The position numbers and the translations under genes are program-made. Under the pieces are notes generated by a model. It saw nothing but the letters and a program-made list of their open reading frames with translations. It was not told the origin of the DNA and ran no database searches. A stretch of 32,961 nucleotides of DNA, taken from assembly GCA_947464215.1 (NCBI GenBank), contig CANHVX010000001.1:1-32961 (forward strand). Reading direction: 5' to 3'. The DNA is from Pseudomonadaceae bacterium. GTDB taxonomy: Bacteria; Pseudomonadota; Alphaproteobacteria; UBA2136; UBA6156. Shown here one piece after another: positions 1 through 32,961 of the stretch (positions are counted from its first letter, which is position 1; the number at the start of each line of letters is the position of its first letter).

Positions 1-66
1 CCAGACCAGCGGCGTGGCCGCGATGGCTTGGCGAACCAGGCCGAAGACGTCTTCGATGGTATACAT
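1..66 (-). CDS. 5' end (first 22 codons, MYTIEDVFGLVRQAIAATPLVW) of an unidentified gene that runs off the left edge
   Basis: ATG at complement 64-66, preceded by an AGGAGGG Shine-Dalgarno (complement of 74-80). Divergent from prfA. Too short to assign a product. Confidence 0.35.
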   Translation of the reverse strand, partial: MYTIEDVFGLVRQAIAATPLVW

Positions 67-262
67 GGCAAAGCCCTCCTAGGGCGTGTTTGAAGGGGCC
101 ATTCGTGGAATGCAGCCCCGCAATGCCGCGTATGCGGCGGAATCTGGGGGATTTCCCCAGAGAAACGGAAGGCGAGATGTGCCTTGCCGGGCGGTATGGG
201 GCTGGAGGAGGCGCTGTGCAAGCCCCTTCCCTTGGCGGGGTGGGCTGTGGTATGGGGTTTTT

Positions 263-1369
263 ATGGCTTATGACATCGATTTACGCGGGCAAGGTGAACG
301 TATTGTGGCGCGTTTTGCGCAGGTTGAGCGCGATTTACAGGACCCAGCCACCCATACGGACATTGCCCGGATGACCGCTTTGAACCGCGAATACGCCGAA
401 TTACGCGATGTTGTGGCGGATTTTCAGAAATATTTCAAGATTTTAGACGACAAAGATGGCGCCGCCAGTATGTTGGCCGACCCCGCCGGTGACCGCGAGC
501 TGAAAGCCCTTGCCCAGCTGGAATATGACGAGCTTCTGCCCCAAGTGGCGCCGATGGAAGAGCTACTCAAGCGCCACCTTCTGCCCAAAGACGAAGATGA
601 CGCCCGCAACGTGATGTTGGAAATCCGCGCGGGAACGGGTGGGGAAGAAGCGGCCTTGTTTGCCGCTGACCTGTTCAAAATGTATTCGGCTTTGGCGGCT
701 GTGCAGGGCTGGAAAGTGGAAATACAAGATGCCGCACCGGCGGATATGGGCGGGTATCGAGAAATTATCACGCGGATTTCGGGGGCGCATGTGTTCCGCG
801 GGTTGAAATTTGAGGGGGGTGTGCACCGTGTGCAGCGCGTGCCCGCCACCGAAACCCAAGGCCGCGTGCACACCAGTGCTGCCACCGTAGCGGTTCTGCC
901 CGAAGCCGAAGAGGTGGATGTGAAGATTGAGGACAAAGACCTGCGCATTGATGTGTTCCGCAGCAGCGGGCCCGGCGGCCAGAGTGTGAACACGACGGAC
1001 AGTGCGGTGCGTATAACCCACCTGCCCACCGGCCTTGCGGTGGCCTGCCAAGACGAAAAAAGCCAGCTGAAAAACAAAGACAAGGCCATGAAGATTCTGC
1101 GCAGCCGCCTGCTGGCCCGCAAGCGCGAAGAACAAGCCGCCGCCCAAGGTGCCGCCCGCAAAAGCATGGTGGGCAGTGGTGACCGCAGCGAGAAAATACG
1201 CACCTATAACTACCCCCAGAACCGCGTAACCGACCACCGCATTGAACTGACCGTGCACAACTTGCCCGACGTGATGCTGGGTGGCAAAAACTTGCAGGAA
1301 CTGATTGCAGCTTTGCATCGTGCCGATGAAGCCGAACGCTTGACGGCGCTGGCGGAGCAACCGGTTTAG
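263..1369 (+). CDS. prfA: Peptide chain release factor 1
   Basis: RF1-specific PAT tripeptide (RVPATETQGRVHTS) and the GGQ motif (SSGPGGQSVNTTDSAVRITHLPTG). I start at the ATG at 263 (MAYDIDLRGQ...). The 86-262 part of the listed ORF begins with GTG and is Arg/Gly/Trp-rich and does not look like RF1 sequence. Confidence 0.95.
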   Translation: MAYDIDLRGQGERIVARFAQVERDLQDPATHTDIARMTALNREYAELRDVVADFQKYFKILDDKDGAASMLADPAGDRELKALAQLEYDELLPQVAPMEELLKRHLLPKDEDDARNVMLEIRAGTGGEEAALFAADLFKMYSALAAVQGWKVEIQDAAPADMGGYREIITRISGAHVFRGLKFEGGVHRVQRVPATETQGRVHTSAATVAVLPEAEEVDVKIEDKDLRIDVFRSSGPGGQSVNTTDSAVRITHLPTGLAVACQDEKSQLKNKDKAMKILRSRLLARKREEQAAAQGAARKSMVGSGDRSEKIRTYNYPQNRVTDHRIELTVHNLPDVMLGGKNLQELIAALHRADEAERLTALAEQPV

Positions 1370-1384
1370 GAAGGGGCCTTAGCC

Positions 1385-2236
1385 ATGCCAACCTTGCGCG
1401 ACGCGTGGCAAAAGGTGCAAAAAAGCCTGGAGAACGCCCCCTTTCTGGTGGCCCCACGCGAAGGACAAGCGATGGTGACCCACCTGTGCGGCCTGGCCCC
1501 GCGCGACCTGCTGGCCCGCGCCCATACCCCCTTCCCCGAGGAATTGGCTTACCATTTGGACCGCCTGCTAGCCCGCCGCATGACCGGCGAACCCCTGGCC
1601 TATGTGCTGGGCCATACACCCTTCCGCACCCACGACTGGCAGGTTGTGGCCCCCTCTGGCCGCGTGCTTATCCCCCGCCCAGACACGGAGATTTTAATTG
1701 CCGAAGCCCTGCTGGTGATGCCCCGCGCAGGCGGGCGCGTGGCCGACATTGGTGTGGGCAGCGGGTGCGTGCTGGGCTCGGTTCTGGATGAGGCCCCCAC
1801 GGCGCGTGGCGTGGGCACGGATATTTCGGCGGTGGCGCTGGCTTTGGCCGCGCACAACCTCAGCCGCTTAGGCCTGGCCCACCGCACCCAGCTGGTTGCC
1901 ACCCCCTTTTTGGACGGCGTGGACGGGCCCTTTGATGTGATTGTGAGCAACCCGCCTTACCTTTCTGACGCCGACTACGACGCGCTGGAGCCCCAAGTGC
2001 GCGATTGGGAGCCCCGCGATGCCCTGGTGGGCGGCCCCACCGGCACCGAGCCCTACCCCCTTCTGGCCGCCCAAGCCCACGCCAAGCTGCAGCCCGGCGG
2101 GTGGCTGCTGGTGGAAATTGGCGCCACCCAAGCCGTGGCGGTGGAAGGGATTCTACGTGGTGCGGGGTTTGCGGCTGTAGCCACCCGGCCCGACCTGGCG
2201 GGGCGGCCTCGCGTGGTTAAAGGCCAAAAAATCTAA
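1385..2236 (+). CDS. prmC: Release factor glutamine N5-methyltransferase (PrmC/HemK)
   Basis: Sits immediately downstream of prfA. SAM-binding DIGVGSGC motif and the catalytic NPPY motif (VSNPPYLSD). Confidence 0.9.
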   Translation: MPTLRDAWQKVQKSLENAPFLVAPREGQAMVTHLCGLAPRDLLARAHTPFPEELAYHLDRLLARRMTGEPLAYVLGHTPFRTHDWQVVAPSGRVLIPRPDTEILIAEALLVMPRAGGRVADIGVGSGCVLGSVLDEAPTARGVGTDISAVALALAAHNLSRLGLAHRTQLVATPFLDGVDGPFDVIVSNPPYLSDADYDALEPQVRDWEPRDALVGGPTGTEPYPLLAAQAHAKLQPGGWLLVEIGATQAVAVEGILRGAGFAAVATRPDLAGRPRVVKGQKI

Positions 2237-2298
2237 AGTTGCCCAATGTGTTGGCGCTGCCGCTTGCCAGCGGCAGCGGTTGCACGCACGCTGCCCCC

Positions 2299-2901
2299 AT
2301 GCGCTATGCCCCTATGATTGCCCTGCTGCTGAGTGCCTGCGCGGCCCAACCCACCGTGGGGCCGTGGATCTATGACTTTACCCTGGTGCGCGTGCGCGAC
2401 ATGCGCCCCGACGACGATGCCAAACTGATGGCCGCCGAGCCCTTCAGCGCCGCCAAATTTGGCGCCGCGTGGAAACAGGTTGTGCAAACCAACATTTTTA
2501 GCGTGCAGCCCGCCAAGCTTTATCTGGGCCTGGCCAAATATGAGACCACCCGCAGCGGCAACAGCTTTGCCATGAGCATGGAAACACGCCTTTACGGCAC
2601 CACCGCCGACGGCCTGACCATTGCCGCAACCCCCGCCCGCTGCATGGTTTATGACCGCAGCACCAGCACCACCGGCCTGGGCGCCCTGAAAGACAACCTG
2701 GTGGCCGATGTGACACGAGAACCACACAGCCCCGCAGGTTCGGCGCTTTCGGGCCCGCCAACCTTGACGGCAAGCGGCCGTGACGCCACCATCTGGAATA
2801 GTTTATGGATACGCTGCGTCGCCCAAATTGCCGAAACCTACGGAAACGCCATGTTGGCGGGGCCGGACAAAACGCAGCCCTCAACACCCGCTTCGCCCTA
2901 A
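2299..2901 (+). CDS. Putative lipoprotein, function unknown
   Basis: ATG at 2299 gives MRYAPMIALLLSAC|AAQ, a signal peptide with a lipobox (LLSAC). The listed ORF start at 2239 is TTG. The stop is 2 nt before the next lipoprotein gene. Confidence 0.55.
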   Translation: MRYAPMIALLLSACAAQPTVGPWIYDFTLVRVRDMRPDDDAKLMAAEPFSAAKFGAAWKQVVQTNIFSVQPAKLYLGLAKYETTRSGNSFAMSMETRLYGTTADGLTIAATPARCMVYDRSTSTTGLGALKDNLVADVTREPHSPAGSALSGPPTLTASGRDATIWNSLWIRCVAQIAETYGNAMLAGPDKTQPSTPASP

Positions 2902-2903
2902 CC

Positions 2904-3809
2904 ATGCGCGCCCTTGCCCCCGCACTTGTGGCCAGCCTGCTGGCCAGCTGCTCGATGCTGCCGGGCACGGGCTCGTTCTCGAAAATTGATTCTTCCAGCC
3001 GCGCGTTTACCCCCATTTATGAAGGCGGGCCGTGGGGCATGGTTGAGCCCCGGCAACAGGAAATTCTGCTCGCCAAAAGTGACTTTAGCGTGGAAATTGT
3101 GCGCTTCACCGATGCCCGCCGCGCCCGCAGCACCGAAACCGCGCCCCCCGAAGCCCTGTTTTACCAATATGAGCCCGACACCATTTTGGGCGGCGTAAGC
3201 ACCCGTGTGCCCGCGCTGTTTGATAAATACTTAGCCTACCGCCCCCAGCACGCCAAGCACTACAAAGTGGAGCTTGACCTGACCAACGTGCGCATGAACA
3301 TTAAGCGTGGCACCTTTATGAGTGGCAGCGGCGGCCGCTATAGCATTGAGCTTGGCGTTGTTGCCACCGCCCGCAGGCCCGACAGCAGCGTGATTTTACG
3401 CCGCGCCTACCGCTTTGCCGACACCCTGCCCCGCCACGTTTATGTGGGCCGCAGCCCCTCGACCGAGATGGACCGCGCCCAGATGAATGCGCTGGCGGAA
3501 AGTGCTATCCGCTTTATTTCGATGAACATCGGGTGGGATATCCGCCAGACTGACGCCCGCCGTTGGGACGTGGAAACCCCACCGCCCGGCAGCACCTTCC
3601 AAGCCACGCCCAAGCGCCGCCTTGAGCGCGCCGCTGGCAGCACCCATTCGTATGGGCCTGAGTTGATTCAGGAGCCTCTTTCTTTACCCGGTAACACCTC
3701 GGCCACCACACGCGTGGACGGTGACACGTTGCCGCCGCCCGCGCCTTATGCCCCTGATTCGGCCCCGGTGGATGATGCGCCGCTGTCGTCTCTCGACGAC
3801 CGCAGTTAA
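2904..3809 (+). CDS. Putative lipoprotein with a Pro-rich, acidic C-terminal tail, function unknown
   Basis: ATG at 2904 gives MRALAPALVASLLASC|S (lipobox LLASC). The listed ORF start at 2805 overlaps the previous gene and is less likely. Confidence 0.6.
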   Translation: MRALAPALVASLLASCSMLPGTGSFSKIDSSSRAFTPIYEGGPWGMVEPRQQEILLAKSDFSVEIVRFTDARRARSTETAPPEALFYQYEPDTILGGVSTRVPALFDKYLAYRPQHAKHYKVELDLTNVRMNIKRGTFMSGSGGRYSIELGVVATARRPDSSVILRRAYRFADTLPRHVYVGRSPSTEMDRAQMNALAESAIRFISMNIGWDIRQTDARRWDVETPPPGSTFQATPKRRLERAAGSTHSYGPELIQEPLSLPGNTSATTRVDGDTLPPPAPYAPDSAPVDDAPLSSLDDRS

Positions 3810-3860
3810 GTTCGCCCGTTAAGTTTTTTTCCTCTTGCGTTTGGTGTGTCTTCTTCGGCG

Positions 3861-5078
3861 CTAGGATGTGCCTTTGAGGCTATAGGTAAGGCCGGCCATC
3901 ACCGCGTAACCGACCACTGTGGCGCAGGCCGCGCCCATAGCCCCCCACGGCCCCACCCACGCCCATGACGCCACCGCCGCCACCGCGCACCCCACCACCG
4001 GCGGCACCACCACCGCCACCCGTTGATGCGCCGCCACCAAGCGGCTCTGCCAGGCCTGGTGCATCCCTGCCAGCACCACCGCCGCCATAAGCATCTGAAA
4101 CGGCACCACCGCCGAGGCAAACGCCTTGCCGAACATGAGAGGAATAATCCAGGGCGCCACCACAACGCCCCCGATGGCCACGGCGAGCATCGCCCCGACC
4201 AGCGCCAGTGTGGCCTGCCGACGCCCCGCCGGGCCCGACTGGGTGCGCGTAAAATGCGTGATAAGCACCGCCCCCGCCAGGCCAGGGATGATAAGTGCTG
4301 TTTCCATAAGAGTGCTGGCAACGCTGTAGTGCCCCGTTGCCGCCAGCTGGCCGCTGCTGCCCAATGCCAAAATGGCCATCTTGGGCAGTGCGAACACGGC
4401 CAGCATAGCCAGCCACGTGGCCCCCAAAAAACCCGCCAGCTCTTGCGCCAACCGCTGACTGACCCGCCAGCCGCTAAGTGGAAGCCTAAGCAGCCAGACG
4501 GTGAGCGCGGTTGCCCCCAGAATGGCGAGCGCATTCACCCACACCACGGCGTTCACCGTGAGCGCGCCCACCCCGATAAGCCCCACCGTGCCGCCCAATA
4601 ACAGCACCCGCTGCGCCATAATGCTGGCCATATTGGGTGCCCAGCCCCCCCGCGTATGCAGCAACGCGCTGGCCCCCGCTGCCAACGCCGCCGCCGGCAC
4701 CACCAGATAGGCCACCAGCTGCAACGATTGCGTGTGCTGGCCCAAGGTGGATTCGAGCAGGCCGTAGGCCATAAGCGGCGTGGCCAGCAGCGTGCCAACA
4801 CAGGCCAAGGCCACCATGGTGCCCAGCAGCACCGGCCACTCGGCCACGCCGTGGCGCGCCGCCAGCTGCCGCGCCGCGTGATAGGTGACCACCGTGGCCA
4901 CCTGCGCCGCCAAGCCTTGCAAGGTAAACACCCACGCGTATATCCCCCGCGCTTCTTCGCCCAGCGCACGCGTGATGAGCACCGTGGACACAAGCCCAAT
5001 GGCCAAAGCACCGACATTGCCGGTGACCAGCTGGCCCGTCTCGCGCGCCAGGCGGAGCACCGTGGGCGGTATGCGCAT
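3861..5078 (-). CDS. Polytopic membrane protein of the Wzx/PST-type oligo- or polysaccharide flippase family
   Basis: 405 aa and about 12 predicted hydrophobic helices. The N-terminal (LITRALGEEARGIYA) and central (GHYSVAS) signatures are typical of the Polysacc_synt family. Its ATG at 5078 lies 3 nt after the stop of the upstream methyltransferase. Confidence 0.65.
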   Translation of the reverse strand: MRIPPTVLRLARETGQLVTGNVGALAIGLVSTVLITRALGEEARGIYAWVFTLQGLAAQVATVVTYHAARQLAARHGVAEWPVLLGTMVALACVGTLLATPLMAYGLLESTLGQHTQSLQLVAYLVVPAAALAAGASALLHTRGGWAPNMASIMAQRVLLLGGTVGLIGVGALTVNAVVWVNALAILGATALTVWLLRLPLSGWRVSQRLAQELAGFLGATWLAMLAVFALPKMAILALGSSGQLAATGHYSVASTLMETALIIPGLAGAVLITHFTRTQSGPAGRRQATLALVGAMLAVAIGGVVVAPWIIPLMFGKAFASAVVPFQMLMAAVVLAGMHQAWQSRLVAAHQRVAVVVPPVVGCAVAAVASWAWVGPWGAMGAACATVVGYAVMAGLTYSLKGTS

Positions 5079-5081
5079 GGG

Positions 5082-5885
5082 TTAGGCCTTGGCCTTCCGC
5101 GCGATAATGAGTGCGCAGCTAAAGGTGAAGGTTTGTGATTCTTCGACAAATTCGGGGGTTAGCTCTTGCGTGGGGACTAAATGGCCTTGGTCGTTCACGT
5201 AGCCAAAATGCGTGATGGTGAAGCCGTTGCGGGCGAGCATATCGTGCAGGCGCGGCAGGCCATAGACCCGCTGGGCATTGAATTCAATACGTTCGCGCCC
5301 CATGGGAGTGGCCAGATACAACTGCCCGCCCGGCGCCGTAAGGGCGGCCAGTGTGGCCAATGCTTTTTCATCGCCGGCGGGGTCGAGCGGGTCTCCGTAG
5401 CGGCCCAGGCCCATGTGCTCGAGCGTGTGGAGGCAGGAGACACTGGGAAATTGCCCCAGTTTTTCGGCGGTGGCCTGCTCCATGAGGTTCACCTGCACAA
5501 AGCGGATGTTGGGGTGCTGGCTTTCCACCGGGCGGATATCGCCCACCAGCACAGGCATGGTGGTTGCCACATGCGCCACGAAGCCATCGATACGGCTGCC
5601 GACATCGAGGTGGGCCTTCGGTGCGGCCTTGACCACCTGCTGCGCCATGACCAAATCCATATGAAAATAATGCCCGCTCATCACGCCGGCGCTCTCGGTG
5701 CGGTCGGTCATCACCGGCCACCAGCGCCCAAACACCCACCCCCCTGGATTGTGCCGCCACTGCCGCCGAAAGGCCATGATTTCGAGCGCATAGCGGGGCA
5801 TCCCGGCTAGTTGGCGGATGGCCTTGAGGCCATCGACCCCGAAGGTTTGCAGCGTGGTGTTGACCGTTTGGAGGAGCTGTTTCAT
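5082..5885 (-). CDS. DUF268-type (class I SAM-dependent-like) methyltransferase
   Basis: Motifs LDVGSRIDGF, SVSCLHTLEHMGLGRYGDPLDPAGD and APGGQLYLATP resemble the DUF268 methyltransferase family. ATG at 5885 (MKQLLQ...); the listed start at 5894 is GTG. Confidence 0.6.
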   Translation of the reverse strand: MKQLLQTVNTTLQTFGVDGLKAIRQLAGMPRYALEIMAFRRQWRHNPGGWVFGRWWPVMTDRTESAGVMSGHYFHMDLVMAQQVVKAAPKAHLDVGSRIDGFVAHVATTMPVLVGDIRPVESQHPNIRFVQVNLMEQATAEKLGQFPSVSCLHTLEHMGLGRYGDPLDPAGDEKALATLAALTAPGGQLYLATPMGRERIEFNAQRVYGLPRLHDMLARNGFTITHFGYVNDQGHLVPTQELTPEFVEESQTFTFSCALIIARKAKA

Positions 5886-5957
5886 GCCCCGCACCCTAAC
5901 CCAGCTGGGCCTTTTGAGCCATGCGTGTGGCTAGAAAATTGGCAGTATCGCCGCCCT

Positions 5958-6527
5958 TTACAGGGTGAGGCCTTGGCGCTCGGCGTAGTCGACCAGGATA
6001 CGGAACGCCACGTTGATGCGTTTGATGTGCTCGGGCGCATCGGGCGACTTGTTAACATCGGGGTGGTGCTGCTTGACCAGCCCCAGATAACGCTTTTTGA
6101 GCACGGCTTCGGCCAGCGGCTGCTCGATGGCGAAAATTGCGCAGGCTTCCTTCACATCGGCGGGCAAATGCCGCGTGCTGGGCAGGCTTTCGCCGTTGCG
6201 CTCGCGCGCGACACGGTTGGTGAAAAAGCCATACAAATCATCCGCCGTTTCAAACGGGTTACGGCCCCCCTTGCCCACCGTGCTGCCCCCTTGCCCGTGC
6301 AGCCCCATGTTCCAGCCCGGCCTTTGCCACTGCGCCGTGCCATCTTGCATTTTATACAATTCTTCCATGGAGAAGCCATCGAGGCCATTCCACCGCTTGT
6401 TGAATTCCTTGATGTGTGCCCCGCAAAAAAACTGGCGCTGGGAGAGATCTCGGGGGTTTTTGGGTGCTGAAAAAGTGCCCTCTTCGGAGCAGTTAGGCCA
6501 TGCGCAGCGTGTTTTAAAGGCATCCAT
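5958..6527 (-). CDS. J-domain protein (C-terminal DnaJ domain, Cys/His-containing N-terminus)
   Basis: C-terminal LKKRYLGLVKQHHPDVNKSPDAPEHIKRINVAFRIL carries the HPD tripeptide. The N-terminus has C-x4-C ... C-x2-H (CAWPNC...FCGAH). Its ATG at 6527 is 4 nt downstream of the prepilin peptidase stop. Confidence 0.8.
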   Translation of the reverse strand: MDAFKTRCAWPNCSEEGTFSAPKNPRDLSQRQFFCGAHIKEFNKRWNGLDGFSMEELYKMQDGTAQWQRPGWNMGLHGQGGSTVGKGGRNPFETADDLYGFFTNRVARERNGESLPSTRHLPADVKEACAIFAIEQPLAEAVLKKRYLGLVKQHHPDVNKSPDAPEHIKRINVAFRILVDYAERQGLTL

Positions 6528-6531
6528 ACCG

Positions 6532-7137
6532 CTAGGTTATGGCGAGCTCCAGCCATTCTGGCAAGTGGGGACAGCACAAAACAACCACCCACCCCACAAT
6601 AAGCGGCACCCCCAACGGGACCATCGCCTGCGGGCGGGCAAACGCCACCGGCAGCCACAGCAGCACCCCCACCGCCACCGCCACGCACGCCCCCACCGGC
6701 CCCAAAAAGGCGACCATGGCCGCCCCTAGGGCCCAATCGCCGCCGCCAACCCCCCGCCCCGGCCACAGCCACCGCGCCAGCCACGCCACCCCCGCCAACG
6801 CCGCCCATATGCCCACAATAACCAGCACCGTGCCCTGCATGAGCCCATGGACCAGGCCCATGGCCATAAGCGGCCAAGTATAGACATTGGGCAGCACGAA
6901 CATGGTGAGATCGACCGCGGCCATACGCGCAAACACGAGCCCCATAAGCACCCCCGCCAGCCCCCACTGCGGCCACAACACCACCGCAAACACCAGCCAA
7001 AACCCAGCCGTAAGCCGCCCCGCATGCCGCAATGCCACAGTGCCGGGCAAGGCATCTTCCGCCACCCCGGTGGCCTTCTCCCACACCGGCAATGCCACCG
7101 GGCCTAACCCCCGCTTTCTTCGCGGCGGGACAAGCAA
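6532..7137 (-). CDS. Prepilin (class III signal) peptidase, A24 family, protease domain only
   Basis: Polytopic membrane protein with both catalytic-Asp contexts: RMAAVDLTMFVLPN and GVGGGDWALGAAMVAFLG (a GxGD-type motif). At about 190-200 aa there is no room for an N-methyltransferase or zinc domain. The start is uncertain: TTG at 7137 overlaps the upstream gene, and GTG at 7098 lies 5 nt after the upstream stop. Confidence 0.75.
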   Translation of the reverse strand: MLVPPRRKRGLGPVALPVWEKATGVAEDALPGTVALRHAGRLTAGFWLVFAVVLWPQWGLAGVLMGLVFARMAAVDLTMFVLPNVYTWPLMAMGLVHGLMQGTVLVIVGIWAALAGVAWLARWLWPGRGVGGGDWALGAAMVAFLGPVGACVAVAVGVLLWLPVAFARPQAMVPLGVPLIVGWVVVLCCPHLPEWLELAIT

Positions 7138-8042
7138 TTCTCGCCGGCGCTGTAACAGAAACTGGCACTGAACGGCGGATCGGTGCGGTTGGTGATGTTG
7201 GTGTGCAGCATAAGCACCCGGCCCCAGGGATCTTGGGCGTAGCTGGCGGGCAGGCCGAGATCGATCATGAACTGTTGCATATCGTCGATATTTCCGCTGC
7301 TATACACGCGCTTGTTCAGCACCTTATCGGTGTAATAGACCACGCCGCTGGTGTCGTCGGAATCGGTTTTGGGATAAAAATTAAAGGCGGTGAAGCTTTT
7401 GCCCTCCATATCGGTGCACCAGCCCGGCGCCCCCTCGGCGTTGCACGTGCCCTGCGCTTCCAGGAAATTGGCCGACTCGGCCGACTCCAGCTTATCGATA
7501 ATCAGGCTGGCACGGCTTTGATACTCTTTCACCCGTTTCACCTCCGATTCACGCGAGGTGTATTTGGTGCCGATATCGTCCTTCTTCAGCTCCCACGCGC
7601 CAAACTCTTCCAGCCCGCCGAAGCCGGCGCTATCATCGACCGTATTCTTACCCCGGCTAAACACCGCCGCAAACTGCACCGTGACCGGCGTATCTTCCAC
7701 CCGCACCGGCGCCGACGCATGGAAATATTCCCATGGATTGCCCCAGGGATCCTTCCGCAACGAGGGATCGGTGAGAATATTCGCGCGGAAGAGATCTTCG
7801 AGGTTATCGGGCAGGCGATTGATGCCTACCGTTTCGTAATACTTGCCCAGCGCGGTGCTGATGATGAGGCTGTTGCGCTCGGCCTCATCGACCTTGGAGC
7901 TTTCGATCCGGCTCATGGCCTGCCAGCCCCCGATGCCCGCCAAAATCGCCATCACGATAAGCGCCACGCGGGCATCCATGCCGAACATGGCCCCGCGTTG
8001 CGTGCTGTTAACCCTACGTTTGGCGTTACTGGCTGCTGGCAT
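7104..8042 (-). CDS. Atypical, oversized GspG-like pseudopilin with two GspG-like modules
   Basis: Basic leader MPAASNAKRRVNSTQRG, then a hydrophobic helix AMFGMDARVALIVMAILAGIGGW. The first module, LGKYYETVG...RKDPWGNPWEY...FSRGKNTVDDS, closely follows the GspG signature (DPWGxxY). A second DPWG (YAQDPWGRVLML) occurs near the C-terminus. The ATG at 8042 overlaps the upstream stop by 17 nt. Confidence 0.6.
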   Translation of the reverse strand: MPAASNAKRRVNSTQRGAMFGMDARVALIVMAILAGIGGWQAMSRIESSKVDEAERNSLIISTALGKYYETVGINRLPDNLEDLFRANILTDPSLRKDPWGNPWEYFHASAPVRVEDTPVTVQFAAVFSRGKNTVDDSAGFGGLEEFGAWELKKDDIGTKYTSRESEVKRVKEYQSRASLIIDKLESAESANFLEAQGTCNAEGAPGWCTDMEGKSFTAFNFYPKTDSDDTSGVVYYTDKVLNKRVYSSGNIDDMQQFMIDLGLPASYAQDPWGRVLMLHTNITNRTDPPFSASFCYSAGENCLSRREESGG

Positions 8043-8739
8043 TGCTGTCGTCCTTCAAGTTAAGTTTCAAGCTTTGTGTGTAATCCCATGGCGTTGTGAA
8101 GCCTATCTGCGCCGATTGCTGGTCGGCACTGACCGTATATTCGAAACTCTGCCCCCAAACATCGCGGAAGCCAAGTTTGGTTGCCATTTCGGTGAATTCG
8201 GAGGTGGAGGGGAATTTCATTTTTGCCGCATAAAACGCATAAACCTGCTCGGCCAGCGAATTCATCCGCATGTTGGACGTGCGCACCTGCCTATCGCGCA
8301 CCGCCGAGGTATCGAGCAGGGCCACCGGCTGTTCGCCGCCGGCCGCCCGGTTCAGCTCTTCGCCATCGGCCGCGCGGTGCATCTGGCTGCGCAGCAAGGT
8401 ATCATCGGACGCCGTAATCGCCACCTGCGACCGCGGCGCCCCAAACCGCCCCTCGGTCTGCTCTTCGCGCACCGTAGCCAAAAAGTTCTGGTCGCCCCGC
8501 GTTTTTCCTGTGGTTGCGGCAAACATCCGCGCGCGCTCGAGCGTGGGCGTTTCGCCATAGGTATCTTTATTTTCCGCCAGCATGGCAAACTCCATCGCCC
8601 CGGCCATATCTTCGGCGCTCCGCGTGGCCTCGGCCTGCTGGCGCTTCTGGATGTTTTCCAACTCTTGCTTGGCCCACTGCATCGACATGGCCGAAAAAAT
8701 GGTCATCCCCATCATCAGGCCCATCATGAAGGGACTCAT
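8026..8739 (-). CDS. Pilin-like protein: N-terminal hydrophobic helix plus a C-terminal GspG-like module
   Basis: Met-rich hydrophobic N-terminus (MSPFMMGLMMGMTIFSAMSMQW), a long charged helix and linker, then LAEQVYAFYAAKMKFPSTSEFTEMATKLGFRDVWGQSFEY, which resembles the GspG alpha1C/DPWG region. ATG at 8739 is preceded by a G-rich SD. Confidence 0.4.
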   Translation of the reverse strand: MSPFMMGLMMGMTIFSAMSMQWAKQELENIQKRQQAEATRSAEDMAGAMEFAMLAENKDTYGETPTLERARMFAATTGKTRGDQNFLATVREEQTEGRFGAPRSQVAITASDDTLLRSQMHRAADGEELNRAAGGEQPVALLDTSAVRDRQVRTSNMRMNSLAEQVYAFYAAKMKFPSTSEFTEMATKLGFRDVWGQSFEYTVSADQQSAQIGFTTPWDYTQSLKLNLKDDSNASSQ

Positions 8740-8751
8740 CCCCCGCCCCCC

Positions 8752-9663
8752 CTAATACGAATATCGGATGATGAGGTCGTGGAGCGAACCGTTCACATCC
8801 AGCCGGACCGTGCGCGGCGCAATCGCTTCCACCTTCACCGGAATATTCACCATCTGCTGCCCCACCCCCGGCGTTTGAGCCCGCACGCGCGCGTAGGCGG
8901 CAATCGCATCTTCATACGCCTCGGTGTAGGGCTTCATGGCATCTTCAGGCAGCGTGCCGGGTGCGGGCATCAATGCGTTCAGGGCATCCATTACCGCCAT
9001 ATCGGGCACAAACACGGGCATGCGCAGCACAAAGCTATCGCCCACCTTATAGCGTGCGCCGTTGATAACCGCGTAGGTCTCGGGCGAGGTGACCACCGCC
9101 TGCAGCGTTAAGCCCGCCAGCGCACCGCCCACGCTATACCCCCGCTGCGGCGGCTGCCACCCCGCCAGCGTGCGCGATATGGTGTTGGCCAAACTGGCCT
9201 TGAACTCGCGCATATCGGGCAACGTGGGCGTAGCATAGGTGGGCAGCTGGCCTGCGCCTGCCAGCAATTGATCGAGCAGGGTTTGCCGGTTGGCCCTTTG
9301 CACCAGCGTGCCGCTGGCATCGCGCACCTCGGTGCCGCTGGCAACTTCGGCCACCTTTAGCCCTAAGGGGTCGGGCACGGCGTCATCGGACGCCATTTGC
9401 ACCATCGTGGGCGGAATAACCGGGGCATCGCCCCCGCGCGCCGCCTTTTGGCGAGAATCGGCCATGGCTTCGTCGCGCGTGAAGGCAAAATCGGGCTGGC
9501 CGGTAAACGTGCGCGGCCATTCAAGATTGGAGCTGCCCCCACGCGCACCGCCCTGCTGCGCCCATACCGCCCACGGCGCCGCCGCCAGCACCATGGCCAG
9601 CCCCATGGCCAACCCCACCCCCCGCGCTGCGGTGCTAGAACAATGTGCCTGGATCATACGCAT
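8752..9663 (-). CDS. Secreted or periplasmic protein, tentatively GspB/GspC-HR/PilP-like
   Basis: Signal peptide (GLAMGLAMVLAAAPWAVWA|QQ). The C-terminal region LTLQAVVTSPETYAVINGARYKVGDSF...VKVEAIAPRTVRLDVNGSLHDLIIRY resembles the xxINGxxxxxGD beta-sandwich signature of GspB/PilP-type proteins. ATG at 9663 has an AAGGA SD; the listed start at 9678 is TTG. Confidence 0.35.
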   Translation of the reverse strand: MRMIQAHCSSTAARGVGLAMGLAMVLAAAPWAVWAQQGGARGGSSNLEWPRTFTGQPDFAFTRDEAMADSRQKAARGGDAPVIPPTMVQMASDDAVPDPLGLKVAEVASGTEVRDASGTLVQRANRQTLLDQLLAGAGQLPTYATPTLPDMREFKASLANTISRTLAGWQPPQRGYSVGGALAGLTLQAVVTSPETYAVINGARYKVGDSFVLRMPVFVPDMAVMDALNALMPAPGTLPEDAMKPYTEAYEDAIAAYARVRAQTPGVGQQMVNIPVKVEAIAPRTVRLDVNGSLHDLIIRYSY

Positions 9664-10132
9664 AGAGGTATCCTTCAATTTGCACCATTCGCAGGCTTTC
9701 GGGGGTGCCGCGCGGTGCTGCCGTGCAATTCAGGCAATAACGATACGGCACAAACCCCGGCAAGGCATTCATGCGCCCCAGGAGCTCTTGCACCTCGGCG
9801 TGGGTGCTGGGCCCTGACACCCGAAACGTGTAACGAAACAACGCCCGATTGCCGCGAATGAGCGGTTGGCCCTGAAATTTCCACTCGAGCCGGGGAGCGC
9901 CGATATCGAGCAGGCGCTCGATATTGAACTTCTGCGCATCGTTGTTCACCAAGCTCATCTTTCTGACAACGTTGATGCGCTGCTGGATATCTTTCCCCAA
10001 ATCGCGCTTATCTTGCGCCTCATACAGTGCCGCCTCACGCTCGGCGAAGGCGCTGCTGTTGCTGGTGTAGCGATATATCCCGAAAATAAGGGCGAAAATG
10101 AATATGGCGATCCCGGCGGTGAATTTTATCAT
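9635..10132 (-). CDS. GspM/PilO-like bitopic inner-membrane assembly protein
   Basis: Architecture is a short N-terminus, one TM helix (FTAGIAIFIFALIFGIY), a coiled-coil and a roughly 90-aa alpha/beta domain (FRYTFRVSGPSTHAEVQELLGRMNALPG...LRMVQIEGYLYAY). Its start overlaps the upstream stop as ATGA (10129-10132). Confidence 0.5.
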   Translation of the reverse strand: MIKFTAGIAIFIFALIFGIYRYTSNSSAFAEREAALYEAQDKRDLGKDIQQRINVVRKMSLVNNDAQKFNIERLLDIGAPRLEWKFQGQPLIRGNRALFRYTFRVSGPSTHAEVQELLGRMNALPGFVPYRYCLNCTAAPRGTPESLRMVQIEGYLYAYDPGTLF

Positions 10133-11460
10133 TGTGCGCCCTCCTCTTCGGCATCGGCGGGTTTTGCCTCGGTTGACGACACCGCCATCAACGCCGGCGC
10201 GACGCTGGCCGGCAACTGCGGCGCGACGCGCTTATACTCCTTCAGCACCGGGACCAACTGCACCAAGCCTTCGAGTTTGAACCCGGTGGTGGACGGCGGC
10301 TTGCGCACCGCGCTGATAAGGGCGCTGTTCAGCAAAAACGCCCGCGCTGCCGGCTCTTGCTGCAACCAGCCGGCGTAGGCCTCGGGTTCGGCGGTGACTG
10401 TCATGAGATAGGCGTTGGGCACCGCGTTGGCATCGGGCACCCGCAGCTCGAGCTGCTCGGCCTTGAACCCACTGGCTGTCACCGAGCGTGCCATATCCTT
10501 GACCGCCAACGCAAACAGGGGGCGGCGCGCGAACATATCTTCTTGCTCTTTCAAGGCTTTTTCAAGGTCGGAGAATTGGCCGCCGCGCGGGATTTGCTGC
10601 TGCACCATGTTCAACTCATCGGTTAACGTTTGCAGCCCCTTCTCTTGGTGCCACAAGCCAGCCCACACCAAACCCGCCACCACAAGCCCACCCGCAAGGA
10701 TATGCATGCCATACTTTTCCTGCATGGTCGGCTCGTTCAGCCATGCGGCGCTTTCCAGCGGCAACTCGCGCAGGCTGTAGGTGCTTATCCGCTCGGATGG
10801 CGTGAGCAGCGTGACATCCCACTGCGTATAAATGTTCACCCGCGTGGTGCGTGGATAGCTGCGCAGCACCGTCTCGACATCGCGCACCCAGCCCGTGGCC
10901 GTGGTGGGCAGCACGTAATTATCCTTGGTGTCCCAATGAAACAAAATATCGGCCGCCAGCATGATGTTGACCGTATTGGGTGCGGCGGGCGGCAGGCGGC
11001 AAAAATCCATCAGCGCCATACCGTGCAGCGCCGGCGGCAGCGCGCTGGACGCTGTCACCGTTTCATCGATCGCCTCGTTCATCAGGAATTGCGCGGGGCT
11101 GACCGGCTGGCCATCGAGCCCGCGCGGCGCAAAAAACACCAGCGCTAGGTTCTTTTTCAGCGTTTCATCGGCGAGGTCGAGCCAGCTTTCGTTCATCACG
11201 GCCTGGGTTTCGCCTTGCATCAGCAGCTCGGCCTTGTTGAGCCCCACCACGCACACGTGGCGGAAGTGCCGCCCCATGCTCTCGGTGCTGCCCGCCGGCT
11301 TGAGCGATGCCCACAGCGCCTTCAGCTGCGGTTTAATATCCTCCCACAGGGGCCCCAACAGCCCCCCTACCTGCTGCCCCAACGCACGCAGCTTGGGCGC
11401 ATACTCTTCGACCACCTTCTGCACGGCGGGAGGAAGCGGTATCTGGTTGCGCGGTATCAT
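10129..11460 (-). CDS. GspL-like (or fused PilM-PilN-like) bitopic protein
   Basis: About 270 aa of cytoplasmic domain, one TM helix (MHILAGGLVVAGLVWAGLW), a coiled-coil and a periplasmic alpha/beta domain. It sits directly between the GspF-like and GspM-like genes. ATG at 11460 is 8 nt after the upstream stop; the listed longer ORF (to 11532) overlaps the gspF-like gene. Confidence 0.5.
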   Translation of the reverse strand: MIPRNQIPLPPAVQKVVEEYAPKLRALGQQVGGLLGPLWEDIKPQLKALWASLKPAGSTESMGRHFRHVCVVGLNKAELLMQGETQAVMNESWLDLADETLKKNLALVFFAPRGLDGQPVSPAQFLMNEAIDETVTASSALPPALHGMALMDFCRLPPAAPNTVNIMLAADILFHWDTKDNYVLPTTATGWVRDVETVLRSYPRTTRVNIYTQWDVTLLTPSERISTYSLRELPLESAAWLNEPTMQEKYGMHILAGGLVVAGLVWAGLWHQEKGLQTLTDELNMVQQQIPRGGQFSDLEKALKEQEDMFARRPLFALAVKDMARSVTASGFKAEQLELRVPDANAVPNAYLMTVTAEPEAYAGWLQQEPAARAFLLNSALISAVRKPPSTTGFKLEGLVQLVPVLKEYKRVAPQLPASVAPALMAVSSTEAKPADAEEEGAQ

Positions 11461-11468
11461 GGTTCTGG

Positions 11469-12572
11469 CTACCCCTGTGACAAGACAATTGACAACATAT
11501 CGCACATCATCAGCGCGCCGCCCAGTATCCACAACACGGCACTGAAAATGCCTACAAATTTTGTATGTGTGTCGGTTAACATACGCTCGAGAATGGCGTG
11601 CGCGTGCTGCATCCCCTCGATAAGAACATCATTCACGTGGCCCGTGGTGGGGGCATAGTTTTCCGCCACGCTGACCGGGGTTACGATGATTTCGGGGAAA
11701 CCCGCACGCTCCATCGCCTGCGCCAGCGTTCCGCCCGTGGTGATGGTGTGGTTAAACTGGTCGATCCGCTTTTTTATCACGAGATTGGTGGCCAGGCCTT
11801 CCATGATGGGTATCAGCTGTTTGGGCTTCACCCCGCTGGCGATAAGATACGGAAAATACAACAACATCTGCGTGTAGGTATGAAACAACAAATAACGGCC
11901 ATACACAGGTATCTTCAGTTGCAACGCATGCAGTGTGGTGCGCCCGGCGGGGTTGGAATTCAGCGACCAGATCATCAGCCCCATCAACAGAAACATGCCC
12001 ACAAAAATATACCAATACTGCGAACAAAAGGCCGTTGTTTCCATAATGCCGTTGGGCAGCATCCCCATCGGTTTGCCCTGCGCCTCGCGCACACGGGCCA
12101 TAACAGGCAGCGTGTTGAGCCCTGTATTAAACAAGCTTGCCAACGACAACAGCATCATAAGAAACGGCGTGAGCAGCTCGGCCAGGCCTGCGCGTGAGGA
12201 ATTGATTTTTTTATCTTCCAAAATACGCAAAATCTCGAACGATTTCTGCATATTGTTGGCCGCTTCGCCGGCCAAAATGGCGGCACGGTGGAGGTCGGTG
12301 AACATCGTGCGCTCGGACACCATGGCGGCGCTGAGCGACTTGCCCTGCGACACCTTCTGCGCCAAACCCGCCACCGCCGACGCAATGGCATCCTTCTTCT
12401 CATTCCGGAACGCCTTGGCCACCGCCCGCAAGGCATCGGACGTGGTTTGGCCCGTCTTCATCATCATCGCCATGAAGAAAAAGAACCGCTCGCGGTCGCG
12501 CGCATCCATGCCGCCGCCCGCAAATCCACTCCATCCACCGCCACCTGCCACTGCCACTTTTGCCTGCGCCAT
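11469..12572 (-). CDS. Type II secretion/type IV pilus platform protein (GspF/PilC family)
   Basis: Two T2SSF-like repeats (FFFFMAMMMKTGQTTSDALRAVAK... and YTQMLLYFPYLIASGVKPKQLIPIMEGLA...), each followed by TM segments, and a third TM at the C-terminus. ATG at 12572 is 11 nt after the ATPase stop. Confidence 0.85.
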   Translation of the reverse strand: MAQAKVAVAGGGGWSGFAGGGMDARDRERFFFFMAMMMKTGQTTSDALRAVAKAFRNEKKDAIASAVAGLAQKVSQGKSLSAAMVSERTMFTDLHRAAILAGEAANNMQKSFEILRILEDKKINSSRAGLAELLTPFLMMLLSLASLFNTGLNTLPVMARVREAQGKPMGMLPNGIMETTAFCSQYWYIFVGMFLLMGLMIWSLNSNPAGRTTLHALQLKIPVYGRYLLFHTYTQMLLYFPYLIASGVKPKQLIPIMEGLATNLVIKKRIDQFNHTITTGGTLAQAMERAGFPEIIVTPVSVAENYAPTTGHVNDVLIEGMQHAHAILERMLTDTHTKFVGIFSAVLWILGGALMMCDMLSIVLSQG

Positions 12573-12583
12573 GCTGATGTGCC

Positions 12584-14281
12584 CTACGTTTTCAGCGCTT
12601 CTAGGTCGGCACTGAAGAAGCGTTCCACCTCGTCGAGGCTGGTGATGCCCTTCTGCACATGTGACAGGCCCTGCGCCAGCATGTCCTTCATGCCCGATGT
12701 GGCCGCCTGCTCGCGCACCACATCGATCCAATCGGGCCGCAAGCGGTTGCCCGACCACACGTTCCGGGAAATCTCGCGCCGCCAGACCTCGAGCACCTCT
12801 TCCATAGCAATACGCCCATTGTAGCCGCGATTATGGCACAGTTCGCAGCCATTACGGTTGGGGCGATAGATAGGATCTCCGCGCTTAAAGCCGACATTAC
12901 GCACGCTGTTGAGGCTATCGGCCATCTGGGCATCGAGCTCATACGGCACACGGCACTTGGGGCACAGGCGCCGCACCAACCGCTGCGCCACAATGCCCCG
13001 CACGTTGGAGAAAATAAGCTCGGGCGGCACACCGCGCTGCAGCAGGCGGTCCATCGTCATGAAGCTATCGTTCGCGTGCATGGTGGTGATAACCAGGTGC
13101 CCCAAGTTCCCGGCGTCGACCACGCGGCGCGTGTCTTCGGGGCTACGCACCTCACCGATAAACATCACGTCGGGGTCGAGACCCAAGGCTGCATAAAGAA
13201 AGCTCTCAAGATTCACTCCGGAAGGAATATCTTCCTCGGTTTGAATGACGTTATCCATCCGCTCTTCGATTTGCTTCTCGTAGGCAATCACGTTCTGGCC
13301 GGGGCGCTGGCCGCGACGAATCATCAGGCGGCAGGCGGTGGACTTCCCGCTACCCGTGGGGCCGGCAAAAATAATCACGCCCTCTTCAAAGCGCATCAGT
13401 GCGTCGATTTTATCAATCGTTTCCTGCGAGTAGCCGAACGTTTCCATCTGGCCTTCAAATGGGCGCAGGAAACGCATGGCGATTTTGGCCGTGTTTTCCA
13501 GCGTAATCGGCTGCGTGGTGTAGCGGATATCGACGCTTTGGCGGTTGGTGAGCTCGAACGTCATCCGGCCATACAGCGGCTTCTTGAAGTTTTCGGCACT
13601 GACGCCTGCCATGTGCCGCAAGCGGCCCACCACGCGGTCGTAGACTTCCATCGGCAGCGCCACCAGCTCTTCCAGCTCGTTATCGATACGCGCCATAACC
13701 GTGGGCTTGCGGTTAAGAATCTCGATGTGCAAGTCGGATGCGCCGTTTTTGTAGGCCGTGCGGATAATCTCATCCACCAAGCTTATCACCGCGTCGTCGT
13801 TCCCCGCGTTCAGCTGCGCGTAGGCGTTTTCCACCAAAAACTTGAGGCTGTGCCCCTCGCGCTTGTTCATCCGCTCGATCGCGCTTTCGATGCTTTTCGG
13901 CGTGGCCCACACAAATACGTGGCTGTTTTTGCGGTTGCGCAACAAAATCTCGCTGTGCAGGCGCTTATTGGGGAGATCGGATGCGGCCCAGGTGACGGTA
14001 TTGCGGCCCAGCTCGATGGGGCAAGCCGTATAAAACTGCAAAAAGGCGCGGTCTATCCCCTCGACCTGGTGGGGTGTGACCTTGGCCATTTCTTCATCGT
14101 TTTTAATAGGATACTCATACGCCACCGCACGGTAACGCGACTGCTGGTTGTTCGTTAATTTCCCCGCCTTACCCAGCGCTTCGATCAGCTGGTCGGGGTC
14201 CTTCTGGACCGTGACCGGCAGATTATGCAAATCGGTGATCGAAATCACCCGATCGGCAATCATAAGGTCGACAATATCCAT
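12584..14281 (-). CDS. Type II secretion/type IV pilus assembly ATPase (GspE/PilB family)
   Basis: T2SSE_N-like N-terminal domain, Walker A (FAGPTGSGKST), Walker B/Asp box region (DPDVMFIGEVR), His box (GHLVITTMHAN) and a tetracysteine motif (CPKC...CELCHNRGYNGR). ATG at 14281 (MDIVDLM...); the listed start at 14311 is GTG. Confidence 0.9.
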   Translation of the reverse strand: MDIVDLMIADRVISITDLHNLPVTVQKDPDQLIEALGKAGKLTNNQQSRYRAVAYEYPIKNDEEMAKVTPHQVEGIDRAFLQFYTACPIELGRNTVTWAASDLPNKRLHSEILLRNRKNSHVFVWATPKSIESAIERMNKREGHSLKFLVENAYAQLNAGNDDAVISLVDEIIRTAYKNGASDLHIEILNRKPTVMARIDNELEELVALPMEVYDRVVGRLRHMAGVSAENFKKPLYGRMTFELTNRQSVDIRYTTQPITLENTAKIAMRFLRPFEGQMETFGYSQETIDKIDALMRFEEGVIIFAGPTGSGKSTACRLMIRRGQRPGQNVIAYEKQIEERMDNVIQTEEDIPSGVNLESFLYAALGLDPDVMFIGEVRSPEDTRRVVDAGNLGHLVITTMHANDSFMTMDRLLQRGVPPELIFSNVRGIVAQRLVRRLCPKCRVPYELDAQMADSLNSVRNVGFKRGDPIYRPNRNGCELCHNRGYNGRIAMEEVLEVWRREISRNVWSGNRLRPDWIDVVREQAATSGMKDMLAQGLSHVQKGITSLDEVERFFSADLEALKT

Positions 14282-14475
14282 CCGTGCGCAGTCCAGCCCT
14301 GTTTCTGGCACAGATTAGCCGAATTCCCGGCCGTTTGCAGCACTTCGGCGCCATTCCGCTGGCCCCCTGTGGCTATGTGGCCACGTTGGAGGCATTGTGG
14401 GGCAACAGACTTCAGAGGCTTTACGTGGGGGGATTGTATGGGGTTCGCGCGCGCGTGGTAAGGCGGCGCGATGGG

Positions 14476-14560
14476 GAAGATGGTGGGCAATGAGAGATTA
14501 CGCTTCGCGTTGGTCTCGGCCTTTGGCCTCGGCTCGAACTCCCTGACCCCCGGGGGTCGG
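14476..14560 (-). pseudogene. Degenerate, interrupted copy of the 3' half of tRNA-Val (att-like relic)
   Basis: The 24-bp stretch 14476-14499 is identical to 14566-14589 (gaagatggtgggcaatgagagatt, which covers the tRNA-Val 3' acceptor strand plus CCA plus 5 flanking nt). The stretch 14533-14556 matches the tRNA variable loop and T-arm (ggggtc(a)gggagttcga) with one indel. The two matching parts are separated by about 35 nt of unrelated sequence. Confidence 0.7.
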
Positions 14561-14570
14561 GTGAAGAAGA

Positions 14571-14645
14571 TGGTGGGCAATGAGAGATTCGAACTCCCGA
14601 CCCCCTCCGTGTAAAGGAGAAGCTCTACCGCTGAGCTAATTGCCC
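14571..14645 (-). tRNA. tRNA-Val (anticodon TAC)
   Basis: Hand-folded cloverleaf: GGGCAAT/ATTGCCC acceptor, GCTC/GAGC D-stem, TCTCC-TTTACAC-GGAGG anticodon arm, GGGAG-TTCGAAT-CTCTC T-arm, and an encoded CCA. 75 nt. Confidence 0.93.
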
Positions 14646-14704
14646 GAGAACCGTATTCTGCACTCCCTTTGCGGGGAATGGGTGCCCGTTTTGTTTAACA
14701 AAAC

Positions 14705-14781
14705 TGGCGGAAGCGACGGGACTCGAACCCGCGACCCTCGGCGTGACAAGCCGATACTCTAACCAACTGAGCTACGCCTCC
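14705..14781 (-). tRNA. tRNA-Asp (anticodon GTC)
   Basis: Hand-folded: GGAGGCG/CGCTTCC acceptor, TCGGC-TTGTCAC-GCCGA anticodon arm, GCGGG-TTCGAGT-CCCGT T-arm, discriminator G and CCA. 77 nt. Closely parallels E. coli tRNA-Asp. Confidence 0.93.
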
Positions 14782-14836
14782 GCGCTGTCTCACCTTGCGG
14801 CAGACGGGCGGGTTATAGATGGTGTGGCTGTGAAGG

Positions 14837-16051
14837 TCAAGCCTTGTTTGGCTTTTGGGTGCCTGTGCCCCGGGCTATTTCCGGCTTTTCTAGCAAATTC
14901 AACACGATTTCCAGCGCCATCTCTGCCGGCGGGCGTGGGGTTTCCAGCGCCGCAGCCACCTGCGCCAGCCCCTTGGCCACATACGCGGGCGGTTTGGGCG
15001 CCAGCATCGGCACCAAAGCCCGCGCCAGATTTTCGGGCGTGACCGCCTTCTGGATGAATTCGGGGTAGACAACATGGCCCGTTTTGCGGCCCTTTTGCCC
15101 CATAACCGGCGGGTTTATCACCACATTAGGCAGGCTGACGTAGGGGATTTTCACCAACCAGCGCGCCACCGCATAGGTGAGCGCATGCATGCGGTAGCAC
15201 ACCACCGCCGGCACCCCCAGCACCGCCAGCTCGAGATTGTTGGTGCCGCTTTTGGCCAGCGCCGCCCGGCAGGTGGCCAGGGCCGCAAAGCGTTGCTCGG
15301 CCACCACAACCTCAATCTGCTCGGTTTCGGCCCAGGGCGCCCATGCACGGCAGCGCGCGGCCGCCGCCGCATCGGGCACCACCAGCAGTGCGCCCAAGGT
15401 GGGCTGCAACTGCCGCAAGCGCCGGTAGGTGGCCAGCATGATTGGCCAATGATGCGCCCATTCTTGCGCCCGCGAGCCCGGCAACAGCGCCAGCGTGTGG
15501 CTGTGCGGCTGCGTGCGCCGCATCTGGGCGTAGGCCGCCAATTGGCTGACCATGGGGTGCCCGACATAGGTGGTGGGGAGCCCGGAGGCCGCGAAAAATG
15601 GCGCCTCGAACGGCAAGATGCTAAGAATATGCGTAAACAGTTTGGCCAGGCTATGCACCCGCCCCTGCCGCCACGCCCACACCTTAGGTGCCACATACTG
15701 CACATGCGGGACGCCCAGATGGCGCGTGGCCTTGGCCAAGCGCGCGGCAAAATCTTGGCCGTCGATGGTAAGGACCAGTGCGGGGCGTTCGGTTTCCACA
15801 GCGTGCGCCAAAACTTTCAAAGCTTTACGAATGCGCGGAATCGCGGGGATGACTTCGGCCAAGCCCATCACCGCGGCGGCCTCGGCCGGGGCTTTTTGCA
15901 CCAGGCCGCGCGCCTGCATTTCGGCGCCGCCCATGCCGATAAACACCACGTTGGGCTGCACGTTCTGCCACGCCTCCATAAGGGCCGCCCCCAAGCGTGT
16001 GGCGCTGGGCTCTGTGGCCACCAGCATGATGGTGCGGGGCGATTCAGGCAT
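14837..16051 (-). CDS. lpxB: Lipid-A-disaccharide synthase
   Basis: N-terminal IMLVATEPSATRLGAALM...GMGGAEM and overall length and context fit the LpxB family. It sits downstream of lpxA-lpxI. ATG at 16051 (the listed start at 16063 is TTG) overlaps the lpxI stop by 8 nt. Confidence 0.88.
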   Translation of the reverse strand: MPESPRTIMLVATEPSATRLGAALMEAWQNVQPNVVFIGMGGAEMQARGLVQKAPAEAAAVMGLAEVIPAIPRIRKALKVLAHAVETERPALVLTIDGQDFAARLAKATRHLGVPHVQYVAPKVWAWRQGRVHSLAKLFTHILSILPFEAPFFAASGLPTTYVGHPMVSQLAAYAQMRRTQPHSHTLALLPGSRAQEWAHHWPIMLATYRRLRQLQPTLGALLVVPDAAAAARCRAWAPWAETEQIEVVVAEQRFAALATCRAALAKSGTNNLELAVLGVPAVVCYRMHALTYAVARWLVKIPYVSLPNVVINPPVMGQKGRKTGHVVYPEFIQKAVTPENLARALVPMLAPKPPAYVAKGLAQVAAALETPRPPAEMALEIVLNLLEKPEIARGTGTQKPNKA

Positions 16052-16871
16052 CGGCGACCACAAGAAGCCCGTGCTTGTTGGCCCGCACCACGCATTCGCC
16101 CCGTTGCACCATCAGCGTTTTACCGGCTTGAATGGCGAGGCCGCGATAGCCATGTTCAATAAGCATATTCACGGTTTGCGGGCCGACCATGGGCAGATCG
16201 GCCAGCTCGGTTTGCAAAATTTTGGCCCGCTTGACCAGCCAGCCGCCCCGTTGCCCCGGCGCACGGTAGGCCGCACAGCGGCGGATAAGCTCGTCGGTGC
16301 CCTCGGCCGCTTCCAGCCCCAGCACCACGCCGCCCTGCACAATGCATGCCTGGCCAATATCGAGATCGCCCAGCACAGCCAAGGTGGTGCGGCCCAGTGC
16401 CATATCGGCCCGGTCGGCCTCGGTGGGTTTGCCCTTGCTCAGCAGGCCTTCCGGCGCCAGCACGTGCGGCGCCAAATCGGCCACGCCCACCAACGTGAAC
16501 CCCTCCTCTTCCAGGAACGTGGTGACGCTGCGCAGCAACGCGTCATCGTGCCGCATAAGGGCACGAGTGAGGATTTTGAGGCCCGTGGCATCGGGTTTGA
16601 GGCTGAGAATATTGGGTTTGTTCACGTGCCCGGCCAGTGCCACATGGGTGGTGCCGGTCGCCTTTAGGTGCGCCACAATGTGCCCTATCTGGGCCAACCC
16701 AAACTCTTTCACCAGGGCTTCCGGCAACGGGTGCGGCTGCGGCTGGCCCGCAAACACCACCAGATTCACCGCCCAGCCCCGCTCGCGCGCGCCCTCGGCC
16801 AACAGGGACGGCAGCGGGCCGCCCCCCGCCAACACCGTGAGCACCACCTCGGCCGGGGCAGATTTAGGCAT
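16044..16871 (-). CDS. lpxI: UDP-2,3-diacylglucosamine pyrophosphatase LpxI (DUF1009 family)
   Basis: VLAGGGPLP N-terminus and a DIGQACIVQGGVVLGLEAAEGTDELIRR motif. Its position between lpxA and lpxB is as in alphaproteobacteria that lack lpxH. ATG at 16871 overlaps the lpxA stop by 8 nt. Confidence 0.8.
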   Translation of the reverse strand: MPKSAPAEVVLTVLAGGGPLPSLLAEGARERGWAVNLVVFAGQPQPHPLPEALVKEFGLAQIGHIVAHLKATGTTHVALAGHVNKPNILSLKPDATGLKILTRALMRHDDALLRSVTTFLEEEGFTLVGVADLAPHVLAPEGLLSKGKPTEADRADMALGRTTLAVLGDLDIGQACIVQGGVVLGLEAAEGTDELIRRCAAYRAPGQRGGWLVKRAKILQTELADLPMVGPQTVNMLIEHGYRGLAIQAGKTLMVQRGECVVRANKHGLLVVADA

Positions 16872-17664
16872 CGTCTTCCACCGGCGTGAGGCCACGCTGG
16901 CTTTCCAGCACAAAATCGGCCAACTGCTTCACTTCTTTCTGTTTGCTGCGGCGCTTGAGCTTGCGCGCACGCTCTTGCAGCGACAGCATCTCATCGGATT
17001 CTTCAAACAGAAAATCGTAGGCGTCATCGAGCGCGTGGATGAGCGTTTTTTCAAACCCACGGCGGCGCAAGCCAATTAAATTCAACCCCTTCAGCGTTGC
17101 CCGCCGACCGGCCACGCTGGCGTAGGGCGGCACGTCGTAATCGACCGCCGTATGGCCCCCCACGATGGCGTGCGTGCCCACCCGGACCCGCTGGTGGATG
17201 CCCGACAGGCCGCCGATGGTGACGTTATCGGCCAGCACGACATGCCCGGCCAACTGCGCATAATTGGCCAAAATACAGCCGTTTCCCACCACGCAATCGT
17301 GCGCCACGTGGCTGCCGGCCATCAGCAAATTATGGCTACCGACCACCGTTGTGCCTTTATCGGCTGCGGTGCCGATGTGCATGGTTACCCCTTCGCGGAT
17401 ATCGTTGTCGTCGCCGATGGTGAGCGTGGCTTGTTCGCCTTTGTATTTTCTATCCGGGCTGGGCTGGCCCAAGGATGCAAATGGGTAAATAACGTTGTTC
17501 TTCCCGATAGTTGTATGGCCCGTAACCACCACATGGCTGACGAGCCGCGTGCCCGCCCCCACCACCACATGCGGGCCAACCGTGCAAAAGGGCCCGATTT
17601 CGGCACTTGCGGCGATTTTAGCGCCTTTTTCGACCAGGGCGGTTGGGTGAATGTTTTGGGGCAT
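16864..17664 (-). CDS. lpxA: Acyl-ACP--UDP-N-acetylglucosamine O-acyltransferase
   Basis: IHPTALVEKGAKI start, hexapeptide (LbH) repeats throughout, and a C-terminal helical domain. fabZ-lpxA context. ATG at 17664. Confidence 0.92.
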   Translation of the reverse strand: MPQNIHPTALVEKGAKIAASAEIGPFCTVGPHVVVGAGTRLVSHVVVTGHTTIGKNNVIYPFASLGQPSPDRKYKGEQATLTIGDDNDIREGVTMHIGTAADKGTTVVGSHNLLMAGSHVAHDCVVGNGCILANYAQLAGHVVLADNVTIGGLSGIHQRVRVGTHAIVGGHTAVDYDVPPYASVAGRRATLKGLNLIGLRRRGFEKTLIHALDDAYDFLFEESDEMLSLQERARKLKRRSKQKEVKQLADFVLESQRGLTPVEDDA

Positions 17665-17674
17665 ATATGATACT

Positions 17675-18127
17675 TTACAGTGGTTTATAATGTGCTGTGA
17701 CCAGCGCGGTAGTGGCCACATTCTGCCCCACTTTGGCGACGCAGGAAAAGCTCATCAGTTGACGGCGTTCGCCGGTGAATTCGACTTCGATATCAATGAC
17801 TTCATCGGGCATGATGGGGCGTTTGAAGCGAAATTCTCCGCCGGCAAACAAATAGCTCACGGTTTTATCGGTAAAGCCTTTGGAAAGGCTGGTGAAAAGG
17901 GCACAGGCTTGGGCCATGGCTTCCAGCGTATAAACGCCGGGAACGACCGGATTGCCGGGAAAATGCCCGGAAAAGGTAGGGTCGGATGCCACAAACACGG
18001 TGCGTGCGGCGAGTTTATTGCCATCTAAACTTATGACTTCATTAATAAAAAGGAGCGGCTCGCGGTGGGGGATGAGGCCCTTGATGGCTGATACATCGAG
18101 TGGAAAAGTGTGCAAAGCACCTGACAT
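17675..18127 (-). CDS. fabZ: 3-hydroxyacyl-ACP dehydratase
   Basis: LIPHREPLLFINEV and FSGHFPGNPVVPGVYTLEAMAQ hot-dog fold motifs. ATG at 18127 (MSGALHTF...). Confidence 0.92.
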   Translation of the reverse strand: MSGALHTFPLDVSAIKGLIPHREPLLFINEVISLDGNKLAARTVFVASDPTFSGHFPGNPVVPGVYTLEAMAQACALFTSLSKGFTDKTVSYLFAGGEFRFKRPIMPDEVIDIEVEFTGERRQLMSFSCVAKVGQNVATTALVTAHYKPL

Positions 18128-18137
18128 GGCTGGCAAT

Positions 18138-19337
18138 TTACACGATTTCTTCGGCCAGGCCAAGGAAGGGATTCGCGGAATCTTCGACCTTTTTATCCCC
18201 TTCCGGGCGGCGCTGCGGAGTGCCGGCAGAGGGCTGCGGCGGCGCCGGTTGCCGCTTGGCCCCTCCCCTCACCTTTGGCGACGGTGCCGCCTCGGGTTCG
18301 GCGGCAGGGGTGGCCAACTGGGCGGGAATTTTTTGGACCATATTGCGGCTTAAGCGCGCCATGATGGCCATCTGCTGGCGCCACTGCGTGATGGGCACCG
18401 CCGGAACCCCCGCCACCACGCTGCCGCGCTGCGGCACCGACTTGGTAACCCCCGAAAATGCCGCCACCATACATGCCGGAGCAATTTCCAGGTGGCCCGC
18501 CACCCCCACATGCCCCCCCAGCACGCACCACGCCCCGATACGTGCGCTGCCCGCGATACCGGTTTGGGCCGCAATACGAGTGCCGGTGCCCACATGCACA
18601 TTGTGCGCAACTTGCACCTGTTTATCGATTTTGACGTGGTCTTCTATCACCGTGTTGGATAACGCCCCGGCATCGATAGTGCTGTTGGCGCCGATTTCGA
18701 CATCGGCGCCAATGCTAACGCCGCCGATGTGGGGGATTTTCACCAATTCGGGCTCGCCATCGGGGCCCATACCCTGGGCAAAGCCAAAGCCATCTTGCCC
18801 CACCCGCACGCCCGGATGAATACGACAGCGCGGGCCCAAGGTGCACTTGGCCAACGACACATGCGCGCCCACCACGCTTTCGGCCCCGACCACCACCCCC
18901 TCGCCCACCACGGCGTGCGGGCCGATATGGGCCCCGGGGCCAATTTTGGCACCGGCATAAATAACGGCGTAGGGTTCGATGCGCGCGGTGGGGTCTATCT
19001 CGGCCCGCGACGACACCACCGCAAACTGCGACACGCCCGCCACCACCGGCGGTGCAGGGTAAAACAGCTGCAACGCCCGCGCATAGGCCACATAGGGTTG
19101 GCTGCACACCAACGCCACCGTGCCCGCCGGCAACAGCGGTGATTCCGCCGCGCGCACCAGCACCGCCCCGGCCCGCGTGTTCTGCGCGGCTGCCTTATAG
19201 GCTGCGTTTTCTAGAAAGCTTAGGTCGGCGGGGCCGGCCTCGGACAGAGGTTTGATGGCGTGAAGCTCTTTTTGCCCACCTTCGGCGGGGGCCGGAATAC
19301 CAAGTTGGGCGCACAGGCTGGCGACGGTAAACGGCAT
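18138..19337 (-). CDS. lpxD: UDP-3-O-acylglucosamine N-acyltransferase with a Pro/Ala-rich C-terminal extension
   Basis: N-terminal uridine-binding-type domain, long LbH hexapeptide region, and skp-lpxD-fabZ context. ATG at 19337 (MPFTVASLCAQLG...). The listed ORF continues upstream to 19544, but that part overlaps skp out of frame and does not look like LpxD. Confidence 0.9.
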   Translation of the reverse strand: MPFTVASLCAQLGIPAPAEGGQKELHAIKPLSEAGPADLSFLENAAYKAAAQNTRAGAVLVRAAESPLLPAGTVALVCSQPYVAYARALQLFYPAPPVVAGVSQFAVVSSRAEIDPTARIEPYAVIYAGAKIGPGAHIGPHAVVGEGVVVGAESVVGAHVSLAKCTLGPRCRIHPGVRVGQDGFGFAQGMGPDGEPELVKIPHIGGVSIGADVEIGANSTIDAGALSNTVIEDHVKIDKQVQVAHNVHVGTGTRIAAQTGIAGSARIGAWCVLGGHVGVAGHLEIAPACMVAAFSGVTKSVPQRGSVVAGVPAVPITQWRQQMAIMARLSRNMVQKIPAQLATPAAEPEAAPSPKVRGGAKRQPAPPQPSAGTPQRRPEGDKKVEDSANPFLGLAEEIV

Positions 19338-19359
19338 GCCCCCAGCCCCGCCTCTCGCC

Positions 19360-19869
19360 CTATTTATCGAGCACGGCGTTGGCGCGCTTGAGCACCTCGG
19401 CCGAGATGTCGGGGACATTGGCCCCGGCAAAGAACACCATGCCTTTGGGCAACACGACATCGAGCTTTTGCTCTTTGGCAATCTGTTCGACCACGCCGCG
19501 CACGGCCTCGGCAATTTGCTTGCGCAGGCGGATGTTTTCGTCATCGAGCCCTTGCTGGATGTTTTGCGCCTGCTGGCGGAATACCGACAAATCTTTGGCG
19601 AAGCCTTCCTGAGCCTGCTTGAATTTATCGGCCGCCATCACCGCTTGTTGATCACGCAGTTGCTTTTGCTTTTCAAGCAGAGGCTTTTCCATCGCATCGA
19701 TGCGGTTCTGGGCGTCCTTGACCCGGCCTTCCAGCGTGCTGGCCGCGCGCTTGGCCGCATTGGTGCCGGCGATAACTTGCGGCGCATCGAACACCGCCAC
19801 CTTCAGTTCGGCCCAAGCGGGTGTGGCCAAAGCCATGGCCAGCGCGAGACCTGCCAGATACGTTTTCAT
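19360..19869 (-). CDS. skp: Periplasmic chaperone Skp/OmpH family
   Basis: Signal peptide (MKTYLAGLALAMALATPAWA), coiled-coil-rich 169 aa, located between bamA and lpxD. Confidence 0.8.
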   Translation of the reverse strand: MKTYLAGLALAMALATPAWAELKVAVFDAPQVIAGTNAAKRAASTLEGRVKDAQNRIDAMEKPLLEKQKQLRDQQAVMAADKFKQAQEGFAKDLSVFRQQAQNIQQGLDDENIRLRKQIAEAVRGVVEQIAKEQKLDVVLPKGMVFFAGANVPDISAEVLKRANAVLDK

Positions 19870-19896
19870 GCTCTTATCTCCCCATTATTCTGTTGG

Positions 19897-22197
19897 TTAA
19901 AAGCGTGTGCCGACTGCAAAGTTGAACACCTGAGCACGGTCTTCGGAGGCCTTGACCACCGGGAACCCGAACTCGATACGCAAGGGCCCGATGGGGCTGC
20001 GCCAATTGAGGCCGGTACCCGCGCTGATGCGGTAGGTTTTGCTATCGATAACATTCGCATTGGCGCTGTCGAACTCGGACACCCAGCCGCCATCGGTGAA
20101 GAATACACCCTTCACGCCCATTTCGGACAGCGCATTGGTGATTGGGAATGACAGGTCTATGTTGTGACCCAGCATGTATTTACCCCCCAGCGCGTCGCGC
20201 GTGGTGCGGTCGCGCGGGCCGATACCGCCGTATTCGAAGCCGCGCAGCATGTTCTGCCCGCCGCCCATGTAATGTTCATACAGGGGGAGACGGCCGGACA
20301 AGGCCTCGACCGCGCCGACGCGGCCGCCGGTGGTGAGCACCCAATCTTCCCACACCGAATAGGTGTAGCTGCCGTTCACGTTCAGGCGCAGATAGTCGAT
20401 ATCGGAGCCGAAACCGCTGTATTCGCCGCCGGCGCTGAGGCGCGTGCCGCGCGTGGGGTTTATCAGGCTGTCGCGGGTGTCATACGTCCAGGTGTTGCCC
20501 AAGGCCAAGCTGTTGCGGCTGCCGGTTTCGGCCTTCACGAACTGCGAGGCGGCGCTGCCGACGTTCTCGATTTTGGTGTCTTTGTAGCCCAGGCGGATAT
20601 CGTTGCGCGTGAACTCGTTCAGCGGGAAGCCAAGGCGAAGTGCGCCACCATTCACGCCGGTGTCATACGATGACTCGTCCTGATAATCGGTTTTGGTGTT
20701 GAAGGCATCGACGCCGAGCGCCAGTTGCTGATCAAGGAAATAGGGCTCGGTGAAGTTCACGTTAAAGTTCTGCTGGCGTTGGGACAGGGAGAAATCGACC
20801 CCCACTTCTTGCCCTTTACCCAGGAAGTTGCGCTCTTTCACGTTGGCGGTGGTGAGGAAACCATCGTAGGTGGAATAGCCCGCGCCCACGTTGAACTCGC
20901 CAGTGCTTTGCTCTTTCACCTTCACGTTGAGGTCGACGCGGTCGGGCTGGTCGGATTCGGCGCGTTGGACATCGACGTTCTCGAAATAGCCCAAATAGGT
21001 CAGGCGGTCGCGGCTACGCTTAATCTTTTCCGACGAATAGGCATCGCCCTCGGCCAGGCGCATCTCGCGGCGGATGACGTTATCACGCGTGCGGGTGTTC
21101 CCTTCCACGTTGATGCGGTTGACATATACCCGTGGCCCCGGTGTGACGTTGTAGGTTATCCCCACCGTGCGCGCGCCTTCATCCTTCGTGTAGCTGGGTT
21201 GAATATCGAGGAAGGCAAAGCCTTTGCTGCCCAAGGTATCGATAAGTTTGTCGGTGTTTTCATCAACGCGTTTGGCGTTGAACAATTCGCCCGCTTGCAA
21301 GGTGACATCCTTTTTCATCGCCGCAATATCAAGGCCTTCGGCTTCGGCCTTCAGGGCGACGTCGATCGGGCCAAAGTTATACTGTGGGCCTTCGAATACC
21401 GTATATGTCACCACGAAATCCTTGCGGTCGCGGCTGAGTTCGGCCACGGCGGAGGTGATTTGCACGTCGGCGTAGCCGTGGGTGAGGTAAAAGCGGCGCA
21501 GCAGGTCTTTGTCGTTTTCCAGACGTGCGGGGTCGTAGCTGTCGGCTGTCGACAAAAAGCGCCACCAGGAGCTGCGCTTGGTGGCCACGACGGTTGCTAA
21601 GTCGGAATCGTTAAACCGCTTGTTGCCGACAAAATTGATTGTGGCGATGCGCGTTTTTTCGCCCTCGGCGATGTTGTAAATCACGTCGACGCGGTTTTGG
21701 TCGCGCTGGATGAGCTGCGCCTTCACCTGCGTGGTGTAACGGCCCCGCGCACGATAGGCCCCTTGCAGCGCCTGGACATCGGACTGCACCTTGGCAGGGC
21801 TATAAATGGCGCGCGGCTTCAGCTGCGTGATTTCCTCGAGGCGTTTGGTGTCGACATCTTCGTTGCCCTCGAATACCACGCGGTTCACGAGGGGATTTTC
21901 CACCACCTTGACCGTAACCGCGCCGTTGCTTTCCGTGATTTCTACATTGGAAAACAAGCCCGTGGCATACAAGCTGCGCACAATGTTTCCGGTTTCGGCA
22001 GGGTTGAAATCTTCGCCTTCCTTGAACGGCAAATAGGTGCGCACGGTGGCGGGTTCGACCCGCTCGTTCCCGGACACGGCAATGCTGCTGACGGTAACGG
22101 CCCACGCCGGCACCGCCAAAGCCGCCAAGGCCGCGGCCAAACCACTGGTTGCCTTGAAAAAGGAAAATACGCGCATGGGGGACTGCTTCTCTTGCAT
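19897..22197 (-). CDS. bamA: Outer membrane protein assembly factor BamA
   Basis: Signal peptide (FFKATSGLAAALAALAVPAWA), POTRA-like repeats (I.V.GN.RV...), a C-terminal beta-barrel ending ...FAVGTRF, and rseP-bamA-skp context. The start is ATG at 22197 or 22176; the listed ORF up to 22620 overlaps rseP. Confidence 0.92.
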   Translation of the reverse strand: MQEKQSPMRVFSFFKATSGLAAALAALAVPAWAVTVSSIAVSGNERVEPATVRTYLPFKEGEDFNPAETGNIVRSLYATGLFSNVEITESNGAVTVKVVENPLVNRVVFEGNEDVDTKRLEEITQLKPRAIYSPAKVQSDVQALQGAYRARGRYTTQVKAQLIQRDQNRVDVIYNIAEGEKTRIATINFVGNKRFNDSDLATVVATKRSSWWRFLSTADSYDPARLENDKDLLRRFYLTHGYADVQITSAVAELSRDRKDFVVTYTVFEGPQYNFGPIDVALKAEAEGLDIAAMKKDVTLQAGELFNAKRVDENTDKLIDTLGSKGFAFLDIQPSYTKDEGARTVGITYNVTPGPRVYVNRINVEGNTRTRDNVIRREMRLAEGDAYSSEKIKRSRDRLTYLGYFENVDVQRAESDQPDRVDLNVKVKEQSTGEFNVGAGYSTYDGFLTTANVKERNFLGKGQEVGVDFSLSQRQQNFNVNFTEPYFLDQQLALGVDAFNTKTDYQDESSYDTGVNGGALRLGFPLNEFTRNDIRLGYKDTKIENVGSAASQFVKAETGSRNSLALGNTWTYDTRDSLINPTRGTRLSAGGEYSGFGSDIDYLRLNVNGSYTYSVWEDWVLTTGGRVGAVEALSGRLPLYEHYMGGGQNMLRGFEYGGIGPRDRTTRDALGGKYMLGHNIDLSFPITNALSEMGVKGVFFTDGGWVSEFDSANANVIDSKTYRISAGTGLNWRSPIGPLRIEFGFPVVKASEDRAQVFNFAVGTRF

Positions 22198-22244
22198 TGG
22201 TGGAGCCAGACTAACCTCCACCCTCGTGCGAGGCAAGCGGTTGC

Positions 22245-23435
22245 TTAGCGCTGAGTGCCTGCTGTGGCGGCAGTTGCCGATTCTGCGCGGGGAGACAGCC
22301 AGCCAAACCGCTTGATATCGTTGAAGGTGGACAGCAAAAACAACCCCACAATACACGCTAAACCCACGCGAAAAGATATCTCTTGCGCACGCTCGCCCAA
22401 GGGGCGGCCACGGAGTTTTTCGAGAGCCAGGAACACCAGATGCCCGCCATCGAGAACAGGAAGCGGGAATAAATTCACCACAAACAGGTTGATGGAAATA
22501 ACCGCCATAAACATGCCCAGCGCATAAAACCCGCTGCTGGCCGTTTGCCCCGTAAGATTGGCGATGCCCAACGGGCCCGTAAGATTGTCGGCCCCGATGG
22601 CGCCTATCAACAGTTTCCACAGCGATTTGAGCGTGAGCGCCGTGAACTCATACGTTTTGGCCGCCGCTGCCGCCACCGCCCCGCCGACCGAATGGTTCAC
22701 CACAAAGGTTGTGCCCGCCGGGCTTACCCCGATACGGCCCACCGTGTGCGTATCGCCAAAGACATCAACATGTTCAACCACCTTGGGTGTGACCGTAAGA
22801 TTGACCAATGCCCCCGCACGTTGCACCCCCAGCACCAAGGGCGTGCCTGTGTTCTGGGTAACCGTGGTTTGGAAATCCTCCCAGCTGGCAATGGGCAAGC
22901 CATTGATGTGGCTAACCACATCGCCTTGCTGCAACACCCCGGCTGCGGGCATCTCGGGCACAAGGGCGCCAACTTCGGCCTTCATTTTGTGCTCGCCGCC
23001 CAGCATCACCATGAGCAAAATGACAAACCCCAACACCAGATTGGCCAAGGGGCCCGCGCTTATCACCCAGGCCCGCTGGCTGGCCGTTTTGGCCATATAA
23101 TGCCCCGATTGTTGGCTCTTTTTGCTCGGCTTCAGGTCTTCCTGACCCAACATTTGCACGTAGCCGCCCAGCGGTATCCAGCCGATTTGCCAGCGGGTGT
23201 TGTGTTTATCGACCCAAGACACCAAGGGCCGCCCAAAGCCAATGGCAAACCGCTGCACCGTGATACCCACGCTGCGCGCCGCCGCGTAATGCCCCCACTC
23301 GTGCACAAAAATAAGCAGGCTTAACACCAGAATAAACAGGACAGTGGTAAAGAGAAACGCGCCGTAGGGCAGCATTTGCGCGGCCTCGGCGAGGCGGGAA
23401 AGAATATCGGTGGGTTCGGCAGAGACAGGATTCAT
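22245..23435 (-). CDS. rseP: Site-2 (RIP) zinc metalloprotease RseP, M50 family
   Basis: HEWGHY (HExxH) in TM1, a central PDZ-like region, and the NLFPLPVLDGGH motif. Confidence 0.9.
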   Translation of the reverse strand: MNPVSAEPTDILSRLAEAAQMLPYGAFLFTTVLFILVLSLLIFVHEWGHYAAARSVGITVQRFAIGFGRPLVSWVDKHNTRWQIGWIPLGGYVQMLGQEDLKPSKKSQQSGHYMAKTASQRAWVISAGPLANLVLGFVILLMVMLGGEHKMKAEVGALVPEMPAAGVLQQGDVVSHINGLPIASWEDFQTTVTQNTGTPLVLGVQRAGALVNLTVTPKVVEHVDVFGDTHTVGRIGVSPAGTTFVVNHSVGGAVAAAAAKTYEFTALTLKSLWKLLIGAIGADNLTGPLGIANLTGQTASSGFYALGMFMAVISINLFVVNLFPLPVLDGGHLVFLALEKLRGRPLGERAQEISFRVGLACIVGLFLLSTFNDIKRFGWLSPRAESATAATAGTQR

Positions 23436-23498
23436 GCCCCGACTCTACGGGAGGATGGCGCGCACGAAAACAGAAATCTGCCCGATATTGAGCAGGAT

Positions 23499-24248
23499 TT
23501 ATGCGGCGACAGACAGAGCCTTGGCTTCGGTGGCTTCGGCGGTTGCCGTGGCTTCTGGCACCGCGCCAAAGCGCCGCGTGCGTTGCGTAAAGCTGGCTAA
23601 TGCGGCCTGCATGTGTGTGTTGCCGAAATCGGGCCAGAGCACATCGGTGAAATACAGCTCGGCGTAGGCGCTCTGCCACAGCATGAAGTTGGACAGGCGC
23701 TGCTCGCCCGCCGTGCGCACGACCAAGTCGGGCGCGGGGATACCGGTGGTGTCGAGCGCGGCTTCCAGTGCCTCGGGCGTGGCTTCGACCCCCTGCTGGG
23801 CCAGCGCGCGCGCGGCGCGGGCAATTTCATCGCGCGCGCCATAATTGACGGCAAATACCGCCGTGATTTTGGTGTTGTGCGCGGTGGCCTTTTCGGCCTT
23901 ATCCATAATGGTGCGCAGGGCGAGCGGCAGCTTGCCGGCGGGGGTTCTATCGCCAATAAACTTCAGCCGCACGCCGTTCTTCACCAGAGTGGCCAAGTCG
24001 GTGGTGAAATAGGTTTGAGCCATCTCGAACAAGCCATTCACTTCCTCGGAACCACGCTTCCAGTTTTCGGTGCTGAAGGCATAAAAGGTGGCGTAGGGCA
24101 CGCCGTATTGGGCCAATTGTTCCAGCACGCGCTGCACGGTTTTCACGCCCTCGGCGTGGCCCTTCAAGCGGGGCAAGCCCTGGCGTGTGGCCCAGCGGCC
24201 ATTGCCATCCATAATAAAAGCAACGTGTTGGGGAATGGCAAAGGACAT
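23499..24248 (-). CDS. uppS: Di-trans,poly-cis-undecaprenyl-diphosphate synthase
   Basis: HVAFIMDGNGRWA, FSTENWKR and RLSNFMLWQSAYAELYF motifs. Confidence 0.93.
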   Translation of the reverse strand: MSFAIPQHVAFIMDGNGRWATRQGLPRLKGHAEGVKTVQRVLEQLAQYGVPYATFYAFSTENWKRGSEEVNGLFEMAQTYFTTDLATLVKNGVRLKFIGDRTPAGKLPLALRTIMDKAEKATAHNTKITAVFAVNYGARDEIARAARALAQQGVEATPEALEAALDTTGIPAPDLVVRTAGEQRLSNFMLWQSAYAELYFTDVLWPDFGNTHMQAALASFTQRTRRFGAVPEATATAEATEAKALSVAA

Positions 24249-24283
24249 GGGCGTGACTTTTACGGGCCGATTGTGCGTTGGTG

Positions 24284-24823
24284 TTAAACCGTGAGAATGT
24301 CTTTTTCTTTGGCGACAGCCAAGTCATCAATCTGTTTGATGAAGGTTTCGATTTCCTTTTCCACCTTTTCCATCTCGCGCTTGGCGTCGTCTTCGCCCAG
24401 GCCCTCGTCTTTGTCCTTTTTAATGGCATCCATGCCATCGCGGCGGATGTTGCGCACGGCAATTTTGGAATCTTCGGCATACTTGCGTGCCAGCTTGACC
24501 AGCTCTTGGCGGCGTTGCTCGTTCAATTCTGGCAAGGGCACGCGCACCAGCTGGCCATCGGCCGCGGGGTTTAGGCCCAGGCCTGCGTCGCGGATTCCTT
24601 TTTCCACGGCGGCGACCATGGATTTATCCCACACGTTCACCGTCAGCAGGCGCGCTTCGGCAACACTCACCGTGCCCACCTGATTGAGCGGCATTTTGCT
24701 GCCGTAGGCATCGACCATCACGGGCTCTAGCAGGGCCGTGCTGGCGCGCCCCGTGCGCAGCCCCATAAATTCGTGCTTCAAGGACGCGATGGCGCCTTCC
24801 AGGCGGGGGGTAAGGGCAGACAT
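24284..24823 (-). CDS. frr: Ribosome recycling factor
   Basis: Typical RRF sequence (LRTGRAS..LLE.V.VD.YGS..PLNQV, IRVPLPELNEQRR, RNIRRDG), about 180 aa, located upstream of uppS. Confidence 0.95.
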   Translation of the reverse strand: MSALTPRLEGAIASLKHEFMGLRTGRASTALLEPVMVDAYGSKMPLNQVGTVSVAEARLLTVNVWDKSMVAAVEKGIRDAGLGLNPAADGQLVRVPLPELNEQRRQELVKLARKYAEDSKIAVRNIRRDGMDAIKKDKDEGLGEDDAKREMEKVEKEIETFIKQIDDLAVAKEKDILTV

Positions 24824-24905
24824 GTGTGTTTTCCTCTCGTTATGGGCCGCACCATGGCCAAAGGCGGGGATGGCGTCAAGCCCAACCTTCGTTTAGGATG
24901 CCCTT

Positions 24906-26798
24906 ATGCATCGCCGCCGCTCCTCTCCGCCCCGTGCGGCCCAGAAACACAAAAACAAAGCCTTACATGCCGACAAAGGCCCTGCCCTGCGCGGCTATGT
25001 GCCCCCCGCCCACCCCGCCTTTGTGGTGGCCGAAGTGGCCGAGGTGGGCGCCAGCCTGGTGGCCCGCGTGCTGCACAAAGAGCTGGCGGATATCCCGTTC
25101 CGGCTTGATATACCACGGGGATTTGAGGTGCGCGCCGGCGACTTTGTGCGCGCCACCCCCCACCCCCAACAGCGCCAGCTTTTGCAGGTGGAGGGGCTTA
25201 TCCCCCGCAGCAAAGCCGCCATTTATGCCGCTATCGGCACCCACGGCTTGCGCGAAGACTTCCCCCCCGAAGCCCTGGCCGATGCCGCTGCCTTCCCCGC
25301 CTTCACCTGGCCCGACAGCGACCGCACGGACTGGCGGGATGCGCCGTTTATTACCATTGATGGCGAAGACGCCCGCGACTTTGACGACGCCGTATGGGCC
25401 GAACCCCACGCCGACGGCTGGCGCGTGCGGGTGGCCATTGCGGATGTAGCCCACTATGTAGGCCCCGCCCAACCCCTTGACCACGAAGCGATTTTGCGCG
25501 GCAACAGCACCTACTTCCCTACCCACGTGCTGCCCATGCTGCCCGAGCGGCTTTCCAACGACCTGTGCAGCCTGCGCCCTGATGTTCTGCGCCCCGTTTT
25601 GGGGGTGGAATTCCATCTGGGACGCGATGGGCAGCTGGGGGGGTATGCGTTCCATCGGGCCGCGATTATGAGCCGCGCGCGGATGACTTACACCGCCGTG
25701 CAAGCCTTTTTTGACCACGGCCACGGCATCCACACCAGCGCCGTGCTGGACAGCCTGCGCGCGCTAAACGAGGCCTTTGGTGCCCTGCTGCGCGCCCGCC
25801 AAGCCCGCGGCGCCCTTGACCTTGAACTGCCCGAAACAAACCTTGAGGTTGACCACACCGGCGCTGTGGCCGGGATTGGGTTACGCGAGCGATTGGCGGC
25901 CCATCAGCTTATTGAAGAACTCATGATTGCCGCCAACGTGTGCGCCGCGACCGCCCTTTCCAGCGGTGCCACCAACACCCTTATGCGCTCGGCCAAAGGC
26001 AAAGGCGTGGCTGGGCTTTACCGTATTCACCTGCCGCCCAGCAAAGAAAAAGCCGAAAACCTACGCGCCGCCCTTGGGCCCCTGGGCTTTACCCCCCCGC
26101 CGCCCAACGCCTCGCCCGCCGCCTGGGCCGCCCTGGCCCGCCGCGTGCGCACCCATGATGCCGCCCCTACGCTTCAGCGCGCAATTCTTCAGGCCCAAAT
26201 GCAGGCCCGCTACAGCCCTGATAATGAAGGCCACTTTGGCCTTGCCCTGCCGCTTTATACCCACTTTACCAGCCCCATTCGGCGCTATGCCGACTTGGTG
26301 GTTCACCGCGCTTTGCTTACGCTTATGCGGCGTGAGAGCGCCGCCCTGCCCGACACCGATGCCCTGGCGCGCGTGGCAGGGACGATAAATATAGGCGAAC
26401 GGCGCAGCCAAATGGCCGAATGGGACGCCAAAGACCGCATGGTGGCCGATTTTCTGCGCGCACGCACCGGCGAAACCTTTGCCGCCACCGTGGTAAATGT
26501 AGCCCCCTTTGGCTGTTTTGTGAGCCTGGATGGCATCGCCGAGGCGCTGTTGCCTAAGTGGCATTTAGAGGATTGGACCTATGTGGGGGGGCTCAACTGC
26601 TTCCGCCGCACCCGCCATGGCAAAGGCACCCTGCGCGTAGGCAGCCGCTTGCCGGTGCGGCTGATTCAGGCCGATTTTGCCAGCGGCAAGCTGACCGTGA
26701 CCCCCGCCGACGCCCCCGATGACATGGCCCACCCGCACGGCGCACCCCACCGCCCCCGCCGCCCCCACCCCGCCCGCACCCGCCGCCGGGCGCCTTGA
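24906..26798 (+). CDS. rnr: RNase II/R family 3'-5' exoribonuclease (RNase R-like)
   Basis: RNB domain motifs (TIDGEDARDFDDAVW, VAIADVAHYV, HFGLALPLYTHFTSPIRRYADLVVHR), a C-terminal S1-like domain (FAATVVNVAPFGCFVSL) and a basic tail. Confidence 0.85.
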   Translation: MHRRRSSPPRAAQKHKNKALHADKGPALRGYVPPAHPAFVVAEVAEVGASLVARVLHKELADIPFRLDIPRGFEVRAGDFVRATPHPQQRQLLQVEGLIPRSKAAIYAAIGTHGLREDFPPEALADAAAFPAFTWPDSDRTDWRDAPFITIDGEDARDFDDAVWAEPHADGWRVRVAIADVAHYVGPAQPLDHEAILRGNSTYFPTHVLPMLPERLSNDLCSLRPDVLRPVLGVEFHLGRDGQLGGYAFHRAAIMSRARMTYTAVQAFFDHGHGIHTSAVLDSLRALNEAFGALLRARQARGALDLELPETNLEVDHTGAVAGIGLRERLAAHQLIEELMIAANVCAATALSSGATNTLMRSAKGKGVAGLYRIHLPPSKEKAENLRAALGPLGFTPPPPNASPAAWAALARRVRTHDAAPTLQRAILQAQMQARYSPDNEGHFGLALPLYTHFTSPIRRYADLVVHRALLTLMRRESAALPDTDALARVAGTINIGERRSQMAEWDAKDRMVADFLRARTGETFAATVVNVAPFGCFVSLDGIAEALLPKWHLEDWTYVGGLNCFRRTRHGKGTLRVGSRLPVRLIQADFASGKLTVTPADAPDDMAHPHGAPHRPRRPHPARTRRRAP

Positions 26799-26894
26799 CA
26801 GCCCCGGCCCGTAAGGTTAATGAGAAAACCAACCGGCGTGTGCGGAAATATTGACGTGCCCGCGTGATTGCCAACCCCCAAGAAAGCCCAGCCC

Positions 26895-27140
26895 ATGGCC
26901 AAGACCACCCCCGCCACCACGCCAAAGGGCCCCTCTCTGGGTGAAAAATTGGGCTCACTCCCCAAATTTATGCGTGATGTGCGCGCCGAAGTGAACCGTG
27001 TAACCTGGCCCAGCTTTGCCGACACCCGCCGCATGTCGATCATGGTTTTTATTCTGGTGACCATCGTGGCTCTGTTTTTGCTGGTGGTTGACCTGACCAT
27101 CGGCGCCGGACTAAGCGCCATATTTGGCCTGACATTCTAA
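26895..27140 (+). CDS. secE: Preprotein translocase subunit SecE
   Basis: FMRDVRAEVNRVTWPS followed by a single TM helix, immediately upstream of nusG. ATG at 26895; the listed start at 26868 is TTG. Confidence 0.85.
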   Translation: MAKTTPATTPKGPSLGEKLGSLPKFMRDVRAEVNRVTWPSFADTRRMSIMVFILVTIVALFLLVVDLTIGAGLSAIFGLTF

Positions 27141-27164
27141 GATTTTTGACAAGGAGCCCCCCCC

Positions 27165-27929
27165 ATGAGCGCAACCAAAGCCGAAAAAGCCACCGCCAAA
27201 CGCCTGGCTGCTGGCCCCAAAGAGCATACATCTGCCCCCAAAAGTGGCAAAAATAAGGCCGCCCCAGCCCCAGCCAAGGCCCCCAAAACCGTGAAACCCA
27301 AAGTTTCTAAAGCCAAAAAACCCAGCACCGGCAAAGCCGCCCCCAAAGGCAAACAGGCCGAAACCCGCCTGGTATGGGCCCCGCAGCCCGTGGAAGGCGC
27401 CAAGTGGTATGTGGCCCAAAGCGCCAGCAACTACGAAAAGCGCGTGCAAACCCTTATCCGTGAAGCCGTTCTGCTGCAAGGCATGCAGCGCTTTGTGGAA
27501 GATGTGCTTATCCCCACCGAGCCTGTGGTGGAAGTGAAAAAAGGCGTGAAAGTAACCGCCGACCGCAAATTCTTCCCCGGCTATGTGCTGATTAAGTGCA
27601 ACCTGACCGATGCGGTGTGGCACCTTATCCGCTACACCCCCCACGTGACCGGATTCCTGGGCAGCGAACGCGGCAAAAAGCCCTTCCCCATTTCCAACGC
27701 CGAAGCCGAGCGCATTCTGAAAGTGATGCAGCATGGCACCGAGAAGCCCAAAAACCTTGTCTCCTTTGAAGTGGGTGAAGCCGTGCGCGTGAAAGATGGC
27801 CCGTTTGCCAACTTCCAAGGTGCCGTGGAAGCCATTGACGAGGAAAAAGAACGCCTCACCGTGGCGGTTTCCATCTTTGGCCGCGCCACGCCGATTGAGC
27901 TGGACTTTAACCAAGTGGAAAAAGCCTAG
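27165..27929 (+). CDS. nusG: Transcription termination/antitermination factor NusG with a Lys/Ala/Pro-rich N-terminal extension
   Basis: NGN domain (KWYVAQSASNYEKRV...) and KOW domain (FEVGEAVRVKDGPFANFQGAVEAIDEEKERLTVAVSIFGRATPIEL). ATG at 27165 has an AAGGAG SD 8 nt upstream. An in-frame GTG at 27390 would instead give a canonical-length protein. Confidence 0.9.
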   Translation: MSATKAEKATAKRLAAGPKEHTSAPKSGKNKAAPAPAKAPKTVKPKVSKAKKPSTGKAAPKGKQAETRLVWAPQPVEGAKWYVAQSASNYEKRVQTLIREAVLLQGMQRFVEDVLIPTEPVVEVKKGVKVTADRKFFPGYVLIKCNLTDAVWHLIRYTPHVTGFLGSERGKKPFPISNAEAERILKVMQHGTEKPKNLVSFEVGEAVRVKDGPFANFQGAVEAIDEEKERLTVAVSIFGRATPIELDFNQVEKA

Positions 27930-27945
27930 TTCTTTTTCTCCGATT

Positions 27946-27970
27946 CCGGCCCCTGCGGGGGCCGGTTTTT
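27946..27970 (+). terminator. Rho-independent terminator after nusG
   Basis: Perfect 8-bp GC stem ccggcccc / ggggccgg with a tgcg loop, followed by ttttt, 17 nt after the nusG stop. Confidence 0.75.
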
Positions 27971-28056
27971 GTTAGAACAGATGCCACCGCTCTGATATAC
28001 TCTGGCGTCAACCCTCTCCTCCCTTTTCCCGTGACGCCATGGAGGCCTGTGCTCCG

Positions 28057-28401
28057 ATGTTACGCGCACCCTTGACCATCGCTTTTGCGGCTCTCACCCT
28101 CGCAGCAGCCCAACCGACGCCTCTGCCCAAGACATCGTTGCCGCTGCCTTGGCGCACCCAAGGCATTCTGCTGGTGGCGTATCTGGAAGACCTGCGCTGC
28201 CCCGCCCTCTTCCGCACCGAAGTGGTGTTTGCCAACCTGATGCGCGGAGGCTTTCTGCGCGTGACACTCGACTGGAAAGAAGGCCCCGTGGTGAACGAGG
28301 CGCCCACCGTGCTCAGCCACTGGCTGCGCCCCCAAGGGCCCTGGCCCACCGACATCTGGGTGCACCACGTGAATGGTGGCGCCTGTGTTCTCAACGATTA
28401 G
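28057..28401 (+). CDS. Small secreted protein, function unknown
   Basis: MLRAPLTIAFAALTLAAA|QP signal-peptide-like N-terminus. About 114 aa with Cys residues. An alternative ATG lies at 28039. Flanked by terminators on both sides. Confidence 0.45.
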   Translation: MLRAPLTIAFAALTLAAAQPTPLPKTSLPLPWRTQGILLVAYLEDLRCPALFRTEVVFANLMRGGFLRVTLDWKEGPVVNEAPTVLSHWLRPQGPWPTDIWVHHVNGGACVLND

Positions 28402-28436
28402 CCGCCCCCTGAAACATTTCTGGGGGCGGCCATTTT
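28400..28436. terminator. Probable bidirectional terminator between convergent genes
   Basis: 9-bp GC stem gccgccccc / gggggcggc with a 12-nt loop, followed by a T-run (catttttcctttttt) on the plus strand. An A-rich loop and flank provide a weaker run on the minus strand. Confidence 0.55.
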
Positions 28437-28443
28437 TCCTTTT

Positions 28444-29121
28444 TTAAATGGCCCAGGCCCACATCATCTGCCGTGCCACCCCAAACACCGGCAACAAACA
28501 CCAGCCCAAGGCCATAAGCGCAAACACAAACCACAGCAGCACCCACACGATTTCCGGCACGATGCGCGTGATGTTGTGCAGCTCGGCGCCATCGCCCACA
28601 TGTTGGCCATCGATAAGGTGCAAGGGCGCGCGGATGGCGTTCAGCATCACGAATATCCCCATGAATTGCAACACATAGGGCAGCCCGTAGGAGGGAGGCA
28701 CCAGCAACGCCGCCGCATAGACACCGCCAATGATACCCAAAATGATGATGGTGCTGAGATTACGCGCCCAAAACAGCAGGGTAAACACGATAAGCGCCAG
28801 CTCGACCTTCAGCCAAAACGCGGTGCCGATGGTGCCCAAATTATAGCCAATAAGAAACAGCCCCGCCCCCCACAGCGACGCCCCCGCATACCCCGCCAAC
28901 AGAATGAAAAACGACCAGCCGCCCCGCGTGGTGCAGCTGCCGCTGCCGTTCCAGTTCAGGTTCAGCTTCACCACCTGACCGCCGGTGAGAATGGCCACCA
29001 GCCCGTGCGACATCTCGTGATACAGCGTTTCCGCCCATTTCAGCGGTGCGCTGATACGGCTTTGGCCAAGCACCAGCGCCGCCGCCACCATGAGGATGAT
29101 AGTGACGGGTTCGGAAAACAT
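28444..29121 (-). CDS. M50B-like integral membrane metallopeptidase family protein
   Basis: YHEMSHGLVAILTGG (HExxH) followed by NWNGSGSCTT, and about 6 TM helices. This pattern is typical of the Peptidase_M50B family. Its start is 23 nt downstream of the gatB stop. Confidence 0.65.
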   Translation of the reverse strand: MFSEPVTIILMVAAALVLGQSRISAPLKWAETLYHEMSHGLVAILTGGQVVKLNLNWNGSGSCTTRGGWSFFILLAGYAGASLWGAGLFLIGYNLGTIGTAFWLKVELALIVFTLLFWARNLSTIIILGIIGGVYAAALLVPPSYGLPYVLQFMGIFVMLNAIRAPLHLIDGQHVGDGAELHNITRIVPEIVWVLLWFVFALMALGWCLLPVFGVARQMMWAWAI

Positions 29122-29144
29122 GGGCCCGCCTCTGCCACTCCGAC

Positions 29145-30584
29145 TTAGGCCAACAATTCTTTGAGAATCGCATTGACCCGTTCGGGGTTGGCCTGGCCTT
29201 TGGTTTCCTTCATCACGTAGCCGACAAAGCTGCCAAAGATGCGCTCATTTCCGCCCTTGAATTTCGCCACGGCATCGGGGTTGGCGGCCACCGCCTTTTC
29301 GCACGCGGCACGGAGCGCCCCCTCATCGGAGATTTGGGTGAGGCCTAAAGCGGCAACGATGGCCGCAGCTTCGCTCCCCTTCTCCAGCATTTCGGCAAAC
29401 ACCTGTTTGGCGATTTTGCCGCTGATGGTGCCTTCGGTTATCAGCTTCACCAACCCAGCCAGTTGGGCCGCGCTGACAGGGCTTTGCTCGAGGCTAATCT
29501 CGCGTTTATTGAGTGCGCCAAACAGCTCGCCCATCATCCAGTTGGCGGCCAATTTGCTCTCGGCGCCGGCGGCACGCATCTGGTTGAAGTATGCGGCGTA
29601 GGTGATATCGGACGTGAGCAGCGTGATGTCTTCGTGGCTGAGGCCCAGTGCCGCAAATTCTTGCGCCAGCACATCGGGCAGTGTGGGCATGGTGGCTTGC
29701 ACGCGGGCGATACGCGCGGGTTCGATGCGCACGGGGAGCAGGTCGGGGTCGGGGAAGTAGCGGTAATCGTGCGCGTCTTCCTTGCTGCGCAGGGTGCGGG
29801 TTTCCTCGTTGTCAGGGTCCCACAGGCGGGTTTCCTGGCTGACGGTGCCGCCTTTTTCGTAGATTTCCACCTGGCGCTCGGCCTCGTGCTGGATGGCGTG
29901 CATGATGTGGCGGATGCTGTTCAGGTTCTTGATTTCGCAGCGGGTGCGGAAAGGTTCGCCCGGTTTGCGCACCGAAATGTTGGCGTCGCAGCGGAGGTTA
30001 CCTTTTTCCATGTCGCCATCGCAGATGCCCAACCAGCGCAGCAGCGTGCGCAGCTTCTTCATATACGCGCCCGCCTCTTCGGGGGTGCGGAGGTCGGGCT
30101 CGCTGACAATTTCCATGAGTGGCACGCCGGCGCGGTTGAGATCGACGTAGCTCACGTTCACGGGGCCTAAATCGTGGATGCTTTTGCCGGCATCCTCTTC
30201 CAGGTGCATGCGGGTGATGGCGATGGTGCGCGCGGGCTGGCCTTCCACTTGGATTTCCAGCTGGCCGCCCTTCACAATCGGTTCATCGTATTGGCTGATT
30301 TGGTAGCCTTTGGGGAGGTCGGGATAGTAATAATTCTTCCGCGCGAACACGCTGGCCGGGTTGATGGCGGCGCCTATCGCCAGCCCCAGCTTGATGCCAG
30401 CCTCGACCGCGCCTGCGTTCAGCACCGGCAACATGCCGGGCATGCCGAGGTCGATCTCGTTCGCCTGCGTGTTGGGTTCGGCGCCAAAGGCCGTGCTGCT
30501 GCCGCTGAACAGTTTGCTTTTGGTGGTAACCTGGGCGTGAACCTCGAGCCCAATCACCATTTCGTAGCCGTGCGGAAGTGCCAT
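29145..30584 (-). CDS. gatB: Asp-tRNA(Asn)/Glu-tRNA(Gln) amidotransferase subunit B
   Basis: YEMVIGLEVHAQV..., RCDANISVR, YRYFPDPDL and a C-terminal YqeY-like tail. 479 aa. Confidence 0.95.
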   Translation of the reverse strand: MALPHGYEMVIGLEVHAQVTTKSKLFSGSSTAFGAEPNTQANEIDLGMPGMLPVLNAGAVEAGIKLGLAIGAAINPASVFARKNYYYPDLPKGYQISQYDEPIVKGGQLEIQVEGQPARTIAITRMHLEEDAGKSIHDLGPVNVSYVDLNRAGVPLMEIVSEPDLRTPEEAGAYMKKLRTLLRWLGICDGDMEKGNLRCDANISVRKPGEPFRTRCEIKNLNSIRHIMHAIQHEAERQVEIYEKGGTVSQETRLWDPDNEETRTLRSKEDAHDYRYFPDPDLLPVRIEPARIARVQATMPTLPDVLAQEFAALGLSHEDITLLTSDITYAAYFNQMRAAGAESKLAANWMMGELFGALNKREISLEQSPVSAAQLAGLVKLITEGTISGKIAKQVFAEMLEKGSEAAAIVAALGLTQISDEGALRAACEKAVAANPDAVAKFKGGNERIFGSFVGYVMKETKGQANPERVNAILKELLA

Positions 30585-30607
30585 GGCGCCTTACCCTTTT
30601 TGTTCGT

Positions 30608-31174
30608 TTACGCGCCCTTAACCCAGCGCACCGTGGCCGCACCCACGCGCGCGCCGAATGCGACTGCGTAGGATTGGTCTTCCGCGTTCGGGTTGGCTTC
30701 GCCAGCGGGGGCGTTGTCGCTTTGCGCCATCAGGCCAATCCAGCTGCCAAGGCGGTTGTGGCCCTTGCCATCGCCGCTGTAGGCGCTGGGCCAGATACCC
30801 TGGCTGACCCACACCATGCTGTGCTGGGCGGCAAACACAGATATGGTGTTCAGGGTGCCCAGCTTATCGCCGCTGAGGCCACCGCTGTTGGTAAAGCCTG
30901 CCGCCATTTTGTCTTTCCAGGCCTGCGCAAACCAGGGCTTGCTGGAGGCATCCATAAACGCCTTAAATGGCGCGCTGACGGAACCCATGTAGGTGGGGCT
31001 GCCGAAAATGATGCCATCGGCCTTGGCGAGGTGGGCCCAGAGGTCGTCGGAGAGTTCGGCGACGTTGTGTAGGTCGGCTGTGCAACCGGCCGACGTGACG
31101 CCTTCGGCCACTTTTTTGGCCAAAACTTCGGTGTGGCCAAAGCCGCTGTGGTAGGCGATGCAGATGTGAGGCAT
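30608..31174 (-). CDS. Flavodoxin-like fold NAD(P)H:quinone oxidoreductase (WrbA-like)
   Basis: ICIAYHSGFGHTEVLAKKV and IIFGSPTYMGSVSAPFKAFMD motifs match the flavodoxin-like FMN-binding signature. 188 aa. Confidence 0.75.
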   Translation of the reverse strand: MPHICIAYHSGFGHTEVLAKKVAEGVTSAGCTADLHNVAELSDDLWAHLAKADGIIFGSPTYMGSVSAPFKAFMDASSKPWFAQAWKDKMAAGFTNSGGLSGDKLGTLNTISVFAAQHSMVWVSQGIWPSAYSGDGKGHNRLGSWIGLMAQSDNAPAGEANPNAEDQSYAVAFGARVGAATVRWVKGA

Positions 31175-31204
31175 GGAGGTTTCCTTTCGGGTTGGTGGTT
31201 CGGG

Positions 31205-32680
31205 TTAGCTTTTAAAGGGAATGGTGAAGGCGCCGCGCAGGTGCTCCCACGCGTGGGCGACTTGGAGGATTTTTTCCTCGCCCCAGCGTGGGCCGAGAAT
31301 TTGCAGGCCGATGGGCAGCGCAGTGCCCTCTTCGGCCCCCATGGCGCAGGGCACGCTGATGCCCGGCAGCCCCGCCATGCTGGCCGGAATGGTGAACGCA
31401 TCTTCCAGATACAGGCTTACGGGGTCGTTCGCCTTGGCACCGATTTTAAACGGCAGGCTGGGTGCGGTGGGGCAGAACAGGACATCCACCTTTTCAAAGG
31501 CGGCGGCGAACTCGTTCGCGATAAGTGTGCGGGCCTGCATGGCCTTGGTGTAATAGGCGTCGTAATAGCCGCTACTAAGCGCATAGTTGCCGACCATGAT
31601 ACGGCGCTTGACCTCATCGCCAAAGCCGGCCGTGCGGCTGTTGGTGTAGGTTTCGACCAGATTTTTGCCCTCGACACGGAGGCCGTAGCGCATGCCATCG
31701 TAGCGGGCGAGGTTGCTGGCGGCCTCGGCGGGCGCCACGATGTAATACGCCGCCACCGCATAGGGGGTGCTGGGCAGCGAGATTTCAACAATCTCGGCGC
31801 CTTGGGCTTCAAACGCCTTGGCGGCACCAAGCACGGCCGTGCGGATTTCGGGGTTTAACCCTTCGATAAAATACTCTTTTGGCAAGCCAATACGCAGGCC
31901 CTTGATGTTCAGCTGGCCCAATGTTTGCGGCCAGTTGGGGACTTCCAATGGTGCGCTGGTGCTGTCTTTGGGGTCGTGCCCGGCGATGGTGTGGAGCATC
32001 AATGCGGCATCTGCCACCGTGCGGCCAAACACGCCGGCTTGGTCGAGGCTGCTGGCAAAGGCCACCATCCCCCACCGTGAACAGCGGCCATAGGTGGGTT
32101 TGATGCCCACGGTGCCGGTAAACGCGGCAGGTTGGCGGATAGAGCCGCCAGTGTCGCTCCCCGTGGCGGCAAAGCATTGGTAATCGGCCACCGCAGCCGC
32201 ACTGCCGCTGCTGCTGCCGCCCGGCACGCGGGCTTCATCCCACGGGTTTTTGGTGGGGCCAAAGGCACTGTTTTCGCCGCTGCCGCCCATGGCGTATTCG
32301 TCCATGTTCAGTTTGGCCACATTCACGGCGCCCGCCGCCCACAGTTTGGCGGTGACCGTGCTTTCATACGCGGGCACAAAGTTTTCCAGCATTTTGCTGG
32401 CCGCGGTGGTGCGGATGCCCTGCGTGCAGAACAAATCCTTCACGCCCACGGGCAAGCCCAGCAGCGGTTTGCCCGCTGTTTCGCCTTTGGCGATGGCGGC
32501 ATCGGCCGCTTGGGCCTGGGCCAAGGCGGACTCGGCGGTGATGGTGAGCGCCGCATTGAGCCCCTTGCGGGCTTCTAACCGGGCCAGCGACGCCTGAGTG
32601 AGCTCGGTGGCGGAAATCTCTTTGCTGCGCAGTTTTTCCAGCGCCTGGGTGGCCGTAAGGGTGAGAAGATGTTGTGACAT
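31205..32680 (-). CDS. gatA: Glutamyl-tRNA(Gln) amidotransferase subunit A
   Basis: Amidase signature (GGSSSGSAAAVA, GSDTGGSIRQPAAF). 491 aa. The gatC stop lies 12 nt upstream. Confidence 0.95.
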   Translation of the reverse strand: MSQHLLTLTATQALEKLRSKEISATELTQASLARLEARKGLNAALTITAESALAQAQAADAAIAKGETAGKPLLGLPVGVKDLFCTQGIRTTAASKMLENFVPAYESTVTAKLWAAGAVNVAKLNMDEYAMGGSGENSAFGPTKNPWDEARVPGGSSSGSAAAVADYQCFAATGSDTGGSIRQPAAFTGTVGIKPTYGRCSRWGMVAFASSLDQAGVFGRTVADAALMLHTIAGHDPKDSTSAPLEVPNWPQTLGQLNIKGLRIGLPKEYFIEGLNPEIRTAVLGAAKAFEAQGAEIVEISLPSTPYAVAAYYIVAPAEAASNLARYDGMRYGLRVEGKNLVETYTNSRTAGFGDEVKRRIMVGNYALSSGYYDAYYTKAMQARTLIANEFAAAFEKVDVLFCPTAPSLPFKIGAKANDPVSLYLEDAFTIPASMAGLPGISVPCAMGAEEGTALPIGLQILGPRWGEEKILQVAHAWEHLRGAFTIPFKS

Positions 32681-32692
32681 AGACTGGCCCCC

Positions 32693-32961
32693 CTACTCGA
32701 CAATCCGGGGCACAACGTAGAAGCCCATTTCGGCTTGCACGGCGCTTTTTTGGAGGTTCTCGCGGTTGTTGGGGGCGGTGACTTTATCCTCGCGCTCGGG
32801 GGTGCTGGGCAGGTTGCTGGTGCTGGTCATCGGCGGCACGCCCTGGGTGGGAAGCTCTTGAATTTGGGCCACAAAGCCTAAAATGCTTTGGAATTGGGTG
32901 CGGAAGGCCGCCAGCTTTTCGCCATTGAAACTAAGGCGGCTGAGGGTGGCCAGTTTCTGCA
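32693..32961 (-). CDS. gatC: Amidotransferase subunit C, 5'-truncated by the window edge
   Basis: My manual translation of the minus strand gives ...QKLATLSRLSFNGEKLAAFRTQFQSILGFVAQIQELPTQGVPPMTS...REDKVTAPNNRENLQKSAVQAEMGFYVVPRIVE*, which is GatC-like and sits upstream of gatA. It is missing from the ORF track because its start lies outside the window. Confidence 0.8.
   Translation of the reverse strand, partial: QKLATLSRLSFNGEKLAAFRTQFQSILGFVAQIQELPTQGVPPMTSTSNLPSTPEREDKVTAPNNRENLQKSAVQAEMGFYVVPRIVE

Follow-up and report, generated by a model that had tools for sequence, protein, structure and literature searches.

A probable lineage-specific type IV filament operon in uncultured deep-branching Alphaproteobacteria

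Main

What kind of type IV filament (T4F) machine is encoded by a compact gene cluster that holds an assembly ATPase, a platform protein and a prepilin peptidase in a diderm bacterium, with no secretin gene beside it? We address this question for a 32,961-nt stretch of contig CANHVX010000001.1 (hereafter the window), in which a first-pass annotation had described eight minus-strand genes as a divergent, secretin-less T4F module. The host is diderm, as annotated, because the window's contig also encodes Omp85/BamA and LpxD/A/I/B according to the gene calls. Our analysis indicates that the cluster is quite probably the core operon of a T4F machine that is highly divergent and specific to its lineage, with a scaffold that is more T2SS-like than T4aP-like.

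Results

Nine tightly packed genes and their conservation

All eight annotated open reading frames were recovered on the minus strand between window positions 6532 and 14281, and their close packing was confirmed: from E to the peptidase, the junctions are gaps of 11 and 8 nt, overlaps of 4 and 29 nt, a gap of 12 nt, an overlap of 17 nt and a gap of 5 nt. According to gene calls on identical public contigs, the proteins comprise E (565 aa), F (367 aa), L (443 aa), M (165 aa), P (303 aa), pil1 (237 aa), pil2 (312 aa) and the peptidase (188 aa), with five starts corrected relative to the longest ORFs (E at 14281 instead of 14311, F at 12572, L at 11460, P at 9663 and the peptidase at 7098). These eight genes are real, but a ninth had been overlooked, which encodes a 189-aa J-domain protein with a Cys/His-rich N terminus (5958–6527, minus strand; Pfam DnaJ, 6.7e-9) and is separated from the end of the peptidase gene by 4 nt. 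The same adjacency was found in 15 loci, mostly at 0–5 nt; because almost every related locus that contains both genes has them side by side, the J-domain gene is probably the ninth member of the operon. Genes E through dnaJ are flanked by two consensus matches on the minus strand: a sigma-70-like promoter match (14433–14461; 9/12 positions, no enrichment over shuffled sequence) ~150 nt upstream of the E start, and a terminator-like hairpin with a T-run (5941–5955) directly after the J-domain gene stop codon, a position compatible with a nine-gene transcription unit.

The gene-order survey that the annotation had proposed covered 29 loci, all taken from GTDB species-representative genomes. The order E-F-L-M-P-pil1-pil2 is kept in every sufficiently long locus, and pil2 is usually followed by the peptidase gene and then by a dnaJ-like gene; in some relatives, the peptidase gene is detached from the cluster. 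Synteny extends over more than 20 genomes of uncultured (Alpha)proteobacteria, one of which carries the label MarineProteo1 and all of which are MAGs. Identity to the window proteins across loci is 66–90% for E, 48–79% for F and 21–75% for the other proteins, and conservation of the cluster is far above chance. The operon is thus conserved within an uncultured deep-branching alphaproteobacterial lineage.

This conservation bears on whether the cluster could be a decaying or non-functional T4F remnant. Several of its proteins have no family match, pil1 has lost its leader in the window genome and the peptidase encoded in the window falls short of the Pfam threshold, all of which would fit decay. 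However, all nine genes have intact reading frames and keep their synteny in genomes with ATPases up to 34% apart, catalytic motifs are kept in E and in the peptidase, each protein family has numerous invariant columns in its orthologue alignment, and the structure models of L and P are confident. We therefore regard a remnant as highly improbable.

ATPase and platform protein

E (12584–14281, minus strand) is assigned firmly as a GspE/PilB-type assembly ATPase from Pfam, NCBIfam, PDB and motif matches. It matches Pfam T2SSE at 4.7e-69, carries an N-terminal MshEN/T2SSE_N-type domain (MshEN, 25.1 bits; cut-off, 23.1) and contains Walker A (GPTGSGKS at 307), Walker B (369), a His box (394) and a tetracysteine motif (CPKC at 440, CELC at 479). 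Likewise firm is the assignment of F (11469–12572, minus strand) as a GspF/PilC-type inner-membrane platform protein, with two stretches matching Pfam T2SSF (2.7e-14) and three hydrophobic segments (130–148, 186–204 and 339–357). Together with the Peptidase_A24 matches described below, these results uphold the annotation of a T4F module.

Would an ordinary T2SS, split so that only its inner-membrane half lies here while GspD, GspC and GspH–K are encoded elsewhere, look like this simply through fast evolution? The top NCBIfam match of the platform protein is indeed GspF (95.8 bits, compared with at most 60.9 for PilC). By contrast, E does not side with the T2SS: NCBIfam scores for GspE (251.9 bits) and PilB (248.2 bits) each reach ~40% of the respective cut-off, and PDB matches are similarly balanced between EpsE (186 bits) and PilB (179 bits), with BfpD at 89 bits. 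Among 1.84 billion representative proteins, one relative of E shares 84% identity and the next at most 37%; with none between 37% and 84%, E is not closely nested in any sampled T2SS. None of the components reached the curated cut-off of a named equivalog in NCBIfam, and scores fall far below those for GspE, GspF and GspG, which bears out the view that the module is divergent and stands outside the named subtypes.

A short peptidase and a non-canonical prepilin signal

The last of the eight genes (6532–7098, minus strand) can be firmly assigned by sequence to a short A24 prepilin peptidase. Peptidase_A24 is matched by 16/16 orthologues (best E 3.2e-15), hhalign aligns it with E. coli GspO at 97.8% probability, and both catalytic Asp motifs (DLTMFVLPN and GGGD) are present and conserved. 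With 188 aa and at least four membrane helices, it is shorter than E. coli GspO (~225 aa) and has no N-terminal methyltransferase domain, which argues against an ordinary T2SS.

The annotation had held that canonical pilins are missing. The signal G|FTLIE (the bar marks cleavage) is indeed absent from the cluster proteins checked, but a conserved, non-canonical class III-type signal, Q-x-G|A-(M/F), had been missed; it is common to pil1, pil2 and a pilin of ~185 aa. In pil2 and the ~185-aa pilin, the acidic residue lies at +6, again at odds with the G|F..(E5) pattern that a split T2SS would lead one to expect. Cleavage is predicted after the conserved Gly.

Of the two proteins annotated as GspG-like, pil2 (7104–8042, minus strand) bears out the call. 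It carries the signal ...Q-R-G|A-M-F-G-M-D-A-R-V-A-L-I-V... and a hydrophobic helix, and also contains the motif DPWGNPWEY; Q15, G17, A18, F20, D23, A24 and R25 are invariant among orthologues. Pfam T2SSG is matched by 21/22 orthologues (best 1.9e-7; window pil2 itself, E 0.042) and hhalign aligns pil2 with E. coli GspG over 108 columns (probability 79%, E 1.6e-5), supporting its identification as a large GspG-like pilin. The resemblance of pil1 (8026–8739, minus strand) is confined to its N terminus, which hhalign pairs with the pil2 N terminus (E 2.9e-4, probability 40%), and to one DxWG motif (DVWGQSFEY at residue 193); no match was found in Pfam or the PDB, and pil1 may be a minor-pilin-like protein. 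Upstream frames were compared for 21 orthologues; those with a leader encode the signal ...N-Q-[RK]-G|A-F-S-P-F-M-F-G-L..., which has no acidic residue around +5 or +6. Leaderless pil1 variants, in the window and in two other loci (L004 and L029), start one residue past the predicted cleavage site, a natural variation that supports this site. Single-sequence hhalign comparisons found neither pil1 nor pil2 to be like E. coli GspH–K, so the minor-pilin role would already be filled by proteins unlike those of a split T2SS.

The ~185-aa pilin is likely to be the major pilin. Besides the shared signal it has a long helix at the N terminus and a disulfide near the C terminus; its C-terminal part is variable and it is sometimes duplicated. 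The mature form, of about 175 aa with a D-region-like disulfide, is unlike GspG. Its gene lies directly upstream of E in nine marine loci; in freshwater genomes it sits at a cytochrome c / rnpA-yidC / topA locus, and one MAG carries the pilin gene and the cluster on separate contigs. The system is thus spread over several loci, as a split T2SS would also be, and the window has no such gene because the checked freshwater relatives encode the pilin at a separate locus. The claim of a secretin-less machine without canonical pilins was hence an over-reading of a single window.

L, M and P

The annotation of L (10129–11460, minus strand) as GspL-like is supported by structure prediction; neither Pfam, NCBIfam nor the PDB returned a sequence match, and none of its 66 homologues is named. 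L comprises a cytoplasmic domain and a single membrane helix (~251–269), followed in the periplasm by a coiled region and then a ferredoxin-like domain. Its AlphaFold2 model (pLDDT 88.6) matched PulL/EpsL/GspL cytoplasmic domains in five of the top six Foldseek hits against the PDB (E 3e-3 to 7e-3, probability 0.87–0.91, TM about 0.3), and the periplasmic part matched PilO at E 0.1. The model thus suggests, with moderate confidence, a bitopic protein of GspL-like fold, a point in favour of a split T2SS, as are the T2SSG and T2SSB matches.

M (9635–10132, minus strand) is a small bitopic protein that has its membrane helix at the N terminus and contains an invariant CxxC; it is encoded where GspM/PilO follows GspL/PilMN. 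No Pfam match was found among 22 orthologues, and hhalign comparisons with the L family and with E. coli GspM were negative; position, size and topology make M a putative GspM/PilO-like protein.

P (8752–9663, minus strand) has a signal peptide ending in A-x-A|Q. It contains an invariant WPRTF.GQPDF.F motif and a linker that varies, and the beta domain at its C terminus is split by a helical insert. Its earlier description as GspB/PilP-like found weak backing: 12/22 orthologues match Pfam T2SSB in part (best 8e-6), the two halves of this 60-position model aligning either side of the insert, but all matches are below the 28.4-bit gathering threshold. The C-terminal half of the AlphaFold2 model is predicted at pLDDT >93, yet Foldseek returned no significant neighbour (PulC HR domain ranked 46th, E 2.6). 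P is an exported periplasmic protein and possibly a connector of the GspB/GspC-HR/PilP type. Predicted membrane topologies agree with the proposed roles of the components.

The outer-membrane route

The negative findings that the annotation had stated for the window hold: no Secretin (PF00263) is on record for any gene called along ~51 kb of the contig that carries the window, no PDZ-containing GspC was found in this region, and no match to GspH/I/J/K was obtained. In 29 loci, each from a different species, the ±10 kb around the cluster likewise contained no secretin, and the same was true of the ±10 kb flanking the separate pilin locus in two genomes. Such a pattern could indicate a filament that operates without a secretin in a diderm cell, either in the periplasm or through a non-secretin crossing with P in a new connector. 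In pilMNOPQ-type layouts, the secretin gene comes after the PilP-like gene; here pilin genes take that place, and the structure search did not recognise P as an HR domain. However, this absence is local. Secretin genes are often unlinked and, because the system is multi-locus, a missing secretin in the window says little about the genome. Moreover, the sole detectable similarity of P is to the C-terminal region of GspB, which is described as the anchor of the secretin pore in Dickeya (PMC9239104). We consider a secretin-independent filament unlikely.

Discussion

Comparison with known systems suggests a T4F machine that resembles the T2SS (Gsp/Eps/Pul, for example E. coli K-12 gspC–O). Shared features are a GspE-type ATPase that has both an N-terminal domain and a tetracysteine motif, a three-helix GspF-type platform, a one-gene GspL-type protein followed by a small bitopic protein, the GspG signature DPWG..Y in one pilin, a possible GspB/GspC-HR-like connector and a prepilin peptidase at the operon end. 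Differing from the T2SS, the genes here run E-F-L-M-P-pilins-peptidase, and the putative major pilin is encoded either ahead of E or at a different locus; the prepilin signal reads Q-x-G|A-M-F-G-M-D as opposed to G|F-T-L-x-E, and the putative minor pilins are large. Taken with the evidence above, an ordinary split T2SS has a low probability.

T4aP systems (PilB/PilC/PilMNOPQ/PilD) resemble the operon in that E is as similar to PilB as to GspE, L-M-P parallels PilM+N, PilO and PilP, and the long N-terminal helix and C-terminal disulfide of the putative major pilin are like those of type IV pilins. By contrast, L resembles GspL structures and not PilM, no PilQ follows the PilP-like gene, a retraction ATPase (PilT/PilU) was not seen, the signals have neither Phe at +1 nor Glu at +5, and the peptidase has no counterpart of the PilD methyltransferase part. 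In Tad systems the A24 peptidase is short and has no methyltransferase domain, and Flp-type signals have Ala at +1, both as found here. Unlike in Tad/Flp pili, the ATPase is of GspE/PilB type (TadA-type model 23 bits, GspE 252), a single two-domain GspF-type platform replaces TadB plus TadC, and the pilins have 185–312 aa instead of about 60. Denise, Abby and Rocha (2019, PMC6668835) defined a generic TFF class by an ATPase, platform, pilin(s) and peptidase outside the specific models, and reported 884 unassigned systems of this kind. By its gene content the operon would belong with such systems, which include atypical Chlamydiae and Bacteroidetes T2SS-like examples; unlike the chlamydial systems, which are without GspL and GspM, it keeps an L-like protein and one in the M position.

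By analogy with the T2SS and T4P, we propose that the short A24 peptidase processes the prepilins by cleaving behind the conserved Gly in the Q-x-G|A-(M/F) signal, probably without N-methylating them since it has no methyltransferase domain. E, as a zinc-binding hexamer, would dock on the cytoplasmic domain of L and on F, whose ATP-driven movement would lift inner-membrane pilins into a helical filament. The filament body would consist of the ~185-aa pilin, with pil1, which has no acidic residue, and the large pil2 as scarce priming or tip subunits. M may partner the periplasmic domain of L, and P may reach from the platform toward an outer-membrane conduit encoded at another locus, most likely a secretin because the C-terminal domain of P weakly resembles the secretin-binding GspB/GspC-HR/PilP module. 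As to biological output, a surface pilus seems slightly better than an even bet and is favoured over a periplasmic pseudopilus, which we judge appreciably less probable, because the putative major pilin is large, disulfide-bearing, C-terminally variable and sometimes duplicated. This uncultured lineage would then possess its own, highly divergent T4F machine, which may build a pilus on the cell surface.

A conserved type IV filament cluster of nine genes

The module comprises nine consecutive reading frames on the minus strand (5958–14281), with gene calls taken from public contigs identical to the window. In order, these encode E, a GspE/PilB-type ATPase (565 aa); F, a GspF/PilC-type platform protein (367 aa); L, a GspL-like protein (443 aa); M, a protein in the GspM/PilO position (165 aa); P, a periplasmic GspB/PilP-like candidate (303 aa); the pilin-like proteins pil1 (237 aa) and pil2 (312 aa); a prepilin peptidase (188 aa); and a DnaJ-domain protein (189 aa). 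Five start codons were corrected relative to the longest open reading frames (E, 14281; F, 12572; L, 11460; P, 9663; peptidase, 7098). From E to P, neighbouring genes are first separated by 11 and 8 nt and then overlap by 4 and 29 nt; from P to the J-domain gene, a 12-nt spacer is followed by a 17-nt overlap and by spacers of 5 and 4 nt. Consensus matching alone gave a promoter-like site about 150 nt ahead of E and a terminator-like hairpin past the J-domain gene.

Scanning one genome per GTDB species, we found 29 related loci. All belong to MAGs, which carry the labels Alphaproteobacteria, Proteobacteria or "Magnetococcales" apart from a few obvious mislabels. This survey recovered the order E-F-L-M-P-pil1-pil2 in every sufficiently long locus among the 29, in most cases with the peptidase and dnaJ-like genes next in line. 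Identity to the window proteins was highest for E (66–90%) and F (48–79%) and ranged lower for L (25–60%), M (24–75%), P (21–49%), pil1 (24–54%), pil2 (28–70%) and the peptidase (24–51%). The shared order and identities indicate that the conserved genes are under constraint. One carrier (L022) is MarineProteo1_Bin2; in published trees, MarineProteo1, a lineage represented by MAGs only, branches as a clade basal to the core alphaproteobacteria (PMC10411912). In three loci (L001, L003 and L027), the peptidase and dnaJ-like genes are detached and a citrate-synthase-like gene follows pil2, and cluster membership varies between close relatives.

The ninth and probable last gene of the operon (5958–6527, minus strand) encodes a protein that combines a C-terminal J domain with a Cys/His-rich N terminus (C..C...C..H). 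It begins 4 nt past the peptidase gene, and the two genes adjoin each other in nearly all related loci that have both, mostly at a distance of 0–5 nt and at 35–71% identity. Such a J-domain co-chaperone is an unusual conserved member of a type IV filament (T4F) operon. Just downstream (3861–5894, minus strand) lie genes for a DUF268 methyltransferase and a 405-aa polytopic membrane protein lacking a Pfam match. Neither had a tblastn match in the related loci, so these two genes are probably a separate unit.

Directly upstream of E, on the same strand, are genes for tRNA-Val(TAC) and tRNA-Asp(GTC) (14571–14781), and past these follow lpxB, lpxI, lpxA, fabZ, lpxD, ompH and bamA. The presence of the lpx genes, ompH and bamA identifies the host as diderm. 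We rejected a genomic island at the tRNA genes: the G+C content is uniform over the region, with 0.58–0.63 in the cluster and the same in its flanks, which leaves a recent transfer without evidence.

The platform protein and an ATPase of an isolated lineage

E and F bore out their assignment in the first-pass annotation as a GspE/PilB-type ATPase and a GspF/PilC-type platform protein. E matched Pfam T2SSE at 4.7e-69 (233 bits; cut-off, 24.9) and, just over threshold, the MshEN domain (25.1 bits; cut-off, 23.1), and carries Walker A and Walker B motifs, a His box and the tetracysteine motif CPKC...CELC. In the MSH pilus, a c-di-GMP-binding MshEN domain belongs to MshE, which is accompanied by the MshI–Q set. 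F matched T2SSF in two stretches (2.7e-14; 53.7 bits; cut-off, 25.2) and has three hydrophobic helices.

Neither protein reached the curated equivalog cut-offs of a known system. E scored 251.9 bits with the GspE model TIGR02533 (NCBIfam; cut-off, 630) and 248.2 bits with the PilB model TIGR02538 (cut-off, 675), about 40% of each curated cut-off, and the TadA-type model gave 23 bits. Among PDB sequences, E was about equally close to EpsE (186 bits) and PilB (179 bits), ahead of BfpD (89 bits). The best platform model for F was that of GspF (TIGR02120), with a score of 95.8 bits, far below its cut-off of 424, and the PilC models gave at most 60.9 bits (cut-off, 700).

For the placement of E and F, this profile of scores and identities stands in for a reference phylogeny. 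In an exhaustive HMMER search covering the representatives of 1.84 billion clusters at 50% identity, one representative shared 84% identity with E and all others 37% or less; there were no intermediate relatives across 15 billion proteins. This drop argues that the E lineage is isolated rather than nested near any sampled system. The best-scoring relatives after the close representative (P0216–P0229) are tandem double ATPases, about 1,000 aa long and each carrying two T2SSE-type stretches. The MarineProteo1 label on one carrier prompted a comparison with the mitochondrial T2SS (miT2SS), using eukaryotic GspE sequences from a published supplement (PMC8134430). We rejected this link, as E. coli GspE ranked far above E of the window and its marine orthologues, which came close to the end of the list.

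Fold-level similarity of the scaffold proteins

L had no sequence-level match in Pfam, NCBIfam or PDB sequences. An AlphaFold2 model built from 66 homologues was confident (pLDDT, 88.6): five of the six best Foldseek matches in the PDB were cytoplasmic domains of PulL, EpsL or GspL (E values, 3e-3 to 7e-3; probability, about 0.9), and the periplasmic ferredoxin-like domain gave PilO-like matches. L matched GspL and not PilM. The model thus provides moderate but coherent support for L as a GspL at the level of fold only, comprising a cytoplasmic domain, a membrane helix and a ferredoxin-like domain, in line with its earlier description as GspL-like. In GspL, the cytoplasmic domain is actin-like and binds GspE.

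M agrees with GspM in position, size and topology only, with an N-terminal membrane helix. There were no Pfam matches in its 22 orthologues, hhalign gave a negligible probability (0.2%) against E. coli GspM, and comparison with the L family also yielded nothing. M (9635–10132, minus strand) carries a periplasmic C-x-x-C at residues 133 and 136 that is invariant in all 22 orthologues and that, to our knowledge, neither GspM nor PilO shares.

P carries a signal peptide and the invariant motif WPRTF.GQPDF.F, and a helical insert divides its C-terminal beta domain. In 12 of 22 orthologues we found partial matches to the 60-position T2SSB model, whose two halves match on opposite sides of the insert; all of them are sub-threshold. 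Foldseek returned no significant neighbour for the P model, with the PulC HR domain at rank 46 (E value, 2.6), so the T2SSB matches are the single source of the HR-domain idea. The GspB/PilP-like label that P had received is weakly supported, at the sequence level and not by the structure search, and P is a possible connector resembling GspB, the HR domain of GspC or PilP.

A short peptidase and a non-canonical prepilin signal

Peptidase_A24 was matched by all 16 peptidase orthologues (best, 3.2e-15). The window copy scored below the Pfam cut-off (17.7 versus 26.5 bits) and retains both catalytic Asp motifs, and hhalign aligned the peptidase with E. coli GspO at 97.8% probability, supporting the earlier assignment to family A24. 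At 188 aa, it is a short form that lacks the N-terminal methyltransferase part.

The first-pass annotation had described two GspG-like proteins, and for pil2 this is supported. T2SSG was matched by 21 of 22 pil2 orthologues, and hhalign paired pil2 with E. coli GspG at 79% probability over 108 columns. The GspG equivalog TIGR01710 was not reached (16 bits; cut-off, 88.85), and pil2 is best described as a 312-aa protein with a GspG-like domain. An internal GspG-like duplication in pil2 found no support, as it came down to a 23-column helix match at 29% probability. No family match was found for pil1, which we count as pilin-like because of its pilin signal. Profiles of L, pil1 and pil2 gave chance-level matches only against PDB sequences.

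That signal is shared. All pil2 orthologues carry Q-x-G-A-M-F-G-M-D-A-R-I-A-L..., with Q-R-G↓A-M-F-G-M-D in the window copy (arrow, predicted cleavage), followed by a hydrophobic helix; Q15, G17, A18, F20, D23, A24 and R25 are invariant. For pil1, the frame of most genomes, 19 in number outside a leaderless subclade, runs upstream to ...N-Q-[RK]-G-A-F-S-P-F-M-F-G-L..., and the N termini of pil1 and pil2 align by hhalign. Q-x-G-A-(M/F) plus a hydrophobic helix is thus common to pil2, the pil1 orthologues and a further pilin of about 185 aa. From the sequences, we predict Q-x-G↓A-(M/F) to be a non-canonical class III-type signal that is cleaved after Gly, with Ala at +1 and, in pil2, the acidic residue at +6, not +5. 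The canonical G↓FTLIE signal is indeed lacking, as had been observed; this lack does not entail that proper prepilins are absent.

Pil1 has lost its leader peptide in the subclade formed by the window (8026–8751, minus strand), L004 and L029. There, 12 nt separate the P stop codon from the ATG, and pil1 begins M-S-P-F, one residue past the predicted cleavage site. Such naturally leaderless forms speak for the predicted position of the site.

A multi-locus system with a probable major pilin outside the window

Nine marine relatives have, directly upstream of E, a cytochrome c gene and the gene for the ~185-aa pilin, with two pilin copies in L020. This pilin, which has 1,862 relatives in a profile search, combines the leader ...S-Q-[RK]-G↓A-[ML]-F-G-[ML]-D-A-R with the motif W-[SNK]-G-P-Y and a pair of invariant Cys residues. 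In freshwater carriers of the cluster, the pilin again neighbours this cytochrome c gene, at a locus bounded by rpmH-rnpA-yidD-yidC and topA. In MAG VAFM01, the pilin is on contig 2 and the cluster on contig 1; in a JGI genome, the pilin occupies its own locus on the same 1.36-Mb contig as an L homologue. The system is therefore multi-locus. The window lacks the ~185-aa pilin: upstream of E, the tRNA genes stand in its place, and this appears to be where the ancestral cluster was broken. Given a separate pilin locus in some relatives and detached peptidase and J-domain genes in others, absence from the window cannot be read as absence from the genome.

This bears directly on the outer-membrane conduit. 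As the first-pass annotation had stated, the window contains no secretin: in a walk extending ±10 kb from the window genes, the Secretin family is on record for no gene in about 51 kb of the 93.8-kb contig. Nor did the ±10-kb flanks of the 29 loci or the surroundings of two pilin loci contain a secretin candidate. The step from the window to a secretin-less machine is not supported for a multi-locus system. Secretin genes are commonly unlinked in such systems, and the sole detectable similarity of P is to the C-terminal region of GspB; for both reasons we lean towards a conduit encoded elsewhere, probably a secretin.

Pfam and NCBIfam gave no PDZ or GspC match in the window, and hhalign of all families against E. 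coli GspC, GspH, GspI, GspJ and GspK matched N-terminal helices only, with the limited sensitivity of single-sequence templates. Within these searches, the earlier statement that a PDZ-type GspC and a GspH/I/J/K set are missing stands. PilQ and the retraction ATPase PilT were likewise not found, and the sole other nearby T2SSE-family gene is VirB11-like. It encodes an orphan 311-aa ATPase (5231–6166 of L035, the flanking stretch of the window's own contig) about 5 kb past the window's right end, flanked by nuoN and a NUDIX gene, and scored 204.8 bits with VirB11 (below the cut-off of 250) versus 41 with PilT. No other type IV secretion genes were seen near it.

Relation to described filament systems

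The ATPase, the platform protein, a pilin with a predicted class III-type signal and the A24 peptidase of the generic TFF definition are all present, consistent with the original reading of the cluster as a T4F module; in that definition, the peptidase and, in diderms, the secretin are accessory (PMC6668835). The scaffold is closest to that of the T2SS: L is encoded by a single gene, a further protein takes the M position, and there are a GspB-like protein and a GspG-like pilin. By contrast, the GspE, GspF and GspG equivalog cut-offs are missed, GspC, GspD and GspH–K are not recognizable in the stretches searched, and the signal is Q-R-G↓A-M-F-G-M-D instead of G↓F..E. The system differs from T4aP in missing the PilB and PilC cut-offs, in an L that is GspL-like and not PilM, and in that no PilQ or PilT was seen in the stretches searched. 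Like Tad/Flp systems it has a short peptidase, but its ATPase scores only 23 bits with the TadA-type model, one GspF-type platform protein takes the place of TadB and TadC, and its pilins measure 185–312 aa compared with about 60. Under the scheme of Denise et al. (PMC6668835), it would fall among the "generic", unassigned systems.

We found no description in the literature of an equivalent system, or of a secretin-less T4F in a diderm. It is rather unlikely, in our estimate, that the cluster represents, in full, an undescribed T4F class of an uncultured deep-branching alphaproteobacterial lineage (including the MarineProteo1-labelled genome) that has its own signal, Q-x-G↓A-M-F-G-M-D-A-R, and a short, non-methylating peptidase, and that crosses or stops beneath the outer membrane without a secretin, through the unique P as part of a new connector.

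Proposed assembly and implications

By analogy with the T2SS and T4P, the peptidase would cut off the leader peptide, and E would dock on the cytoplasmic domain of L and on F, with ATP hydrolysis moving pilins from the membrane into a filament. The ~185-aa pilin would form the filament body, which pil1 and pil2 may prime or cap. L and M would constitute the periplasmic scaffold, from which P may extend towards the outer-membrane component. As a matter of judgement, we favour a surface pilus over a periplasmic pseudopilus, because the ~185-aa pilin is large, disulfide-bearing, variable and sometimes duplicated.

Cultured Proteobacteria and Firmicutes supply most of the basis on which type IV filaments are classified. 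In the complete, conserved machine described here, no curated family is matched by five of the nine operon proteins or by the probable major pilin, and E lacks intermediate relatives in 15 billion proteins; current models (Pfam, NCBIfam) therefore miss whole lineages. Pilin recruitment is thought to follow a rule of Gly at −1 and Glu at +5. The Q-x-G↓A signal, in which the acidic residue is moved to +6, is a variation on this rule that is paired with the short A24 peptidase, and the leaderless pil1 variants open it to a direct test. If a secretin is truly lacking, the system would also bear on how filaments cross the outer membrane; its interest is moderate and would rise sharply only if that absence were confirmed genome-wide. 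MarineProteo1 is a deep-branching lineage used in analyses of mitochondrial ancestry, and a surface organelle specific to the MarineProteo1-type group would, if real, offer a handle on the lifestyle of this group.
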